This document shows positions 1 through 64,000 of a DNA stretch of 64,000 nucleotides, one piece after another; position 1 is the stretch's first letter, and each line of letters opens with the position of its first letter. The stretch comes from a virus (taxonomy: Duplodnaviria; Caudoviricetes). Location: positions 32,001 through 96,000 of the IMG/VR virus record IMGVR_UViG_3300037454_000334, one strand, 5' to 3'. The notes beneath the pieces were generated by a model. The model was not told where the DNA came from. It saw nothing but the letters and a program-made list of their open reading frames with translations, and did not search any database. The position numbers were made by a program, and so were the translations under genes.

Positions 1-161
1 TCTGCTTGGCGTGGCAACATACTTGGACGAAGCGGCACTCCGCAAGGCATTGGAACCGATAATCAAGGCATAAGACAATATGAAGTGAAGGGATGTATAT
101 GTCGACGGATAAGATAGATAATATTATAGATAAAGTTTTTAAAAAGTTGAAGGAATAAGAT

Positions 162-614
162 ATGCCAGGCAGACATAAAATTTGTTTATTCGGTATGGTT
201 GGGGGTTACACGAGAGGTCCGATCGAGGCCGTAGTGACGAGCGGCAGTGATATCTTGTCGCTGGCTGACGAGGGTATGCGGCAGGAACCGCCAAAGGACG
301 CATCCGATACGCCGTTCACCATCAAGGCTGTCGTGGCCGATCAGGAAATCGGCAGTTTAGTAAAGAAATTGGCCAGCAGCTGGTACTTCTCCCGCAAGGA
401 GGTGAAGCGGATGCAATACTTTGTCACTCACGGCCACATCGTTTATCTGAAGTATCCAGTGGATGTCGGAACGTGCGTTGTGACCATCTACACGCCGCGA
501 CAACTTCGGCTGCAGCTGGAAAAGACTCATTACCTCCGCACGGATTGGAGTGCCATGATTGCAGGTTATAGTCTTACGAATAGATATCATACAAATAAAA
601 AGAAAAAGAAATAA
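162..614 (+). CDS. hypothetical protein
   Basis: 150-aa ORF with AT-rich leader, first of a tightly packed + strand run. Confidence 0.6.
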   Translation: MPGRHKICLFGMVGGYTRGPIEAVVTSGSDILSLADEGMRQEPPKDASDTPFTIKAVVADQEIGSLVKKLASSWYFSRKEVKRMQYFVTHGHIVYLKYPVDVGTCVVTIYTPRQLRLQLEKTHYLRTDWSAMIAGYSLTNRYHTNKKKKK

Positions 615-620
615 AAGATT

Positions 621-1154
621 ATGGAACTGATATTTAAACCACAAGACTTGATGGTAGGCGATTGGGTGCTCCATCATGGGGTGCCGCACCTTGTCGTTGG
701 AATCGATTGCCTGGAACTGAAGACATGGCAATCGGTCAACCGCTGCGCCCTGTCAAAATTCGTCGGTTATGACGAGGTGAAGCCCATACCCATCAGTCCA
801 GACTACCTGAAGCTCTTCGGTTTCACGCAGGCCGACAGCGAAAGCGATTGGCTGGAAGGGAATGTATGGAAGATAACGTTCGACGACAAAGATGTCGAAG
901 ACCACGAGGCTTGCGAATTCATGTTCTCATGGACGGAGGACAAATATAGGGATCGCAGTTACAAGACCATCTTCAGAGGCTACGGTGACACCCCGTGCTT
1001 CCGCTTTGATGCCATCAGCGACATACAGCACTTCTTTTATCAGGAGAGCCGCTGCCCAATGCCGCTCAGCTGTCATCCGCAACCGATGCCAGTCAGCGAC
1101 GAAGCCAGGCGATTCCTTGACGGACTGAAGAAGAAACAGCTATATACAAAATAA
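621..1154 (+). CDS. phage hypothetical protein (DLMVGDWV-type N-terminus)
   Basis: 177-aa ORF; N-terminus resembles small Bacteroidetes phage accessory proteins. Confidence 0.7.
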   Translation: MELIFKPQDLMVGDWVLHHGVPHLVVGIDCLELKTWQSVNRCALSKFVGYDEVKPIPISPDYLKLFGFTQADSESDWLEGNVWKITFDDKDVEDHEACEFMFSWTEDKYRDRSYKTIFRGYGDTPCFRFDAISDIQHFFYQESRCPMPLSCHPQPMPVSDEARRFLDGLKKKQLYTK

Positions 1155-1159
1155 AAAGT

Positions 1160-1372
1160 ATGATGGATAAGAAATTTATTATTGATTTGTCGCTCATTAT
1201 CGCCTATGTGGTGATATATATTCCTCTGTATTTTGTCCATACGGCGTATTATGACTACCAGGTGATGATCTTGTACCTGTTGAGTGGTATGTTAGCAGGT
1301 TTCTGTTTTAGAAATATCATCCGATACCATAAAGATGAGAAGAAGAAAGATAAAGATATAAATACTATATAA
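1160..1372 (+). CDS. small 2-TM membrane protein
   Basis: Two hydrophobic stretches and a basic tail; AT-rich. Confidence 0.6.
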   Translation: MMDKKFIIDLSLIIAYVVIYIPLYFVHTAYYDYQVMILYLLSGMLAGFCFRNIIRYHKDEKKKDKDINTI

Positions 1373-1379
1373 GAAGATT

Positions 1380-1595
1380 ATGGATGAAGATAGAATTATC
1401 AAGAGAGACGAGAATGGCAAATGCGTGTCAGTGTCGATGGAGTTGTATGCGGATGAGTTTGTTTTTGAAAATCCCGAAATACAATTTGACATGGGTGCAT
1501 ATATGGAAGGATTTGGCTTTGAAGAGTTGCTTGAAGGCTGCACCGAGGACGATGATATAACACTAGTTATTGAAGTAAGAAAGAAGAAAAAATGA
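1380..1595 (+). CDS. small acidic hypothetical protein
   Basis: 71-aa ORF in operon-like spacing. Confidence 0.55.
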   Translation: MDEDRIIKRDENGKCVSVSMELYADEFVFENPEIQFDMGAYMEGFGFEELLEGCTEDDDITLVIEVRKKKK

Positions 1596-1766
1596 CGTTT
1601 GTAAATAATAATGATATGGATACATAATATGGCCAAAACGGGCCTAAAAAGTTTGTATAGTAATCAAATAGGAAGTTTCTTTCTCAATCAAACCACCCGC
1701 TTCATTGAGATACAAGTTATTCAGCCTATTGAGAGGCAAATTTAGAATATGGTAGAAATGTAAAAG

Positions 1767-1811
1767 AAAAAACCGCCCGCAGCGGTCTCGGTGATGGAGA
1801 CGTGCGGGCGG
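1767..1811 (-). terminator. intrinsic terminator
   Basis: CCGCCCGCA...TGCGGGCGG stem with an adjacent A-run (U-tail on minus), after 1837..3315. Confidence 0.7.
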
Positions 1812-1836
1812 AAACACCTCAATAAGTAAAAACCAG

Positions 1837-3315
1837 TTATTTCTTGACGCTGGCGCGTTGAGACTGCTTGCTGGTAGCCTTTGGCTGAGCCTTCTTAGCA
1901 GCATTGAGTTTACTATTAACCTTCGGTTGACCCTGCTCACGCTCGGAAGAGTCGATGCCAGCATCACTCTTCGCTCGCTTAATCGCAGCGTTTTCCTCTT
2001 CTATATACTGAACATAGGGATAATAGTTCTTGGCTTCTTCCTCGCCGATGAGCTCGACCAGTCGCGGATATTTGACTTCCTTGGCGGTCTTCAATCGTGC
2101 GTCACTCGCAGGCTTATCCTTACGCTTCAGATATCTAAGGATGTCGGAGATTTCCTCTTTCTTTGCTTCCTCAGCTTTCATCTTCGCGGCATATTCGGGA
2201 TTCTCCTGCTCGATGATGGCCTTGATGCGCATATCGAGTTCGGGCGAGCGCAGTTTCTCGTAGTAAGGTCGGCAGATGTGCGACACCTTCACGAGATCGA
2301 CGCCTTTGAAGCGACGGAGGAATTTATCGCGATAGGGTTCATCGTTTTGTAAGCGATAGAAAACGGTGGCCAACTCTTCGTCGACGGCGGCATAGATGGC
2401 GAGGTAGCCCTCGACGGCCTCCTTGGCCTGCTGGGCGTAGGGCTCTATCTCTTCGGGCGCAGCGCCCATGTCGCCCATCGTCTTAGCACGCTCGGATGCA
2501 CTCTCGGCGGTGACGCGCAGGCCACGAACCATCTCGATGCGCTTCTTCAGGTCGTCGGAGCAGAGCCAGGCGAGGTCACTGAGGCGCAGGCGGTCCTGCT
2601 CGATGCGGTCCTGATAGACCTCGGACATCGTGGGGCATGGTAAACCGCTCTGCGACACAGAGGGGTCAGGCACTTTTGTGCCGTCGGTGTCAGCAGCAGA
2701 AGTGCCAGACCCCGCAGAGTCGCTGCCAGTTCCCCCTGATTCACCGAAGAGCGATGGATTCTGGCGGTCATATTCGGCTTTCTTGGCGGCCTTCTCGGCG
2801 GCCACTTCGGCATTGTTCTTCTCACGGGGAGCCTTGTCGCTGACGATGACGTCGATGCCCATCAGGCGGGCGATGACCATCTGCTTCTCCATCTCGGGAT
2901 CAGTAGGTCGCTGCATCTCGATACCGTTCTTACGGGCTTCGACCTCGGCGGCAGACGGGCGTCCGCGTCGGCGGGCCGGTACCGACGGGGCAACCAGAGC
3001 GTAGGTATGGCCGTCACTGCCCTGCAGCGCGAGACCCTTGGATATCTCGCCCTTGATCTTCTCGACGTAGATGCGCAGTCGGTGGGCACGGGCGGCATAG
3101 TCGCCGTAGCGCACGGCCTTGTCCACGAAGTCGCGGGCAAACTGGAAGGCATACAGCAGCTGCAGGCCTGTCTCCATGTCCTTGCGAGAAGATTGTTCCC
3201 AGGCATCGCCTATCCGCTCCAACACCGGCAGCTTGTCGTTGATGAACTTTGTAAGGTCTGTGACGTAGCTGAGCTGCTCGTCGGGCGTCATCTGTGTGTA
3301 GAGTTTCTGTTCCAT
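1837..3315 (-). CDS. hypothetical charged helical protein with AT-hook-like RRRGRP motif
   Basis: 492-aa ORF with its own GTCCC-type promoter and terminator. Confidence 0.85.
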   Translation of the reverse strand: MEQKLYTQMTPDEQLSYVTDLTKFINDKLPVLERIGDAWEQSSRKDMETGLQLLYAFQFARDFVDKAVRYGDYAARAHRLRIYVEKIKGEISKGLALQGSDGHTYALVAPSVPARRRGRPSAAEVEARKNGIEMQRPTDPEMEKQMVIARLMGIDVIVSDKAPREKNNAEVAAEKAAKKAEYDRQNPSLFGESGGTGSDSAGSGTSAADTDGTKVPDPSVSQSGLPCPTMSEVYQDRIEQDRLRLSDLAWLCSDDLKKRIEMVRGLRVTAESASERAKTMGDMGAAPEEIEPYAQQAKEAVEGYLAIYAAVDEELATVFYRLQNDEPYRDKFLRRFKGVDLVKVSHICRPYYEKLRSPELDMRIKAIIEQENPEYAAKMKAEEAKKEEISDILRYLKRKDKPASDARLKTAKEVKYPRLVELIGEEEAKNYYPYVQYIEEENAAIKRAKSDAGIDSSEREQGQPKVNSKLNAAKKAQPKATSKQSQRASVKK

Positions 3316-3339
3316 AAGTCGTTGATTTGATTACACATG

Positions 3340-3373
3340 CAAAATTACCACCTTTTTATTTATATAATGGGAC
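3340..3373 (-). promoter_or_regulatory. GTCCC-N21-TAATTTTG promoter
   Basis: Bacteroidetes -7 box plus conserved GTCCC element. Confidence 0.75.
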
Positions 3374-3394
3374 TTCCCTGGCGGTTGGCGACAC

Positions 3395-3426
3395 AAAAAC
3401 CCCCGCATCAGCTCGTGGTGCGGGGG
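3395..3426 (-). terminator. intrinsic terminator
   Basis: CCCCCGCA...TGCGGGGG stem flanked by A-runs. Confidence 0.7.
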
Positions 3427-3555
3427 CAAAACTAGCATAAATCAAGTCAACTTCTATGAAACCAATTCAGTTTGATTCTTATGTTAGTGAGAGTTGTCAG
3501 GGTTCGTCGTCGGGTTCTTGTTCAGCCGGTTGTTCAGCCGGAGCGTTGCCGGCGG

Positions 3556-4095
3556 TTATTCCCCCATCAGAGAATCCCATCCACCCTGCTGCGGCTCAGT
3601 CACGTAGAGCAGAGGATACTTCACGGGTTTCAGGTGGAACTCGCAAGTAGCCTGACGGTCAGAGTCTGCGGTGTCACCGGTGTCACCGGCGATGCCACCG
3701 TTGTCAGCCTCGCAGCGACGGTTCGGGTCGTACATAATCAGGCTGTCATCGCCATCCTTCACGATGAAGAACAAGTCGAGGTTGTTCAGCGCACGGCCGG
3801 CCTTCGAGAAGGTCTTGTTCAGAGACTCGATGACAATGGTGATTCCGAGGTCGTAGCCCTTGCGGGGGCCAAGGCTTGAGAAGCTGATCTTCTGGGCCTC
3901 GTTCTTACCCTGAATCTTATAAAGTCCCTTACCGCTGGCGAAGGTCGGCGTGCTGTACACGTTCTCATCTGCGGTCAGGGGAGCGGCCAGGTCAGATTTA
4001 ATACCGACATAGACGTCGGCGCTGATGCCAGCCAGATTCTCCAAGCACTCGTCGGCTTTGAGAATGTTCATCATTGTTGGACAATTCTGTGCCAT
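3556..4095 (-). CDS. probable major tail (tube) protein
   Basis: 179 aa, beta-rich, directly downstream of the capsid gene; size and position typical. Confidence 0.65.
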   Translation of the reverse strand: MAQNCPTMMNILKADECLENLAGISADVYVGIKSDLAAPLTADENVYSTPTFASGKGLYKIQGKNEAQKISFSSLGPRKGYDLGITIVIESLNKTFSKAGRALNNLDLFFIVKDGDDSLIMYDPNRRCEADNGGIAGDTGDTADSDRQATCEFHLKPVKYPLLYVTEPQQGGWDSLMGE

Positions 4096-4199
4096 ATTGA
4101 TAAATTTTTGTGTTGGTTACTACTATTAAACGAAAAGGGAGGGAGCCCATCGGCGGGCGATATTGCGCTTCGGGGCTCCCCTACCCCCTTTGAGAGATT

Positions 4200-4589
4200 C
4201 TAGCCGTCCAGGTCGGTGTCCTCACCGCCGCCCTGACCTACGTCAGCCGTTGGCGTGATAGTCACCAGGATTCCGGCTTCGTTGCCTTCGGCATCGTACA
4301 GCGGATACTTGGTCTCACCGTCGGCTGCTGCCGTTGCGATGATGTAGAACTTGCGTCCTACCCACTCGGCTACCGAGTTCTCCTTCACCTCGACCTCGAT
4401 GAACTCCTGTTCGCCGAAGGTCTTTTTCTCGCCTGTGGTCTCTGCGACGCCAGTGGCGTACTCAGTCTGACCGTCGGCGCTGTATGAAGTGAAGTTGTAC
4501 GTTACCTTTTCGGGTACCTGCGGCTCGGGCTGTGGCTCGGGCTCTGGTGCAGGCGTTTGATTAGCCGGGTCGCCTCCGGCGGTTATTCC
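4200..4589 (-). CDS. -1 frameshift C-terminal extension of the major capsid protein (129 aa)
   Basis: Open -1 frame starting at GGGGGAATAA: GITAGGDPANQTPAPEPEPQPEPQVPEKVTYNFTSY...DLDG; Pro/Glu linker then a beta-rich domain; no ATG at the start of the frame. Confidence 0.7.
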   Translation of the reverse strand, partial: GITAGGDPANQTPAPEPEPQPEPQVPEKVTYNFTSYSADGQTEYATGVAETTGEKKTFGEQEFIEVEVKENSVAEWVGRKFYIIATAAADGETKYPLYDAEGNEAGILVTITPTADVGQGGGEDTDLDG

Positions 4590-5839
4590 CCCGAGAAAAT
4601 GGCTACGATGGCCATAGGATCACCTGTGGCAACGATGTTGATCGTTGCAGAGGTCTGTCCGTTTGACCACTTCACGAAGTTCTTGCCGGTCTTCGGTGTG
4701 GCGGTCAGTGTCAGGGTTGTGCCCTTGGCTACCTCAGTACCACTTGGGATGGTCTCCTGACCGTTCTTGATAACCACGTCACCGAGGGTAGCGTCGTTGG
4801 CGGTCACGTAAACGGCATCCTTGGTGTAGTCACCAGAGTTGAACGACATCTCGGCAGCACCACCATTGGTCACGAATGCGCGGCCAGTGGGATCAACGAG
4901 CATGAAGCCGAAGATACCCTGGATCTGCATCACGAGGTCCTTGGTGTCGCGAGAGGGCTCGGGAACGACGTTGACGAAGCTGTCGTCAGACTCGTTGTTC
5001 ACACCCAGCACGAGGTTGCCCTCGATGGTTGCGAATGCGAGTGTTCCCTTGTAGTCATCTACGGGGATGAAGGTACGCTTAGAGTGTCCGGGCAGCTTGA
5101 AGTTGCCGTTGTCAAGCCACTGAGCGCCCTGGTGTGAGCGGTGCTTCTGCTCGAAGGCGTCGGCAATGGCGAGAGCGTCCTCACGAACGAGATAGACGTT
5201 CACGTTCTGCTTCTTCAGTGCGGGGCTCCATGAGTTCTCCCACTTCACGTAGTTGTCGTAAGCGGCAGAGTCGCCCTCGCTCTGGGGAGCGTCGAACAGG
5301 CCAGAGGGGATGAGATTCTTGGCAGCCTGGTTGACAGTGCCGTCGTTGATGTCAACCAACATCACGGTGAGCAGACCGTCGAAGAGGTTCATCTCCTCGT
5401 TGTCGCTGGCAGCGTCACCACCGATAATGTTGTTGAAGATGTCCTGAGAGAACAGCTTGGCCTGCTCGGTCATGAACTCCTCGGTCTTCTCAAAGTGCAT
5501 AGCGGCATTGCCGTTGATGCTGATGTTACCTGGCTTCTCCTTGAAGTCATCCTCGTTACAGCGAATGCGGTGAACGCAGATGTTCGCCGTCAGCTTACGA
5601 GAGAAGAGGTAGCCGAGCTTCGACTCCTTGACGTTACCGACTTCCTTCTTGCGGGTCTGACCACCCTTGCCTGCGAAGACAGTCTTGGTCATCTGGTGCT
5701 GTACACCCGTCTCGACCTTGATGCCGAGGCGATCCAACTCGTCCTTCATATAGTATGCAGGACCGAACACGATGTTCGGAGAGAGCTTGTTGGCTACGCT
5801 CTGTACATTCTCCAAACCGATGAATTTTTCGTTTGCCAT
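4583..5839 (-). CDS. major capsid protein with C-terminal InlB B-repeat/Ig-like domain
   Basis: Follows the protease/scaffold gene; C-terminal LTATP.TGKNFVKWSNG motif; strong codon bias. Confidence 0.78.
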   Translation of the reverse strand: MANEKFIGLENVQSVANKLSPNIVFGPAYYMKDELDRLGIKVETGVQHQMTKTVFAGKGGQTRKKEVGNVKESKLGYLFSRKLTANICVHRIRCNEDDFKEKPGNISINGNAAMHFEKTEEFMTEQAKLFSQDIFNNIIGGDAASDNEEMNLFDGLLTVMLVDINDGTVNQAAKNLIPSGLFDAPQSEGDSAAYDNYVKWENSWSPALKKQNVNVYLVREDALAIADAFEQKHRSHQGAQWLDNGNFKLPGHSKRTFIPVDDYKGTLAFATIEGNLVLGVNNESDDSFVNVVPEPSRDTKDLVMQIQGIFGFMLVDPTGRAFVTNGGAAEMSFNSGDYTKDAVYVTANDATLGDVVIKNGQETIPSGTEVAKGTTLTLTATPKTGKNFVKWSNGQTSATINIVATGDPMAIVAIFSGE

Positions 5840-5895
5840 AGTTGTTAAAAATGTGTTGGTGAATAATGATGTTATTTAAAAAGTTTTTGTGTTGG

Positions 5896-7668
5896 TTACT
5901 TACCGTGCTCCTCGTTCCACTTCTTCTCCAGCTCGCGGTTCTTATCATAAGAGAGAGCGGGGTCATAGACGTACTGGTTCACTACCACTTGTGGAGCTTC
6001 TGCACCGCCGCCGTTATTCTTTGGGGCAGCACCAGCCTGTGCGCCTTGACCGGGGTCGTTCTGGAGCTCAGTGAGCTGGGCGTTCAGGTCTGTAATCTGC
6101 TGGTCGCGCTCGGCGATGGTGTTCTCGGCGGTCGTCAGGGACTCCTTTGCACCGTTCACGTCGGCCTGCAACTGCTCAATCTGAGCCTTCTGTCCCTCGA
6201 TGTCATGCTGCAGGTTGCCGATGGTCTCCTCCTTGGCGGTGATGTCCTGCTCCTGATCGGCGATCTTGGCATTCAGATCCTCGATGGCCTTGCTGTGCTC
6301 AGCGTTCAGGTCGTCGATGGCCTTGCTGTGCTCAGCGTTCAGGTCGTCGATGGCCTTCTGGTGCTCGGCGTTCAGGTTCTCCACTGCCTGTGCGTTCTCA
6401 GTCTTGATGGTCAAGATCTGAGCGTTCAGGTTGTCCTTCTCTGCGGTCAGGCTCTCTACCAATGCCAGTGCATCGGCTTTCTCCTTCTGCAAAGCCTCGA
6501 TGTTTGTCTGAAGAGTGTCGAGCAGTGAGGTGTTCATGTAAACACCGTCTGCATCCACCTTCTCAAACTTGCCGTCAGCAGCTCCTGCCAACTGTGCAAT
6601 AATCTGATAATTCTCTGTCATAATACTGTTATTTGTTGGTGAAATAATGTTGTTCTGTTTTGCGAGATTGACGCCACGGACTTTTGCCTTCTTGGTATCA
6701 ATCTCTGGCAGTTTGCCGAGTTTGCGGCCTGCTGTGCGCTCGATGGGCTTTTCCACGCCGTCTGCCACTGCAAAGGCACGGGATACGAGATCGCCGAGCA
6801 GCATCTGACCGTCGCAGAGGATGCCCATCACATCTTTGGCGTTGAACATCTTGCCTTTCAGGTGCTCGTCCACGTCGGCATTCGGGAAAGCAGCCTTCAT
6901 GTCTGCACGGAACTCCTCGCCGAGTTTCTTCAGCTCCTCGATGAGCAGCGTAGCGTCATCGTCTTCGGCGATATCGCGCATCTCCTTATTCTTATCAACG
7001 CTCTCGGGGTCGTAATACTCGCGGTAGGTCTCGCCCGTGTACTGGTTCTTCTCGCCGTTCTTCTGCGTGAAGAAGCTGGCCATCACGCCGACGCAGCCGA
7101 GCTGATCCATCAGGTTCACAACATACACCTCGTCGCAGAGCGAAGCCTTGTACTCGCCAGCCGATGCGCACAGGCCGTCAATAAGATCATAGACGCGCTG
7201 GCCACGGGCATGGGCATAGTCAATACCCATCTGGAAATCGTTCTTTGCCCAAGCACTACCGCCAGGGGTGTTGGTAATGAAGATGTGTGCGCGGCAATAC
7301 TTATTGTCGGCAGCCTTCATCATCCAGTCGCGGATTTCCTTTGAGCCGTAAGAACAAGCACCACCGTTGCGTGTAATAGGTCCGTCGATTGGCATGATGT
7401 TTACGAATGGTACCTGCAGCTGCTTCAGGTAGTCGATACCAGCCCAAGAGTCGTAGGTCGGCAGCACATCACCGTCCTGTGTGACCTCATACTCACGGAA
7501 GATGTCGGCGCCAGCCATGCTCATCGCCATCGGTCTGCGCTTCTCGCGGTCAATGCCGAGCATCGTATGGTTCTGGCTGTTATACATCACCGTGGGCAGG
7601 ATGCCATGCACGAACGATGGCAGTATCATCCATTCCTTGTTGGTGTAGATTTCTAAAAGTCCGTTCAT
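5896..7668 (-). CDS. S49-family prohead protease fused to a coiled-coil scaffold
   Basis: NTPGGS, GLCASAGEY, LGCVGV motifs; C-terminal coiled coil with tandem IDDLNAEHSKA-like repeats. Confidence 0.88.
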   Translation of the reverse strand: MNGLLEIYTNKEWMILPSFVHGILPTVMYNSQNHTMLGIDREKRRPMAMSMAGADIFREYEVTQDGDVLPTYDSWAGIDYLKQLQVPFVNIMPIDGPITRNGGACSYGSKEIRDWMMKAADNKYCRAHIFITNTPGGSAWAKNDFQMGIDYAHARGQRVYDLIDGLCASAGEYKASLCDEVYVVNLMDQLGCVGVMASFFTQKNGEKNQYTGETYREYYDPESVDKNKEMRDIAEDDDATLLIEELKKLGEEFRADMKAAFPNADVDEHLKGKMFNAKDVMGILCDGQMLLGDLVSRAFAVADGVEKPIERTAGRKLGKLPEIDTKKAKVRGVNLAKQNNIISPTNNSIMTENYQIIAQLAGAADGKFEKVDADGVYMNTSLLDTLQTNIEALQKEKADALALVESLTAEKDNLNAQILTIKTENAQAVENLNAEHQKAIDDLNAEHSKAIDDLNAEHSKAIEDLNAKIADQEQDITAKEETIGNLQHDIEGQKAQIEQLQADVNGAKESLTTAENTIAERDQQITDLNAQLTELQNDPGQGAQAGAAPKNNGGGAEAPQVVVNQYVYDPALSYDKNRELEKKWNEEHGK

Positions 7669-7702
7669 AAATCCTTATGTGATTTTTAATTTCAACTGAC
7701 GG

Positions 7703-7734
7703 CAAAGGTAATGTATGCGCGATTTTAATGGGAC
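7703..7734 (-). promoter_or_regulatory. GTCCC-N19-TACCTTTG promoter (head operon)
   Basis: Motif upstream of the protease gene. Confidence 0.72.
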
Positions 7735-7936
7735 TTGTTTTTCGCCGCGAAAAAGCGTTTTTCGGGCAAAAACGCGATTAAGCGAGTGGATAGGAAAAAA
7801 CATGGCCGACGCTCTCGCGCCAGCCATGCCTCATGTTTTTACCAAATTAATTACTCATTATTTACTGACTTCAAAAATTGTACCGCCCCGCATCCTCGCG
7901 GACTCTACGGGCGGTCCCTGTGTACAATTATAACTA

Positions 7937-8425
7937 TCATGTTCGTCGTGTAATCCTTATCATGTTCGACAGCGACTTCATCGACACCTTCACCGTCTGC
8001 TTCTGCTCGCCTCCGAACTGGTCCTCGACGGAGACAGACGACGTATTGGGAAGGGCATACAGCAGGAACTCGGTACCGGCCACCGTGCGCAGTACGGCGT
8101 GGAAGTCCACACCTTCAAGCAGTCCCTGGGCCTCGCGTACCTCTTCGTAGCCGTACTGCACGGGAATCTGAAGGTCGTGGTTGCGCAGATAGCCTGATGC
8201 CTGTGTCTTCCCCTGCGTCTTCAGCGTCGGCGCATTCATCTGAGCCGTAATACCGGAAGCCGAGTCGTTCACGTCGAGCGTCATCGACGGGGAACCGATG
8301 ACACAGCTGTTCATCGTCACTATCTCCGGAACGTTGAACGGAACAGGCATCGAACAGACCGATGCCTTGACCAGGTCGATGTGCGTCACCTCGCTGAGGA
8401 ATATCTCACTACAATTCTCCATCAT
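7937..8425 (-). CDS. hypothetical (possible structural) protein
   Basis: ORF from MMENCSEIF. Confidence 0.7.
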   Translation of the reverse strand: MMENCSEIFLSEVTHIDLVKASVCSMPVPFNVPEIVTMNSCVIGSPSMTLDVNDSASGITAQMNAPTLKTQGKTQASGYLRNHDLQIPVQYGYEEVREAQGLLEGVDFHAVLRTVAGTEFLLYALPNTSSVSVEDQFGGEQKQTVKVSMKSLSNMIRITRRT

Positions 8426-8609
8426 CACACCTATTATATTATATATATTGCCGCTTATGCCTCCCGAAAAACCACCGAAAAAAGCCTTTGTACAACATGC
8501 GGACACGTTTTGGGGGACATTCGGACGGTTATTTAACTTCTTTTATAGTTCACATTAACTTTCATTCGTACACCTCTTATAAAAGTGCGTAACAAGCCTA
8601 TGACATAGG

Positions 8610-8981
8610 TCAATCGCCGTTATAGGGGTCTATCTCCGACTTGGCTGCTTCATCGGGCTGTCGCGTCTCGATGTCCGAGTTGTTGACGGCCGACGGACTG
8701 TCGCCTTCAGGCAGTTCCTTCTTCACAGGATTGCCGTTGCGGTCATACCCTTGCGTAAACTTACAGGCGAACATCGCACCAGCGGGAACGGCAACCAGAT
8801 ACGGCTCGATATTAAGCCACCAGTCGTGCGGCTGGATGCCTGCCAGGGCCATCGACTCGTGGGCGGCCAGGGCGGTGCCGCTGATCAAGCCGCAGACCCA
8901 CATCATGCGCTTGAAGAACCTAGGCATGGCGTTCTGCCAGCGGCTCTTCAACTCCTTCCAGAAATCCTGCATCGTCTTCAT
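8610..8981 (-). CDS. holin-like 2-TM protein
   Basis: RWQNAMPRFFKR N-terminus, two hydrophobic helices, acidic tail. Confidence 0.62.
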   Translation of the reverse strand: MKTMQDFWKELKSRWQNAMPRFFKRMMWVCGLISGTALAAHESMALAGIQPHDWWLNIEPYLVAVPAGAMFACKFTQGYDRNGNPVKKELPEGDSPSAVNNSDIETRQPDEAAKSEIDPYNGD

Positions 8982-8994
8982 ATTACAAACCAAT

Positions 8995-9318
8995 CTATTG
9001 TTGTCGCTGAACTTTTACGCCTGGATCGGATATCAGTATCAGGTTTGACAAGCCCTTGACCTCTGATAAGAGACCTTGGATATCAGTCCGCACGCCTCCC
9101 ACCTGCTCAATCATCTTCTTTTCGAGCGAGTTCATCTTATCCAATAATCCATCCTGTTTAATTGAGTGAGAGTCGATACGCTTCTGCTGGCTTTCGACAG
9201 TCTTTTCGAGAATGGCCACACGGGTGCGAAGGTTATGAACCCAACCCACCAATCCGACAATCCCAGCGAGTAGCACCGGGAGCAGATAGGGCCAGAGATC
9301 TGTCATTACACTATTCAT
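8995..9318 (-). CDS. single-TM coiled-coil protein (holin/antiholin-like)
   Basis: Start at MNSVMTDLWPYLLPVLLAGIVGLV; TM then coiled coil. Confidence 0.65.
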   Translation of the reverse strand: MNSVMTDLWPYLLPVLLAGIVGLVGWVHNLRTRVAILEKTVESQQKRIDSHSIKQDGLLDKMNSLEKKMIEQVGGVRTDIQGLLSEVKGLSNLILISDPGVKVQRQQ

Positions 9319-9341
9319 TTGCCTGTTTCTGTTTTTTTCTG

Positions 9342-9375
9342 CAAAGATAAGCAGCGTGGCGCTTCGCTTTGGGAT
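9342..9375 (-). promoter_or_regulatory. ATCCC-N21-TATCTTTG promoter variant
   Basis: Same spacing as the GTCCC motif, upstream of the holin-like pair. Confidence 0.6.
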
Positions 9376-9475
9376 ATAAGACAGGCGAAAAGGCATATAT
9401 ACGGGCAAAAGCGGGGCAAGGCGGCCGTTGGACCGCCCCACCCCGCCGACCATTCACGGCGATATGGAATGGAAG

Positions 9476-9748
9476 TCATTTCCTGGCAAAGAGCTTGCCA
9501 AGGAGCCAGAAGGCCGAGGTGGTAAGCACGTTCGCGGCGACGTCGCTGCCGAAGGCCGTGTACCATCGGTCTCGGTCGGCATGCTCCACCAGGCGCTCCA
9601 GGTGCTGCTGGTTCCGCTGAATCGCCCGCAGGATCTCGTCATTGCTCTTGTTCTGCATCGTCATCATCACGAAGAGTCGTTTCTCCTCGTCGCTCATCTT
9701 GTCATAGATGCGCTCAAGGAGCATCCTGCGGGCGACGGCTCTGTCCAT
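9476..9748 (-). CDS. hypothetical protein with hydrophobic C-terminus (Cys-rich operon)
   Basis: 90 aa, TAATG overlap with the upstream gene. Confidence 0.75.
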   Translation of the reverse strand: MDRAVARRMLLERIYDKMSDEEKRLFVMMTMQNKSNDEILRAIQRNQQHLERLVEHADRDRWYTAFGSDVAANVLTTSAFWLLGKLFARK

Positions 9749-10251
9749 TACACACCGAAGTATGAGCGGATATCATACACACCGTCCTTGTCGCGGAGTG
9801 TCTTCATCGCCATCTTGTAGCAGGCAGCGATGATGTCCTTGTCGGTAGGCGTGAGCGGCTTGCCGAGCAGGGCGGCTATCTCCTCTCCGAAGTCGGAGTA
9901 CATCTTGTTCATCTCCACCCACAGGGCGCAGCTGTTGTAGTACGGCATGTCCTCGATGGGCAGGCCGAACGACTGCATCGCGTTCTTCCATGTGTCGCGG
10001 CTCCAAGGGGCCTTTGGATCCATGCCGGCAACAATCTTCTCGGCCTCCTTCGGCGTGAGGTACTGCTTCCACTTGATGGCCTCCAGCTTGTCTATCATCT
10101 CCTCGGCCACGTCGGGCTTCGTCTGGATGAGATAGTCCATCATCTCGTTCATCACACGGCCGAAAGCCATCATGTTCTTTGGGTCACGGCTGTTGGCCAT
10201 GTATTCGTATAGACCTGTATAGCGGTCTCTCAATTCTTGCGGTATAGTCAT
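9748..10251 (-). CDS. hypothetical helical protein (ALWVEMNKMYSD motif)
   Basis: 167-aa ORF with coding-like codon use. Confidence 0.82.
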   Translation of the reverse strand: MTIPQELRDRYTGLYEYMANSRDPKNMMAFGRVMNEMMDYLIQTKPDVAEEMIDKLEAIKWKQYLTPKEAEKIVAGMDPKAPWSRDTWKNAMQSFGLPIEDMPYYNSCALWVEMNKMYSDFGEEIAALLGKPLTPTDKDIIAACYKMAMKTLRDKDGVYDIRSYFGV

Positions 10252-10400
10252 CTTATTTTCTATTTTAATTCGATTTTAAGCCGATTCAAACCGCCTTATT
10301 TCCAGGATTTCTGCGAAAACAAGCGGAAAACGGCGATTTTTATTTCTTATTTTGACGTTTAGGCGCCTGTTTCGGCGGCTTTTCCGTTTTTATTTCGGAT

Positions 10401-10784
10401 TCATGCTTTGACTGCTGAACCTGAACCTGAGCCGCTGGGCACATCGGGCACGGCGTCTGAGGGACTGATCGCGTCGGTGTCGGCTGGGTCTGCTGTTGGA
10501 TAAATCTTTCCATATACCTTTATATATAAGTGGTCGATGATTCCCATGAAGAGGTCGAGCCAGATGGCCGACCAGGCTGAGAGGAAGGATACCGCGAGCG
10601 AGGTGACGACGCCGAGACCGCCGACAAGGCAGTAGCAGAGCACTGCCCAGAAGCTGAAGCACTTCACACAACTGACAATCGGCAGCCGCTGACGGACGAC
10701 CGACGCGACCGCATCTATCAGCCCGAGATGGTTGGCGGCGGTGCAGGCGAACACGATGCACGCGATATCCTGAAGGTTCATCAT
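10401..10784 (-). CDS. DUF1360-like membrane protein
   Basis: SCVKCFSFW motif between TM helices; ATGA overlap with the upstream gene. Confidence 0.65.
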   Translation of the reverse strand: MMNLQDIACIVFACTAANHLGLIDAVASVVRQRLPIVSCVKCFSFWAVLCYCLVGGLGVVTSLAVSFLSAWSAIWLDLFMGIIDHLYIKVYGKIYPTADPADTDAISPSDAVPDVPSGSGSGSAVKA

Positions 10785-11248
10785 GCGCCGGCAGTCACTT
10801 CGATGCTGGTGGTGAGGGCTATCTGGTTGGTGCATGGACGTGTGCCCTGGCAGCAGCCACAGCCGTTGTTGATGTAATACTTGATGGGCTTCGGGCTTGC
10901 CTTCACCTCACCGATGGTCAGCGTGGGCTGGGTGGCCGACGTGCATGGCAGGCAGCACTGGTAGCTGACGTACTCCGTGCGTGGCTCGCAGCTTCCGCAG
11001 GGGCAATAAGTCACGGTGCCCGACACCAGGCACTCCTGACAATACATCGAGTTACCCACGTCGATGGGCTGACCTACGGCGGCTACACTGAGGCTGGCGA
11101 TGACGGGGCGGGCGGGGTCGCTGAGCGCCATCTTGCGGCCTCCGCATGTGTAGTGCGTCAGACCGAGCGTGTACACTCCCGCTGTCGGGGTGGACATCAG
11201 GAAGTCAGGATTGTCCTGTCCGTTCCTGCAGTTACAGTTACAATTCAT
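10781..11248 (-). CDS. Cys-rich beta-strand protein (16 Cys in 155 aa)
   Basis: MNCNCNC start; CPCGSC, CCLPC and CGCC clusters. Confidence 0.82.
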   Translation of the reverse strand: MNCNCNCRNGQDNPDFLMSTPTAGVYTLGLTHYTCGGRKMALSDPARPVIASLSVAAVGQPIDVGNSMYCQECLVSGTVTYCPCGSCEPRTEYVSYQCCLPCTSATQPTLTIGEVKASPKPIKYYINNGCGCCQGTRPCTNQIALTTSIEVTAGA

Positions 11249-11317
11249 AATCGTTTTGTTTTTGTGTTAATTATCTCGGGAGTCTTTGACTGCGCCACTC
11301 CCACCTTGCGCTATGTC

Positions 11318-11635
11318 TTATTCAGCTGCATCGGGCTCCTTCGCGAACTCCTTGGGGAAGAGCTCTGGCTCAACTGTGTTGGGGTCGAAGACGGCTGCCT
11401 CGCTCGACTGGATGGCCTCTATCTTCGTGGCGAGGTCTTTTACCGATCCTTGCATGGCTTCTATCTGACCTTGCATACTGGCCAATGTCTCCATGACCTT
11501 ATCCAGCACCATCATGTTCGAGTATGCGTGCTGCGATGCACAATACTGACGCTGTGCGGGAATGCACTTCAGGCAGTTGCCAGGGCACTTGTACTGCGGC
11601 TGCTGGGCCTGCTGGTTCTGATTTGTCTGTTCCAT
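11318..11635 (-). CDS. hypothetical protein, CxxxCxxC plus coiled coil
   Basis: CPGNCLKC..C then a heptad stretch. Confidence 0.8.
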   Translation of the reverse strand: MEQTNQNQQAQQPQYKCPGNCLKCIPAQRQYCASQHAYSNMMVLDKVMETLASMQGQIEAMQGSVKDLATKIEAIQSSEAAVFDPNTVEPELFPKEFAKEPDAAE

Positions 11636-11710
11636 ATTGCAAATGTTATTTCTGTTTTATTCTCAAGACTTGTCTGTCGTTCAATGACTTAGAGATCGTC
11701 TTTTCAAATC

Positions 11711-11929
11711 TCATTTGAAGTATTCGCAAATCCTGTTCCTTACTATCGGGTTCTTGTCCCAGTTGGCGATGGCCTTTGCCGCCTTCTCCGCCGTGACAGC
11801 GCGACCCTGACGAGCATGATAGCCGATAAAAGCAACGATAGCCATACGCAGATCCTCCACTTCGCGCTCGTCGTAGGCATACACCTCGAAGCTGATGGGG
11901 AACACCTTGATTTCCTTCTTCTCATCCAT
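11711..11929 (-). CDS. hypothetical protein
   Basis: 72-aa ORF in operon. Confidence 0.75.
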   Translation of the reverse strand: MDEKKEIKVFPISFEVYAYDEREVEDLRMAIVAFIGYHARQGRAVTAEKAAKAIANWDKNPIVRNRICEYFK

Positions 11930-11940
11930 TTTGCCGTGAA

Positions 11941-12324
11941 TTAACTGTTACTGACTGGTTGGTTGATGGGCGGCAGGTCCACCGTCGGTGCGGGCGGCTC
12001 CGGCGTCGGGATTACGCCGCGGTTGGCGATGACCTGCTGCACATACTGGTATGCCTGCTGAATGGACGGGCCGTTCTCCTTCAGCCAGTCCATGACGGCG
12101 TTGACTGTCTGGGCGGTGTTCTGCTGCCATGTCAGTGGCACGGGGTCCTGATCGGGCAGGTCTGGCATGTCCGATGCGAAGAAGTCGTACAGCTCCTTCG
12201 CCTCCTTCAGGTCGCCCTTGGCGCAGAAGAGGCACTGCAGCTTCAGGCTGCTCTTGCTCGTTGCTCTTAGTCCCTGGTTCACCATCTGTAACCTCCGTTT
12301 CTTCTTCCCATAGTTCCATATCAT
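11941..12324 (-). CDS. hypothetical protein
   Basis: ORF from MIWNYGKK; Pro-rich tail. Confidence 0.72.
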   Translation of the reverse strand: MIWNYGKKKRRLQMVNQGLRATSKSSLKLQCLFCAKGDLKEAKELYDFFASDMPDLPDQDPVPLTWQQNTAQTVNAVMDWLKENGPSIQQAYQYVQQVIANRGVIPTPEPPAPTVDLPPINQPVSNS

Positions 12325-12414
12325 ATTGCCGTGATTTGATGTTGGAAATGAGGGGCGGCATCCCTCAAGCATCCTTCACTATGCGTTACCGGTTAGCCGC
12401 CACCTCAAATCACT

Positions 12415-12969
12415 TTAGCCGTTGCAGCAGCCGCCGGGGCAAGAACAGGGCTGGGGAGCCGAGTACAGGCTGACGGGTGTCGGGTTCAGCGATGCGCGAC
12501 CAGTCACGAAGTCGGAGTAGGTCTGCGTCATCACGCTGTTCACGGCGCTCAGTTCAGCAGCCTGCTGTGCAGAGAGCGTTCCCTGCTGACTGCCGCTCAC
12601 GGTGTCGTTGACAGTCTGGGTGATGGTCTGGTCGCCAGCGATGCGCTCCTGACGCTCAGCAGCAAACAGGTTGGTCAACTGGTCGAGCTGACGCTGTGTG
12701 GCGCCGTTCTGCAGGGTTGCAATCTCCTTGGCGGCGAGAGCAACCTCCTTGGCCTGGTTGGCCTTGGCATTGCCGTACATACCACCGAAGAGCCATGCGC
12801 CTACGCCAACTGCCGTGCCGACAGTGCCGAGAACAAGTCCTGCAACTCCGATACCACTGGTGTGGTTCTTCTGCTGCATGTAACCGACTTTGTACTGCTC
12901 GTAAGGAGAGAGTCCCTCTTTCGAGTCCATCCCACGGAGCATCATCAAATCATTAGCATCTAAAGCCAT
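12415..12969 (-). CDS. Gly-zipper/TM plus coiled-coil protein with Cys-rich C-terminus
   Basis: GIGVAGLVLGTVGTAVGVGAW; ends PQPCSCPGGCCNG; first gene of the operon. Confidence 0.85.
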   Translation of the reverse strand: MALDANDLMMLRGMDSKEGLSPYEQYKVGYMQQKNHTSGIGVAGLVLGTVGTAVGVGAWLFGGMYGNAKANQAKEVALAAKEIATLQNGATQRQLDQLTNLFAAERQERIAGDQTITQTVNDTVSGSQQGTLSAQQAAELSAVNSVMTQTYSDFVTGRASLNPTPVSLYSAPQPCSCPGGCCNG

Positions 12970-13107
12970 AATCTTAATGTTTTTGTGTTAGTGAAAAATT
13001 GAAGAACGGGACTTTCCCGTCCGCTTGCAAAATTCGGCAATAAACGGCCTCGGACAAAGAAAATCCACACCTCTTTAGGCTCACTTTTCAAGCCTAAGAA
13101 GCGCATA

Positions 13108-13141
13108 GTCCCAAATCATCCGTCCGACGATGATACCTTTG
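13108..13141 (+). promoter_or_regulatory. GTCCC-N21-TACCTTTG promoter driving a short transcript
   Basis: Exact motif on the + strand; no gene before the terminator at 13234. Confidence 0.65.
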
Positions 13142-13233
13142 CCTACGACTCGGGTATACCGGTGCAGACAAACATTGTCAAACCCTTTAAAACATGAGGA
13201 AAGGAACGAATATGATTACATAACAAAATAACA

Positions 13234-13385
13234 GGGGCTTGCCTTGGTGTCAGCAAGGCTCGCCCCCTTTCAGTCTGCGGTCTCCTTCGCTGTTATGTCC
13301 ATTGGACGGCGTGTTCACAAGGAGGCACGCAGACTTTTGGTGATCGTTAACATCAGGCTTTGCAGGTCGTTTGATGCAAACGGCT
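13234..13385 (-). ncRNA. candidate structured small RNA plus shared terminator hairpin
   Basis: TAACTTTG box at 13387-13394; stems AGTCTGCG/CGCAGACT, CTCCTT/AAGGAG, TTTGCA/TGCAAA; terminator stem 13234-13266. Confidence 0.45.
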
Positions 13386-13411
13386 GCAAAGTTAACCAAA
13401 AGTATCAATCA

Positions 13412-13651
13412 ATGGACACAATCTTCGACCATATTGAACCTTTTGAGGATTTCTTAACACTCCTCGCACGCAATAAGGTCTCTGTCGGCGACGTGAAGTA
13501 TTTCCCGGCCTACCGTGAATATCTTCACAGACGCTTCGTCGACAAGGACCTGTATTACAACTGCGTCGATGAGCTGTCGGAGAAATACGGCTTGAGACCT
13601 GGCACGTTCAGGACCAAGATCAGGCTGTTCTCGGAAGAGTTCAAAAAATAA
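13412..13651 (+). CDS. small HTH (Mor-like) regulator
   Basis: 79 aa from MDTIFD; ELSEKYGLRPGTFRTKIR HTH-like; divergent from the Cys-rich operon. Confidence 0.6.
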   Translation: MDTIFDHIEPFEDFLTLLARNKVSVGDVKYFPAYREYLHRRFVDKDLYYNCVDELSEKYGLRPGTFRTKIRLFSEEFKK

Positions 13652-13868
13652 GCCCGCTGCTTAACAAAGTTTAGCAGTCAGAGAGATTTCTGCACCGGTT
13701 TTACCCGCTTTTTTGTATAAAAAATTGCTAATTGCTTGCAACTTCCGTTTTATTTGCGTATATTTGCGTCGTGGTTCTCCCTCCAAGGAGGTATTCTCTT
13801 GCGATGGCTGGTAATTTTCAGCCTGATTTTGGAAATAATCCTGAATTTAATACAAAAAACACCGAAAA

Positions 13869-15047
13869 ATGGAATCAAAAATCCGCTACCATTTGTGCTA
13901 TAACTACGGTAAGAAACTCAATGCTGACGGACGCTCTCCGGTGGCCGTCGAGGCACGTCAGGGCACCAAGAGAATATACCTGTCGACACAGGTTATGCTC
14001 TTCCCATATCAATGGAACAACGGGAAGGTCGTCAACCACCCGAATGCGTCTAAGCTGACCGTCTGGCTCTTCAGACGGATGCACGAGATTGAGGAGATCG
14101 AGCTCGACTCACTGCTCAACGACAAACCGATGCTGCTCTCTCAGCTGAAGCAGGCCGTCAGGTCCGGTTCCAAGCCGTCGGCATCCATAGAGGAGTTCGT
14201 GAATGCCGTCATCGAGCCGAGCAACCGCAGCCGCCAGACCAAGGATGCCTATCACACGCTGGCCCGCGAGACCGAGAAATACGACAAGAAGACGAAGATG
14301 AACACCATCGACCACGACTGGATTGAGCGGTGGCGTACCACGATGCTGCAGCAGGGATTGTCGGAGAACACCGTCAAAGGACGTCTGAAGATGCTACACT
14401 GCCTGACGCAGGAGGCCATCAAGCGCGATCTCCTGAGTCAGGACCCCTTCAAATGGATTGTCATTGGCAACATGACGCCGAAGCAGGAGTTCCTGACCAA
14501 GGGCGAGCTCCGCAAGATAGAGCGGGTCCGTCTGACGGGCAAGGAGGCGAAGGTGCGCGACCTGTTCCTGCTCGGGGTATATACAGGCCTCAGATGGAGC
14601 GACCTGACCACGCTTGAGGAAGCCGACATCAGCGGCGGCATCATTCGCAAACGGATGTATAAGACGAAGCGTGACGTCACCATCCCCATCAAGACGCTCT
14701 TCTGGGGCAAGGGCCAGGAAATCGTCGACCGCTACCAGCCGATCACCAGGCTCTGCAAATGCGTAAAATGCAACTCCACCGGCAACCGGATTATTCAGGC
14801 CATCGCTGAACGCATCGGCATCAAACAGCGCGTCCACTTCCACCTCGCCCGCAAGACATGCTCAACAATGCTCAACGCCCTCGGCCTACCGACGAACGAC
14901 ATCACAAGCATCCTTGGCCACGCCAAAATTGAGACCACCCAAAAATACTATATCTTCGGTAAAGAAGAATCGCTCATCAAATCTGCAAAGAAACTATTCA
15001 AACAACAAAAAGAGTCGCCTATCGAGACTGATATCGAACAAGAGTAG
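13869..15047 (+). CDS. int: tyrosine recombinase / integrase
   Basis: YTGLRWSD (R), HFHLARKT (HxxR), LGHAKIETTQKYY (H, Y); Bacteroidetes arm-binding-like N-terminus. Confidence 0.93.
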   Translation: MESKIRYHLCYNYGKKLNADGRSPVAVEARQGTKRIYLSTQVMLFPYQWNNGKVVNHPNASKLTVWLFRRMHEIEEIELDSLLNDKPMLLSQLKQAVRSGSKPSASIEEFVNAVIEPSNRSRQTKDAYHTLARETEKYDKKTKMNTIDHDWIERWRTTMLQQGLSENTVKGRLKMLHCLTQEAIKRDLLSQDPFKWIVIGNMTPKQEFLTKGELRKIERVRLTGKEAKVRDLFLLGVYTGLRWSDLTTLEEADISGGIIRKRMYKTKRDVTIPIKTLFWGKGQEIVDRYQPITRLCKCVKCNSTGNRIIQAIAERIGIKQRVHFHLARKTCSTMLNALGLPTNDITSILGHAKIETTQKYYIFGKEESLIKSAKKLFKQQKESPIETDIEQE

Positions 15048-15069
15048 CGTGATCCAACAGACCGGAAAT

Positions 15070-15582
15070 TCAATGCACCGCATCGGCAGCAACCATGGTT
15101 ATATAACAGATAGCTTCCGCCAACAGGCAGATACCGAAATTAATACGGACAAGAAAATACTTCATACTCTTACTCCTCCAACTAACGACAAGAAACAATG
15201 AAGCTGTCAGCCACAATAGACACCACCATAAACAGGCAACGAAGACACATACCTGTGACATCAGTCCAGCGGCAAATGCCCCAACATAATGCCACCGGCG
15301 AGTCTCTGACTGGAATAATGGCCACGCACCGACGAACACAATGCAGACCACGGTTATAAAACCCAAATAGCCACAGCCCTTTTTATCCAAAATCTCAATC
15401 ATTGGGGCGGTAGTGAAAATACCCACAAACCACAGCCAAAACGTCCACAACCACCGCCAGCCGCCTTTAGGCAGCACATAAACCATTGCGGAGATGCTAT
15501 CAGGAAGACCTTTCAGCTTCCAAATAGTGGCGCCCATATAGGACACCACTAAAAGGATTGAGAGTATTATTACAGTCATCAT
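15070..15582 (-). CDS. multi-pass membrane protein
   Basis: Several hydrophobic helices. Confidence 0.75.
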   Translation of the reverse strand: MMTVIILSILLVVSYMGATIWKLKGLPDSISAMVYVLPKGGWRWLWTFWLWFVGIFTTAPMIEILDKKGCGYLGFITVVCIVFVGAWPLFQSETRRWHYVGAFAAGLMSQVCVFVACLWWCLLWLTASLFLVVSWRSKSMKYFLVRINFGICLLAEAICYITMVAADAVH

Positions 15583-15587
15583 TGAGA

Positions 15588-16142
15588 CTACTTCTCTGCA
15601 TTAGATGCCTGTGCAGGCTGAGGAAAAAGTTCCTCGTATGGCTCCCATTCGATAGAATCCTTACGAGCCCATCCGTCAGACAGCGTTTGGTTAATATAGG
15701 CAACAGCCTTGATATAGAAGTCGTCAGCATCCTCCATTGTCTCAAAAGTATGATACACTGGCAAACCATCCTCTGTTTCACCCATCTTGAATGTAACAGG
15801 TAACGTGGCGCCATTCTTTTGTACAGCCAGGTCATAGGCTGATTTGAAGTTAAACTGATTCTCAGTAGAGAGCCATACAGGAATAACCTCTTCAGAACCG
15901 ACAGGCGACCACGTAAATCCTGAAATAATAATCTCATCAGTCTGCGCATTGATGTCACCAAAAATTGCGTCCTTTACCATCTGCAGCGTCAACTGAGAAC
16001 ACTGTGTCTTGGGAATATAGATTTCATACCACTCATACAGGTTCTTTCCTGCAACCTTCTTTAGATCGTAACCGATGACGATGCGCGAATTTTCTTCGCG
16101 AACGAGCGAGAAGTCGCTCTTTTTTCCACTCATTTTGTTCAT
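15588..16142 (-). CDS. DUF4376-like phage protein (tail-fibre associated)
   Basis: VWLSTENQFNFKSAYDLAVQ..GATLPVTFKMG motif. Confidence 0.72.
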   Translation of the reverse strand: MNKMSGKKSDFSLVREENSRIVIGYDLKKVAGKNLYEWYEIYIPKTQCSQLTLQMVKDAIFGDINAQTDEIIISGFTWSPVGSEEVIPVWLSTENQFNFKSAYDLAVQKNGATLPVTFKMGETEDGLPVYHTFETMEDADDFYIKAVAYINQTLSDGWARKDSIEWEPYEELFPQPAQASNAEK

Positions 16143-17409
16143 AATCCTGTTGTTTTAATAAATTAATAAAATATTGATGTCGTTCTGTAATCTTTGTCAT
16201 ATCCTCACTGAACACACCGAGCCGCATAAACTCTGCTCGAAAGAAAAGTTCTCGGCGAAGGCGGAAAGAAGCCGTATGAGAGAATATACCGAGATAGGAG
16301 CTGATAGTACGCAGCATCTTGTCGGCGGTAGTTTTGCCTCCTGCCAGACTGTTTGTTGGACGAGACATTGAAAGCCACTTTGGACGCAGTGACGGATGTG
16401 TCAGATAGAAGATGTTTCTTCTGATGCGCCGCAAAGTGTGATTCGATACATAAGTGCGCCATGGCTTGATAAAAGCACCGAGGAATTCTACACCATGATG
16501 TACCTCGCTGACTTCGAGTTTGCCCATGTGTAGTTCCAAACCAAGTTCCTGAAACAGGAATGATCTGATCCGAGTCACGAGCGACAACAACCACTCCTTG
16601 TTGGCACTGATGACTACCGAATCGTCTACATAACGTCCGTAGTTCTTGCATTTCAGTACTCGCTTCATAAACTGGTCGAAGATATTGAGATAGACGTTCG
16701 AGAAAAGCTGTGAGGTCAGATTGCCAATTGGAAGCCCGAGCCCGTCCTCTGTCTTCAGCAGGCTCTTGGCAGGATCTAGATCTACCCATCCCTCCAGCGA
16801 ACCGACAATAACACAGTTCTCCTTTGGATTCAACAGTGCAATCTCCGCTGTGAGCCAACATAAAAAGTCGATGTCTAGTCTGTCTGACCATCTCTCGATA
16901 GAGTGTCTGCATATACGATGCATAGCCATCTTCCTGAGCGAAGCGGTTGCTATCTCCAACAATTTTTTCCTGACGATGTGCATAAAGTAACCTCGGATAT
17001 CCAGGTGCATCGCATAACAAGGACACTGCCAGTTTCTCGACTCGCGGCGCAACATATCCGTTACCCGATTTATACCATAATGAGTACCGCGTCCAGGCAC
17101 ACAACTGTAGGAGTCCTGAATAAATGTACGCTCGTAGAGCTCGTGCGTGTAGTTGTAATAAAGGTGATGAACGATGCGGTCGCGAAACATAGCAGCAAAT
17201 ATTTCGCGCTTCTTCGGATATTCCACAATAAAGCACTTCGATGGCTGAGCCACATAACGACGACTGATGAGGTCGTCGCATAATTGCTCCATGTTCGTCT
17301 TTAAGTCGGACTCCCACTTCACGACATACGACATCATACCCTTGCCACGACGTGCATCGTAGTATGCAGCAAACAAATCGCGCAGAAGTTGTTGCCTTGT
17401 AAGCGTCAT
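16033..17409 (-). CDS. DGR reverse transcriptase
   Basis: FRDRIVHH, LDIRGYF, GLPIGNLTSQ, YGRYVDD, FLG motifs; adjacent TR. Confidence 0.96.
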   Translation of the reverse strand: MTLTRQQLLRDLFAAYYDARRGKGMMSYVVKWESDLKTNMEQLCDDLISRRYVAQPSKCFIVEYPKKREIFAAMFRDRIVHHLYYNYTHELYERTFIQDSYSCVPGRGTHYGINRVTDMLRRESRNWQCPCYAMHLDIRGYFMHIVRKKLLEIATASLRKMAMHRICRHSIERWSDRLDIDFLCWLTAEIALLNPKENCVIVGSLEGWVDLDPAKSLLKTEDGLGLPIGNLTSQLFSNVYLNIFDQFMKRVLKCKNYGRYVDDSVVISANKEWLLSLVTRIRSFLFQELGLELHMGKLEVSEVHHGVEFLGAFIKPWRTYVSNHTLRRIRRNIFYLTHPSLRPKWLSMSRPTNSLAGGKTTADKMLRTISSYLGIFSHTASFRLRRELFFRAEFMRLGVFSEDMTKITERHQYFINLLKQQDYEQNEWKKERLLARSRRKFAHRHRLRSKEGCRKEPV

Positions 17410-17469
17410 CTTTCATCACCGACATTATAAAAAATTAAGAAAGAAAAGGAGCTTGTCCAGAAAGGAGTG

Positions 17470-17651
17470 CTGAACCGCGCGGACCGAGAAGCCGTTGAAC
17501 CGATTGTTGTTGTTCTGCGGGTTGACACCACCAGAGTTGAAGTTCAAGTTCCGACCATTCGTGGCGGAGTTGAGCGAAGCAGCCCAGTAGTTGCCGTTCG
17601 AGCCGCGGTTGTTCCAAGACGTGCCATTGCCGTTGCCTGAGCACGGAAAAA
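17470..17651 (-). repeat. DGR template repeat (TR)
   Basis: 182-bp copy of the VR, rich in AAC codons; 40 adenines on the coding strand. Confidence 0.96.
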
Positions 17652-17806
17652 TGGCACAAGCGATCGTCACCTGATACGACGTTCCGAAGGGGTTGTACAA
17701 GACAAGACCATCGGAGGTCTTTGATTTTTCCTGCGGCTCGGAGCCACAAGACGGACGACCTATGAACTACGTGTCTGAACCGCATCCTTTTCTTTTCCTT
17801 ATTATA

Positions 17807-18409
17807 TTAGAACAATGCGGAGCACTGCCGTTTGAGTATTCGCAGCACTTTCAAAGCCTCATTGGGCGTAATGTCCTCTACAGGTAATGCCACTATCTGC
17901 GCTAGGATATCGCTCATACGCATCGGTTGATTCTTTGTTCCCGTCAGCGGAAGCAAATCATCCGCAGGGATGTCCTTGCCTGTCGGTTGCTTGTCATCAC
18001 CTTTTATAGGAAACTGTTTCTTCCATTCAGAGAACTGCTGTATGAGAGAATCATAACTCATCTCGCCAAGCGATGGCGGAAGTTCAATGGCAACATCAAT
18101 TAAGGTGTCGCTAACAGGCTTGAAACTAATCTGGTTATCATTGGGTATGAACTTTGCAAGCGACGTGACAGGGAAACCGACAAAGATGATGGTGCCGCTC
18201 GAAGACTTTACCTCCTTATGCACGGGCTTCAGACGATGGGAACTCGTCTGTGCTATCTGATCATCGGTAACAGCAAACTCACGACAAAGCCATGCGCTCC
18301 ATTCGTAGGCTTTATAGGTATTCCCCTCACGAAACAAATGAATAACATTCCAATGCTCTGTACCCTCACGCTGTTTCTCGACCTCAAAGATTTCCTTATA
18401 TGATGCCAT
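17807..18409 (-). CDS. DGR accessory protein, MutS-N-terminal-like
   Basis: IHLFREGNTYKAYEWSAW and VGFP motifs; lies between VR and TR. Confidence 0.75.
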   Translation of the reverse strand: MASYKEIFEVEKQREGTEHWNVIHLFREGNTYKAYEWSAWLCREFAVTDDQIAQTSSHRLKPVHKEVKSSSGTIIFVGFPVTSLAKFIPNDNQISFKPVSDTLIDVAIELPPSLGEMSYDSLIQQFSEWKKQFPIKGDDKQPTGKDIPADDLLPLTGTKNQPMRMSDILAQIVALPVEDITPNEALKVLRILKRQCSALF

Positions 18410-18458
18410 AACAAATTCTATTTATTGATATTTGCCTTTGAATCATCATTCCCGCTGT

Positions 18459-18493
18459 CTCTGCGCTCGCCGCTTGGAGCGGCGGCTACAGAG
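18459..18493 (-). promoter_or_regulatory. GC-rich hairpin downstream of the VR (DGR target-recognition hairpin)
   Basis: GCCGCT-TGG-AGCGGC inside CTCTG...CAGAG. Confidence 0.65.
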
Positions 18494-18536
18494 CCTGCGT
18501 GAACGATGATATTGGTAACTTCTTGGTGACACGTAG

Positions 18537-19715
18537 TTACTGAACCGCGCGGACCGAGAAGCCGTAGAACCGATTGCCGTTGTACTGCGGGTAGACACCA
18601 CCAGAGCGGAAGAGCAAGTACCGACCATTCGTGGCGGAGTAGAGCGCAGCAGCCCAGTAGCTGCCGCGCGAGCCGCGGTTGTTCCAAGACGTGCCATCGC
18701 CGTCGCCTGAGCACGGAAAAAAGAGTTTCTTTCCGTTAATCTTAGACTTCAAATAGATACCCACTATACTATTAACTGTCACGAGCTTGTTGGCAGTCGA
18801 TGTCGGAATGGTTGTCGTACCGTCAGCCTGCAGATACTCTATGTTATTGAAAAGCTCAGCATATTCATCGGTGGTAGGCATGCGCCATGGCGCACCAAGA
18901 TTGGCACGGGCGGCATCCATAGACGGTGGAATATTACCAGTGAGAGCTGCTCCTGGTGTTGATGCGTAAGGGCCGTCGTTACTGCTTCCCCAGTCGTAGG
19001 TGAACGACGATGCGTTGGCAGGGTTATGACCTTCTGTGTTACCCCATGAGAAGAACGTACACTCATACTGGTACTCTGATGCGGCAAAACCATTTGCCTG
19101 TGTCACGTCGATATTCTTCTTAGCCCACTTCAAGCCACTAGGCAGACCCATGTCAACCCAAAGCTCACTATCATCGTCACTCTGCTCCAGTCCGCCCATA
19201 CAGATGACGTTATAGTTCGTACCGTCATAGACAAAGGTCACGGTGGTACGTGGACGAATAACACCTGGCTGTATTGCTGAACCATTGATAACAATCGGCT
19301 TTGCGCCTTGGGCATTGATATTAAGCGTAGCTCCAGCTATGTTCACACCATTCTGGAAGAATACGCTAACGGGTACGTTCTTCAGTAGAATATAATGAGC
19401 CAGCGTAACTGTCTTCGCAGCGGTTGTAGCTGCCGTTGAACAAGAGCCGAGGCCACTTCCCGCATAAGCCATGTCGCTCGTGATGTTGTCAATCTTTGTT
19501 CCCTGTGCGGCAGTGGCGAAGTCGCTCGGCTTCTTTCCGCTGTCTGTAGGATTACCATTTCCATCCAATCCAGCGAAATTTCCACTGGTAGGATTGTTTA
19601 CTTTGTCGGCCTTTCCTTGCGCGATAAGTGTGGTCTGCTGTGCCATCGTCTCCATGGCGGTGGCAATGCGCTGCTGCGTGGCGTCGAGATTAATTGGGGA
19701 TGTAATTTCTGACAT
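18537..19715 (-). CDS. DGR target protein (putative receptor-binding fibre, C-type-lectin-like C-terminus)
   Basis: WVDMGLPSGLKWAKKNI, WRMPT, FFPCSG, GFSVRAVQ; VR at the 3' end. Confidence 0.9.
   Translation of the reverse strand: MSEITSPINLDATQQRIATAMETMAQQTTLIAQGKADKVNNPTSGNFAGLDGNGNPTDSGKKPSDFATAAQGTKIDNITSDMAYAGSGLGSCSTAATTAAKTVTLAHYILLKNVPVSVFFQNGVNIAGATLNINAQGAKPIVINGSAIQPGVIRPRTTVTFVYDGTNYNVICMGGLEQSDDDSELWVDMGLPSGLKWAKKNIDVTQANGFAASEYQYECTFFSWGNTEGHNPANASSFTYDWGSSNDGPYASTPGAALTGNIPPSMDAARANLGAPWRMPTTDEYAELFNNIEYLQADGTTTIPTSTANKLVTVNSIVGIYLKSKINGKKLFFPCSGDGDGTSWNNRGSRGSYWAAALYSATNGRYLLFRSGGVYPQYNGNRFYGFSVRAVQ
18540..18721 (-). repeat. DGR variable repeat (VR)
   Basis: 17 mismatches to the TR, 16 at TR adenines. 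Confidence 0.96.
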
Positions 19716-19742
19716 AATCTTGAATATTTTAGAATGTTAATA

Positions 19743-20180
19743 CTATGTCGTAGTGTATGTCTGGCAGAGTTGTCCATTGACTACCGATAAACCATAGGCA
19801 TCTACATAATCCTTCACCTTGGTTGGCACGGCTGGTGTCTTGATGTCCGATGTGGAGACTGCGCCTTCCAGTGTTGCGTTGTAGGCATTGGCCTCGGCTG
19901 TGGAGAGCGTGTCGCCGGCCTCCTTCTCTGCGCCGGTGATGGCCTCGTTATAGGCCGCAGCCTGCTCGGCGGTCAGCGGGTCGGTCGAGTTGAGTGCGCC
20001 CGTCAGCAGTGCGTTGTAGGCGTCGGCCTCCGACTGCGTGTAGTAGACGGCCTCCGACGTGTTGGGGATGCCGATCATCTCACCGGTGTATCGCTGCATG
20101 ACCTTCTCGACATGCTTCATCATGCCACCAAGGGTGACGGCATCTGTCTTCTGTTCTGGTGTAATCGAGTTCTGTGACAT
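19743..20180 (-). CDS. fibre-associated hypothetical protein with 3 internal repeats (T.xEAxAYN)
   Basis: TQSEADAYN / TAEQAAAYN / STAEANAYN. Confidence 0.75.
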   Translation of the reverse strand: MSQNSITPEQKTDAVTLGGMMKHVEKVMQRYTGEMIGIPNTSEAVYYTQSEADAYNALLTGALNSTDPLTAEQAAAYNEAITGAEKEAGDTLSTAEANAYNATLEGAVSTSDIKTPAVPTKVKDYVDAYGLSVVNGQLCQTYTTT

Positions 20181-20205
20181 AATCCTTCTGTTTTTGTTGA
20201 TACTA

Positions 20206-20239
20206 CAAAATTAAATTCGTGCCGGATTCAAAATGGGAC
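20206..20239 (-). promoter_or_regulatory. GTCCC-N21-TAATTTTG promoter
   Basis: Motif upstream of the unit containing the DGR target. Confidence 0.75.
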
Positions 20240-20243
20240 AACC

Positions 20244-20402
20244 CTACTGCGACGGGGCGACGGTGAAGACAATCTCCTCGGCAGCGGCCTCACATTCGGC
20301 ATCGCTGGCAACAGTCGTCGACGGGAACTCGGCCCGCATCTTCTGCCTGAACCGTTCAAGGCGGCGGACCGTTACATACTTCGTTGGGTTTGTTAGTGCC
20401 AT
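20244..20402 (-). CDS. 52-aa adaptor-like peptide
   Basis: MALTNPTKYV...CEAAAEEIVFTVAPSQ; both ends shared with neighbouring proteins. Confidence 0.65.
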   Translation of the reverse strand: MALTNPTKYVTVRRLERFRQKMRAEFPSTTVASDAECEAAAEEIVFTVAPSQ

Positions 20403-20477
20403 ATCTCTTTCGTTTTTTATGTGAATACTTAGTAACTCCGTGTGGAGTCGAACCACACGGAGCCGATGGGAAAGAGA

Positions 20478-21437
20478 TTAAGCGAAGATCTCGTCGATGT
20501 CGTTGTCGGAGCACTCCAACAGGTTGTCGAGCTTCTCCTTGTCGGTAGCCAACATCAGACCGTTGGTGCCGCCTGTGCCAGAGGTAGAGGCAGACACGTT
20601 GGGAACGGTCTTCTTGTGTACGGTGATCTCACCGTTGGTGTCCTGTGTCACGCTGTCGACGAAGGTCGTGTCGTTGCCGCTGGTGGTGGCGTCGCTGTCA
20701 GCAACAGCATCCTGCTTGATCTTGTAGTCGCTGTGCTTGTGACCAGAGTCAACGGGGTTGCCGTTGGCGTCGAAGGCGGCGAAGTTGCCCTCCACGGCGT
20801 CGGCGTCGATGGTAGCCAGGTCGGTGGCTGCGATGCCGGCGTCAACGAGGTTGCCGTTAGCGTCGAGCTTGGCGATGTTGCCAGCAGTAGCAGAAGCCAC
20901 CTTGTCAGCCTTTCCAGAGATATCCTGGTGGGCAACGAGAACGTCCTGAGAAAGACCGCTCTTCAGCTGGATGTTCTTCTTGGTGGCGTCGCCAGATACG
21001 TCCGTGATGGACATCTCGCTCTTCAAGGCATAACCGCTCAGGTCATACATACCGGCGAAGATGTCATACTTGTAGACGCCAGTCGAAGGATTGGCGATGT
21101 ACACGTTGGCACCTGCGGGGATGCTGTGGCCAGCGCCCTCCACGAAGTCGGCTGTCGTGGTGAAGGCATCGGAGATGTTATACATGAAACCGACATTGGC
21201 GGCTACGAGGTCGGTCGTAGGATCAAGACCTGCGAAAGCCTTCGTTCCCTTGGGGACGATGCTTGAAGGCAGGGCCTGGATCTTGCCGAGCAACTCAGCG
21301 AGAGCAGCCTCTACGGTTTCTGCGTTAAGACCTGTGATGGCGCTGATGGCCTGGGTCTGATACTTGGCAGCCAATTTTGTTTCAAAACGCTGCAATCTCT
21401 GTACGCTAACGTACTTTGTTGGATTTGTTAGAGCCAT
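20478..21437 (-). CDS. putative tail/head fibre protein
   Basis: QDISGKADKV and GNFAAFDANGNPVDSG repeats, GLMLATDKEKLD fibre motif. Confidence 0.75.
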   Translation of the reverse strand: MALTNPTKYVSVQRLQRFETKLAAKYQTQAISAITGLNAETVEAALAELLGKIQALPSSIVPKGTKAFAGLDPTTDLVAANVGFMYNISDAFTTTADFVEGAGHSIPAGANVYIANPSTGVYKYDIFAGMYDLSGYALKSEMSITDVSGDATKKNIQLKSGLSQDVLVAHQDISGKADKVASATAGNIAKLDANGNLVDAGIAATDLATIDADAVEGNFAAFDANGNPVDSGHKHSDYKIKQDAVADSDATTSGNDTTFVDSVTQDTNGEITVHKKTVPNVSASTSGTGGTNGLMLATDKEKLDNLLECSDNDIDEIFA

Positions 21438-21522
21438 AATGCAAAACAAATTTTAGTTAATAAATCTAGTGAACTATGCTGAGATTTCGTCTCATTCAAT
21501 TTTTGTGTCGGTGGTGCGCAGA

Positions 21523-21804
21523 TTATTTAGTCTTGCGCGGTTTTCTAGGTGGCTTCTTATTAGCGGCATTGGATGGCTTTGTCTCGACACGCATGGTGAC
21601 GAAGAGCTGACCATCACCGTCCTGCATCAGCAGCTTGGTCTGGCCCGACTCCTTGCAGTAGTCAACGAAGAACTCGGTATACATCGTCATAATCTCCTCG
21701 CCGCTGATCTTGTGCTTGTCTGCACTCAGCGAGCCATCTTTCCGCTCTCGGGCGGCATAGAAGCCGTCTTCAGTTCTGAACAATTCAATTTCCTTCTGTT
21801 TCAT
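21523..21804 (-). CDS. hypothetical protein
   Basis: 93-aa ORF in operon. Confidence 0.7.
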   Translation of the reverse strand: MKQKEIELFRTEDGFYAARERKDGSLSADKHKISGEEIMTMYTEFFVDYCKESGQTKLLMQDGDGQLFVTMRVETKPSNAANKKPPRKPRKTK

Positions 21805-21818
21805 AATATCGCCTTAAT

Positions 21819-22118
21819 TTATTGTTGGTTTTTGAAGATGCTGTCGATATCGTCATCGGCGGCCTCGATGTTCGGGTCGAGGTCTTCCTGATGCACGCCG
21901 CCGTCCTTGATCTGCTCGGTATCAACGCTGTCCTTGGGGAGGACGTCGATGGTCGAGCCTTCCGGGAAGCGGATGACGAGGTGGCGCTTACCGACGATCG
22001 AGCCTACGAGCATGTTCTGCCCGTCCACCTTTTTATAGTAATAGCGCTGGTTGCCCTCCTGGATGGACTCAAGTCCCTTGAAGTCCTCGGGCAAGTAACT
22101 TGGATATTCTTTTGCCAT
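21819..22118 (-). CDS. hypothetical protein, C-terminal ADDDIDSIF motif
   Basis: 99-aa ORF. Confidence 0.72.
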   Translation of the reverse strand: MAKEYPSYLPEDFKGLESIQEGNQRYYYKKVDGQNMLVGSIVGKRHLVIRFPEGSTIDVLPKDSVDTEQIKDGGVHQEDLDPNIEAADDDIDSIFKNQQ

Positions 22119-22133
22119 ATTATTGATCTAAAA

Positions 22134-22889
22134 CTAATCTCCTTCTTCTTCCTGCATCTCGTCGGGGAAGCCGCCGGAGCCGCCTGTGGCGGGGTTGTCG
22201 AAGATCTCGTCGATATCCGAGTCGTCGGCCTCATTCTCGTCCTGGATGTCCTCTATCTCGTCGATCACGGTCGTATCGTCGCTGATGCCACGCATCACGT
22301 CCATCAGCTCGGGGATGGTGTTCACCTGCTCGTTGGGTTCCTTGCCTTCCATCAGCTTGAGGAACTCATCCCCCTTCATCTTCATCTTTACCTTTCCCAT
22401 ATTCTCTACGATTTCTGAAATGTCATTGCTGAACTGGATGCGGTAGCCCTCGGCGGTCAGGACGTAGTTGCCGTCACAGTCTGCAAGGTAATCCTCACCG
22501 TCGACATATACCGACCATACCTGCTCGTACTCGACAGGGCACTGCTCCGGATGGTGCTTCTGGCGACTGGTCTCCATGCAGCCCTCACGGCAGACGAACA
22601 GCTCCTGACGGTCTGTCCACACACGGCGCTGCTTGTCGTAGTCCTCGTCCTCGTAGGCCCCGATGAAGACGGCGTAGTGCGTGCCCTCCTTGACGTTCTC
22701 CATCGCGAAGTACCACCGTGCCTCTGAGTCGTAGAAGCAGTCGTCCTTCTTGATGCGGGCCACGACGCGGCCATACTGGTTCTTCACCACTATCTCGAAG
22801 TAGTCGCGGGCGAGGTTGAAGTCGTCCTTTGTCGTTGTGACACGGAACTTCAGGTCGTTGCCGGGGTTGCAGGCGGGTATCGTTGTCAT
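22134..22889 (-). CDS. hypothetical structural protein, ADDSDIDEIF motif
   Basis: 251-aa ORF downstream of a GTCCC promoter. Confidence 0.78.
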   Translation of the reverse strand: MTTIPACNPGNDLKFRVTTTKDDFNLARDYFEIVVKNQYGRVVARIKKDDCFYDSEARWYFAMENVKEGTHYAVFIGAYEDEDYDKQRRVWTDRQELFVCREGCMETSRQKHHPEQCPVEYEQVWSVYVDGEDYLADCDGNYVLTAEGYRIQFSNDISEIVENMGKVKMKMKGDEFLKLMEGKEPNEQVNTIPELMDVMRGISDDTTVIDEIEDIQDENEADDSDIDEIFDNPATGGSGGFPDEMQEEEGD

Positions 22890-22920
22890 ATTTATGATTT
22901 TCGATTTTTGATTTCTACTC

Positions 22921-22954
22921 CAAAGTTATGATTAGGCCGATTTCAAAATGGGAC
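22921..22954 (-). promoter_or_regulatory. GTCCC-N21-TAACTTTG promoter
   Basis: Motif match. Confidence 0.75.
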
Positions 22955-22958
22955 AACC

Positions 22959-23858
22959 TTACGACAAGGGTGCGACGGTGAAGACAATCTCCTCGGCTGC
23001 CTGCTCACAAAGCTCGTAGGAGGCGAAGGTCAACTTATCCTGTTTTTCAGCAAAAGCGTTGTAAAGCCCTCCAGACTTCACAGCGTGATCTGAGTCCTCC
23101 GTCGGCTCATCATCGAAGGCGATATGCTCCAGCACCATCTGCGCCAGGGCTTCCTTCTCAGCCTCTGTCATGCTCTCCCAGTCGAGGTCGTCGCCCTTGG
23201 CATACGGCCCCTTAGTATATTGTTCGGTCGTGATGTCGTAGGTGTACCAGTAGTTCACGTCGCCGGGATGCGCTGCCGTGCCGTCGGCTACATAGGGTGG
23301 ATGTCCGTTCCAGGCCTCGCAAAGTCCTGCGGCAGTGGTGGCACGAGATGTGGCGGCGGTAGCGTCGGCCTTCAGGTCAGCCCATTCCTTCTGAACACCA
23401 CTTCCCTCGCTCTGCTCGGTAGGAGCCTCGCCGAACCAGTGGTTCCAGATGTAACGCACACCCGTCGGCAGGAGGTCGCTGAACCAGTGATCCCAAAGGT
23501 AGCGTACACCCGTCTGCAGAACATCGCTGAACCAGTCGCTGAAGGTCTTCTGCACACCGCTGTTCGCGTCTGTACCGAACCATGTGTCGAAGTCCGTGCG
23601 AACCTGCTGGCCGACTGCGACAGCCGCACGGCCACCATCGGTCATCGCCTGCCAGTAGAGGGCGCCGTAGGTCACGTCATCCGGGGCGATGCCCGATATC
23701 TCGATGGCCCTACCCTGTGCGTCGAGAGCCTTACAAACCCATGAGTCATGGGCATAGAGTACAACATGGTTCAGCGTATAGGTCGCTGTCGGTGAATAAG
23801 GGCCGCGTGGCAGCATACCGGCCGGGCCTACATCTGATACAAATACTTGAGTTGCCAT
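22959..23858 (-). CDS. fibre-associated protein with Trp-rich GVRYxWxHWF repeats
   Basis: FDDEPTEDSDHAVKSGGLY fibre motif; repeats. Confidence 0.75.
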   Translation of the reverse strand: MATQVFVSDVGPAGMLPRGPYSPTATYTLNHVVLYAHDSWVCKALDAQGRAIEISGIAPDDVTYGALYWQAMTDGGRAAVAVGQQVRTDFDTWFGTDANSGVQKTFSDWFSDVLQTGVRYLWDHWFSDLLPTGVRYIWNHWFGEAPTEQSEGSGVQKEWADLKADATAATSRATTAAGLCEAWNGHPPYVADGTAAHPGDVNYWYTYDITTEQYTKGPYAKGDDLDWESMTEAEKEALAQMVLEHIAFDDEPTEDSDHAVKSGGLYNAFAEKQDKLTFASYELCEQAAEEIVFTVAPLS

Positions 23859-23907
23859 ATCTGTTTTTATTTACGATTTACGGATTTACGATTTACCATT
23901 TACGATT

Positions 23908-25821
<1,914 letters not shown>

Positions 25822-25846
25822 AGTCTGTTGTTTTTGTTTCTGAAAG

Positions 25847-25880
25847 CAAATTTATATAAGGTTTGAAATAAAAGTGGGAC
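25847..25880 (-). promoter_or_regulatory. GTCCC-N21-TAAATTTG promoter
   Basis: Motif match. Confidence 0.75.
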
Positions 25881-25914
25881 AACCCCCTGCCGAGGGCTGC
25901 CGCCACCAGTGTGA

Positions 25915-28900
25915 TTATGTACCCATGTAGCTCCAGTACCATTTGTAGTCGTAGTACACAAGTTCTGCGCGGTCGTAGTCATCGAGAGGCACCTGTGTCT
26001 CACTCTGGTAATCGCCGTCAACGACTATTCTGTCAGAACCCTGCACCTTGATGTAGATACCGTCGTCCAGGTTCTTGACGGTGATGACCTTCCCGTTGTG
26101 CGGATTATTGGGCAGGTAGATGTCACGTGTCCCCTTTCCAGCAATCACATAGTCATCATATTCATCCAGGGTGACATTGCCGGCACTGTCGGATATCTTC
26201 CTGATGGCACGACCCGCATAGAAGGGCGTCCATCCTTCACGCTTGTGCCACCGCTCCAGCTGCACGCCGGACGAGCCGTGGATGATGCGGAAGCCGTCCT
26301 GCGAGCCTCTTGAATAGAGGCCCTTGGTGTCGAGGATGGTGACGTTGGTCTCGCTCGAGCTCTGCGATTCCGAGCCGGAGTTGATCTTCACAAAAGCTCC
26401 GCCAACGCCGTTCGTCTGGAAGTCGTTGGCATAAACCTTGCCTGTCTTTCCGTCGACGGCGAAATTCGGGATGAAGGCGGAGGCAGAGCTCATATCGTTC
26501 GGGTTGAACCTCTGATAGCTGGAGGAGTCGTATCCGTTCACCTTGCCGTACTGCGATATCATCCAGTCACCATTAATGATGAACGAACCAAGATAGGCCG
26601 AGTCGGCAAACGTCACCTTCGTCATGAAATACTCGAAGACGGAGGTCATCTGCTCCCAGCCTGCTGCCGTCTGTGTGTCAGGCTCTGTCGTGTTTGCGCC
26701 AGAGGACTTGACATTCATCCAGAAGCTCGCTCCGTGCTTGACATAATAGCCGACAGTGGTGGTGTTCTCAATGGCTACGTAAGGATTTGACCCAGGCCCG
26801 CAGTCAACACCCCACACGCCGAGGTAGCGGTACCAGAGGCCTGTCTTGCCTTGGGATCCGGTGTCGCCTGTCAGGCGGACATACGACCAATCTGTATAGA
26901 TTCCGGTTGACGGGTTGTAAGTATGGGTACGCTGCCATACGAACGGCTTGTATACCGACGGCAACGGAGCTACAGATACCCAGTCGGACTCCCGGCAGTC
27001 TGCAGGCATTGCGCCGTCCTGTGCCGTCTTGTAGGCACTGAGGGCATACTGTTTCTCCTCGTATACCCCTTGTGGGCCCTGTGGTCCTGGCACGGTACTG
27101 GCATCGCCGGGGTCGCCCTTTGACCCGTCCCTGACGACCGGTATGGTCTCACGGTCGAGAATGGCGCCGTTTTTGAACAGCGCGAGGTACACGTTATCGT
27201 CGGAGACGAGGGCCTGAAGTTGGTTGGCGGGATTCAAGGCCGACCAGTCTTTCTCTGACGAATCCGACGCCGGCATCTTGCTCGTGCTGTACCGGACGGT
27301 CACGCCAAGCGACGACAGGTTAGCGCTGGTGGCGTCCTTGCTGTCGCTGCTGGAGCCGTCGATCTTCACCACCTTCAGCGAGAGGACCGGCGGGTTGTTG
27401 AGCGTGTTGTCATCGTTCCTCTTACACGGCAGCGCCGAGTGCGACGGCGACAGCTGGTAGAGGGCGTCCATCTTCGCCGCCGTGACGGTGAACACGGCCT
27501 TGTAAACGACGTCGTTGTATGAATAGCTGATCTCGATCTCATAGGAGTCGTTCATCGTCCTGCCTGCGAAGAATCCCCACGACAGCTTCTTCCCTTTCCC
27601 GGAAGCGGAGGCCGTGAACGTTGCCACTGGAGTCTGGCCTGTTGTGACGGGGCCTCCGGTGACGCTGATGCCTTTCCCCGTGCTCGGGTTGACGGCAGCG
27701 GCGCTGATGTCCACCTCCTTCGACCCGTCGTACAGGCTGACGACGGTCTCCACGGTGCGCGCCAGCGTCACCTTGCCGTCGCTGCTGGTCAGGACGGAGT
27801 CCATCTCGTTCGAGATGTCGAGCTTGGAGACGTTCTTCCCGTTCTCACCGTCCTTGATGACAGGCACCGTCTCCCGGTCGAGCAGCACGCCGGAGGAGTT
27901 GAACATGGCGATGAAGACGCTTGGGACGGAGCTGATGGCCTGATAGCTGTTGTCGGCAGGCCATGGGGATCCGCCTGATGCCGATGTCGGCATGCCGGAC
28001 GTGCTGTAGCGCACGATGACGCCCAGGTCCGTCAGCTTGTCGGCTATGGCGTCCAGCTCCTCGGTGCTCGCACCGTCGACCTTCACCACCTTCAGCGAGA
28101 GTGCCGGCGGGTCGTTGAGCGTGTTGTCTGCCTTCCTGGTGCATGGCAGCGCCGAGAGGGAGGGCGACAGCTGGTAGATGGGCTGGCCCTTCGACGGGGC
28201 GATGGTTATCACGGAAGTGTAGACCGTCCCCGTGTCTGGGTCCGGGTACCTGTAGTTGACCTTGACCTCCAGTGCGTTTTTCATGGAGAAGTTCTTGGTG
28301 ATCTTGAACGTCAGCTTCAAGCCCTTCCCTTCCTGCTCTTTTGGATATGGCGTCAGGCCGCCATCTGTCCACAGCTTGTTATCCTTGAGGGTTATCTCCG
28401 TCGTTCCATCAAACAGGCGGGCTATGGTTGTTATTATGCGTTCCTCCGTCACCAGCCCATTGGCGTCCGTCTGTACCATGTCCATCTCGTTCGACAGGTC
28501 GAGGCGGATGTTGCTGTCGCCGTAGTGGCTCCAGAGAGCCATCTTGCCCGAGTACTTCTCCCACTGGCGCTGGCCCTGGGAGGCGCCGGTCGTTGCCGGG
28601 GCAGCCTTGGTGCGCTTGGAAACCCACTCGTAGGGGTATTCGCGGCTGACGCCTGCAGGGTCGTCGGTACACTCGACGTTGCCAGAGAGCGACCCTCCGC
28701 TGGCCAGCGGCAGGTATTCGTCGTCGAGGTAGGTGCGGCCCCTGGAGTCCGTGCGGCTGTCCGCGCTGGCGACGATGGCCGGGGCGACGCTGGTCTTGGT
28801 GCGGATGTAGACGTACTCCATGCCGTCGCCGTCCTGCCCATTCTTCCCCCACTTGCTCCATATCCTCGGAGCGGAGAAGTCGCCCCAGGTGTGGCCGCCG

Positions 28901-31900
28901 GTGAAGCTGCCGGCACCCGTCGTGGCGGAGCTCTTGCGCTCCGACACCCATTCGAACGGGTTGGCGAGGCTGACGCCGGAGGGGTTGTCGGTCCAGCCGC
29001 TCGGAACGTAGTCGTCCACCGTCCTGTCCTGCGGGTTGGCGGGCGAGCCAGGGTTGTCTTCGGTGCTCGTCAGCTTGTAGACGTACTCCACGCCAGCGCC
29101 GTCCTCGCCCTTCGTGCCGCGAACGGCGGAGACGTGGTAGTGGTCCTCATAGGGGTAGTCCTTGCCGTTGTACCTGTAGCGCTCCGTGTCGGCGTCGTCC
29201 TTCGGCGTGGAGTAGAGCGTTCTCGTCCAGTTCCACTGGTAGGGCAGTGCCTCGCTCGGGGCGCGCTCGTACTTCTCGTCACCCCAGACCTGGACGTCGT
29301 CGAAGCCACTGGTGGGGATGACGCCGTAGGTGTTCTTGTCGTTGATGTCGGATGGCACGAGGATGCTGCTGCTGACGGGCGTCTGGCTCGATGACAGGGC
29401 GTAGAGCTCTATCACGCCGGCGATGCCGCGCGAGGCGTCGCCGATGCAGACGGGCTTGGTGGCGTACTCGGTGCCCATGCCGTCGACCCTCTGCTCAAAG
29501 TTCCACAGGTACCTGTCGGCGCTGCCCTCCTGGAAAGCGGGCCGCGAGGTCTTCCACAGCGTGGTGTTGATGTTCGGCTTCGACGCGGTGGCTGCCGCCA
29601 GCCTCCAGTTCTCGGCGGCCGGGTCGGAGGCGTTGTACCAGCGGATGCCGCACTGGTCGTAGGTCGTGCCGCCGAAGGCCGTGGCGAAGTCGGCGCTGCT
29701 GCGCAGGCAGTAGTACTCCTCCTGTCCGATCTGGCCGTCCTGGCCGATGCGCGAGCAGCGGTAGTTCACCAGGTCCGGCACGATCTTCGGCGTGCCGTCG
29801 TCGTTCCAGGCCTCGTACTTGACGACGGTCTTCTCCCACACGTTCCATCCCTGCATCTGGCCGACGCCGCCGTTGGCGGTGGCCGCCTCGCCGAAGGTGT
29901 TGTACCACTTCGCCTGCGTGCCGGCACGGTCCCAGCCGGAGTCGCCGGGCTTGGGGTAGGTGTCCGTCGAGGCGTTGACGACCAGCTCGGTGTTGCTCGT
30001 GGCGAGGTAGTAGGAGTCGATCTCCTCGATGCCGTCGCCGTCGATGCCCCAGCGGCTGACGCTGTACTCTCGCGTCGGCTCGCGGTCGGGGTCGTTGGGG
30101 TCGTCGTAGTATATCGTCGTGCGCGTCCACAGGTACTTGCCCATGCTCACGCCGGTGGCGGCGATGGTGGCCTTCCAGTCCGCAGAGTCGTCCGCCGGGT
30201 GGTTCAGGCCGTCCAGCGAGGCGGCGTAGTGGATCTTGCTGTCGACGATCTCCGTACCCTTGGAAACCTCCCTGAGCCACAGGTCGTTGTCCTTGGACGG
30301 CTCGCTGTAGGTATAGAGCCTTATCTTATAGACCGTCTGCCCGCCGACCTTTCCCGTGGCGTAGTAGTGGTCGGTGCCCGTGACGACCTCGTCGTCGGCG
30401 GTGTGGACGGAGTAGGTGAAGTTGCCCTCTCCGTACTCTATGTCCTCGACCTGCCACTGCTGGTATTCCGTGCCGTTGGCCGTCTCCCAGATGTAGTTGT
30501 CGAGGACCTGGCAGAGCCAGATGGAGCCCTTCCACGACACGCGGTCGTACCAATGGTAGCGCGTGTTCGGCGTCCACTCGCTCCTCTCCAGGGGGACGGG
30601 GAACTCATAGCCGGAATCGTCGAGGAGCTTGAATGCCTTCGAGCGGACGAGGAACTGCTCGGGGGACATCTCCCAGACTAGGCAGTTCTCGAACGAGAAG
30701 GTGTGGATGCCACGGTAGCCCTTGATAGCGGGCGGGTGGTTATCTGAGCCGGAGGTATAGAGACTGACGACATTCATGCGCGACTCGTCCGTGCGGTTTC
30801 CGATACATACAATGGTGTCGCCGGCCACGGGGATGCCGCTGCCGCCGTCGCGGAACGAGCGCTTCTCGTTGTCGGTGTAGGCGTGCCGGCGTCCCTGCGA
30901 GTCGGTGTAGTTCCATCCCTCGTAGGGCAGGTCGACAAAGTCGTATGCGTGCCCGTCCTCAAGCTTCTCCGAGCCAACATTAGTCACCAGTCTCCAGTAG
31001 TAGGCGGTCTCAAACGGACCCTCGATTGTTGTGTAGTCCGGCATTGGGGTGGCTGGGTCATCATTAAAGTGGTCCTCTTTCCAGTTGTAAGTGTTCTTAC
31101 GCTTGTTCTGCGAGGAAATAGCCTTGTTGAAGGTCTGGCACCTGGGCTGGTCGCCGACCTTCCACCAGTTGCGTGTGGCGGTGGTGCCGTTGTCGGCGAG
31201 AAGGTAACATCGGAAGTGGTGCACGCGGCTCCACTCGTCGTCGGACAGCTGTCGGCGGATGCGTTTGCGGGCAGCGTAGTTGAACACGCGCCCAAGGAAG
31301 GCGAAGCGCTTCAGCAGGAACGGCACCTTCATCACGGTGTAGCCAAGCGCCTCGTCGTTCTCGTCCATGTACTCCACGCGGTAGATGACGGAGCCTGCGG
31401 GCGAGTAGTGGTTGTTGCCGCCCACAAAGGTCTCCTCACGAATCTCCAGTTCCATGAAGGTGGCCTTCTTGCGCACCTTCAGGAAGTCGATTTCGAGCTC
31501 CGAGCCGCCCTCGCCGTTGTCGTTGGTCAGACGGAAGCCCGAGCCGTCGAGCAGACCGCTCTGGTAGTTATGCGAGCGCAGGTCGTCGATGTAGCCTTTG
31601 ATGGCATCGAGCGTACCCGTCACGTTCAGGTTGTGGATGGTCGCCTGTGCGGCCTCCAGGAAATTGAACACGGCATGGTTGATGGTCTTGATGAAGTCGA
31701 CCGTCCCGTCGGCCAGCAGCTTCCACCACGTGCCGTCGCCACCGGCATCGTAGGCCTCGTCGGAGTTCAGGCGGCCCGTGTCGATAGGTTCCTCCCACTC
31801 ACGGAAGGTATAGCCACTCTCGACGATATGGCCCGAGATGATGCCCTGCAGCCACACATAGTAATAATCCTCGTTGCCCACCTGCTCGCCGGCCTCGTTC

Positions 31901-32214
31901 ATGCCGTAGATGTCGAGTTCCTCGTCAGGGAAGCTGACGATGGCCTCGGTGCCCACCTCCTCGCTGCGGGGGATGGCCACACAGACGTACTTGTGCGTCT
32001 CCGTCGGGAAATAGGTCGGCGAGATACGCAGCGGCCAGTGGCGGTAGTTGTGGCCCGCGTCGTACTCCAGCCCTTCGACACCCTTCACATAGCATAGTAT
32101 CTGTGCGCCTGCGGCGACACTGGCCTGGATATGGTCTGCATCGCCCATCGCATTGAGCTGGATGCTCAGCGCCCGTGGCGAAATCCAATAGTTGTCGGTC
32201 GTTATCTTGGTCAT
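25915..32214 (-). CDS. large tail tip / host-specificity protein (2099 aa)
   Basis: LEIDFLKVRKKATFMELEI motif; repeated GxDG-bounded Trp-rich modules; internal duplication. Confidence 0.85.
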   Translation of the reverse strand: MTKITTDNYWISPRALSIQLNAMGDADHIQASVAAGAQILCYVKGVEGLEYDAGHNYRHWPLRISPTYFPTETHKYVCVAIPRSEEVGTEAIVSFPDEELDIYGMNEAGEQVGNEDYYYVWLQGIISGHIVESGYTFREWEEPIDTGRLNSDEAYDAGGDGTWWKLLADGTVDFIKTINHAVFNFLEAAQATIHNLNVTGTLDAIKGYIDDLRSHNYQSGLLDGSGFRLTNDNGEGGSELEIDFLKVRKKATFMELEIREETFVGGNNHYSPAGSVIYRVEYMDENDEALGYTVMKVPFLLKRFAFLGRVFNYAARKRIRRQLSDDEWSRVHHFRCYLLADNGTTATRNWWKVGDQPRCQTFNKAISSQNKRKNTYNWKEDHFNDDPATPMPDYTTIEGPFETAYYWRLVTNVGSEKLEDGHAYDFVDLPYEGWNYTDSQGRRHAYTDNEKRSFRDGGSGIPVAGDTIVCIGNRTDESRMNVVSLYTSGSDNHPPAIKGYRGIHTFSFENCLVWEMSPEQFLVRSKAFKLLDDSGYEFPVPLERSEWTPNTRYHWYDRVSWKGSIWLCQVLDNYIWETANGTEYQQWQVEDIEYGEGNFTYSVHTADDEVVTGTDHYYATGKVGGQTVYKIRLYTYSEPSKDNDLWLREVSKGTEIVDSKIHYAASLDGLNHPADDSADWKATIAATGVSMGKYLWTRTTIYYDDPNDPDREPTREYSVSRWGIDGDGIEEIDSYYLATSNTELVVNASTDTYPKPGDSGWDRAGTQAKWYNTFGEAATANGGVGQMQGWNVWEKTVVKYEAWNDDGTPKIVPDLVNYRCSRIGQDGQIGQEEYYCLRSSADFATAFGGTTYDQCGIRWYNASDPAAENWRLAAATASKPNINTTLWKTSRPAFQEGSADRYLWNFEQRVDGMGTEYATKPVCIGDASRGIAGVIELYALSSSQTPVSSSILVPSDINDKNTYGVIPTSGFDDVQVWGDEKYERAPSEALPYQWNWTRTLYSTPKDDADTERYRYNGKDYPYEDHYHVSAVRGTKGEDGAGVEYVYKLTSTEDNPGSPANPQDRTVDDYVPSGWTDNPSGVSLANPFEWVSERKSSATTGAGSFTGGHTWGDFSAPRIWSKWGKNGQDGDGMEYVYIRTKTSVAPAIVASADSRTDSRGRTYLDDEYLPLASGGSLSGNVECTDDPAGVSREYPYEWVSKRTKAAPATTGASQGQRQWEKYSGKMALWSHYGDSNIRLDLSNEMDMVQTDANGLVTEERIITTIARLFDGTTEITLKDNKLWTDGGLTPYPKEQEGKGLKLTFKITKNFSMKNALEVKVNYRYPDPDTGTVYTSVITIAPSKGQPIYQLSPSLSALPCTRKADNTLNDPPALSLKVVKVDGASTEELDAIADKLTDLGVIVRYSTSGMPTSASGGSPWPADNSYQAISSVPSVFIAMFNSSGVLLDRETVPVIKDGENGKNVSKLDISNEMDSVLTSSDGKVTLARTVETVVSLYDGSKEVDISAAAVNPSTGKGISVTGGPVTTGQTPVATFTASASGKGKKLSWGFFAGRTMNDSYEIEISYSYNDVVYKAVFTVTAAKMDALYQLSPSHSALPCKRNDDNTLNNPPVLSLKVVKIDGSSSDSKDATSANLSSLGVTVRYSTSKMPASDSSEKDWSALNPANQLQALVSDDNVYLALFKNGAILDRETIPVVRDGSKGDPGDASTVPGPQGPQGVYEEKQYALSAYKTAQDGAMPADCRESDWVSVAPLPSVYKPFVWQRTHTYNPSTGIYTDWSYVRLTGDTGSQGKTGLWYRYLGVWGVDCGPGSNPYVAIENTTTVGYYVKHGASFWMNVKSSGANTTEPDTQTAAGWEQMTSVFEYFMTKVTFADSAYLGSFIINGDWMISQYGKVNGYDSSSYQRFNPNDMSSASAFIPNFAVDGKTGKVYANDFQTNGVGGAFVKINSGSESQSSSETNVTILDTKGLYSRGSQDGFRIIHGSSGVQLERWHKREGWTPFYAGRAIRKISDSAGNVTLDEYDDYVIAGKGTRDIYLPNNPHNGKVITVKNLDDGIYIKVQGSDRIVVDGDYQSETQVPLDDYDRAELVYYDYKWYWSYMGT

Positions 32215-32226
32215 CGGAATTGTGTT

Positions 32227-33240
32227 TTATGAGTTGAACGGGTTGCCCGTGATATCGAGACGCACGGAGAAGGTGACGGTCAGCGCATCGTCCTTGGCTC
32301 GGTCTATGCCCGCGACGGTATCTTCGGGGATGATGTGGCACTGTATCCACAGGCCGTCAATCTTGATCCACGCCGTCTCTGCCATCAGCGCCTCGTGGAG
32401 CCACCACTGCTGCCAGGCTCGGTCGAGCGGTTGGGTCGTGAACTTCCACGTCTCGCGGTCGTTCCTCTTGCGTGACACGCCACGCGATGAATAAAGGAAG
32501 GACTGCTGACGGGCGATGACGTACTCGTGGACGTCGTACTTCGTCTCCGAAGACGGCAGCGAGTGTACTATCGCCGACTCCAGACAGCCGTAGCGGTTGA
32601 CAAAGCGGAACTCATAGACGTCCGGCGTATCTGCAGGCAGACAGTAGACCGACGGGTTGGTGATGGTCGACGGCGTGGTGCCCGAGAGCGTGTACTGACG
32701 GATGGTGAAGGGCGGCTGTGTGCCCTCGGGACGCAGGTAGACCATCCCCGCAAGGGCGATCTCCGGCGTCGCACTGGGTTTGCACGTGCCACGGTACCTG
32801 ATGTCCGACGGATTCGACACCATCCTCTCGCGGTCGCTGAGCGTGCCGGGATAGACCGTACCGCCGTCGTGGGTGGCGATGTGGGTGTTGTGCTCGTCGT
32901 AGGTCTCCCCGCCAATCATATACTCATCCCAGGCACGAAGGGTGTAGGGGATGTACAGCGGGTTGAGCAGCGGCTCGGGCTCGTACTGATAGCCGTCGAG
33001 CACCGAGCGCAAGGCCGACGATATGTCGATGAGCGCCTCCTCGCCGCTCTCGACGGGCTGAGACATCGGGACGACAGTGCTTCTGAGCTCGCCAGACGAC
33101 GAGGTACGCAGCGAGGCCGTCACTTCGAGCACGACGCGGTGGAACACGCAGATGCCGTTGGGGGCGTCGGCCTGCACCGAGTAGAGTATCGGGTTGCCGA
33201 CGTGGTAGGAGCCTGAGTAGTATTTGATGATCTGTGCCAT
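32227..33240 (-). CDS. putative tail protein
   Basis: FRFVNRYGCLES motif; position among tail genes. Confidence 0.7.
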   Translation of the reverse strand: MAQIIKYYSGSYHVGNPILYSVQADAPNGICVFHRVVLEVTASLRTSSSGELRSTVVPMSQPVESGEEALIDISSALRSVLDGYQYEPEPLLNPLYIPYTLRAWDEYMIGGETYDEHNTHIATHDGGTVYPGTLSDRERMVSNPSDIRYRGTCKPSATPEIALAGMVYLRPEGTQPPFTIRQYTLSGTTPSTITNPSVYCLPADTPDVYEFRFVNRYGCLESAIVHSLPSSETKYDVHEYVIARQQSFLYSSRGVSRKRNDRETWKFTTQPLDRAWQQWWLHEALMAETAWIKIDGLWIQCHIIPEDTVAGIDRAKDDALTVTFSVRLDITGNPFNS

Positions 33241-33247
33241 ATTCTAT

Positions 33248-33295
33248 AGGGGTTAGGGGTGAGGGGTTAGGGGTTAGAGTGAGGGGTCAGGGGTT
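33248..33295 (+). repeat. AGGGGTN heptamer tandem repeat
   Basis: Six GGGG tracts in 48 bp of intergenic DNA. Confidence 0.85.
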
Positions 33296-35915
33296 AGAGT
33301 GCGAAGAAGTCGATGGTCACTTCGCCGACGCCCTCGGCCACGGTCAGGTCGTAGTTCATCTTGTCGATGTAACCAATCTTGTCGCCGATGTGGAAGCGCT
33401 GGTGCCAGTGGTTCGGGATGTCAGCCAGCTGCGACACCTCCATCAGACAGTGGATGCGGAACTTCTTGCGGTGGAGCAGGAAGTATATGAACTCCGAGAG
33501 GAACGTGTCGGCCAGACCGCGCATGCGGACACTGCGGTCGGCCACACAGAGCGGCTCGTCTGCCCAGTCGGGCTGCTTGTATGACCGTATCATCAGCGAG
33601 AAGCGCTCACCGCTGCCGATGCCCTCCTCCTCACCATTATAGTCGAAGGTGTTGCCGAACTGGTCCATCGTGTCCGATGCCATCGCGTAGTTGCCGGCGA
33701 TGGTGCGCCAGCGGGCATTGCCGAAGAAGTCGTAGTTGAAGTCGTAGTGCTGTATCTGCGCGTCGCTGCCGCCGCCGCGCATGATGCCGATGGCCAGTCC
33801 CCAGTCGTAGCTCTGCAAGGGCGAGTTGCCGTCCTCGGTCTGCGTGGGGTCGTAACTTTCTATCAGCTGCAACACCTCGGTGACATACACCTCGACGGTC
33901 TCGGTATACAGCGGGTGGTTGATCTTCTGCGTGACGAACTCATGCTCCATATCCTCGTCGACGTAGGCGGCGAGCACGGGCTGTGTCGACCCGCGGTTGA
34001 TCTCGGCATAGGCGTTGACATCATTCCACGACATCGGCTGGAAGTCGGACACCATCTCCTTGATGAAGTCCTCGTTCTCCTTCGAGCAGTCGCCCTCCTC
34101 GATGCCCTTGAACTGTCCCACCTGGAACAGGCGGTGCTCGGAAGCGTTGCCCGTGGTCGACTCCTTCGATATCTTCCATCGGTAGCTGTTGCCCGTCAGA
34201 CGATCTATGTAGACGGTCAGGTTCTCCGTGCGGCGGTCCTTCACGATGTTGATATAGCCCTCGCCGACCTGCGTGCGGCTCTCGGGATAGTCGATATAGT
34301 CGAAGTCTGTGTCGTAGTCACGCTTGCCGGTACGGACATTGCGGCTCTGCTCCGTGCCGTCACTCTCAGCCGAATACTTCACACGGACACCCGTTATCTT
34401 CTCCGACAGCTTGTTCATCGACAGCACCTGGCATGGCAGGTCAATCGCCTCGGCCTGCGAACGGAACACCGAGCGCAGCAGGTAGGCCGTCACCTTGCGG
34501 TGCTCATAGTCGTAGTGGAAGCGGATGCCGAACGAGTTCTCCAGCGACGAAATGATGGTCGAGACGGATGCATCGGGGAAGTTCTCGTTCGTAGCGTACA
34601 TCGTCGACACCCTGGCCTTCATCGTGGCACTCTTGATCCAGCCGTTACACCATATCTTGGAGGCGTGTATCATCGCCGAGCCCTCGGGCACATCGTCGGT
34701 GGTGAACGTCCGTCCGGCAAAGGGGCCGGTCTTCACGGTGTATTCCTCGGGCGTACTCTCCTCGGGCGGCTCTATCTGCAACTGTCCGCCGCAGCCTCGG
34801 TCCTTCAGCCACTGGTTGATGGCCGCCACCGACTCCAGGTGGGCATCCTGCTCAGTCACCTCCGTCTCATATTTGCAATGAGTCGTAAAGAACGCGAGTC
34901 GTCGTAGATCTTCTATCTCCATCAGCGCACTCTTGTCGAAGGTCAGACCCAGGTAATGGAACAGACAGTCCAGGAAATAAAGCACGTAGAAACAGATGCC
35001 AGACTGCGGACGATGGGCGTCGAGCACCCAGTAGGGACCGTAGTCCTCGTTGTGCGAGTAGTCCTCGTCGGCACTCATAATCTCATCGGTCGTCTCGCCG
35101 ATGGTACCCACCTTCGTGAACGGCAGGTCCTCCACGGGAATGTCGTCGCAGGCCTTCGACTCGTCGAGCCCGTGGTGGGTATAACAGACGCGGGCATTAC
35201 AATACTGCCAGCCGCTGCCGTAGGGCTCCGACACGTTGATGTAGCTTTGTATCACCTTGGGGACGTTCACCGTGATGCCCTCGGGGTAGGCCTTCACGCC
35301 ACCCGTCTGGTACGATATCTTACCGTCCTTGTTGTAGCCCGCACCAGGCACGGCCTTGCCAGGATACGAGAAACCGAGGGCCTGCGGGTCGAAGGTCATT
35401 GTCGGCTCGATGTCGTACTCCTCATGCACTGGGAAAGGCAAGCCACCGGACGGGTTGGCACTGATGGTCGTGTCGATAGTCATCTTGATCTTCGACTCCA
35501 CCTGCGTGATCTTCTCGCCGATGGGGATGCGCTCATTATTATATAAAGGAATGTCGCGGCACTCCAGGTCGCCTATCAGGTCACTCAGCGTCTGTGTGCT
35601 CTGGTCGATGTTGAAGGCGAACGAATCCACGAGCTCCTCGTCCTCCTGTATCGAGAGTACGCCACTGCGCAGCGGCATGCCCTCGGCACGTATCAGTGCG
35701 GGCAGGTGCTCCAGCGATATGGGTCGCAGGTCGCTCTGTGCGTCGTCGACGTTCTGGAAGATGTGGCGGTTGCCATCCATCGGTGCCGTTACCGGATCGG
35801 AATGCATGGCGATGGTGTCGTTGAAGAGCGGGTTGCTCTCCTCGATGCTCATCGAGAAGTCCCCTGGCAGCACCAACGGCTTCTTATTAATTTCAATATC
35901 AATATGACTGTTCAT
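33294..35915 (-). CDS. putative tail/baseplate hub protein (873 aa)
   Basis: SIEESNPLFND N-terminus, NFPDASVSTII..L.NSFG motif; first gene of the tail unit. Confidence 0.72.
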   Translation of the reverse strand: MNSHIDIEINKKPLVLPGDFSMSIEESNPLFNDTIAMHSDPVTAPMDGNRHIFQNVDDAQSDLRPISLEHLPALIRAEGMPLRSGVLSIQEDEELVDSFAFNIDQSTQTLSDLIGDLECRDIPLYNNERIPIGEKITQVESKIKMTIDTTISANPSGGLPFPVHEEYDIEPTMTFDPQALGFSYPGKAVPGAGYNKDGKISYQTGGVKAYPEGITVNVPKVIQSYINVSEPYGSGWQYCNARVCYTHHGLDESKACDDIPVEDLPFTKVGTIGETTDEIMSADEDYSHNEDYGPYWVLDAHRPQSGICFYVLYFLDCLFHYLGLTFDKSALMEIEDLRRLAFFTTHCKYETEVTEQDAHLESVAAINQWLKDRGCGGQLQIEPPEESTPEEYTVKTGPFAGRTFTTDDVPEGSAMIHASKIWCNGWIKSATMKARVSTMYATNENFPDASVSTIISSLENSFGIRFHYDYEHRKVTAYLLRSVFRSQAEAIDLPCQVLSMNKLSEKITGVRVKYSAESDGTEQSRNVRTGKRDYDTDFDYIDYPESRTQVGEGYINIVKDRRTENLTVYIDRLTGNSYRWKISKESTTGNASEHRLFQVGQFKGIEEGDCSKENEDFIKEMVSDFQPMSWNDVNAYAEINRGSTQPVLAAYVDEDMEHEFVTQKINHPLYTETVEVYVTEVLQLIESYDPTQTEDGNSPLQSYDWGLAIGIMRGGGSDAQIQHYDFNYDFFGNARWRTIAGNYAMASDTMDQFGNTFDYNGEEEGIGSGERFSLMIRSYKQPDWADEPLCVADRSVRMRGLADTFLSEFIYFLLHRKKFRIHCLMEVSQLADIPNHWHQRFHIGDKIGYIDKMNYDLTVAEGVGEVTIDFFAL

Positions 35916-35937
35916 ACTTTGTCGTTTTATCTATCGA

Positions 35938-35971
35938 CAAAGTTAAATTCGGCTTAAACCAAAAGTGGGAC
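35938..35971 (-). promoter_or_regulatory. GTCCC-N21-TAACTTTG promoter
   Basis: Motif match. Confidence 0.75.
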
Positions 35972-36030
35972 ATAGACACAAAAATCCCCACCAACATTGG
36001 CGGGGATTCCTGTGTCCTGAAGCAGGGGAC

Positions 36031-36207
36031 TTACTCCTCCGGCTTCACCAGCATGTTACAAATCTCAATGATGGCGGCACCGGCGGCAACGATGGCCGAG
36101 TTGATGACCGTTGCGTTCTCGGGACTTGTGTAAGTCACGATGGCGACACCTGCCGTCTGCAGGGCGCCGACGATTCCTGATACCAGGGCAAACACTTTCT
36201 TGCTCAT
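36031..36207 (-). CDS. 58-aa 2-TM holin-like protein (not in ORF track)
   Basis: MSKKVFALVSGIVGALQTAGVAIVTYTSPENATVINSAIVAAGAAIIEICNMLVKPEE; own promoter and downstream hairpin. Confidence 0.7.
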   Translation of the reverse strand: MSKKVFALVSGIVGALQTAGVAIVTYTSPENATVINSAIVAAGAAIIEICNMLVKPEE

Positions 36208-36265
36208 AACCTTTTTGTATTAAACATTAAACATCGAATGCGCCTATACGCATTGCTTACAGATG

Positions 36266-36298
36266 CAAAGATAAGCCATAGAAATTCCATTTTGGGAC
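36266..36298 (-). promoter_or_regulatory. GTCCC-N20-TATCTTTG promoter
   Basis: Motif match. Confidence 0.7.
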
Positions 36299-36300
36299 TT

Positions 36301-36873
36301 TTAGAACGGCAGATCATCTTGCTCCTGTTGCGGTGGGAACGGCTGGCCTTCCTGCGGGTTCCATCCTCGGGCTCCCTGCGCCGGTGCTGCATTGGCGGGT
36401 GCTGCGGTCTGACCATTTCCGCTCTGCTTCTGATGGCAGTACATCGAACCGAGGCGACAGCGCACGGCATCGTACATGGCGTTCTTGAGGTCAGTGTTGT
36501 GCTCGGGGTTTTCAAGGTCTGCGCCAGTCCACTCGGGGTGCTCGGCAACCAGTCGCTTACGGGCGGCTTCGAGTGCCCGCTGACGGAACTCGGGTGAGAA
36601 CGACACTTCCATCTGGTGACTTGGCGGCATGTAGCCCGTCATGTCGTCGCCACTCTGCTCTTTGCGTCGTATGCAGGCCTGACGGAAGCTGTCGTTGGTC
36701 TCGGACATATATACACGGGCATTGGCGTACTTACCGTCCTGCGACAGCTGAATATCGTTGAACGGGATGGGGATGCAGACCCAGGCCATCTGCGGGCGCT
36801 GCTGGTCGAGGTTGGTAAACACTTGGGCTCCCTTGAAGCCCATCAGATTCATTGTTCCACTGAAATTTGCCAT
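36301..36873 (-). CDS. putative single-stranded DNA-binding protein
   Basis: Low-complexity linker and terminal DDLPF clamp/SSB-type tail. Confidence 0.6.
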   Translation of the reverse strand: MANFSGTMNLMGFKGAQVFTNLDQQRPQMAWVCIPIPFNDIQLSQDGKYANARVYMSETNDSFRQACIRRKEQSGDDMTGYMPPSHQMEVSFSPEFRQRALEAARKRLVAEHPEWTGADLENPEHNTDLKNAMYDAVRCRLGSMYCHQKQSGNGQTAAPANAAPAQGARGWNPQEGQPFPPQQEQDDLPF

Positions 36874-36921
36874 TTTGATTAAGTTTTAATTGTTTATACT
36901 ATTGTTTTATTATGATTGTTG

Positions 36922-37257
36922 CTACCGCTTTCTGCGAGCCTGCCTCTGCACCAGACGCTTGGCCTTTTTCTTCTTGGCGTAGTCCTTTGGGAAGGTGTGT
37001 GGTGTGCCGTGACCTTTGCCAAAGCTGCCGTTAAAGGAAGTAGGCTGCTTCTCAAAAATGATTTCAGGCATCTTCAGCATTTCGTGGTTTCTGACGACGC
37101 TCCAATTAAGCGTTTCCTTTTCCTTGTCATCGACAGGAACAAGGACGCATTTTAACTCTTCCTCTAACCCGCGAATGAGGTTTGGAGACATCATTTCATA
37201 ATGCGCTTTGAGAACATACACCTTTGTCGGTTCATGAAGTTCTTCTGTTTTATCCAT
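36922..37257 (-). CDS. hypothetical protein
   Basis: 111-aa ORF with basic tail. Confidence 0.65.
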   Translation of the reverse strand: MDKTEELHEPTKVYVLKAHYEMMSPNLIRGLEEELKCVLVPVDDKEKETLNWSVVRNHEMLKMPEIIFEKQPTSFNGSFGKGHGTPHTFPKDYAKKKKAKRLVQRQARRKR

Positions 37258-37260
37258 TAC

Positions 37261-37461
37261 TTAGTCGCTGTTTTCGATTTCTTCCAATTGTTTGACGGCC
37301 CGGCGGATTCCTTTGCTCACTTCGTCCACCATTTCAAGTAGCGCCTTATAATCTTCAAGTTTCAGATTGCTGTACGGCTCGCCTTTTCGCTTGCACTCCC
37401 AATAAGGCAAATCGCACATGTCTGCCTTAATCGTAATTTCATAGTCTCGTTTGAATGCCAT
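37261..37461 (-). CDS. hypothetical protein
   Basis: 66-aa ORF. Confidence 0.6.
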   Translation of the reverse strand: MAFKRDYEITIKADMCDLPYWECKRKGEPYSNLKLEDYKALLEMVDEVSKGIRRAVKQLEEIENSD

Positions 37462-37500
37462 ATCGCTATATAATTAAAATGTTTCTTGTCGTTTGAAAAA

Positions 37501-37623
37501 AGCGGGGCGCGGAATGGCGCTACCCATCTCTCGGCATTTCCCTGAGTGTCAGCCGTCGCGTTCTCGCTGACGATGGTAAGGTGGGAAATGGTTGTCCGTT
37601 GCGGTCATACCGCACGCCCCGCT
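37501..37623 (-). ncRNA. candidate structured RNA element
   Basis: 9-bp closing stem AGCGGGGCG/CGCCCCGCT, internal hairpins, U-tail on minus. Confidence 0.4.
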
Positions 37624-37627
37624 ATGG

Positions 37628-38104
37628 TTACTTCTTTGGATCGACCAGCACCCAGTCGTCGCTGAGCATATCGGTCTGCGATGCCAGCCAGCCATTGACG
37701 ATGGAGCCGTCGGCGGCTTTCATACAGATGTACTGGGTAAAGAATCGCTCGCCCGACTCGTTGGGATGGGCCTTAACCCACTCCTTGAAGTTGTAGGGCA
37801 GCGACTTCACGGTTTCGGTGATAAAGTCGTCCTTCAGCGAGTCGAATGGTCGCATGAAGAGGAACATGCCCTTGCCGTTCCATCCCTGACGAGCCACGAG
37901 GAAGCCGTGCTTCAGCGAACCGATAGCCTGGCCAAAGGTTCCAGTCTCGCCTTCCTGCAGCTGCTCCATCGACTGTGCGCCTGCCACGAAGCACGTCTCC
38001 ATGTCGCCACGTGTAAACTTGCCGTCAAAGTCGGCGTTCTCACTCTTTTTCTGTGTCTCTACGGCCTGAATGTACTTCTCGGCCATTACGTCTGAATTTT
38101 GCAT
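37628..38104 (-). CDS. DUF2829 / Tad2-like anti-defence protein
   Basis: FGQAI..LK.G..VARQGWNGKGMF ... GWLASQTDMLSDDW signature. Confidence 0.82.
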   Translation of the reverse strand: MQNSDVMAEKYIQAVETQKKSENADFDGKFTRGDMETCFVAGAQSMEQLQEGETGTFGQAIGSLKHGFLVARQGWNGKGMFLFMRPFDSLKDDFITETVKSLPYNFKEWVKAHPNESGERFFTQYICMKAADGSIVNGWLASQTDMLSDDWVLVDPKK

Positions 38105-38133
38105 GATTACGAATGTTTTGAATGTTATTATTG

Positions 38134-38358
38134 TTATCTGTATATCAGTTTTCTTTTCTGTTTGAGTTGCTTGCCGCAGTAGGCGCAGTAGGTAATGGTA
38201 TAAAGTTCCCTAACGCCTGTGCGATATCGTTTCTTCGCTCGCCCTTTGTTTGTAGTGCGGTACTTATGCACGAACGAAAAATGTTCCTGCACTGGTTTAT
38301 GAAAGCCGAGCTTGCATTTCAGATTATCTAATATACTATTTATTGTCGTCTGCGACAT
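38134..38358 (-). CDS. hypothetical protein (CKLGFH...CAYCG)
   Basis: Zn-finger-like motif. Confidence 0.6.
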   Translation of the reverse strand: MSQTTINSILDNLKCKLGFHKPVQEHFSFVHKYRTTNKGRAKKRYRTGVRELYTITYCAYCGKQLKQKRKLIYR

Positions 38359-38372
38359 AGCTATTACTTTTT

Positions 38373-38428
38373 AATTGATACTTATGAATTTCCAAATTGA
38401 TACTTATGAATTTTAAATTGATACTTAT
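38373..38428. repeat. three direct AATTGATACTTAT repeats
   Basis: Copies at 38373, 38395, 38416. Confidence 0.85.
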
Positions 38429-38463
38429 CGCCTTAAAAACGTTACAAAACTAATTCCTTTAAA

Positions 38464-38694
38464 TCATCCTTTTGGGACATTAATCACGTCTAAATCCTTT
38501 TCGCACCAGATACATCTGTCATTCGTGTCGTCCATCAGCACAGTCGCGACATCACCGTGACTGCGGCTGAATGCCCGTTCAACCACTACTCCCGTCCTAC
38601 CTATATGCAGGGGAATCTTCAACGACCGGCATACCATGATGTCGTACTCCGACATCCTGGCCACCTTCACTCTATCGCCTATTTCCATAATCAT
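38464..38694 (-). CDS. hypothetical SH3-like small protein
   Basis: IGDRVKV...GRTGVVV. Confidence 0.6.
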   Translation of the reverse strand: MIMEIGDRVKVARMSEYDIMVCRSLKIPLHIGRTGVVVERAFSRSHGDVATVLMDDTNDRCIWCEKDLDVINVPKG

Positions 38695-38897
38695 TTTGTT
38701 TTTAGTCTGAAAATATGTTGTTATACTTTATATTCATCCAGATATGCCTTGCACTTGAAGCCCTTGCGCGTCAAAGATTGACAGCTCGCACGTCAAAGAG
38801 CAGAACCTTGCGCGTCAAATTCGTGGCTTAAATAGTGCTAATATCGTACTTGCACTCAAAACCTTTGACGGGGCGTCACACTTCTTGCTCTTTCATA

Positions 38898-39236
38898 TTA
38901 CTTCCCTCCATCGTCTATAAAGTCGTTACACTTGCCTTGCAGTCCGATCCTTACCTTGTCGCCAACCTTCCGTGCTCCGTGCTCGTCCAGTTCCACGTTG
39001 TCGCTGTCGCAGTCGAACATATACGGGCCTACCGTGTAGTCGTACCAAATATCGGTGCAGTGCTCGCAGAAGAAACAGCTACGTGGGTGAGCCATCACCG
39101 AGTAGTATTCGCAGGCATACTCTCTCGTCCGTTCCTCGGGCTTCATCACCTCGTCCAAACTATCAAGTATCTGCAATGATGCAAATCGTTCCTTGCTCAT
39201 AGTGCAAACGTCGTATGAAATTGTTTCTTGATCCAC
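38898..39236 (-). CDS. hypothetical Cys-containing protein
   Basis: SCFFCEHCTDIWYDY. Confidence 0.65.
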   Translation of the reverse strand: MDQETISYDVCTMSKERFASLQILDSLDEVMKPEERTREYACEYYSVMAHPRSCFFCEHCTDIWYDYTVGPYMFDCDSDNVELDEHGARKVGDKVRIGLQGKCNDFIDDGGK

Positions 39237-39487
39237 TCCCTCGGCATCGCGTCGATAACGATGGCCACAGTCTTAATGCCAGGCAGTACTTGAGTTATAG
39301 ACTCATAGCCATGATACCTTTCCCAATAAGGGTCTGGCTCAAACTCCATATCAAAACTGATGTTCTCGGGCTGCATCTGTTGACATAGGCGCAATTTCTT
39401 ATCCGTCCTGAACATTACCGGCGCATCGTCGGGCAGCATCTTGCACTGCTCGCTGTTCAATAGGTCTATTAAATCTTTCTTTGTCAT
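39197..39487 (-). CDS. hypothetical protein
   Basis: MTKKDLIDLL...LPDDAPV start typical of phage small proteins. Confidence 0.65.
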   Translation of the reverse strand: MTKKDLIDLLNSEQCKMLPDDAPVMFRTDKKLRLCQQMQPENISFDMEFEPDPYWERYHGYESITQVLPGIKTVAIVIDAMPREWIKKQFHTTFAL

Positions 39488-39515
39488 AATCCGTTAAATC
39501 CGTTTAATCCGTTGT

Positions 39516-39995
39516 TCATACCTTCCTGACCTTGATTAGTTCGGGATTGTCGTAGCGGTTGCCGACAATGGTACAGTGCTGTTCTTCCTCGCAGAGACAC
39601 CACAGCGGGAAGCCGCCGTAGATGCGCGGGTTGCACGGCTCGACGCTGGCGTAGAACATGCCGCTGCGGAATACGACCACGTACAGCTTCTGGTCTTTAT
39701 CCCATCGCACGATGTCACCCTCGTAGATGTCGCGCCCCGTCTTGTCCTGCAAGCCGCTGAACTGCCCGATGGTCTCTTCCATCACCGCCACCGAGTAAGG
39801 CCATCCGTCGCGGGTCATCGCCACGATGCTGGGCTGGTCAACTATTTTGTGACCCTTGCGCCACTTGTCGGCACCAGGCACGTTGAGCATCCTCGTGTCG
39901 GGTGTGCCAAACACAAAACCGTCCGTTGTCGGCACATCGTCCGACTCAAAGAAATAAGCCTTGTCGGGCTTCGCTCTGAATTTGATTTCTCTCAT
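39516..39995 (-). CDS. YopX family protein
   Basis: MREIKFRA, GQFSGLQDKTGRDIYEGDIV, IVGNRYDNPEL. Confidence 0.9.
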   Translation of the reverse strand: MREIKFRAKPDKAYFFESDDVPTTDGFVFGTPDTRMLNVPGADKWRKGHKIVDQPSIVAMTRDGWPYSVAVMEETIGQFSGLQDKTGRDIYEGDIVRWDKDQKLYVVVFRSGMFYASVEPCNPRIYGGFPLWCLCEEEQHCTIVGNRYDNPELIKVRKV

Positions 39996-40000
39996 AATCG

Positions 40001-40294
40001 TTAGTCCTTTTCGTTATATGATTCCAGATTCGTCAGTCTGCGCTTCAAGTCCTCGACCTCGGAGGCATAGATGCCCGTGAGCGCTTCGATGAGTTTGTCC
40101 GTGTGCCCTGCCGGCACTTGGAAATACTGCACGCCGACCTGCTTCCCGTCACGCTTGCGGAGGTCGAAGGCGACGTGCGCTATCGGTGTCGCATTGGCCG
40201 TCCTGACCTCGTTCAGTCGGTCTATCTCCTTCATAAAGTAGATGATGGCCTCACGCAGATGCCTCGCCGTCGGGTATAATTCTGCTTTCGTCAT
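40001..40294 (-). CDS. hypothetical protein
   Basis: 97-aa ORF. Confidence 0.65.
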   Translation of the reverse strand: MTKAELYPTARHLREAIIYFMKEIDRLNEVRTANATPIAHVAFDLRKRDGKQVGVQYFQVPAGHTDKLIEALTGIYASEVEDLKRRLTNLESYNEKD

Positions 40295-40306
40295 ATCGCC
40301 TTGCTT

Positions 40307-40861
40307 TTAGTCCCACTCGCTCTGGTCGAAGTCTTTCAGAAAGCGGAAGTTATACTTGATAATGTTCTCGGCCAGCGTCCGAATGTTCTCTGGCTGCTGC
40401 GGACATGGGGCCTTACTGATAGTGTGCTCCCGCATGTCGTGAACCAGCTTGCGACGGATGGTACCGTCCTCATTCACGCAGTCGATACGCCACGCCATCT
40501 TGCGCTGTCGGCTGGTGCAGTACCATTCGCCGGCACAGTCACCCTGCGGCGATAGGCGATGCAGCACCTCGTCCATTGTGTACGGTTCCTTGTCGAAATC
40601 GCGCTCTTCCTGCTTTGGCGGCTTTGGCATCGGGATGTGCGGCGGTATAATCACCGAACCCATATACTCCTGTGCCTTGTCAATCTTCCACTCGTCGATG
40701 CCGAGCGACTTCATCGCCTCGCGCATCCTCCAAGTCAGATGTGCCGTCACGCGGCAATAGAGCCATTCGTGTCGGCTCAATCCCCATAGTGCGCCAAATC
40801 CTGCGCCAAGGGCAAACGCCAATATTATGCCAATAATCATCGGGATAGTGTAATCTGTCAT
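40307..40861 (-). CDS. hypothetical protein with N-terminal TM
   Basis: Hydrophobic N-terminus. Confidence 0.65.
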   Translation of the reverse strand: MTDYTIPMIIGIILAFALGAGFGALWGLSRHEWLYCRVTAHLTWRMREAMKSLGIDEWKIDKAQEYMGSVIIPPHIPMPKPPKQEERDFDKEPYTMDEVLHRLSPQGDCAGEWYCTSRQRKMAWRIDCVNEDGTIRRKLVHDMREHTISKAPCPQQPENIRTLAENIIKYNFRFLKDFDQSEWD

Positions 40862-40866
40862 ATCTC

Positions 40867-41805
40867 CTAATAGTTTAATTCGTTAAATTCGTTGTCCTTA
40901 AAATACTCGCGGCACTTGAAGCCCTTGCGGGGTTCGTAGTCGAGAAAGTCCATCGTCTTGAACAGCCAGGCGCGGTTGGCCCAGCGGGCGATGTCGAGTT
41001 CATACTGCGAGGGCTGGCGCTGGTTCTGATAGTCGCGGTAAGGCTGCACGAATGGCAGTATGCCGAGGCGCTTCAATGTGCGCAGTCGGTGCAGATCCTG
41101 TTCGCGGGTGCTGTTGAATCCTACCAGCACGTAGCACGCTATCTTCGACGGTCGGATGTACTTGGTCATTGCCTGCAGCCGCTCTGTCAGGTCTATCTGC
41201 GGCAGGTCCCACGCGATATGGATGTAGCCCTTCATCCGAATGCTGTTCAGTGCCGCTGCCTGCTCTTCGTCCATAATGCGGATATCGACACCATGGAACT
41301 TCACGGGCAGCCGCTGTGCTTTGAGGTCTTCTATCGCCCACCGCCATTCGGGATTGGCGAAGAAGTTGTTGTCGAGCACCTCTATCCACTCGGCTCGCGG
41401 GTTCCACGCCATCGGCTCTACGGGGTGAATGGCACCCTCCTTGTCGTGAACCAGACAGAACGGACAGTGACGGATGCAGCCGCGCGAGTAGAACTGCACC
41501 GAGAAGGGATGCTGAGGATAAAGGTCGTAAGCCAGTCCGCAATAGCGGTCGACAGCCTCGGGCAGACGGCTTTTGATATCGTAGCCAGTACCCCCCCCTA
41601 AAAACTCGCTGGCGTGATATTCCAGACGGTTATAGTCTTGAGTAAACGTGAACACCTTCGAGGCATAGATGCGGTCGTAGCATCCGAACAGCGGCATGGC
41701 CCATTCAGCCGTGTCGCCCTGCTCGCGGTGCCACGATGCCAGTTTCATCAGCGCCACGTTCGGGAAGTTGTGCCCGTCAACGTCTATCAGTCCGATATTC
41801 ATCAC
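40867..41805 (-). CDS. radical SAM family protein
   Basis: SRGCIRHCPFC (CxxxCxxC); NFPNVALMKL N-terminus; internal G8 tract in frame. Confidence 0.85.
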   Translation of the reverse strand: MMNIGLIDVDGHNFPNVALMKLASWHREQGDTAEWAMPLFGCYDRIYASKVFTFTQDYNRLEYHASEFLGGGTGYDIKSRLPEAVDRYCGLAYDLYPQHPFSVQFYSRGCIRHCPFCLVHDKEGAIHPVEPMAWNPRAEWIEVLDNNFFANPEWRWAIEDLKAQRLPVKFHGVDIRIMDEEQAAALNSIRMKGYIHIAWDLPQIDLTERLQAMTKYIRPSKIACYVLVGFNSTREQDLHRLRTLKRLGILPFVQPYRDYQNQRQPSQYELDIARWANRAWLFKTMDFLDYEPRKGFKCREYFKDNEFNELNY

Positions 41806-41825
41806 TATTCACTATTCACTAATCA

Positions 41826-42943
41826 CTATTCACTAAACTTCAACTCCAGCTGGAGGAACTTCTCGGCGTACCATCGCTTGTATGACTTGCCGCTGATCCA
41901 CCATTCAAAGATGTTCTCGGCTATCTGGTGTTCCTGCTCCTCAGTCAAGCCGTCAGACGAGGAGCTGCCCGAAAACCCGAGCCACCATTGCGGGTCTGGA
42001 TGTGCGATGTACCCCCCCAGTTCCGACGGTGATGGGTCTCCAGTCGGCGCCAATACCGTACCACAGGGTTGGAATTGGTAAGACCTCTTTGAGATACCCC
42101 CCCCCCTCGTCGGATGTTGATGATGGCCTTGATCCATCCACGCTTCACATGCGGCCAGCGGTTCATCTCCTTCAGCTTCTGACGATAGCTGCTCATAGGA
42201 CAGCAGATACAGCCGATACGGGTATAGCCTTCGTCGTAGAGCGAACAGTGGGGCACGCGGCAGACGCGGTTCAGGAACTCCCACACGTCACGCTCGGTCC
42301 AGTGGATGATGGGCGAAATGAGCAGACTCTCCTTGCCGCTGATGCAGCCGACGGTGCGCTCGCCTGTGGCATTGGTGATGTTGACACCCTTGGGCGGTCG
42401 TCCCCGTCGCGGCTTGCTCAGCTTCTCCTCGCGGTACTGCTCGAAGCCTTCAAGGGTGCCGCTGAACTTACGGCTCGATATCTCCACCTCGTTGCGCTTC
42501 GCCCGTCGGGTGCTCTCCTGATGACGGATGCCTATCAGCGTCACCTTGCCCGCACCGGAATTCTCCTTATATTCGTTGCAGCACCAGCGCACCCGCTGGG
42601 TGGGTAGCAGACTTTTCTCCACTGCTATCTGGTAGATGCTCGCCTTGGGCTTGATGAGCTGCACCTCGGGGTAGTGCTGCTTCACGAATCGGATCACCTC
42701 GGGCGGGTCTACGCTCGTCAGGTTCATGTGCCCCTCGTATCGTACACCCGCCAACTGGGCAATATGCAGCAGGGCCTGAGAGTCTTTTCCTCCGCTGAAA
42801 GCAAGGTAATACCCCCCCCTACTGTCGTAAGCAAGAGCCAGACGCTCGGCTTTCTGCAGCAGACGGACGCTGTACTCCATCTTCTTCCGCAGCCCCAAAC
42901 TGGCCCGTGCCAACGCTTCGTCTAATGTCAGTTCAATATTCAT
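41826..42943 (-). pseudogene. PAPS-reductase-family protein, frameshifted at a G10 tract (probably phase-variable)
   Basis: LAFSGGKDS, RWCC, GIRHQESTRR, RIGCICCP; plausible C-terminus (AENIFEWWISGKSY) lies in another frame after G10 at 42097-42106. Confidence 0.8.
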
Positions 42944-42958
42944 TTTAATGTTTAATGT

Positions 42959-43291
42959 TTAATCTTTAATCTGCAACGGGTGATTGCTCTGCCTTGCCGA
43001 CCATTCCAGATTGGTGTAGTGGTTATTCTCCCTATCCCCGTCCTTGTGAAGCACGTAGGGCAGGTTGTCGGGGTTCGGCACGAATGCCTCGGCCACAAGT
43101 CGGTGAACCTTGAAGGTCTTGCCCTGCAGGCGAACACGCCGGTAGCCCTTGCCGTTGTAGGTGGCTATCTGATGCCAGGAAGAAGGATCGCTCTTCGGAT
43201 CGGTAGTGCTCCATACCAAGCCATCCATACCTATATAGTAATATGTTTTCCCTTTCTGATAGAAAAACAAACATTCATAACATTCTCTCAT
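42959..43291 (-). CDS. HNH endonuclease
   Basis: VHRLVAEAFVPNPDNLPYVLHKDGDRENNHYTNLEW. Confidence 0.88.
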   Translation of the reverse strand: MRECYECLFFYQKGKTYYYIGMDGLVWSTTDPKSDPSSWHQIATYNGKGYRRVRLQGKTFKVHRLVAEAFVPNPDNLPYVLHKDGDRENNHYTNLEWSARQSNHPLQIKD

Positions 43292-43303
43292 AACAATTAA
43301 TTT

Positions 43304-44080
43304 TTAAAACAACGTAGGCTGTCGCCTTATCTTGTCAATGCGCTGCTGAGCAATGGCGAAGTATTCGGGGTTGGTCTCGAAACCAATAAAGTGCCTTTTC
43401 TCCATCAATGCGGCCACGGCGGTCGTACCCGAACCGATGGTAGCGTCGAGAATTACCCCCCCCGTATTGCTGTAGGTCAGCACCAGATAGCGCAGCAGGT
43501 CAACGGGCTTCTGAGTGGGATGGGACTGATCCTCATTACAATGCACGGCCTGCTTGACGATGATGGAACGTGGATGCTTCTTATCCTTATACGTCGGATT
43601 AATGCGACCAACCTTGCCATAGCAGGAATTCTTCTCCTTGTGATTGCCGTGCCCCTGAGTATGGTTCCGTTCTCGACCATTCAGCGCCTCCATCTGAGGA
43701 TTATACGTGCCGAGTTTGCGATAGAAAACACAGATATCCTCGTGGTTACGTAAAGGCATTCTGTTCGCATTCAAAAAGCCCGTCGCCCTCACCTTATCCC
43801 AAATCAGATTGTACCGCCATATTTTTGGCTGGCTCATCATCAGTTTCGCCGTGAACATACCAGAACCAAAGAGTACAATGGGTGCATCAGGCTTGGTCAC
43901 TCTCAGGAACTGCTCCCACATCGGCTCCAGCGGGATGATGCTGTCCCACTGCCCGCCCTCGCTCTGTTCGTTCAGCACGCCGTAGGGCAGGTCGGTGATG
44001 ATAGCATCCACCATCCCGTCGGGTATGCGCTGCATCCCCACCAGGCAGTCTTCATTGTATATCTTGTCGAGTTCAATCAT
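43304..44080 (-). CDS. DNA methyltransferase (N6A/N4C, beta class)
   Basis: DLPY, HPTQKP, LDATIGSGTT; G8 tract in frame. Confidence 0.92.
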   Translation of the reverse strand: MIELDKIYNEDCLVGMQRIPDGMVDAIITDLPYGVLNEQSEGGQWDSIIPLEPMWEQFLRVTKPDAPIVLFGSGMFTAKLMMSQPKIWRYNLIWDKVRATGFLNANRMPLRNHEDICVFYRKLGTYNPQMEALNGRERNHTQGHGNHKEKNSCYGKVGRINPTYKDKKHPRSIIVKQAVHCNEDQSHPTQKPVDLLRYLVLTYSNTGGVILDATIGSGTTAVAALMEKRHFIGFETNPEYFAIAQQRIDKIRRQPTLF

Positions 44081-44445
44081 TTTTCAATCCCTAAGATGTC
44101 GTGATAAAAGTCCAGGGCCTTGCGGGTGGCGATGGATGCCTGGTGCTGTTCGTGTCGACGCTGGGCCTCAATTTGATACAGGCGATGGCGCTCACGTTTT
44201 TCAGCCTTTGCTTCGCGTCGTGCCTTCTCGTTCATATAGATGGTATTGCGCAGGTCGTTGTCGTCGATGATCTCGTTCAGCAGCTTCGTATTGTGCTTCA
44301 TGAGATAGTCCTTGATGACGTTCTGTGCCAGCCAGCTTTGATGCTCCATCAGGGCTTTAAGCAGCTGTTCGCCATCCACACGTAGAATGTGGCGATTCTG
44401 GTCGTCCATACCAACCACGTCGTTTATCTTCAAGTGTAACTCCAT
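44077..44445 (-). CDS. hypothetical protein
   Basis: 122 aa, ATGA overlap. Confidence 0.7.
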   Translation of the reverse strand: MELHLKINDVVGMDDQNRHILRVDGEQLLKALMEHQSWLAQNVIKDYLMKHNTKLLNEIIDDNDLRNTIYMNEKARREAKAEKRERHRLYQIEAQRRHEQHQASIATRKALDFYHDILGIEK

Positions 44446-44448
44446 AGT

Positions 44449-44781
44449 TTACCCCCCCATGTCGTCGGTCTTGAAGTCGCGCAGTCTCTCGCCGGTCACT
44501 CCGGCCTGTTCCTTAATCTCATTCATCAGTTCGGCAATCTTTGCGCCTCTTACAATGCGGCTCGTGGTGTCTTTATACGTCTTGGACAGAGCCTTACGCA
44601 CCTCATTGGCCTCGAATTCGTCACCGATGGTGATACAGTCGGCCAGACGGCTACGCAGTGTCGGCATCCGTTTACGTTGGTTCCAACTTGCCTTCTGACC
44701 GATGCGGTCTTTCAGCACGCCAAGAGCGGTGACTACGGTCAGCACCTGCTCGTCAGTTAATGTGATAGTTATTCCTTGCAT
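44449..44781 (-). CDS. hypothetical protein ending at a G7 tract
   Basis: Ends ATG GGG GGG TAA. Confidence 0.65.
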   Translation of the reverse strand: MQGITITLTDEQVLTVVTALGVLKDRIGQKASWNQRKRMPTLRSRLADCITIGDEFEANEVRKALSKTYKDTTSRIVRGAKIAELMNEIKEQAGVTGERLRDFKTDDMGG

Positions 44782-44811
44782 ATTTTCTCAGTCTATAAGT
44801 TGATGATGTCT

Positions 44812-45471
44812 CTAAAAATCCAGTTGCAGCTGATGGATGGTATGGCCTTGGGGTGTGCGGGTGATGTTCAGGCACTCACGGTCGAAACGCTCGCAGCCGT
44901 CAGCGTAGTAGTCGGGGTCAATCTCGCATCCCACGTAGTCGTAGCCCAGCTTGTAAGCAGCGATGCGCGATGACTGGCTTCCCATCATCGGGTCGAAGAT
45001 TACCCCCCCCGCAGGGGCGAACTGCTGCAACAGGAAGGCATACAGTTCAACGGGTTTCTGCGTGGGGTGTATCTTGTCACCGGTGCGGTTGTCGAAGCGG
45101 AACATCTTCGACGGACTGCTGAACGACGTCCAGGCATATTCGGCCTGTGAGAAGTTCGGCCAGGGCTGCATCTTATCCCAACAGACGAAGCAGCGCGTCG
45201 GAGGCAGCAGGAAGTAGTTGCCACCCCAGATGACCTGGTTCTCACTGACACGACGCAGCTCGTCGAAGAACGCCTGTGCGGGGGCCGTATCCCAACGGTC
45301 TATCTTGCCGTTGTTGAACACCCTGCCCCGCAGCTTGCCAGCACCACCCGTGGCACCCCCTGCGTCACGAATGCCGTAGGGCGGGTCGGCGATGGCAAGC
45401 GCAAAGGCGTTGTCGGGCAACGAGCGCATCAGCTCCATGCAGTCCATGTTATATGTCTCGCTCCTTGCCAT
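44812..45471 (-). CDS. DNA methyltransferase (N6A/N4C)
   Basis: DPPY, IWGGNYF, HPTQKP, FDPMMGSQSS; G8 tract in frame. Confidence 0.92.
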   Translation of the reverse strand: MARSETYNMDCMELMRSLPDNAFALAIADPPYGIRDAGGATGGAGKLRGRVFNNGKIDRWDTAPAQAFFDELRRVSENQVIWGGNYFLLPPTRCFVCWDKMQPWPNFSQAEYAWTSFSSPSKMFRFDNRTGDKIHPTQKPVELYAFLLQQFAPAGGVIFDPMMGSQSSRIAAYKLGYDYVGCEIDPDYYADGCERFDRECLNITRTPQGHTIHQLQLDF

Positions 45472-45474
45472 ATA

Positions 45475-46758
45475 TTACTCATTTACCAGCATCGGCATGG
45501 CCAGCAGGGTGAGGGTCGACTTGACGTCCTCCTCCTTGATGAGTGCGGCATGTGACGGGTCGCCAAGCAACAGGTGGAGGTTCTCGGTGGCGACACAGCC
45601 GAGCAGACCGGCGATGGTCGACATCTTGAAGCCGTAGATCTCACCCTCGGGCAACGTGGTATCTCCGGCATTCTGGATAGAAACGCGCTCGTTGCCGCTA
45701 CGCGAGAAGTCGTAGTCGGCAGCGTCAATCCTGAGTTCACTGCCCTGACGCACCATCGTGATCATGCCCGATGACTCACTGGCGAAGAGACCGACACGCT
45801 TGATGGCACCAGCCAGCGCACCGACGTTCATCGTGACAATCTTCTCGTTCTTCTTGGGGATGACACTCTCGTAGTTGGGATAGTTACCCTCCATCAACCG
45901 GCTGACGAGCACCACACCCTCGCGGCGCCACTCGATGCGCTGGGTGTCGGCGGTGACGTTCACCTGGTCGGCATCGGCGAAGATGTCGCAGATGGTAGGC
46001 AGCACGGCCTTCGGAACAATGAGCTTCGCAGAACCGTCGACGGGGAAGCTATGGTAGCCGAGCCATCCTGCACCCATATCGAACTGACGACGATAGAGCG
46101 TATGACCGTCGGAGGCGACGAGCACCATACGGTCGAGCCATACGTCGAGACACTCGGTATTCATCACCGGACGCAATTCGTCGTTGGCACAGCAGATGCG
46201 GGCCTGCTTGATATAGGGCATCAGCTGAGGACCACGAACGGTGAAGCTGCAGACGGGCGTAGCGGCAGACATGCCCTGCTCGCCGGACTGTACGCCCTCC
46301 ATCGTGACGACCTTCGCCATCGGCGGGAACTCAAGTGCCGCGTCGCAGGGGAAGGTGAACTCACCGATGCCGTAGTCGACACGCATCTGAATCTGCTCGC
46401 CACTCGTCTCGAACGACACACGGAGCATGTAGCCACCACGGGGCACGGCACTGATAGCCTCCTTCAAACGACGGAAGGGGATGCAGACGGCAGTGAAGCG
46501 GTCCTTGCTGTCGTCCTCATGGATCTGCGCCCAGGGCTGCATGGTCGTCTCATCGTCGACAGTCACGGGGTGGATGCAGTCCATCTTCAGCCACGACTCG
46601 GTGTCACTGCCCATGAGCCACACCATGTCGCGGTCGTTTTCGTAGCCAATCATGATGTCCTGGATGATCGGCAGTGCCGACTTGCTGGGGATGATGTTTG
46701 AAAACTGTCCGAGCGCCTTCTGGAAGGCCGCCGGCTCAAAAGTAAACATTGCTTTCAT
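45475..46758 (-). CDS. dnaN: DNA polymerase III beta sliding clamp homologue
   Basis: KSALPII, DELRPVMN, VASDGHTL, SRLMEGNYPNYESVIP, LAMPM. Confidence 0.9.
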   Translation of the reverse strand: MKAMFTFEPAAFQKALGQFSNIIPSKSALPIIQDIMIGYENDRDMVWLMGSDTESWLKMDCIHPVTVDDETTMQPWAQIHEDDSKDRFTAVCIPFRRLKEAISAVPRGGYMLRVSFETSGEQIQMRVDYGIGEFTFPCDAALEFPPMAKVVTMEGVQSGEQGMSAATPVCSFTVRGPQLMPYIKQARICCANDELRPVMNTECLDVWLDRMVLVASDGHTLYRRQFDMGAGWLGYHSFPVDGSAKLIVPKAVLPTICDIFADADQVNVTADTQRIEWRREGVVLVSRLMEGNYPNYESVIPKKNEKIVTMNVGALAGAIKRVGLFASESSGMITMVRQGSELRIDAADYDFSRSGNERVSIQNAGDTTLPEGEIYGFKMSTIAGLLGCVATENLHLLLGDPSHAALIKEEDVKSTLTLLAMPMLVNE

Positions 46759-46811
46759 AATTCTGATGGTTTTAAAAATAAACTCTTGTTATTTTGTCCT
46801 TATGTCTAAAA

Positions 46812-47012
46812 TTATTTGTTTCTTTTGTCTAAATCTCTCATCTGTGGATGGTCGAGGGCGACGCGCTCGAACTTCTTACCCTCGACACAGTGGCTGATGA
46901 CCGAGGGTGACGAGCGCTTCTCGGCAGGAGCCACGAGGAAACGAGCGTTGTGCAGGCACTGGCCTCGGTTGGGACAGTGTATGCCCCGGCAAAGGATCTT
47001 CTTACTGCTCAT
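46812..47012 (-). CDS. small Cys-containing hypothetical protein
   Basis: CRGIHCPNRGQC. Confidence 0.55.
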   Translation of the reverse strand: MSSKKILCRGIHCPNRGQCLHNARFLVAPAEKRSSPSVISHCVEGKKFERVALDHPQMRDLDKRNK

Positions 47013-47205
47013 GATGCACCTCCTCTCTAAGAATATATTCGGGGTACTTCGTCTCCAAATGCTCCTTCACCTGGTAGAACCAGCGGCGGGGGAGCAACGG
47101 CGAGGCGACAATCATCTGATAGAAGTCGGCCATCGCCTCGGCAGGCATCCGCATCAGGAAGTCGCCCTCCGGCGTGCGGTCTATGAAAATCTTGTCGTTT
47201 GCCAT
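47002..47205 (-). CDS. hypothetical protein
   Basis: 67-aa ORF. Confidence 0.6.
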   Translation of the reverse strand: MANDKIFIDRTPEGDFLMRMPAEAMADFYQMIVASPLLPRRWFYQVKEHLETKYPEYILREEVHHEQ

Positions 47206-47211
47206 AAGCCC

Positions 47212-47415
47212 CTAATCCTCTAAGTCCATGACACTCTGACGCAGGCCCTCGTCGCCGTCCTTCAGGGGAATACCCTTCGCCTTGAGCGCCTGGCGCACGT
47301 CGTCCTTCGTACAGCCGCAGAGCTTCATAATGTTACACACCTGCCACCCGTTCACCCAGCAACGCAGGATGCGAGATCTCAAATCACTCGAAATTTTTGG
47401 TTTTGAATACTGCAT
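47212..47415 (-). CDS. small HTH-like protein
   Basis: IMKLCGCTKDDVRQAL. Confidence 0.55.
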   Translation of the reverse strand: MQYSKPKISSDLRSRILRCWVNGWQVCNIMKLCGCTKDDVRQALKAKGIPLKDGDEGLRQSVMDLED

Positions 47416-47463
47416 AATCTCTAATTTTGAATTTGTTAAACTTATGTTCTTTTGTTCTTTTGT

Positions 47464-48231
47464 CTAAATCATCATCCGCAAATCATCGCCCTCGAAGTAG
47501 ACGCGGACCGTGTTGCCCACAAGGCGGCTGAATGTGCGCTGGTCGTAGCGGGCGGGAAGTATCTGTCCGTAGGTCGGACTGTCAGGGTCGTCATCCCTAC
47601 CGCCAAAGAGCTGTATCTGTGTCAGGTTCGTCGAGCATATCAGCAGCTTGTCGCGGTCGTTACAGAGGTCTACGAGCTCGGCGAAGTAGTTGTGCGTCTC
47701 ACCCCAGACCTTCGCAATCGGCTCGGTGCCCACATCGTCGACACATACTATCTTACAGCGCTCTATCTCCGACCAGCGGCTCTTCAGCTCCTTCGCCAGG
47801 AAGTAGTTGTAGACGGGATGGCCCATATTGCCGTCACGGAAGCGAACGTTGATGACCTCCTTGAACAGCACCGAGAGGACGTCACGGGTGATGATGGTCT
47901 TACCGCGCCCGCAGTCGCCGATACACATCAGACCCTTGCCCTGATTGTTAGAGAGCCAGTCGACGACACCCTCGTACTCCGGCAGCCACTGGGCCTGCGG
48001 ACCGATGGCGTAAGCCAGGCCACGCGCCAGCAGCTCGTCGGCGTTAGGCAGCGTCCAGCGGATCTTCGTATCACCCTTGAAGGTACCGTCGTGCTGGTAC
48101 TTGCGGATGACGTCGGCCATCAGACGGGTGCGGTCACGCTTCGCCTTCTGGGCCTCTGTCTCGGCACGCTTGCGCTCGTTCTCCTCGGCGGCCTCACGCA
48201 ACAGCCTCTCCTGCTCGGGTGATAAATCCAT
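47464..48231 (-). CDS. DnaC/IstB-like ATPase (helicase loader)
   Basis: Walker A GDCGRGKT, Walker B VCVDDVGTE, STNL, RYDQRTFSRL. Confidence 0.85.
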   Translation of the reverse strand: MDLSPEQERLLREAAEENERKRAETEAQKAKRDRTRLMADVIRKYQHDGTFKGDTKIRWTLPNADELLARGLAYAIGPQAQWLPEYEGVVDWLSNNQGKGLMCIGDCGRGKTIITRDVLSVLFKEVINVRFRDGNMGHPVYNYFLAKELKSRWSEIERCKIVCVDDVGTEPIAKVWGETHNYFAELVDLCNDRDKLLICSTNLTQIQLFGGRDDDPDSPTYGQILPARYDQRTFSRLVGNTVRVYFEGDDLRMMI

Positions 48232-48255
48232 ATCCTATATACGTGTATACGTGTA

Positions 48256-49407
48256 TTACCACTTATTCTTATACTTACCCTTCGACGGCTTCGTGGCGGG
48301 TGTCGGGTCGCCTGGCTTCGGACTGGTAAGGGGAGTGACAGTCTGTCCCCCACCCTGACGCTGCGCCACGGGACGGTCGCCATGTTCCTTACGGTAGGTC
48401 TCAAACGTCCTGAGCCTCGCCCGCCAGTCGCGGATGGGCTTGCCGTCCTTCAGTGTCCACCCTGACTGCTCGCAAGCGTCAAGGAATCCCTCCGCCGTGA
48501 CATACACGAACGGCTTGCCCTGCTGTGCCCGTTCGTCCATATAGGCCTGAATGTCCTCCAGTGTGGGTGGATTATCGGCAACAGAATTCTTCTTTTTGCC
48601 GTTTTTGGGCTCGCTGACGGGTTTTTGTGCGTCAGGTGTGGAATTTATCGTCTCTGGAGATTTCTCACGCTTAGAGGGGTCTTTTCCGCCCGCAGGGTTA
48701 TTTCCATCCGTTTTTTCATTTTTGCACGGCTTTTGCATCTGATTCGCATCCGGCGCGTCGCCCCCTACAACCCCTTTATTACCCTTATCCATATTATTAT
48801 TACTCATATTCTCAACGCTCAAAGTGCGCGTAGCGTGCGCGTGAGAAACATGTACTTTTCTATGCACTTTTTCCGTACCTTTTTCGGTACTTTTTTCTGC
48901 ACCATTATTTGCACCTTTATTTTCATTAAAATCATCGTCGCCTCTAAGGGCCATCGAGCCGCTTGCGGGATCGTCGAGAATGGTACCAACTGGGTCTCCG
49001 TCGTTATCAATGTCAGGCAACTCAAAACCATTATCTTTATACATGCGCGGCTGTACCAGCATGTCACCTTCAACCGTTATGATTCCATAGCGGTAGAGTT
49101 CCTGCAGACCACCCAGAATAGTAGCCGTCTTCCAAGGCAAATCGTTCTTCGACAGCATCTTCGCAAAATACTGCAAACGTGCCTGTTTATCGGGTGTTGC
49201 GAGGCATTGTTGGGTGCAACTTCGCTTCCATGTCGGGTGCGGATCCCAGTCGCGCAGACGGTAGGCACCAGGCATCGGCGGTTCGTTCAGTCGGCACAGC
49301 AGGAACAGGTAGACTCCAGCTGCCGATTCGGAGAGCGCTCGGCACCTCGGCGATGAGAGAATATCACGGGTGAACAGCTGGATGTAGGGGTTACGTTTTC
49401 GTCCCAT
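48256..49407 (-). CDS. phage replication initiator / replisome organiser
   Basis: PYIQLFTRD..S..CRALS..AAGVY N-terminus; internal 12-bp repeats (48860-48920); PPTLEDI..Y...GW...K.IRDW C-terminus; upstream of the loader. Confidence 0.75.
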   Translation of the reverse strand: MGRKRNPYIQLFTRDILSSPRCRALSESAAGVYLFLLCRLNEPPMPGAYRLRDWDPHPTWKRSCTQQCLATPDKQARLQYFAKMLSKNDLPWKTATILGGLQELYRYGIITVEGDMLVQPRMYKDNGFELPDIDNDGDPVGTILDDPASGSMALRGDDDFNENKGANNGAEKSTEKGTEKVHRKVHVSHAHATRTLSVENMSNNNMDKGNKGVVGGDAPDANQMQKPCKNEKTDGNNPAGGKDPSKREKSPETINSTPDAQKPVSEPKNGKKKNSVADNPPTLEDIQAYMDERAQQGKPFVYVTAEGFLDACEQSGWTLKDGKPIRDWRARLRTFETYRKEHGDRPVAQRQGGGQTVTPLTSPKPGDPTPATKPSKGKYKNKW

Positions 49408-49494
49408 AATCTATATCGTTTTAATCGTTTTCAGTCTTACGGAAGTGTGTCAAATCCCGTGCAGAATCCTGTGCAAAAATCGCGATAGGTTCGC

Positions 49495-49554
49495 ACATAG
49501 TTTGATACATAACTACGCACATAGTCTGATATATAGTTTGATACATAGTTTGCA
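49495..49554. repeat. five tandem 12-mers (ACATAGTTTGAT consensus)
   Basis: Direct reading; upstream of the initiator gene. Confidence 0.8.
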
Positions 49555-49692
49555 TCAAACTACATGCTTCACTACGCATCGTTTTCAGCGCAAAACTTGT
49601 GCATTTTACCGTGCAGTTTTGCGGATAACATGCAAAATCAGGGTAATTACAACCGTTATTATATATATAAAGGTGTACCATAAATACAGTGT

Positions 49693-50877
49693 TTATATCC
49701 GGTTCTTCTTCTTGTTCAGCTCGATCTTCTTCTTGTCGTCGTCGCTGATATGCTCAAGAAACGAGTGCTCGAACTGCAGGCCGTAGGCAGGCTTCGACAT
49801 ACCCTTCTTGATGAAGCGCGTATGCTGGCGTCGCATGGACTCCCGAAGCCTCGGGTCGATGATGACCGGGAAATTGTACTGCACGAAGAAGCGCTCGACA
49901 CTCTCGTTCTGCTTACGCTTGAAACCCTGTGAACGGGCGATGCGCTGGTCCTGATAGAACCACTGGGTATACTCATAGCAGAAGCGGTCGGTCAGCATGG
50001 CGGCGAACTTATACGCCGCGTCGTGCGACATCGAGTAGCAGGCGTTCGTGCGGTAGGTACGCTTGCCTATCCACACCTCACGCGGCATCTCGATGCAGAT
50101 ATAGTCGGAGGCGTTGTGGCGGTCCGACTTCTTCACACCCGTCAGCGTGGCGGTCTCGCTGCTGTCAGGCCACTTGGTCTGGTCACGGTTCATGATGAGC
50201 ATACTCCCGTCGGGGCACTTGCCCTTCAGGATGTTGTTCCACGCATGCTGCGAGTAGCACATACAAGTCTGGTTCTGCTCGGGGATGTTACGCAGCGTGT
50301 TGATCATCATCTGGTATTCATGGTCGAAGTCGGCGAACTTCACCGGCTCCCACTCCGTCAGCTGATGCTCCTCATCCCTGCCGCGCAGCCAGCAGGCCAC
50401 GTACCAGGGTATCTTCAGATAGATATTTGCCATAGGTTCTTGGTTTTCTTCTTCTCTTTTCTCTATATCGTTCAATGCCAGATGCCGCTCGTGACCCGTC
50501 AGGTTCAGGATATCGTCGACAGTGTAGCGCTCGATGCGGCTGACGTGGACATGCTGGCGAAGCCACCGCTCGATGACCAGCGCCAGCGAGTCGGCCGACG
50601 CCATCCTGGTGTCATAACCCTTGAAGACACAGCCGATGCGGTCCCACACCACACCCAGCCTGTAACGCGGCGGGTGCTGTTCAGTCAGATAGAAGTCACT
50701 CATCACGCCTGCCTTCGACAGATAGGTGAACAGCTGCTCCAGGAGCTCCGGGTCAGCCCCTGCGAAGATGATGGTCATCTCACCGACATCCTCCTGCCAG
50801 TCCTCCGCGAAGGCGATGTTGCGTGCAGGGTGAGCCGGAAAGTCTCCCTTGTGTCTTGTGTGATGCAGATACGGCAT
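49693..50877 (-). CDS. hypothetical protein
   Basis: 394-aa ORF. Confidence 0.75.
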   Translation of the reverse strand: MPYLHHTRHKGDFPAHPARNIAFAEDWQEDVGEMTIIFAGADPELLEQLFTYLSKAGVMSDFYLTEQHPPRYRLGVVWDRIGCVFKGYDTRMASADSLALVIERWLRQHVHVSRIERYTVDDILNLTGHERHLALNDIEKREEENQEPMANIYLKIPWYVACWLRGRDEEHQLTEWEPVKFADFDHEYQMMINTLRNIPEQNQTCMCYSQHAWNNILKGKCPDGSMLIMNRDQTKWPDSSETATLTGVKKSDRHNASDYICIEMPREVWIGKRTYRTNACYSMSHDAAYKFAAMLTDRFCYEYTQWFYQDQRIARSQGFKRKQNESVERFFVQYNFPVIIDPRLRESMRRQHTRFIKKGMSKPAYGLQFEHSFLEHISDDDKKKIELNKKKNRI

Positions 50878-51050
50878 CAATCGTTGATTCTGATGTTCGC
50901 TAAAGGTCCCGTCTGTCTACCACTCGAAACCGAATGGCCGCCAGCCGACGGGCTCTGGCACTTCTCCCCTGAGAGGCTTCAGCTCCCCGACGTCCATGTC
51001 CGGCATATCCGTCTTGGAGAACTCAATCTTGAAAGGCTCCTCGTCGACTA

Positions 51051-51608
51051 TCATCCCTGACGGTTGTCAGTGAAATACTCGACGACACTCTGTATGCCGG
51101 CACTCTCCCACTCCTTCCAGTCGTCGACCGAGAAGCGCTTCGAAACCGTGACATACGACTTCATACCACGGTCGGCCATGAACGCGCCGAACCGCTGGCG
51201 GTAGGCTATCTCACCGAGGAACCGCCAGAAGTCGCCTGGCTCATTCAGGTTGAACGAGTGCTCCTCGAACGACTGACCCTCGGCAGGCTTGGGCGGTATG
51301 CGGTAGAAATGGCGGAACACAGGAATGGCACCCTCGCTGTCGATTACCTTCTCACCCGTCTGCCGAACCTCGATGAAGATCTTCTCCTCGGTCAGCAGCC
51401 AGTTGATGAAGGCAATCTTCAGGGCCGAGATACCGTCAATCTCCCACTGAACGAACCCGTCCTGGAAGAAACGCTTGTAAGCGAAGTTCTCGCTGGAACC
51501 GAACTTCTGCATCACCTGGTAGAGCTCCTTCTTCTCGTCGGCAGACATGTCTGAAACCGCCAGAATCCCCTGTGGAATTAAGATTTTCTTAAATATTTCC
51601 TTTGTCAT
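51051..51608 (-). CDS. hypothetical protein
   Basis: ORF from MTKEIFKK, first gene of the leftward early unit. Confidence 0.75.
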   Translation of the reverse strand: MTKEIFKKILIPQGILAVSDMSADEKKELYQVMQKFGSSENFAYKRFFQDGFVQWEIDGISALKIAFINWLLTEEKIFIEVRQTGEKVIDSEGAIPVFRHFYRIPPKPAEGQSFEEHSFNLNEPGDFWRFLGEIAYRQRFGAFMADRGMKSYVTVSKRFSVDDWKEWESAGIQSVVEYFTDNRQG

Positions 51609-51721
51609 CTCACATATAATTTGTAAATTTGGGGGCAAAAATAAGAAATTTATTTCTAATTTGTATCATTACGATAATATCATTTTGATAATTTATATGT
51701 TTTTAAGATTTACGTGTATTT

Positions 51722-52276
51722 ATGGACTATCACTACAAGAAAGAATTCTTCCGGGACTGGTACGCCCGGAACAAAGGGAAAATCACAAAGAAGGAGATTC
51801 TTCAGGTCATCAGGACCACGAGTGCCAACAACCTGCAGATATGGATGCTGGAAAAGGAGCCCGCTCCGATGAAGGACGGACAGACCGACACCGGCGACCG
51901 CGACTGGCTGCCGCTGCGCTGCATACTCAGGCTGTGCTCACACTACGACCTGAAACTGTCGGACTTCATCGAGGGTGCCGAGGACATCAAACCGAAGCCA
52001 CGCAAGAAGGCGCAGGAAAACGCGGAGATAACCGAACTGCAGCTGAAACTGGCGGCGGCGAAACAGGAACTCGCAGAGGCCAAACTAGACTACGAGCGCG
52101 AGATCAACGCCATCCATGCCAAGTACTGCGAGCGCGAGGACAACATCCGCAAGGGCTACGACGAGACCATCCAGAAACTGATCAGCCGTGTGCCAGAACA
52201 GCAACAAAAGGAATGGCCGCACATGACGGTCAACGACGACGCCATATACGGCCAGACAGACGGAAAAAAGGGCTGA
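51722..52276 (+). CDS. putative HTH regulator with coiled coil
   Basis: Divergent gene; ILRLCSHYDLKLSDFI Xre-like helix. Confidence 0.6.
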   Translation: MDYHYKKEFFRDWYARNKGKITKKEILQVIRTTSANNLQIWMLEKEPAPMKDGQTDTGDRDWLPLRCILRLCSHYDLKLSDFIEGAEDIKPKPRKKAQENAEITELQLKLAAAKQELAEAKLDYEREINAIHAKYCEREDNIRKGYDETIQKLISRVPEQQQKEWPHMTVNDDAIYGQTDGKKG

Positions 52277-52311
52277 TAGACTGGCTTGAAAAGAAGGAAC
52301 CCAACTGACGC

Positions 52312-53088
52312 TCAGTTAGCCGCCCGCTTCTCTTCGCGCTCGGCCAGCGACTGGTTCATGCGGTACTGCTGCGGGGTAATCTCCTCCATACCCTTCGCAC
52401 GGCACGGATAGACACAGCCGATGTAATAGGTCGTCGAGCGCAGGAAGAACGTCGGTGTCGATTCCGATAGCCTGCCCTCCGGCAGTTCGGCACCGAGGAT
52501 ACGGTACAGCTGCTGCACGGTCATCACCGGCAGCTTTAATCGCTTCTGCTCGGCGATGATGGCCCGTCGCTGCTTACGAGAGGCCTGTATCGGTCGTCCC
52601 TGCGGGTCGGTCTGCTCACCGACGGGACGGAACGAGATCTTCGGCATCACGACCTTCTTCACAGTCTGGCCATCCTCCGTCGGCACACTGATCTCCTGAA
52701 TCTTGTCACGCAGATAGATAGTGTCCCACGAGTCCTTCATCTGATACTCACGGCTGGGTATCTCCACCGACTCGCGCACCGCCTCACAGGAAGGGACATA
52801 ATACTGGTCGCCGTCCAATACCATGAACTTGCGCCATAGTTTCTCGTCGACTTTCTCCCCTTTGGCAAACGCCACGCAGGCCACGCCTCCCGCAAAGAAC
52901 TGCGGATTGGAATAGAAATACTTCGCGCCGAACTTCTTACAGTAGTCGTCGGCTGCCTCCTCGCATTTCTGACAAGCGTGCCAGAAGCGGGTAATCGCCT
53001 TCCCCGTGGCTGATTCCGCTGCCACACGGTAATAATGGCGCACATCCTGACCCTGCACCTCGGCCTTCTTCGTTGTTGATGGTTTCAT
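52312..53088 (-). CDS. hypothetical protein
   Basis: 258-aa ORF. Confidence 0.75.
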   Translation of the reverse strand: MKPSTTKKAEVQGQDVRHYYRVAAESATGKAITRFWHACQKCEEAADDYCKKFGAKYFYSNPQFFAGGVACVAFAKGEKVDEKLWRKFMVLDGDQYYVPSCEAVRESVEIPSREYQMKDSWDTIYLRDKIQEISVPTEDGQTVKKVVMPKISFRPVGEQTDPQGRPIQASRKQRRAIIAEQKRLKLPVMTVQQLYRILGAELPEGRLSESTPTFFLRSTTYYIGCVYPCRAKGMEEITPQQYRMNQSLAEREEKRAAN

Positions 53089-53123
53089 AAAGTGATTGAC
53101 GATTTATTTCAATTTTAAATATA

Positions 53124-53810
53124 TTATGTTCTTATGTTCTTATGTCTAAAATATAAGAACGTGCCTGCTGCGATGGCGATGCCAACAAGGATGCCACGGA
53201 GCCACGCCCACGTCTTCTGCCACCAGGTCGGACCACCGTCCATGTTCGTCTGCTTCGTCTGGTCGAACTGCTGCGATAGTGAATCCCACAGGTGCGCCTC
53301 CATCTGCGTCAATCGGTCACTCCAGGTCGAATCCATCTGTGAGAGCGTCTTGTGCAGCTCGTTCTGCCAGCGCTCCTCGGTCTGCTGCCAGCGCTGCTGC
53401 TCCTGCTTCGATATCTCACGCTGAGTCGTGCGCTGTTCCTGGCGCATCTCACGACCAAGACTATCCACCCACGTCGTAATCGTCTCGGTGGTTGTCTCCT
53501 TCTGATGCTCCTGAGCTGCAAACTCCTGCATCGCCGCCCACACCGAGGCAGTCACGATGGAGTCGAGATCCACACTGGTCTGCTGATGGTGCCCGTCGTG
53601 CTTGGCCTCCGACGCCAGCGTGTCGGCATTCACCACATGCGTCTGATGCTCGTGGGTCTCCTTGTGCGACGCACAGCTACACGTTGATACCAGGAAGATC
53701 ATGACAAACACCCAGAATCCGACGATTCCGATAAACGTGCCGACGGTCGGCCACTCTATCTGACAGTTCGACCATCTGTCCTTGAAGGTTTTCAATAATG
53801 ACTGTTTCAT
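53124..53810 (-). CDS. spanin-like lipoprotein / membrane protein
   Basis: TM plus lipobox-like STCSC, coiled coil, C-terminal TM. Confidence 0.6.
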   Translation of the reverse strand: MKQSLLKTFKDRWSNCQIEWPTVGTFIGIVGFWVFVMIFLVSTCSCASHKETHEHQTHVVNADTLASEAKHDGHHQQTSVDLDSIVTASVWAAMQEFAAQEHQKETTTETITTWVDSLGREMRQEQRTTQREISKQEQQRWQQTEERWQNELHKTLSQMDSTWSDRLTQMEAHLWDSLSQQFDQTKQTNMDGGPTWWQKTWAWLRGILVGIAIAAGTFLYFRHKNIRT

Positions 53811-53837
53811 AACTTTGAATTGAATTGATTTCAACGA

Positions 53838-53871
53838 CAAAGTTAAATCTTAACGAAATAAAAAATGGGAC
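53838..53871 (-). promoter_or_regulatory. GTCCC-N21-TAACTTTG promoter
   Basis: Motif match. Confidence 0.75.
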
Positions 53872-53925
53872 GATTTCCGAACCTGTCAGAAATCATCCCA
53901 TCCGATAAGGGGTAAATCTATGTAA

Positions 53926-55422
53926 CTATTCAATAATGTCTTTCACAATCGCCGGAGCCAGCTTCGGTAAATCAAGCAATTGGCGTGCCTTCTCATAGAC
54001 GGGTTCCATAGTCTTCCCCGACCAAAACCGGGCGTCCTCCTTGTTGATAGTTACATAAAATTGCCCGTTGCGCAGACCATTGTATCTCGCCCGCTGTAAC
54101 AGTGACCTGACAGGCCTAGTGGTGTCCGATACCAGCTGCTGCCATTTGTCGGATGCCTCACCGGGGATATAGTCGGGCTCGTCCCTCACAAACAAGTCCT
54201 CCGACTGCTGCTCAGGCTGCCGGATGGCACCACGCTTACGCTCTACATCCCTGATATAATTCTCCATTATCGTCGTGGCATAAGCTACCACATTGTCAGG
54301 CTGCTTACGCTCCACAGCGTCACGGATATCATGGAAGCAATAACTCATGAATTCGTCCAGCTCCTCGTCCTGAATCCTCGCAACCAGTTCACGCAGGTCG
54401 TAAGCCCTGAAATCCCTGCACCAGTCGCACATCGTCCTCACCCACAGGTGGCGCTGCCTACTGATACGCTTCTCCGCATCATGCTCAAGAGCCAGCCGTT
54501 TCTTGATGATGGTAAACTGAATATGACTCGGATTGCCGCGCTTCCTGCCATTCTCATAGAGCGGCTCATACTCAAAGGTGATGTCAATCTGGTCATTGTC
54601 CGAAAACGTGTCAAGCTCCAGTTTCGCAGGGTCAAGGATCTGCGACTGCACCTTGTTCCATTTACGGAAGGGGTTCTCCCACTTCGTCAGCGCCTCCAGC
54701 CGCTCGTTGGCCTCCTTCTGCGTAATCTCCTTGTTCTTCAGCTGCTCGTTGATCTTGTTCAGACGGTCGGCACGGGCAGTCTCGTCGTCGATACCCAGGA
54801 ACTTACAGAAGTCCTTATAGTCCACCTTCTTGTGGCCCGCATCTTTGAACGATGCGAGGAAGGTGTAGATACGCGGTGTGCGCACCTTCTTCGATATCTG
54901 CGTGATTCTCGACAGATATTCCGTGTAACCCTTGTCCATCGACAGGAAGTCACGGATATTCTCATTGAGCATCACCACCTTCACCTTACCCGTCCGTCGG
55001 CTGTTGCCCATCGGCAGTTCCAGTCGGGCGAACAGCGGTGCCACCACGTAGTTCATCTTGTCCTTGTAGGCCTTCGGAAAACCGATGCGCTTGTTGGCCA
55101 GGTCCCTCAGCGCCTCTTCCAGATAGTCGTAGTGCTCAGGGATGATACCGAACTTCTTCGGCGATATCTCGATGGTCGTCGAGTCGCCCATCATCTCCGC
55201 ATCAGAGAACAGACTGGGAAACTGCTTACCGTCCTCCTTATCGTTGATTGAGCGCAGTATCTTGTCCTGCATCTCGTCGAGTACACCAGCCAGGATACGC
55301 TGCTGCAGTAACGAGAAGTCACCGCTGATCTGTGAATAGACCACCGGGTTGTAAAGCCACTCCTTCGGCAACAGACCAGTCTCCTGCTGCTCCTGTTCCT
55401 CGTTCTTCTTTTTCTTCGCCAT
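53926..55422 (-). CDS. plasmid replication initiator (Rep_3-like)
   Basis: FSLLQQRIL, RIYTFL, ILDPAKLELD, DITFEYEP...RGNP; flanked by iterons. Confidence 0.82.
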   Translation of the reverse strand: MAKKKKNEEQEQQETGLLPKEWLYNPVVYSQISGDFSLLQQRILAGVLDEMQDKILRSINDKEDGKQFPSLFSDAEMMGDSTTIEISPKKFGIIPEHYDYLEEALRDLANKRIGFPKAYKDKMNYVVAPLFARLELPMGNSRRTGKVKVVMLNENIRDFLSMDKGYTEYLSRITQISKKVRTPRIYTFLASFKDAGHKKVDYKDFCKFLGIDDETARADRLNKINEQLKNKEITQKEANERLEALTKWENPFRKWNKVQSQILDPAKLELDTFSDNDQIDITFEYEPLYENGRKRGNPSHIQFTIIKKRLALEHDAEKRISRQRHLWVRTMCDWCRDFRAYDLRELVARIQDEELDEFMSYCFHDIRDAVERKQPDNVVAYATTIMENYIRDVERKRGAIRQPEQQSEDLFVRDEPDYIPGEASDKWQQLVSDTTRPVRSLLQRARYNGLRNGQFYVTINKEDARFWSGKTMEPVYEKARQLLDLPKLAPAIVKDIIE

Positions 55423-55439
55423 ATACCTTTATATATATA

Positions 55440-55890
55440 GTTACATACTTTTACCCCTCACCTCAGACGTGATAGTTACACGTTTTTACCCCTTGGTGCT
55501 GGAGTCTGACAGTTACATGTTTTTACCCCTCATACGAAAATATCCATAGATTGTATCCGACAGTTACCGGGTTTCGCCCATATAGTTACGGTTACAGCCC
55601 GAACAGTTACATGAAATTGCCCCTTCCCATAACGTGAAAGCCCTCTGATGATGCGGGTTTCAGCCCGATTGGCCACACCCGTTAATTCTCTTAATAAAGA
55701 AAAGCTCTCTAAAAGACGATAGACTACCTTATATAAATTAAAGGAGTCATGTCGTCTAAGGGGTAAATCTATGTAACTAACGGGTTTCATCGTCGCACTT
55801 ATGAGGGGTAAATCCATGTAACAATACCTTTTCGTAGGTTAACCAGTTTATAGTTATGGCGACCTACGCTAAGGGGTAAATCTCTGTAAC
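55440..55890. repeat. iteron origin: 19-bp GTTACA-N5-TTTACCCCT-type repeats in two opposed arrays
   Basis: Direct copies at 55440, 55475, 55512; degenerate at 55563, 55606; inverted at 55759, 55804, 55872; one more at 53908. Confidence 0.88.
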
Positions 55891-56201
55891 TATTTCTTGA
55901 TTTCAATCTTCCCCTCCTGCACATCAAGCCAGAGTCCGATGGCCTGCACCACCATATCCTTCATCGTCTGTCGGCTTGTGGCACTGATCACCTTCAGCCT
56001 CACGTGCTGCGATGACGGAATCGGGATATTGATGTTCTGCGTCGGCTCCTGATACACCGACTGCTGTTCTGCATGCGCACCTGACCCCTTTGTGTCCGCA
56101 ATTTCCTTAAAGCCCTGTTCAATCTTCTGCTCCGTGTCCTTGACCAGCGTCTCCTGCAACTCTGCCAGGTTCCACTTATTGCCTTTCTTCTTCTCTGCCA
56201 T
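55890..56201 (-). CDS. small ParA partner (ribbon-helix-helix-like)
   Basis: NINIPIP..HVRLKV......MKDMVVQAI; directly after parA. Confidence 0.7.
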   Translation of the reverse strand: MAEKKKGNKWNLAELQETLVKDTEQKIEQGFKEIADTKGSGAHAEQQSVYQEPTQNINIPIPSSQHVRLKVISATSRQTMKDMVVQAIGLWLDVQEGKIEIKK

Positions 56202-56252
56202 AACAAAAATATTTTTATTAGTTTACTATTTTTCTACTTTAATAGTTCCAAA

Positions 56253-57056
56253 TCAGAATAGTTCCTTGCAAAGCGCTTCATAGGCATTGGCCGCTGGCGA
56301 CCATTGCTTATACTCATAGATATCCTGCTTCTTTGTCTGCGCTTCATTCACCTTCACGCTACGAGGGATCATCGTTTCACAGACATTATCCCCATACGCC
56401 TGGTGCAGATACTCCACAAACGACTTCACGATGTTCGGACGAGAGTCCACCATCACAGGCAGCAGACCTCGCAGTTCGAGCTGCGGGTTTAGTTCTCGCT
56501 TAACCCGTTCCATTTCCACAATAATCGGTGCCAGTCCTGATACGCTCAGTCCCTCCATCTGGACAGGAATCAACAATCCACTCGCCACCGCCATCGCATT
56601 ATAGGTACACATCGAGAGGGCAGGCGGACAGTCTATCAACACATAATCGAACCAATCGGGAATTGTAGTGATACCTTCGCCCGAGCAATCCTCCACCTCA
56701 CCAAGCACTAATTTCCGAAGCACCATATAAGGCTGCATCTGTGCCATCAGTTTCGGCTCGATCTTCTGTAAGGCAGGTGACGACGGCACGAAATAGATAC
56801 CACGGTCACTCTTATAGATTGGCAGCCTACCCTGCTCCGATGCCAGTGCATCCGTCACCGTCGGACTGTCACCATACGACGCACCAAAGCCCATCAGCTT
56901 CGACAGGTCGCCTTGTGGGTCTATATCCATCACGAGTATGCGCCAGTCCTTGCGGTAGCGCTTCATCGCTGCAGCCAGGCTCTGTACGGTGGTGGTCTTC
57001 CCTACTCCACCTTTGTTGTTGACAACGGCCAACACTTCTTTCAGTCTTGTTTCCAT
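56253..57056 (-). CDS. parA: ParA partition ATPase
   Basis: NNKGGVGKTTT, DIDPQG, LIDCPP, IPRSVKVNEAQ. Confidence 0.95.
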   Translation of the reverse strand: METRLKEVLAVVNNKGGVGKTTTVQSLAAAMKRYRKDWRILVMDIDPQGDLSKLMGFGASYGDSPTVTDALASEQGRLPIYKSDRGIYFVPSSPALQKIEPKLMAQMQPYMVLRKLVLGEVEDCSGEGITTIPDWFDYVLIDCPPALSMCTYNAMAVASGLLIPVQMEGLSVSGLAPIIVEMERVKRELNPQLELRGLLPVMVDSRPNIVKSFVEYLHQAYGDNVCETMIPRSVKVNEAQTKKQDIYEYKQWSPAANAYEALCKELF

Positions 57057-57099
57057 ATTCTTTTGAAGTCAATTAATGTCGTCACGTAAAAACGCTACA

Positions 57100-57330
57100 A
57101 AGATAATACAAATTATAAATATATATCTAATTATCTAACTATTTTATTTATTTCTCTAACATCATTTAACTATTTAGCTTCCTATATATCTTCCTATATA
57201 TCTTCTTAGATAACTATTTATCTATCTACTTATCTAACTATCTATATACCTTATATAATATATATAACTTAAATAACATTGATAACTAACTATTTATATA
57301 ACTATTTTATTAATAAAACTACAAAACTAT
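57100..57330. promoter_or_regulatory. very AT-rich region with TATCTAACTA / CTTCCTATATAT repeats (parS-like / par promoter)
   Basis: Degenerate short direct repeats upstream of parA. Confidence 0.45.
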
Positions 57331-57332
57331 TT

Positions 57333-58259
57333 TCATCCCTTCAGCAATCCTCCGGCCAGAAGGCCGAAGACAGCAGGACCAAGCAGACCGAAGTAATATA
57401 TCATCACCAGTGTAATGGCTGCAGCACCGACGGCAGCGATGATCTTCTTACGCTGCTCCTCACGCTCAACTTCCTCCGCCTCGCGGGCCTCACGCTCCAT
57501 ACGCTCCTCATAAGCCCTTAACCGAGCCTCACGCTTAGCCTCGCGCTCAGCCATGCGACGACGACGACACTCAGCATTCTTCTCAAGTTCCGATGGGGTA
57601 GGGGCCAGAGGCGTGCCGCTGTGGTAGGCCGCCGTAGCATTTATTTCGGTCACGCCCTGGTCGCCCTTAGCCGCATCTGTCGTAGCCCTTTCGTCGTCGG
57701 TGTCAAACAGCGACAGTTCCTGCGGCTCGTGTGCCTCCATAGTACCATCAGAATCATCAGATTTAAGTTTCTCATCATCTATCTTGGGGAGATTAGATCC
57801 TTCATCAGCGACGGGCTCCGTAACGGGCGACGAGCTCTCCAGAAGGTGCAAATCCTTCGGGAATAGCGCAATCCAACCGCCATCCTCCAGACGAGTAATC
57901 TTTGTGCTCGGACACTTCTCAGGCAGCACATCACCCATGCGCAGACCGCTACGCCAGTAGTCACCAGCCATAAGCCATACCTTGACGGCTGCAGGCCGAC
58001 TGGCACCACCATTGTTCGGATAGATCTTAATATCACCATGCACAGGCATCGACAGCGTGGCCATCCACACCTTGCGCAGCGCCTCGCGGCTCTCCTCAAA
58101 CTCAGTGCCTGCAAACTCCTGATACACGTCCTCTATCAGCTGATCCACGTTCAGCGGATGACGCTCAGCCCAGTCCGATGTCATGCGGTCAATCATGAAT
58201 ACCTTGCCAGTTCCAGGAACTCGATGTTCAATGTTCGTTGTGAAGTCAAATTGTCTCAT
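57333..58259 (-). CDS. hypothetical protein with coiled coil and C-terminal TM anchor
   Basis: 308-aa ORF, divergent from the repressor. Confidence 0.78.
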   Translation of the reverse strand: MRQFDFTTNIEHRVPGTGKVFMIDRMTSDWAERHPLNVDQLIEDVYQEFAGTEFEESREALRKVWMATLSMPVHGDIKIYPNNGGASRPAAVKVWLMAGDYWRSGLRMGDVLPEKCPSTKITRLEDGGWIALFPKDLHLLESSSPVTEPVADEGSNLPKIDDEKLKSDDSDGTMEAHEPQELSLFDTDDERATTDAAKGDQGVTEINATAAYHSGTPLAPTPSELEKNAECRRRRMAEREAKREARLRAYEERMEREAREAEEVEREEQRKKIIAAVGAAAITLVMIYYFGLLGPAVFGLLAGGLLKG

Positions 58260-58498
58260 ATTCCTTATTAATTATATTATTTATGGTGCAAAGATACAAT
58301 ATATATCTTGTATTACCAAATATTTATGAAGAAAAATACAATATATAGTTTAAATTTAACTATGATTTAACAAATACAAACTATATATTTACAGAAATTA
58401 AGAAAAACAATATATATATTTAATTATTGCCAAAAGATTTGGAACTTTTAGATATTATGCTTATCTTTGCAGCCCATTTCTTACAAAAAATATATAGT

Positions 58499-58747
58499 AT
58501 GAACATCAAGGCAGTAATCAGCAGGAAAGGATTCACGATGCAGCAGGTGGCCGATAAACTCGGTATCTCGCAGCAGGCTGTGAGTCAGGCGGTCAATGGC
58601 AATCCATCACTCTCCCGTCTGAAAGATATTGCCGACGCTATTGGTGTGACGGTCTCGGAACTTGTAGCCGACGACGAACAGTCCACGCACACGATACGAT
58701 GTCCACACTGCGGCCATGAGATTGAAATAACCATTGATTTGAAATAA
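58499..58747 (+). CDS. Xre/Cro-type HTH repressor
   Basis: TMQQVADKLGISQQAVSQ..NGNPSLSRL..IA; C-terminal CPHCG. Confidence 0.9.
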   Translation: MNIKAVISRKGFTMQQVADKLGISQQAVSQAVNGNPSLSRLKDIADAIGVTVSELVADDEQSTHTIRCPHCGHEIEITIDLK

Positions 58748-59067
58748 GACTAACACCCAAAGATTCGCAGCAATGCGAGTTAATAAATCAAGTGAACTTT
58801 TGAGTTAGTGAAAGCAGAGACGAAACCGTTTTCGGTCTATGCCGAGCGTGAAAAAAGTCAGCGAAGCTAACTTATGAAACCATTCCCGTGATGCGTGAGC
58901 ACCGACCGGGCAAGACTAAAAGGAGCGAGGGGGCCATCACGGCTGCCTCGCTCTTGGATTCTAGTTAAATCAGAATTAAATAAATAAATTTTAGAGAAAA
59001 TATTCGTTATTTACTCGTGGCCGCCGCCACACATAAAGAAAACAATATTATTGTGACATTATTACAT

Positions 59068-59676
59068 TTAGAGTTCACGATTCAGAATCCGGCCGATGCA
59101 AGCCTGGTCGTAGTGGTCGATGACCGCCTTCATCTTCAGTTTCGCTATCACCGGGTCGATCGCCTGCAGCAGAACATCCTTGTCACTGCCCAGCCAAGCC
59201 GCGTAAAGCGATAACGAGAAATCAGCCTGCGACAACATCGCACCCTGAATGACGAGCGACAACGACACAAAAGTGCCTGACCCCTTTGTGTCCTTTGTGT
59301 CGCAGCCGATGATAGCCAGCTGCGCGTCGAGCACCAGCGGATCCACTGCATAGTGAACACGGTCGAGATACCCATTGAGTTCACTCTCCACCAACTCCTT
59401 CTGACTGCGCTGCGTCAGCAGCAGCAGCGCCTGCGTCCATCCACGACGGAAGTAGTAGGCCAGTGTGCGCAACATCATCACGTCCACCTCTGGTACCGTC
59501 AGCACAATCACATGCTCATCACCAGCCAGACGACTCACCGCGCCAAGCAGCTTCTCCAGAGTCACATCACCGTTCGTCTGAAAGAAGCAGAAGCCACCCT
59601 TCGCCTCCTTCATCACCTTCGGCAGGTCTTTATCAACACAACATGGAGCTATATACATTGAATTTTCAATTTTCAA
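59068..59676 (-). CDS. hypothetical protein
   Basis: 202-aa ORF after the endolysin. Confidence 0.75.
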   Translation of the reverse strand: MKIENSMYIAPCCVDKDLPKVMKEAKGGFCFFQTNGDVTLEKLLGAVSRLAGDEHVIVLTVPEVDVMMLRTLAYYFRRGWTQALLLLTQRSQKELVESELNGYLDRVHYAVDPLVLDAQLAIIGCDTKDTKGSGTFVSLSLVIQGAMLSQADFSLSLYAAWLGSDKDVLLQAIDPVIAKLKMKAVIDHYDQACIGRILNREL

Positions 59677-59678
59677 TA

Positions 59679-60422
59679 TTAAACGTTTCTATACGCGAAC
59701 TTGGCATCGAATGAGGGACATTCTTTTACCCACTCATCAGGCGAGATAACCCCGTCGTGGTTCTTGTCGGGAGAAAAGTCACGGTGCCCCTGAATCTTCG
59801 CCTTCGGATAGAGCTTCCGCAAATCCATCAGCAGCGACAGCAGACTGGCCTTCTGAGCATCCGTGCGAGTATCTTTCGCTTTCAGCATGGAATAAGGCAC
59901 ACTAGGCCGGCTTTCCAGACCACCGACATACGAGATGCCGATACTGTTCGAGTTATACCCACTGACATGCGCACCGCTGATGTCCACGTCGCGCCCGATA
60001 TTCACCGTGCCATCACGATAGATGATATAGTGATAACCACAATCGCTCCAACCCTGCGCCTTGTGCTGCCTGCGGATGTCCTCCACCGTCATGTCGCGCC
60101 CCTCCTGAGTAGCCGTACAATGGATGACGATATAGTCAATCCTGCGCTTGCTTCGCTTCAGGCGGATGGTCTTCCCGCCGTAAGAACTGACCACCGAGTC
60201 CAACGACACAGAAGTGCCTGACCCCTTTGTGTCAATTCCCATCGCCAGCAGCGTCTTCGGCCCCGCGATACCATCAGCCGTCAGGCCATGCTCCTTTTGG
60301 TAGTTCTTCACCGCCTCAGTCGTCAGCTTACCCCATATACCATCAGGATAGCACCCGACCGCCTTCTGAATCAGGGTCACTACCGCCCCCTTCGATCCTT
60401 CCTTATAAGTTATCACTCCCAT
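59679..60422 (-). CDS. endolysin: peptidoglycan-binding domain plus N-acetylmuramoyl-L-alanine amidase
   Basis: DGIWGKLT..AVKNYQ..HGL.ADGIAG; IVIHCTAT, GYHY, GAHV, GHRD, KECPSFD. Confidence 0.94.
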   Translation of the reverse strand: MGVITYKEGSKGAVVTLIQKAVGCYPDGIWGKLTTEAVKNYQKEHGLTADGIAGPKTLLAMGIDTKGSGTSVSLDSVVSSYGGKTIRLKRSKRRIDYIVIHCTATQEGRDMTVEDIRRQHKAQGWSDCGYHYIIYRDGTVNIGRDVDISGAHVSGYNSNSIGISYVGGLESRPSVPYSMLKAKDTRTDAQKASLLSLLMDLRKLYPKAKIQGHRDFSPDKNHDGVISPDEWVKECPSFDAKFAYRNV

Positions 60423-60481
60423 AGTCTTGTTGGTTTAAATATATATTTGAAATCCGTGAAATCCGTGTCATCCGTGATCCC

Positions 60482-62047
60482 TTAACTCTTCGCCGCTCTG
60501 CAAATCGCTGACATCGCCGAGCCGACCAGACGACCCTGCAACACATCGCTCGTCCAGTGGTAGCGCGACACGCTTCTGTTTAGCGAGAAACTGTTCGCCG
60601 CTTTCAGGATCTTATCAGACCTGTACGGGTACGCCTCCATCAGCATCATTGCTGCGCACGTGATACCGCCGCTATGGCCACTCGGGTAAGAGTTCGCAAA
60701 GAGATTCCGCTTCTGCATCTCCTCATACTGTTCGGGCGACGAACACTCCTGCGGCTTCACCCAAACACCATTCTCGTCGTAGTAACCCGTCGGGCACCCG
60801 TCGCCGTCCTCAATCACGAAGTTCGCCAAGGCATTCTCGCGGTCGTCCGTCTGCGAATGTTTCGTAGCCTCCTGCGTCCACGAGCACCCAGGGCGCAACC
60901 TTCCATACTCGATAGGCCCATACGCCGAGTTTGCATGCTGCAGGATACCACGCGCATTACTGCCAGCCGTCTTCGCCCATGCCACCGACTGAGCCAGCTC
61001 ACACTCAGGGTCAATCCTCATATCAATCGTCTCCTGACCGAACACCGCATGGAAATCATACAACCCACCGACATCGCGACGGTCATCGCCATACAGATGG
61101 TGCTCATCCCACTCCTTGTCAGCCACTGCCTGCACCGCCAGCTGCCCCGGCAGATTCGAGCGCGACACAATCACCTCGTGGATCTTCATGTCCATCGCCA
61201 GACAACCGTTCGATACCTTCTCGTCGGTGAACGTCCCTCGCAGCTGACTGCGGTCCTGATAGCCCGGCGCATACGGCCCAGGAGCCGACACCATAAACCG
61301 TCTGAAGTCGATATAGAACCCATCGTCAGCCACATTGTAACGACTCTCCTGGTCAACGATGTCCTCCAGCGTCCGGTCGTACCCCTTGCCGCCAACCTCG
61401 CTGCGCATCCTCTCGATGTCAGGCTTAGCCACGCCGTGCATCACCGCCAGCAGCGAGCCGCCAATCAGTCGCGCCACCGTCGGGTCACTCCTAAACTCAT
61501 AGCCGAAGATATCACTCTCAGCCGAATAGCCGCCCGCCGAGTAGCCGATAGGCATCAGCTCGTTACGCTTCAGCGAACAAAGCTCGCTCAGGTGCAGCGC
61601 ACACACCCAGCCCACCAACGTACTGAACGCAGCGTCCTCGTCGCGCCGACCCTGATAGATGTCCGTAATCGTCGGGAACAGCTCAGGCCGGTAGAGTAGG
61701 GGAAGACCCCAACCCGACTCGCCCTTGTAGAACTGCCGCCAAGCCTCAGTCGCCACCTTCACCAGATAGTCGAACGTCATGCTCTGCTCCGATACGTTGA
61801 TCACCGGATTAAACCTCGTCAGCACCTCGTCGACCACCTCCGACGCCTTCGTCTCAGCAGGGTCAACCTCCGGCTCAGTCTTGGGCTCAGTCACGGGGTC
61901 TGGCATTTCTGCTGCCTCCTCTTTGGGCTCAGCTTTGGGGTCTGACCCCTTTGTGCCCTTCTTCACCTTCGTCCAAACGAACGCCCCGATTCCGACCACC
62001 CCCGCGATGGCGATCATCGTCAATACAATTTCCAAATCATTCATCAT
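60482..62047 (-). CDS. membrane-anchored PAP2 / class A acid phosphatase-like protein
   Basis: YGRLRP, SYPSGH, NRSVSRYHWTSDV motifs; N-terminal TM. Confidence 0.8.
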   Translation of the reverse strand: MMNDLEIVLTMIAIAGVVGIGAFVWTKVKKGTKGSDPKAEPKEEAAEMPDPVTEPKTEPEVDPAETKASEVVDEVLTRFNPVINVSEQSMTFDYLVKVATEAWRQFYKGESGWGLPLLYRPELFPTITDIYQGRRDEDAAFSTLVGWVCALHLSELCSLKRNELMPIGYSAGGYSAESDIFGYEFRSDPTVARLIGGSLLAVMHGVAKPDIERMRSEVGGKGYDRTLEDIVDQESRYNVADDGFYIDFRRFMVSAPGPYAPGYQDRSQLRGTFTDEKVSNGCLAMDMKIHEVIVSRSNLPGQLAVQAVADKEWDEHHLYGDDRRDVGGLYDFHAVFGQETIDMRIDPECELAQSVAWAKTAGSNARGILQHANSAYGPIEYGRLRPGCSWTQEATKHSQTDDRENALANFVIEDGDGCPTGYYDENGVWVKPQECSSPEQYEEMQKRNLFANSYPSGHSGGITCAAMMLMEAYPYRSDKILKAANSFSLNRSVSRYHWTSDVLQGRLVGSAMSAICRAAKS

Positions 62048-62061
62048 GTTATTTACGATTT

Positions 62062-62412
62062 TTAATGAGTTACGATTCTTACGCCGTCAATCTCCATAAT
62101 CAGATAATCCCTCACTCTGCGGATCTGTTTCGACTCGACATATTGGATCATCCTTTGCTTGATTTCCGGATAGACCTTCAGGCAGGTGCAGAAGCCCTCC
62201 TCCATCTGGCCCTTACCCGTAATGTATTTGATATGGAATGGCACACGGCTGACACCCTTCCCGTCCTTCCCGCCAGGTGGATTATAACCACGAGTCGTGA
62301 CACCAGTCTTCGGATCTCGCCACTCGAACTTCTCCGTGAGGTCTCTCACCTCCACCCAGCTTCTTGTTGGTTTCATCTTTGGCATAACTTGATTTTGTTT
62401 TCTTGATGACAA
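62062..62412 (-). CDS. phage hypothetical protein
   Basis: 116-aa ORF downstream of a GTCCC promoter. Confidence 0.7.
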   Translation of the reverse strand: MSSRKQNQVMPKMKPTRSWVEVRDLTEKFEWRDPKTGVTTRGYNPPGGKDGKGVSRVPFHIKYITGKGQMEEGFCTCLKVYPEIKQRMIQYVESKQIRRVRDYLIMEIDGVRIVTH

Positions 62413-62478
62413 GGACGGTGCAAGTCGAATGCAGACGAAAGCTCGCTTTCAGTATGCTGAGACGCAGCCCGTACTCGC
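62411..62478. repeat. interspersed ~67-bp repeat (copy 1)
   Basis: AAGGACGGTGCAA...CCCGT.CTCGC, similar to 63617-63682. Confidence 0.75.
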
Positions 62479-62495
62479 GCTAAATCTATTTAGCG

Positions 62496-62529
62496 CAAAG
62501 ATACGGATTTATGTTTTTCATTTTGGGAC
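62496..62529 (-). promoter_or_regulatory. GTCCC-N21-TATCTTTG promoter (lysis unit)
   Basis: Motif match. Confidence 0.75.
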
Positions 62530-62609
62530 TAAAAATAAAAAAAGATTGCCGATCCTCTCGGACAGGCAACCCTCAATAACAATTTAATTCTATAAAGATA
62601 TTCATCCAC

Positions 62610-63581
62610 TCACTCGTCCGATTTGGGACTGAATTTCCATTCGGCCATTCTGCCAATCTCGTCAGAGAACGTCACGCAGTCGTTGTCAACAGTCAGCAGG
62701 CCCTCGCCCACGGCCCTGACAATCACCTCGTCGGCTCTCTCCTGCGCAGTCTTTCCTCCAAAAGGCAGAGCATCCGATGCCACGCTGTAAATCGTTTCAA
62801 TCGTCACCCGATTACATCCAGCCTGCACACGCAGCCTGTAAACATCCTCTATACATTTCGTCCCGTGCTCAATCATGTGTGTGGCCATCATCTCCGCACA
62901 CATCGCCAATTCCAGGATCTGATACTCGTAGTATTCATCCCTGACCACTATTGTAGGCCACTCCACGCCCAACTCCCGCCAGTCGCGCATCTGACGCGCC
63001 AAGTCCACGACAGGCTCAGTCGTAGCACCATTGTCGAGCTGTACGAACATGGCAATCCCCTCGTTGATCTCCAGATAATACTCATCCCACGTCCTGTAGC
63101 CGTTGTTCTCGTGGCGATGCTCTATGCGGGCCTTCATATCCTTGAACTCCCCGTCAGCATTACCCTTTGCTATTTCGTCAGCCAACGTGTCGTACTTTAA
63201 CCCTGTTGAGTCGAAATAAGCGAAGATGTCTTTCGGGTCGTGGCCATTGTCACCAGAATGATAATCTATCCCGCGCATGATGTTGATGGCCTTCAGTCCA
63301 ACCTGGTCGCCCTCGAACCCAAGCGGAAGGATATCACTCTCCATGATGTCGTGATACCCTACGAAGGCATGGTCGGAATCGAGCATCCACCTCTTATCAG
63401 GGTTGCGGAACACCGGCACATGATCGTAACTTACCTTGCCCTCCTTCTCGTCATCCTGATAGATGTTGATGATGTTGCCTATCAGCTGCCCAGCCTGCAG
63501 GAACGGACCTTCACTCACGTATGTAAAAACCTCAAAAGGCTTCTCCGCCTTGATAAAATGACTTTTGACTAATCGTTTCAT
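62610..63581 (-). CDS. hypothetical protein
   Basis: 323-aa acidic ORF. Confidence 0.75.
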   Translation of the reverse strand: MKRLVKSHFIKAEKPFEVFTYVSEGPFLQAGQLIGNIINIYQDDEKEGKVSYDHVPVFRNPDKRWMLDSDHAFVGYHDIMESDILPLGFEGDQVGLKAINIMRGIDYHSGDNGHDPKDIFAYFDSTGLKYDTLADEIAKGNADGEFKDMKARIEHRHENNGYRTWDEYYLEINEGIAMFVQLDNGATTEPVVDLARQMRDWRELGVEWPTIVVRDEYYEYQILELAMCAEMMATHMIEHGTKCIEDVYRLRVQAGCNRVTIETIYSVASDALPFGGKTAQERADEVIVRAVGEGLLTVDNDCVTFSDEIGRMAEWKFSPKSDE

Positions 63582-63616
63582 AATCTTATTGAATTAAACT
63601 ATTAATATTCTGGTGC

Positions 63617-63682
63617 AAGGACGGTGCAAACCGAGTGCAGAATCAAGCTCGCTTGTTATGCCGAGGTGCCGCCCGTTCTCGC
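63617..63682. repeat. interspersed ~66-bp repeat (copy 2)
   Basis: Similar to 62411-62478. Confidence 0.75.
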
Positions 63683-63885
63683 GGTGTGGTTCTCAACCAC
63701 GGTGCAAATTTACAAAATAAATCCGTGAAATCCGTGCAATCCGTGTGAAAAAAATTCTGTGATATTTTAAAGTGATTATAAACAGGGTGTATAAAGAGCC
63801 GATTAAGCGAGTACAAAGCCGAATCGTATTCGGGCTATGTCGAGCGTGAGGCTCTTCGACGGTAGTCAATATATATAAAGGTGAC

Positions 63886-64000
63886 TTAGTTCTCGGCTAC
63901 CCAGGCGTCGAGGATGGCGCCCGTGTTGCGGTCGGTCTGAGTGACGAATGTCGGGTACTTGTCGAAGAGCCAGTGCCACACGTCGCAGACGATTGCGCCG
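63886..64000 (-). CDS. 3' end of a gene truncated by the window edge
   Basis: ...DVWHWLFDKYPTFVTQTDRNTGAILDAWVAEN*. Confidence 0.55.
   Translation of the reverse strand, partial: GAIVCDVWHWLFDKYPTFVTQTDRNTGAILDAWVAEN

Follow-up and report, generated by a model that had tools for sequence, protein, structure and literature searches.

A conserved nine-gene module encoding cysteine-rich proteins in phages of Prevotellaceae and Bacteroides

A block of nine small genes (A to I, Table 1) in the 64,000-nucleotide stretch of phage DNA analysed here (the window) lies behind a promoter of host type and recurs in the same order in many phages of rumen and gut Bacteroidota (Prevotellaceae/Bacteroides), hosts that are Gram-negative and do not sporulate. 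Five of its products (A, D, E155, F and G) have conserved cysteines, and the best conserved of these, E155, has a confidently predicted all-beta fold. We read the block as a self-contained accessory module of these phages and tentatively propose that it builds a membrane-anchored multiprotein assembly joined through its Cys clusters.

Gene content and transcription signals

A sequence-only reading of this DNA had described an operon of eight genes. Its open reading frames are all present, on the minus strand and at the positions listed in Table 1, and the count rises to nine with G, a gene it missed, which overlaps the 3' end of F. The overlapping stop and start codons that it reported are seen at E/F (ATGA) and H/I (TAATG) and, together with the overlap at F/G, they fit products that would be made together. 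Its view that nothing here resembles a canonical virion, lysis or replication gene also stood: searches of Pfam, PHROG, NCBIfam, PADLOC and PDB sequences gave no match that explains any gene of the block, H was the sole block protein with a family match (DUF7841), and by sequence the block appears to match no known phage function. The arrangement goes beyond chance: its gene order reappears in each related locus of sufficient length, and its Cys columns are conserved.

Table 1. Coordinates of the gene block, its neighbours and associated signals in the window
Feature	Position	Strand	Description
Gene block A to I	12969 to 9476	minus	nine small genes
A	12415-12969	minus	184 aa
B	11941-12324	minus	127 aa from true start M17 (set by alignment)
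C	11711-11929	minus	72 aa, small, soluble
D	11318-11635	minus	105 aa, contains CPGNCLKC..YC
E (E155)	10781-11248	minus	155 aa, all-beta, 16 Cys, starts MNCNCNC
F	10401-10784	minus	127 aa from true start M18; start overlaps E stop
G	10340-10513	minus	57 aa, other frame, overlaps F 3' end
H	9748-10251	minus	167 aa, all-alpha; C-terminal half DUF7841
I	9476-9748	minus	90 aa; start overlaps H stop
J	8995-9453	minus	transmembrane segment and coiled coil; lineage-specific, downstream of I
K	8610-8993	minus	lineage-specific, downstream of I
L	7937-8506	minus	lineage-specific, downstream of I
Operon promoter, host-type	13028..13058	minus	-33 TTTG (13055-13058), 19-nt spacer, -7-like GAATTTTG (13028-13035)
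5'-leader stem-loop and T-run	13004..13022	minus	between promoter and start codon; terminator-like
Terminator-like hairpin	7775-7755	minus	just before the promoter of the head protease gene
Head protease gene promoter	7703-7734		phage-specific
HTH-like gene	13412-13651	plus	79 aa from ATG, divergent from operon
Promoter of HTH-like gene	13108-13141		GTCCCA..TAnnTTTG
Endolysin gene	59679-60422		Amidase_2

Membrane segments are found in three block proteins. A carries a conserved N-terminal SPYEQ, one Gly-zipper transmembrane segment (residues 40-58), a coiled-coil-like helical region and a C-terminal Cys cluster, which bears out its earlier description as a Gly-zipper/coiled-coil protein ending CSCPGGCCNG; it has no family or PDB match. 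Neither kind of match was obtained for B, which has a basic N-terminus, a conserved DLPDxDPVP motif and a C-terminal LPPIN, and C has no conserved Cys and no database match. D begins with a Q-rich stretch followed by Cx3Cx2C..C and a coiled-coil-like helix, with no significant PDB match. F contains three hydrophobic segments, the second opening with an invariant CxKC..FW, and an acidic C-terminal tail. Its supposed likeness to DUF1360 shrank to one of 11 family members matching PF07098 at E 1.2, a precomputed Pfam domain is present in none of the 120 F homologues listed (of 643), and the role of redox partner suggested for this CxxC membrane protein went unsupported. G combines a conserved M.RFIQQ..P..R..CPxC (here CPMCP) with a Lys-rich basic tail; it is retained in all eight of the close loci examined, where the extent of its overlap with F varies, and was not found in the distant locus L011.

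The family match of H is to PF25223 (E 4.7e-10, 40.2 bits, cut-off 25.2) and is also obtained in a six-frame search; residues 59-165 align with gp15 of a crAss-like phage, itself a 146-bit DUF7841 member, at an hhalign probability of 97.5%. The H model (pLDDT 88) has no PDB fold match. The N-terminal part of I is helical and its C-terminal segment hydrophobic/amphipathic; a weak likeness to sigma region-4 (E 0.0076) was not supported by a PDB profile search. Downstream of I, J and K are restricted to loci L006 and L010, and L is found in L002, L006 and L008; J has an Rz-like PHROG match below threshold (E 0.0027).

The -7 box of the operon promoter and its spacing are kept in the aligned upstream regions of four relatives. 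Virion genes are preceded by a phage-specific motif, GTCCCA..TAnnTTTG; GTCCCA motifs occur 11 times in the window (0.1 expected), none of them at the operon, and GTCCCA is absent from the -33 position of the operon promoter. The leader stem-loop, which has a counterpart at the equivalent place in L007 and L008 (alignment, by eye), is a possible attenuator, and the transcription unit probably extends through J, K and L to the hairpin before the head protease gene. The divergent HTH gene of the sequence-only reading holds for this genome, but in seven related loci an HTH-like gene stands upstream on the operon's own strand. In L006 it is preceded by the same GTCCCA-type promoter, and the HTH and Mor matches of the relatives' gene are sub-threshold.

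Conservation of gene order and cysteines

Nine IMG/VR phage loci, two Prevotellaceae MAGs and further metagenome contigs share the order A-B-C-D-E-F-(G)-H-I, as do the cultured Bacteroides phage BS162P1 and loci L016 and L017. The order is also kept in L011, a distant, low-GC contig in which a homing endonuclease is inserted between A and B; members are missing in L013 (F) and L014 (A). Joint conservation of the genes had been put forward as a test of the operon idea, and the idea was not refuted. The flanks of the block differ between lineages, which indicates that it moves as a unit. In the lineage of this phage the head protease/scaffold and capsid genes follow directly downstream of it; it lies between tail-fibre-like genes and head genes in L016/L017, after replication genes and adjoining a tape-measure gene in L011, and among small non-structural genes in BS162P1. 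We counted 78 homologues of E155, 643 of F and 740 of H. E155 and H are the best conserved block members. The identity of E155 drops to about 27% across related loci; the relatives of E155 are all viral, or lie in Prevotellaceae MAGs or a Bacteroides phage.

Cysteine columns are likewise kept on alignment, in answer to a second test set by the sequence-only reading. The conserved motifs are PCxCP..GCGC at the C-terminus of A, Cx3Cx2C..C in D, CxxC in F and CPxC in G, and six of the 16 Cys of E155 are near-invariant. Four C-terminal Cys of A are conserved, three of them column-invariant in a nine-sequence alignment that includes L011, and BS162P1 has the same cluster. In D, C17, C21, C24 and C32 are invariant in nine of nine sequences; the L012 homologue lacks the motif. 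Members of the E155 family have a median of 14 Cys, six alignment columns reach at least 0.89 Cys, and the N-terminal CxCxC is absent in BS162P1 and some distant members.

Predicted fold of E155 and a proposed assembly

Cysteine makes up 10.3% of E155, the highest value for any ORF of the 107-kb record (mean 2.3% in 141 ORFs). The model is confident (pLDDT 90.4, pTM 0.83), with near-invariant C35, C84, C87, C132 and C133 within the folded part and the N-terminal CxCxC tail disordered (pLDDT below 50, residues 1-5). It has no PDB match and no viral-model match in BFVD; with regard to a third test, that of ordinary head-tail folds, the models of E155 and H match no PDB head or tail protein. The best solved structures retrieved, small heat-shock alpha-crystallin and CS domains, align over 82-90 residues at rmsd 3.2-4.4 Å and Z 5.0-5.2, with none in PDB above Z 5.2; a Z of about 5 is common background by the tool's own grading. 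These matches also mean that a shape like that of E155 is not unique.

Its nearest named shape neighbours in the ESM Atlas are three independent clusters of the SPOCS superfamily: SipL with LysM, SipL, and CotE. In Pfam this superfamily is represented by SipL/DUF3794 (PF12673) and CotE (PF10628). E155 superposes on 105-113 residues of these models at rmsd 2.2-2.5 Å, with TM 0.59 and 0.63 for the SipL clusters and 0.57 for CotE, in a single search with predicted models on both sides; the PDB fold searches turned up no solved SPOCS structure. A TM of about 0.6 on a beta sandwich makes the likeness suggestive only. The endospore-coat analogy drawn from the terminal Cys clusters gains some unexpected ground at the level of predicted fold and none in sequence: E155 has no Pfam match at E<=0.1, none of 21 family members matches SPOCS at E<=10, a six-frame search of the phage record with PF12673 gave no match at E<=10, and Pfam shows no tie to the Ena or CotY/ExsY families. 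An Ena chain is not among the PDB fold matches listed for E155, and Ena is not thereby excluded.

A signal peptide is lacking in B, C, D, E, G and H, and these proteins are therefore expected in the reducing cytoplasm of a strict anaerobe, where clustered Cys are as a rule ligands of Zn or Fe-S and not disulphide partners. Since no soluble protein of the block has a signal peptide, metal binding is at least as plausible there as disulphides. The Cys cluster of A is more likely periplasmic by the positive-inside rule and, if so, could not meet E155.

In the assembly that we propose, host RNA polymerase would transcribe the module from a separate -33/-7 promoter, independently of the virion genes. 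The inner membrane would hold A by its Gly-zipper segment and coiled coil, F by its three hydrophobic segments, and perhaps I by its amphipathic tail. On this A/F/I platform E155, a SPOCS-shaped beta protein, would oligomerise; its flexible N-terminal CxCxC tail and surface Cys would fasten it to further copies of itself or to partners, via disulphides or shared metal ions. D, with its four Cys, and G paired with F, through CPxC and CxxC, could add further Cys-based joints. Such an assembly might act as a protective layer, as an assembly platform or in the exclusion of other phages.

A stronger version, which we think improbable, credits these phages of Gram-negative, non-sporulating Bacteroidota with a construction kit like that of spore coats: a SPOCS-like Cys-rich protein would polymerise on a phage-made membrane platform, and the resulting crosslinked layer of protein would lie within the infected or lysogenic cell or on its envelope. 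If true, self-assembling Cys lattices on the principle seen in Clostridial spore envelopes would also exist in viruses and outside Bacillota, and the lattice would serve as shield, compartment or assembly platform. If the spore-coat reading is wrong, the analysis still defines a new, separately regulated module in an abundant phage group, one that is widespread and strictly syntenic in rumen and human-gut Bacteroidota phages, carries a single DUF as annotation and includes two proteins with confident models and no solved-structure match. Because the module is present in BS162P1, a phage in culture, and in its host Bacteroides salyersiae, it is open to testing at the bench.

Alternative readings and known systems

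A possible though doubtful alternative is that the products are cytoplasmic and membrane proteins that bind Zn or Fe-S and serve as early-infection or lysogen regulators or host-takeover factors, with no large structure. The ligands would be Cx3Cx2C..C in D, a CxxC knuckle (C84/C87) in E155 with C35 and C132/C133, and CPxC of G with CxxC of F. The four invariant Cys of D are spaced as in typical metal sites and the near-invariant Cys of E155 lie inside its fold, but the disordered terminal Cys runs (E N-terminus, A C-terminus) are unusual for structural metal sites. The soluble Cys-rich proteins without signal peptides, the anaerobic host (Prevotellaceae), a promoter of host rather than virion type and the Lys-rich tail of G, of the nucleic-acid-binding kind, are all consistent with regulators; a DNA-binding or enzyme domain, however, was detected in none of the nine proteins, and three membrane or membrane-associated proteins with nine co-conserved genes exceed a regulator's needs. 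The high conservation of E155 and H also speaks against this reading, being what would be expected of proteins with many contacts.

We regard as unlikely both a role in the envelope and one in the virion. Were the module to serve in superinfection exclusion or in lysis control (holin, antiholin, spanin-like), F would be a three-segment holin-like protein, and A, with J in this genome, would be inner-membrane proteins with periplasmic coiled coils and Cys, like the i-spanin Rz. Both A and J do have an N-terminal transmembrane segment followed by a coiled coil, J has its sub-threshold Rz-like match, F ends in a charged C-terminal tail, and the DUF7841 gene of crAss-like cr4_1 comes after genes annotated as endolysin and holin. 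No small transmembrane gene adjoins the endolysin of this phage, leaving its holin unaccounted for, yet the endolysin lies 47 kb from the operon, the sequences of the module include no lipobox lipoprotein of o-spanin type, and no PHROG lysis family matches significantly. Lysis genes are also normally late, whereas the operon has no phage-specific promoter, and five conserved soluble proteins, E155 and H foremost in conservation, would go unexplained. The same promoter weighs against soluble products, above all E155, being accessory virion parts (capsid decoration or cement, ejection) whose Cys crosslink the particle after release: the virion-type GTCCCA promoter is absent and the unit has its own promoter and terminator. 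The strong conservation of E155 and the position of the module beside head, tail-fibre-like or tape-measure genes in this lineage, L016/L017 and L011 would suit a virion component; its place behind replication genes in L011 and amid small non-structural genes in BS162P1 would not. E155 is unlike any structural protein in BFVD or PDB, and a tailed virion is not expected to contain membrane proteins.

Among known systems, the lambda-type lysis set comprises the class I holin S, the i-spanin Rz and the o-spanin Rz1. F resembles lambda lysis proteins in its three hydrophobic segments and charged tail, and A resembles Rz in its N-terminal transmembrane segment, coiled coil and Cys able to link chains; the module differs in standing away from the endolysin, without a lipoprotein partner or virion-type promoter, and in its five extra conserved soluble proteins. 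The crAss-like DUF7841 protein cr4_1 gp15, annotated 'RNA polymerase sigma factor/ubiquitin-like protein', shares its domain with H and likewise comes from a Bacteroidota phage, but in crAss-like genomes and a Bacteroidales genome (L023) DUF7841 stands without A-F, and H has an extra N-terminal helical part. Small heat-shock alpha-crystallin domains and CS domains are both oligomerising beta sandwiches; only about half of E155 aligns with them, with no sequence relation.

Ena (DUF3992) and the exosporium proteins ExsY/CotY carry terminal Cys-rich connectors on a compact beta domain, with covalent crosslinking between subunits. For E155 the likeness lies in such connectors on a beta domain and in the idea of crosslinking, but it has no Pfam match to these families and they are absent from the PDB fold matches listed for it. 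Self-assembly into spore-envelope lattices stabilised by disulphides is reported for CsxA and CsxC, two Cys-rich SPOCS proteins whose flexible Cys-bearing regions are thought to crosslink the lattices (preprint 10.64898/2026.09.03.749163). Unlike the SPOCS proteins of sporulating Bacillota, E155 comes from phages of non-sporulating Gram-negative Prevotellaceae/Bacteroides, is a single 155-aa domain with no sequence similarity to them, and shares its operon with membrane proteins to which nothing in spores corresponds; the CsxA/CsxC type is marked by a strand-exchanged homotrimer forming ordered, reducible arrays, and E155 is at most a candidate for such assembly. The predicted fold of E155 is nearest to models of SipL/SPOCS and CotE, which like SpoVID are Cys-poor relatives. 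In lacking a signal peptide E155 resembles spore-coat proteins, which the mother cell produces without one, and like the Cys-rich SPOCS/DUF3794 spore-envelope proteins of Clostridium (CsxA, CsxC, CdeC) it is small, beta-rich and rich in Cys, with a flexible Cys-bearing end as in CsxA and CsxC.

Gene content and conservation of the Cys-rich block

All ORFs of the proposed Cys-rich operon were found on the minus strand; the eight genes reported by the sequence-only reading stand, whereas their total does not and rises to nine with G. This gene shares the final 113 nt of F in a different frame. Because its N-terminal motif, CPxC and Lys-rich tail are retained in 8/8 of the close loci examined, with an overlap of differing length, G is, judged by sequence, a real gene; in the distant low-GC contig L011 no copy was found. 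The F start overlaps the E stop as ATGA, and H and I overlap as TAATG.

Coordinates of the Cys-rich operon and of other features in the window
Feature	Position	Strand	Remarks
Operon promoter	13028-13058	minus	-33 TTTG, 19-nt spacer, -7-like GAATTTTG; read from sequence
A	12415-12969	minus	Gly-zipper TM, C-terminal end CSCPGGCCNG
B	11941-12324	minus	start at M17 by alignment
C	11711-11929	minus	small, without conserved Cys
D	11318-11635	minus	Cx3Cx2C..C
E (E155)	10781-11248	minus	16 Cys
F	10401-10784	minus	start at M18
G	10340-10513	minus	overlaps 3' end of F
H (H167)	9748-10251	minus	DUF7841
I	9476-9748	minus	start overlaps stop of H
Tyrosine integrase	13869-15047		Bacteroidota-type
Amidase_2 endolysin	59679-60422		apparently with N-terminal peptidoglycan-binding part; sole muralytic gene found

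A pattern scan with E155, the 155-aa product of E, gave nine IMG/VR loci at 64-90% identity. The genes of the proposed operon are indeed kept together: in tblastn searches with all window proteins, the order A-B-C-D-E-F-G-H-I was the same in every related locus long enough, with no match for I in L004, L005 and L009 and none for C and D in L003, and the flanking genes vary from locus to locus. Within the module, conservation is highest for E155 and H. L011, a 72-kb contig, carries A, a homing endonuclease, B, C, D, E, F, H and I in order; the short contigs L012, L013 and L014 hold pieces of the same gene order, and in L016 and L017 the module has tail-fibre-like genes on one side and convergent head genes on the other. 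The endonuclease gene of L011 is of the HNH/NUMOD type (6373-7158) and lies between the A and B homologues, the remaining module being intact.

In BS162P1 (OP172706.1), a cultured Bacteroides phage that infects B. salyersiae, genes A-F and H occur in the same order, every one annotated hypothetical, and HMMs built from our alignments confirmed the module in this phage. Its E155 homologue was reached via H and the family HMM only; cultured phages gave no match to the region by blastn and none to E155 by tblastn. E155 relatives at 66-69% identity are also present in two rumen Prevotellaceae MAGs. The occurrence of the module in MAGs, distant contigs and BS162P1 thus indicates a unit conserved from Prevotellaceae phages to Bacteroides phages, the lowest E155 identity being ~27%. 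Prevotellaceae is the probable host family here, since a Prevotella MAG is the named source of one H homologue and E155 has relatives in the two MAGs. The E155 family is small: among 1.84 billion representatives searched with its profile, only 49 relatives were found, nearly all of ~150-175 aa.

Promoters and genomic setting

The motif GTCCC(A)-N17-21-TAnnTTTG occurs at 11 sites in the window (3340-62529) against 0.1 expected, 10 of them on the minus strand. Copies of the motif, such as those at 7703-7734, 25847-25880 and 35938-35971, precede large genes; the first of these belongs to the head protease/scaffold gene, and others lie before tail-fibre genes. GTCCCA stands where host promoters have the -33 TTTG, an arrangement that suggests a specificity factor encoded by the phage. 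The window scan found no GTCCC motif promoter for the Cys-rich operon, the -7 element of whose own promoter is conserved in relatives; there the GTCCCA motif stands before the head protease homologue and never before A. Past J, K and L, lineage-specific genes downstream of I (7937-9453), the apparent transcription unit ends in a terminator-like hairpin (7775-7755), followed by the next GTCCCA promoter. With its own host-type promoter and no GTCCCA, the operon seems to be under separate control and dependent on the host polymerase, apart from the virion gene set. Between the operon promoter and the A start lies a stem-loop followed by a T-run (13004-13022, minus), with a hairpin in the same place in L007 and L008; this leader element may be an attenuator.

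The HTH-like gene described as divergent is so in this genome, but seven relatives carry it on the operon strand, upstream of the operon. Its HTH and Mor-like matches are sub-threshold, and it is preceded by the sole plus-strand GTCCCA promoter (13108-13141), a promoter type it also has in L006. The gene, which adjoins the integrase, is bracketed by a perfect inverted repeat of 11 nt, ACCGGTGCAGA (13158-13168 and 13689-13699). An invertible switch was considered and dropped: relatives have no repeats flanking the HTH gene, and the promoter reading into it is outside the repeats. Such a switch is unproven also because ~0.1 such pairs per 950 bp are expected by chance, and a rearrangement during evolution accounts better for the difference in orientation, though a switch may exist.

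The window occupies positions 32001-96000 of an IMG/VR virus record that is 106.9 kb long and ~65% complete (CheckV). The window also encodes a DGR reverse transcriptase, collagen-like tail fibres and a 2099-aa protein. The reverse transcriptase (PHROG 1.2e-84) adjoins a DUF4376 fibre-like gene at 15588-17409, forming a diversity-generating retroelement. A 590-aa protein (5896-7668) combines an S49/ClpP-like N-terminal part with a long coiled-coil C-terminal part and is probably a fusion of head protease and scaffold; among its homologues only that of L016 has a precomputed Peptidase_S49 match, a weak one. The endolysin gene has no small membrane-protein gene beside it, and a ParA-like gene and an HTH gene are nearby.

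Family searches and predicted folds

Searches of Pfam, PHROGs, NCBIfam and PADLOC with all module proteins gave no significant match except DUF7841 for H, and PDB profile searches with seven families (E, A, H, C, B, D and I) gave none. The likening of the membrane protein F to DUF1360 was rejected after family comparison, as was I as a sigma region-4 protein by its PDB profile search. A 3153-aa cadherin-repeat protein showed 10 weak profile stretches with E155 that were judged compositional or generic beta sandwich. Protein-atlas feature searches with E155 and A returned unnamed viral clusters and, at noise level, a CryBP1 row (0.81); literature searches found no papers on DUF7841, BS162P1, or DUF3794 together with phage.

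The DUF7841 part of H is common to crAss-like phages, where it occurs without A-F and after genes annotated endolysin and holin, and it is also found in a Bacteroidales genome in another context. In the crAss-like phage cr4_1, gp15 (L026, 5019-5645) is a strong member (146 bits), annotated 'RNA polymerase sigma factor/ubiquitin-like protein' and directly 3' of endolysin- and holin-annotated genes. Crassvirales and this phage group thus have the domain in common, in differing contexts.

The structural comparison that the sequence-only reading had proposed was made with confident models of H167, the 167-aa product of H (all-alpha, pLDDT 88.4), and of E155 (all-beta, 11 strands, pLDDT 90.4, pTM 0.83, predicted with 30 relatives), in which disorder is limited to residues 1-5, where the CxCxC tail begins. 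Neither matched the PDB. H167 gave nothing with Foldseek and only a helical hairpin with VIA (Z 5.6); the best E155 values were E 0.056 with TM below 0.31 in Foldseek and, independently of Foldseek, Z 5.2 (VIA wide) and 5.1 (pdb_via), rated background by the tool and corresponding to CS and alpha-crystallin sandwiches of ~80-90 residues. BFVD held no match to E155. An ESM Atlas shape search with the E155 model returned its own family first and then three clusters from a single superfamily, the SPOCS spore-coat domains: SipL/SPOCS (TM 0.63, 113 aligned residues, rmsd 2.2 A), LysM+SipL (TM 0.59, 105 residues, 2.3 A) and CotE (TM 0.57, 105 residues, 2.5 A). These matches span E155 residues 22-155; no sequence tie of E155 to SPOCS was found.

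Cysteines and possible function of the module

The Cys residues are conserved as well, at positions in A, D, E155, F and G. No other ORF in the record is as rich in Cys as E155 (10.3%; mean 2.3%); among 91 relatives the median is 14 Cys per protein, and the Cys fraction is at least 0.9 at C35, C84, C87, C132 and C133 and 0.89 at C5. C70 and C99 co-occur (phi 0.82), a pattern compatible with a disulphide, metal binding or shared ancestry. The C-terminal PCxCP..GCGC of A is conserved and present in L011 and BS162P1 too, the four Cys of D (Cx3Cx2C..C) are invariant in nine sequences and missing from the L012 homologue, CxKC..FW is invariant in F, and CPxC is retained in G.

Three operon gene pairs overlap, and membrane or amphipathic segments occur in three products; these data are consistent with a self-contained module acting as a whole at the membrane. 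Given the Cys runs at protein termini and the SPOCS-like shape of E155, we favour a Cys-joined assembly as the best single model, though only tentatively. The chief objection is chemical: the Cys may be metal ligands rather than disulphides, since the proteins have no signal peptides and would lie in the cytoplasm of an anaerobe. Moreover, the membrane may separate the Cys cluster of A from E155, which speaks against the Cys-joined assembly. A lysis or exclusion role for the module is possible, as is a role in the virion.

For a Cys-joined assembly, the closest comparison is with two Cys-rich SPOCS proteins, CsxA with 24-25 Cys and CsxC with 14. According to a 2026 preprint (10.64898/2026.09.03.749163), they are the trimeric units from which crystalline layers, stabilised by disulphides, are built in Clostridium spores, whereas the Cys-poor CotE and SipL act as organisers. 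E155 has no sequence similarity to SPOCS proteins, and its predicted shape is nearest to SipL and CotE models.

Follow-up and report, generated by a model that had tools for sequence, protein, structure and literature searches.

The window analysed here, the whole stretch of 64,000 nt, comprises positions 32,001 to 96,000 of IMG/VR record IMGVR_UViG_3300037454_000334, the 106,914-bp genome of an uncultured phage whose lineage infects Prevotella. It contains a minus-strand gene cluster with seven tracts of 7 to 10 G, all inside ORFs and together spanning 3.4 kb, with the following layout (tracts in frame are marked ON).

40867..41805, minus strand, radical SAM domain gene, 312 aa; full-length match to phrog_9298 (E 3e-115), CX3CX2C motif
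41591..41598, minus strand, G8 tract in the radical SAM gene, in frame (ON); codons about 70-72, TTA GGG GGG GGT ACT
41826..42943, minus strand, PAPS-reductase-like PP-loop gene; PF01507 (E 8e-21), phrog_424
42012..42018, minus strand, G7 tract (third) in the PAPS-reductase-like gene, in the conserved C-terminal frame, CTG GGG GGG TAC
42097..42106, minus strand, second tract of the PAPS-reductase-like gene, G10, not in phase with its conserved C-terminus (G8 or G11 would be)
42812..42819, minus strand, G8 tract (first) in the PAPS-reductase-like gene, in frame (ON), just upstream of the SGGKDS PP-loop
42959..43291, minus strand, HNH endonuclease gene (homing type) without a tract, between the PAPS-reductase-like gene and methyltransferase 1; PF13392, phrog_59
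43304..44080, minus strand, N6/N4 (beta-class) DNA methyltransferase 1, 258 aa; PF01555 positions 1-220 of 221 (E 1e-30)
43456..43463, minus strand, G8 tract in methyltransferase 1 (ON), directly before motif I: ACG GGG GGG GTA ATT CTC GAC, T-G-G-V-I-L-D
44077..44445, minus strand, small ORF of 122 aa without a tract, 100% identical in related contigs L088 and L119
44449..44781, minus strand, small ORF of 110 aa with a tract at its own stop codon
44452..44458, minus strand, G7 tract of the 110-aa ORF, immediately preceding its TAA stop; the following gene has its ATG 7 nt after the tract
44812..45471, minus strand, N6/N4 DNA methyltransferase 2, 219 aa; PF01555, phrog_67
45003..45010, minus strand, G8 tract in methyltransferase 2 (ON), directly before motif I: GCG GGG GGG GTA ATC TTC GAC, A-G-G-V-I-F-D

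On the plus strand the tracts appear as C-runs starting at the lower coordinate of each line, and all seven are preceded by TA, so that they read G(n)TA on the minus (coding) strand. The tract coordinates and lengths given by the first-pass annotation were exact on recheck, and its assignment of the tracts to the radical SAM gene, the PAPS-reductase-like gene (three tracts), two methyltransferases and a small ORF was right. Its statement that the 64 kb hold no other G or C run of at least 7 is true even when the threshold is lowered to at least 6. The description of the tracts as confined to the DNA-modification cluster, however, is valid for the window only, because three more tracts are found elsewhere in the genome.

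genome position 6913, G8-TAG
genome position 21781, G8-TAA
genome position 23323, G9-TAA, in a third methyltransferase gene

All 10 tracts of the whole genome are thus G(n)TA, and 7 of the 10 sit in about 4% of it. The tract count by itself is unremarkable, as a first-order Markov model expects 3.9 ± 2.0 runs of at least 7 per 64 kb. Run lengths in the window fall off steeply and leave a gap at 6: there are 533, 73, 14 and 0 C-runs of lengths 3 to 6, followed by the seven of 7 to 10, and 447, 125, 12 and 0 plus-strand G-runs of lengths 3 to 6. Seven randomly placed sites fell within 3.4 kb in none of 400,000 trials, and TA, which follows 3-8% of the G3 to G5 runs in this genome, follows 10 of 10 long runs. 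Searches against GenBank phages by megablast and blastn returned no useful match.

PF01555 scored above its curated cut-off in all three methyltransferases, and in each of them motif IV (a variant DLPY in methyltransferase 1, DPPY in methyltransferase 2 and SPPY in methyltransferase 3) lies N-terminal to motif I, which is the beta-class order. Despite only 30-39% identity among them, all three PF01555 genes of the genome have a tract at the same position before motif I. The PAPS-reductase-like gene matched PF01507 with 75 bits (cut-off, 22.5) and has an FSGGKDS PP-loop, and it scored below every NCBIfam equivalog cut-off. The translated radical SAM gene has its CX3CX2C motif as CIRHCPFC, and it found no match in Pfam and no sequence match in the PDB. 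We regard the latter two enzymes as candidate DNA modifiers with a putative role; they do not form a conserved pair, and an obligate pairing was ruled out, the two genes being linked and adjacent in just 7 of 80 related loci. The two small ORFs had no family match in profile searches (Pfam, PHROG, NCBIfam).

Comparison with related contigs revealed that tract length varies between sequences that are otherwise identical. Contigs L118 and L122 have no mismatches over 1868 bp and a single gap, G8 versus G7 at the first PAPS tract; L118 and L121 have no mismatches over 1853 bp and differ as G8 versus G9; and L121 and L122 have no mismatches and two gaps, both in poly-G. Among the 28 G or C runs of at least 7 in 17 alignments (identity at least 97%, 31.9 kb, 190 mismatches), 14 differed in length, although single tract lengths could be miscalled in these metagenome consensus or draft assemblies. 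Lengths were not invariant among these related contigs; invariance in populations and orthologues, together with an erroneous G10, was the outcome that the first-pass annotation had named as contradicting its proposal. Frame breaks of relatives in tblastn coincided with the tracts of the radical SAM gene, the PAPS-reductase-like gene (two sites) and methyltransferase 2. Downstream of out-of-frame tracts, dN/dS was 0.08-0.2 at dS 0.6-1.8, so these segments are not decaying pseudogenes. Lineages that share 65-95% amino-acid identity keep tracts at homologous sites. As read from these assemblies, the tracts mutate far faster than their flanking sequence, a change in their length disrupts the frame, and selection otherwise preserves the genes.

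The PAPS-reductase-like gene is one example. At its first tract, 26 related contigs have G7 (13 contigs), G8 (12) or G9 (1), and 15 contigs show frame breaks at residues 43-47. The gene as assembled is an ORF of 332 aa (41945-42943), and its conserved C-terminal 89 codons are in another frame (41826-42095). The assembled ORF reads through the G10 in frame, yet the tract is out of phase with this conserved C-terminal frame, which has a dN/dS of 0.1-0.46 and is free of stops across relatives; past the G10, the assembled frame has a dN/dS of 0.9-3.1 and stops in relatives. In L090, which has G8 at the second tract, the gene is an intact ORF of 372 aa, and the alternative-frame peptide of the present genome (G000) matches its C-terminus. 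The second tract is 7, 8, 9 or 10 long among relatives, and the third is G7 or G8.

The other tracts behave similarly. Methyltransferase 1 has G7 or G8 in relatives. Methyltransferase 2 has G9 in L088, L118 and L120 and G7 in L119, and in all four the frame breaks near residue 156. Methyltransferase 3, which would be in frame at G8, is frameshifted (OFF) by its G9 in this genome; because it also carries an in-frame TAG, it may simply be decaying. This gene and the PAPS G10 are OFF states of the present genome. The radical SAM tract is G7 in L088, L092 and L117, with a frame break at residue 71. At this site all 80 radical SAM orthologues have K/R-G-G-T (AAA GGT GGT ACN), so the tract was built by replacement of Lys with Gly (K-G-G-T to G-G-G-T). 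The 80 orthologue loci, totalling 1.28 Mb, hold merely 8 runs of at least 7; from these comparisons, the tracts are lineage-specific and appear to have arisen by selection or expansion. The tract of the 110-aa ORF was found in this genome alone, the junction being different in L088 and L119, and the computed length of this ORF for G6 to G9 is 116, 110, 141 and 117 aa.

Because different tracts are in different states among the otherwise identical L118, L121 and L122, the tracts switch independently, as had been proposed from this genome alone. The proposal of ON/OFF switching by homopolymer slippage also stands: lengths are polymorphic between otherwise identical contigs, frames break at the tracts, and purifying selection acts downstream. 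In-ORF tracts of at least 7, length variation, frame shifts and purifying selection are among the features by which simple-sequence-repeat contingency loci are recognized, and on this comparative evidence these tracts show these four. Phase variation of the tract-bearing genes is well supported by the aligned contigs, and we consider it probable that the G7 to G10 runs are hypermutable contingency tracts that switch the enzymes of the modification cluster independently.

The slippage-switch model leaves the 3′ TA context unaccounted for. Enrichment of G(n)TA in relatives was confirmed, in the form of a consensus flank G(n)YAWWT over 65 unique sites and in all codon phases. The context is not invariant as first described, since relatives deviate from it (+1 T 0.60, C 0.29; +2 A 0.82), though the bias is real. 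A protein-level cause was ruled out, as TA falls at codon position 1 (TAT, TAC, TAA), 2 (GTA) or 3 (GGT Axx). A promoter box of the Bacteroidetes -7 type (TAnnTTTG) downstream of the tract was rejected because positions +5 to +8 do not fit. Selection of TA for quick termination in OFF frames was unsupported, with a median stop distance of 27 codons versus 15 for G4 controls. An open-frame heuristic for sense-strand bias divided 64 sites 41 versus 23 but is unreliable owing to spurious antisense ORFs, and we thus assert sense-strand placement only where homology fixes the strand.

One alternative is that the runs are recoding sites, at which RNA polymerase or the ribosome slips (e.g., by -1 on GGG in the P site while a flanking UAA or UAG occupies the A site), so that several DNA lengths yield product and length variation is tolerated rather than a switch. 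The G-run is indeed on the sense strand wherever homology identifies the gene, the flank motif is independent of codon phase, as for a nucleic-acid signal, and a stop immediately follows the run in another frame at 34% of sites versus 16% of G4 controls. However, TAT and TAC flanks together are about as common as TAA and TAG, off-frame stop distances overall are not shorter than those of controls, and the DNA-level polymorphism is real with or without recoding. We thus consider recoding an improbable substitute for switching, but slippage of RNA polymerase or ribosomes on the runs could make the ON and OFF states less distinct.

The bacterial chromosomes bear on both the flank and a second alternative. 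In Prevotella chromosomes, G8TAWW occurs 275 times, the mirrored pattern 75 times and G8ATWW 30 times; in other Bacteroidota there is no enrichment (63 versus 59 mirrored), and the Prevotella chromosomal sites that we sampled were in unrelated contexts. Because Prevotella chromosomes carry the same 3′ TAWW bias, we set aside the suggestion that TA is a slippage signal for a phage-specific enzyme; it is probably not such a signal, and the flank context is possibly tied to the host clade. The same genus-wide enrichment, its absence from other Bacteroidota and the unrelated contexts of the sampled sites are what one would expect if the tracts were a neutral by-product of a Prevotella replication or repair bias that makes G(n)TA runs, with no adaptive switching. 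Nevertheless, a related 90-kb phage contig in the Prevotella sp. MGM1 assembly (with 16 tracts, clustered on C5 and N6/N4 methyltransferase and PAPS-reductase-like genes) has a density of G8 runs about 13 times that of the rest of the assembly, the tracts of the present genome are concentrated on methyltransferase and adjacent genes, and tracts persist at homologous sites between diverged lineages in genes under purifying selection, and we therefore give this explanation little credence. Least probable is that the length differences are sequencing or assembly errors in constitutively intact genes and the G10 an artefact: indel errors classically arise in homopolymers, all comparison sequences are metagenome or draft assemblies and G10 is not the in-phase length, but independent samples and one isolate assembly have tracts at homologous sites, some independent assemblies agree exactly (L088 and L120 over 10 kb with no gaps, and L103 and L104 likewise gap-free), lengths differ by up to 2-3 nt, and error leaves the lineage restriction, the Lys replacement and the concentration in methyltransferase genes unexplained.

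Returning to the flank, a more speculative idea, which we think unlikely, is that G(n)-Y-A-W-W-T is a cis signal of the Prevotella clade, common to bacteria and phages, that sets the poly-G slippage rate or is read at the RNA level (e.g., stop-stimulated ribosomal or polymerase slippage). Were this true, contingency tracts would have their own “address” beyond the homopolymer, and the phages would have adopted the switching grammar of their hosts for a combinatorial phase-variable epigenome.

Under independent contingency switching, slipped-strand mispairing during phage DNA replication would gain or lose single Gs, and each such change would shift the frame of the gene bearing the tract. The three N6/N4 methyltransferases, the PAPS-reductase-like PP-loop enzyme and the radical SAM enzyme would then each alternate, reversibly and independently of one another, between a complete and a truncated product, and the C-terminal tracts of the PAPS-reductase-like gene would switch between alternative C-termini. 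A burst would then consist of phages with differing sets of active modification enzymes, and these mixed sets would produce mixed patterns of DNA modification.

Poly-G tracts in phage genes have a parallel in Campylobacter phages (Fletchervirus), in which Sorensen et al. in 2021 reportedly described hypermutable poly-G tracts that diversify phenotype within a population; the genes there, unlike here, are those of receptor-binding proteins. In the record of Campylobacter phage NCTC12673 we found two runs of at least 7 G, neither of them followed by TA, too few for that phage to be informative as a control for the flank. A closer match in position is the adenine methyltransferase gene bpm of Bordetella phage BPP-1, in which a G8 is the sole G or C run of at least 7 in the 42.5-kb genome. 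Like the methyltransferases here, bpm is of the PF01555 type with a sense-strand tract directly before motif I (P-G-G-V-V-L-D-P-F), but it has one tract and a GTG (TG) flank. Bacterial phasevarions, in which Type III mod or Type I hsd genes with simple-sequence repeats form several independently switching loci per genome, resemble this cluster by mechanism only, namely repeat-mediated ON/OFF switching of methyltransferases at several independent loci. Phasevarions are chromosomal restriction-modification components regulating sets of host genes, whereas the enzymes here belong to a phage, are apparently orphan and probably act on the DNA of the phage itself.

A precedent in a phage DNA-modification gene is the alpha-glucosyltransferase gene agt of phage T2, a contingency locus in which an A-run toggles sensitivity to TgvAB versus McrA/BC (Gomez, Barrick and Waters, bioRxiv 10.1101/2025.10.21.683753). 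In both cases a homopolymer lies inside a phage DNA-modification gene, and in T2 frameshifts are frequent and reversible and trade sensitivity between two kinds of restriction. T2 agt involves A-runs in one glucosyltransferase and was experimentally tested, whereas the present case involves G-runs, with ten tracts per genome, affects three methyltransferases and two further enzymes, and is supported by comparative evidence. By analogy with agt, mixed modification patterns may hedge between hosts whose restriction requires a mark to be present and hosts with modification-dependent nucleases. The principle itself is already known, though the tracts of this phage are unusually dense.

If the tracts do switch, a single phage genome would encode DNA-modifying activities in up to 2^5 or more combinations and release them as a mixed population. 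Such a population would be hedged by its own make-up against the restriction and modification-dependent defences that vary among Prevotella of the rumen and gut. Annotators would be cautioned neither to call such genes pseudogenes nor to “fix” their frameshifts. Since a relative is found among the contigs assembled for Prevotella sp. MGM1, an isolate in culture, the idea may be open to testing, and the TA bias common to Prevotella hosts and phages could reveal what determines slippage in this clade. If true, these findings would add abundant uncultured phages of Bacteroidota to the model coliphages and Campylobacter phages in which contingency loci are known.

The window contains exactly seven G/C runs of at least six bases, and all of them are + strand C-runs with TA immediately before (41591, 8 bases; 42012, 7; 42097, 10; 42812, 8; 43456, 8; 44452, 7; 45003, 8), so they read as G(n)TA on the minus strand. 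Neither a run of exactly six nor a + strand G-run of at least six occurs in the whole 64 kb. The window scan and the ORF and family assignment reproduced exactly the runs, positions, lengths, TA context and tract-bearing genes reported in the first-pass annotation. The ORFs that carry these runs (tracts, i.e., G/C runs of at least 7) are:

40867-41805, minus strand: radical SAM gene with a full-length phrog_9298 match, carrying a tract
41945-42943, minus strand: PAPS-reductase-like (PAPS-like) PP-loop gene (PF01507), with three tracts
43304-44080, minus strand: N6/N4 DNA methyltransferase 1 (PF01555), carrying a tract
44449-44781, minus strand: 110-aa ORF with a G7 immediately 5' of its own TAA stop
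44812-45471, minus strand: N6/N4 DNA methyltransferase 2 (PF01555), carrying a tract

Interspersed with the tract-bearing genes are an HNH endonuclease gene and a 122-aa ORF, with a beta-clamp gene upstream. The number of runs alone is unremarkable (first-order Markov expectation, 3.9 ± 2.0 runs of at least 7 per 64 kb). Three other features do stand out: the spectrum of C-runs falls from 533 to 73, 14 and 0 at lengths 3 to 6 and is followed by the seven at lengths 7 to 10; none of 400,000 random trials placed seven sites inside 3.4 kb, and TA follows runs of G3 to G5 in only 3–8% of cases.

Using the PAPS-like protein as query, we recovered three IMG/VR loci and 35 metagenome loci (identity up to 95%) with poly-G of differing lengths at homologous sites. 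When the proteins of this genome were used as tblastn queries, frame breaks in relatives coincided exactly with tracts: at the first PAPS-like site (residues 43–47) in 15 contigs, at the PAPS-like site near residue 281 in 6 contigs, at radical SAM residue 71 in L088, L092 and L117 (G7), and at about residue 156 of methyltransferase 2 in L088 and L117–L120 (G7 or G9). Pairwise megablast of metagenome contigs showed L118 to be identical to L122 over 1868 bp but for G8 versus G7 and to L121 over 1853 bp but for G8 versus G9, while the sole differences between L121 and L122 are two tracts, indicating that tracts ∼700 bp apart switch independently on one background. Both the homopolymer ON/OFF variation and the independent switching proposed in the first-pass annotation are thereby supported. 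Tract lengths are not invariant among relatives: in 17 alignments with an identity of 97% or higher, which cover 31.9 kb and contain 190 mismatches, 14 of 28 G/C runs of at least 7 vary in length. Out-of-frame alleles might instead be pseudogenes, but this is ruled out by the coding sequence 3' of out-of-frame tracts, which has a dN/dS of 0.08–0.2 (dS 0.6–1.8); these alleles are thus recent OFF states of selected genes. On these sequence comparisons, the window tracts are well supported as a real set of hypermutable poly-G switches.

In this assembly the radical SAM gene, the first PAPS-like site and methyltransferases 1 and 2 are ON, and the PAPS-like C-terminus is OFF. If the assembled 332-aa PAPS-like ORF is followed past the G10, its frame has a dN/dS of 0.9–3.1 and contains stops in relatives; the alternative frame (window 41826-42095) has a dN/dS of 0.1–0.46 and no stops, and its peptide matches the C-terminus of an intact 372-aa PAPS-like ORF in L090, a relative with G8 at this site. 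We thus conclude that G10 is out of phase and that G8 or G11 would be in frame. L088 and L089 (G7) share the phase of G10, and L095 and L105 (G9) are in the third phase. The flank of the G10 (window 42097-42130), GGGGG-TAT-CT, is similar to the E. coli site of +1 frameshifting in prfB (AGGGGG UAU CUU UGA), namely to its Shine-Dalgarno-like stimulator and spacer; the likeness may be coincidence.

The tracts had been described as confined to the modification cluster, which holds within the window but not genome-wide. The phage is a single contig of 106,914 bp (completeness estimate, 65%), of which the window is bases 32001-96000, and three additional tracts, every one G(n)TA, lie outside it:

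genome 6913: G8-TAG, inside a 177-aa ORF without known function
genome 21781: G8-TAA, inside a 69-aa ORF
genome 23323: G9-TAA, in a third PF01555 methyltransferase

Methyltransferase 3 (genome 22544-23463; locus L127, about 2045-2960) is OFF: its reading frame breaks precisely at the G9, and at G8 it would again read in frame as P-T-G-G-V-I-L-D-P-F-M-G-S-G. Besides this frameshift it has an in-frame TAG (W-*-K-P-N, genome about 22988). Across the whole genome, PF01555 matched exactly three genes and PF00145 none. All three PF01555 genes carry their tract at the same structural position, immediately before motif I, and share only 30–39% identity. Methyltransferases 1 and 3 have the same first 21 residues, which shows these methyltransferase genes to be mosaic.

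L088 (part of a 117-kb contig), the closest relative found, has 16 tracts within 21 kb. Five lie inside the 5' end of a large gene for a C5 cytosine methyltransferase or a short way upstream of it, and six more fall in a group of small ORFs of unknown function, encoded on both strands, that is absent from the corresponding place in this genome (together these features lie at L088 14800-17142 and 17100-18470). Methyltransferase 1 is missing from L088, which has a different small gene at that junction (9042-9617), and L118 and L119, which come from one assembly, differ in the set of genes that separates methyltransferase 2 from the HNH gene. In structure, too, the cluster is thus variable. A further relative, IMG/VR 2885358051_000002 (90,283 bp), comes from the assembly of Prevotella sp. 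MGM1, where it is Contig204 (NZ_BEWV01000204.1). Its 16 tracts are clustered on C5 methyltransferase fragments, an N6/N4 methyltransferase and a PAPS-like gene, and it holds 5 of the 17 exact G8 runs in the 3.0-Mb assembly, a density ∼13-fold above the remainder.

Tracts also appear to arise anew. Three human-gut contigs (L109, L111 and L112) encode PAPS-like proteins of 48–53% identity with G8–G9 elsewhere in the gene, around residue 65, and the sequences suggest repeated and independent tract gain in this family. Among 80 IMG/VR loci with radical SAM orthologues (59–79% identity; 1.28 Mb, 41.5% GC) there are only eight G/C runs of at least 7, and at the tract site every orthologue reads K/R-G-G-T-G-Y-D (AAA GGT GGT ACN), as compared to L-G-G-G-T (TTA GGG GGG GGT ACT) here. 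The tract was thus built via replacement of the conserved Lys by Gly and synonymous GGT to GGG changes, and its TA is that of the ancestral GGT-ACN.

The TA context had been called invariant; every tract of this genome is indeed G(n)TA, but among 65 de-duplicated tract sites of the phage lineage the 3' flank is T in 0.60 (C in 0.29) at +1, A in 0.82 at +2, A or T in 0.79 at +3 and 0.89 at +4, and T in 0.52 at +5, giving G(n)YAWWT. The 5' side shows little bias, and no comparable 3' bias was found at G4 runs. Some AT flanks look as though they arose from TA flanks that G had overwritten (locus L101, G7-TATTTCTC, versus locus L001, G8-ATTTCTC). Faster termination in OFF frames is not supported as the explanation, and a protein-level effect is ruled out because TA falls in all three codon phases. 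Nor is the bias phage-specific, as Prevotella chromosomes have it too: summed per-genome tables for 101 genomes of the genus gave 275 G8TAWW sites (mean, ∼2.7 per genome) versus 75 for mirrored WWATG8, 30 for G8ATWW and 68 for WWTAG8. Of the 12 G8 runs that the MGM1 assembly has outside the phage, 6 are also followed by TAWW. For 120 other Bacteroidota genomes, G8TAWW and its mirror numbered 63 and 59. The TA flank is thus a regularity of the Prevotella clade common to host and phage. Sampled chromosomal sites lie in unrelated contexts, many just 3' of the start codons of long ORFs, and one Prevotella locus (L158) has two paralogues with such sites, which at G8 are out of frame. Across the host clade, the G(n)TA context is real and shared, and phase variation through poly-G may be widespread in Prevotella.

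In the literature collection searched, we found no paper that treats phase variation by poly-G in Prevotella or poly-G switching of phage methyltransferases. In Campylobacter phages, poly-G tracts are reportedly a source of phenotypic diversity. The sole G/C run of at least 7 in Bordetella phage BPP-1 (42.5 kb) is a G8 on the sense strand of bpm, its adenine methyltransferase gene (L163 29922-29929); it precedes motif I (P-G-G-V-V-L-D-P-F) in the same way as the tracts of all three methyltransferases of this genome. The DNA-modification gene agt of phage T2 has been shown experimentally to be a contingency locus, in which an A-run toggles sensitivity to TgvAB versus McrA/BC (10.1101/2025.10.21.683753). 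In the phage studied here, the switches are unusually dense and concentrated on DNA methyltransferases and adjoining enzymes; we infer that the radical SAM and PAPS-like enzymes would have DNA-modifying roles and that switching would serve as a hedge against restriction.
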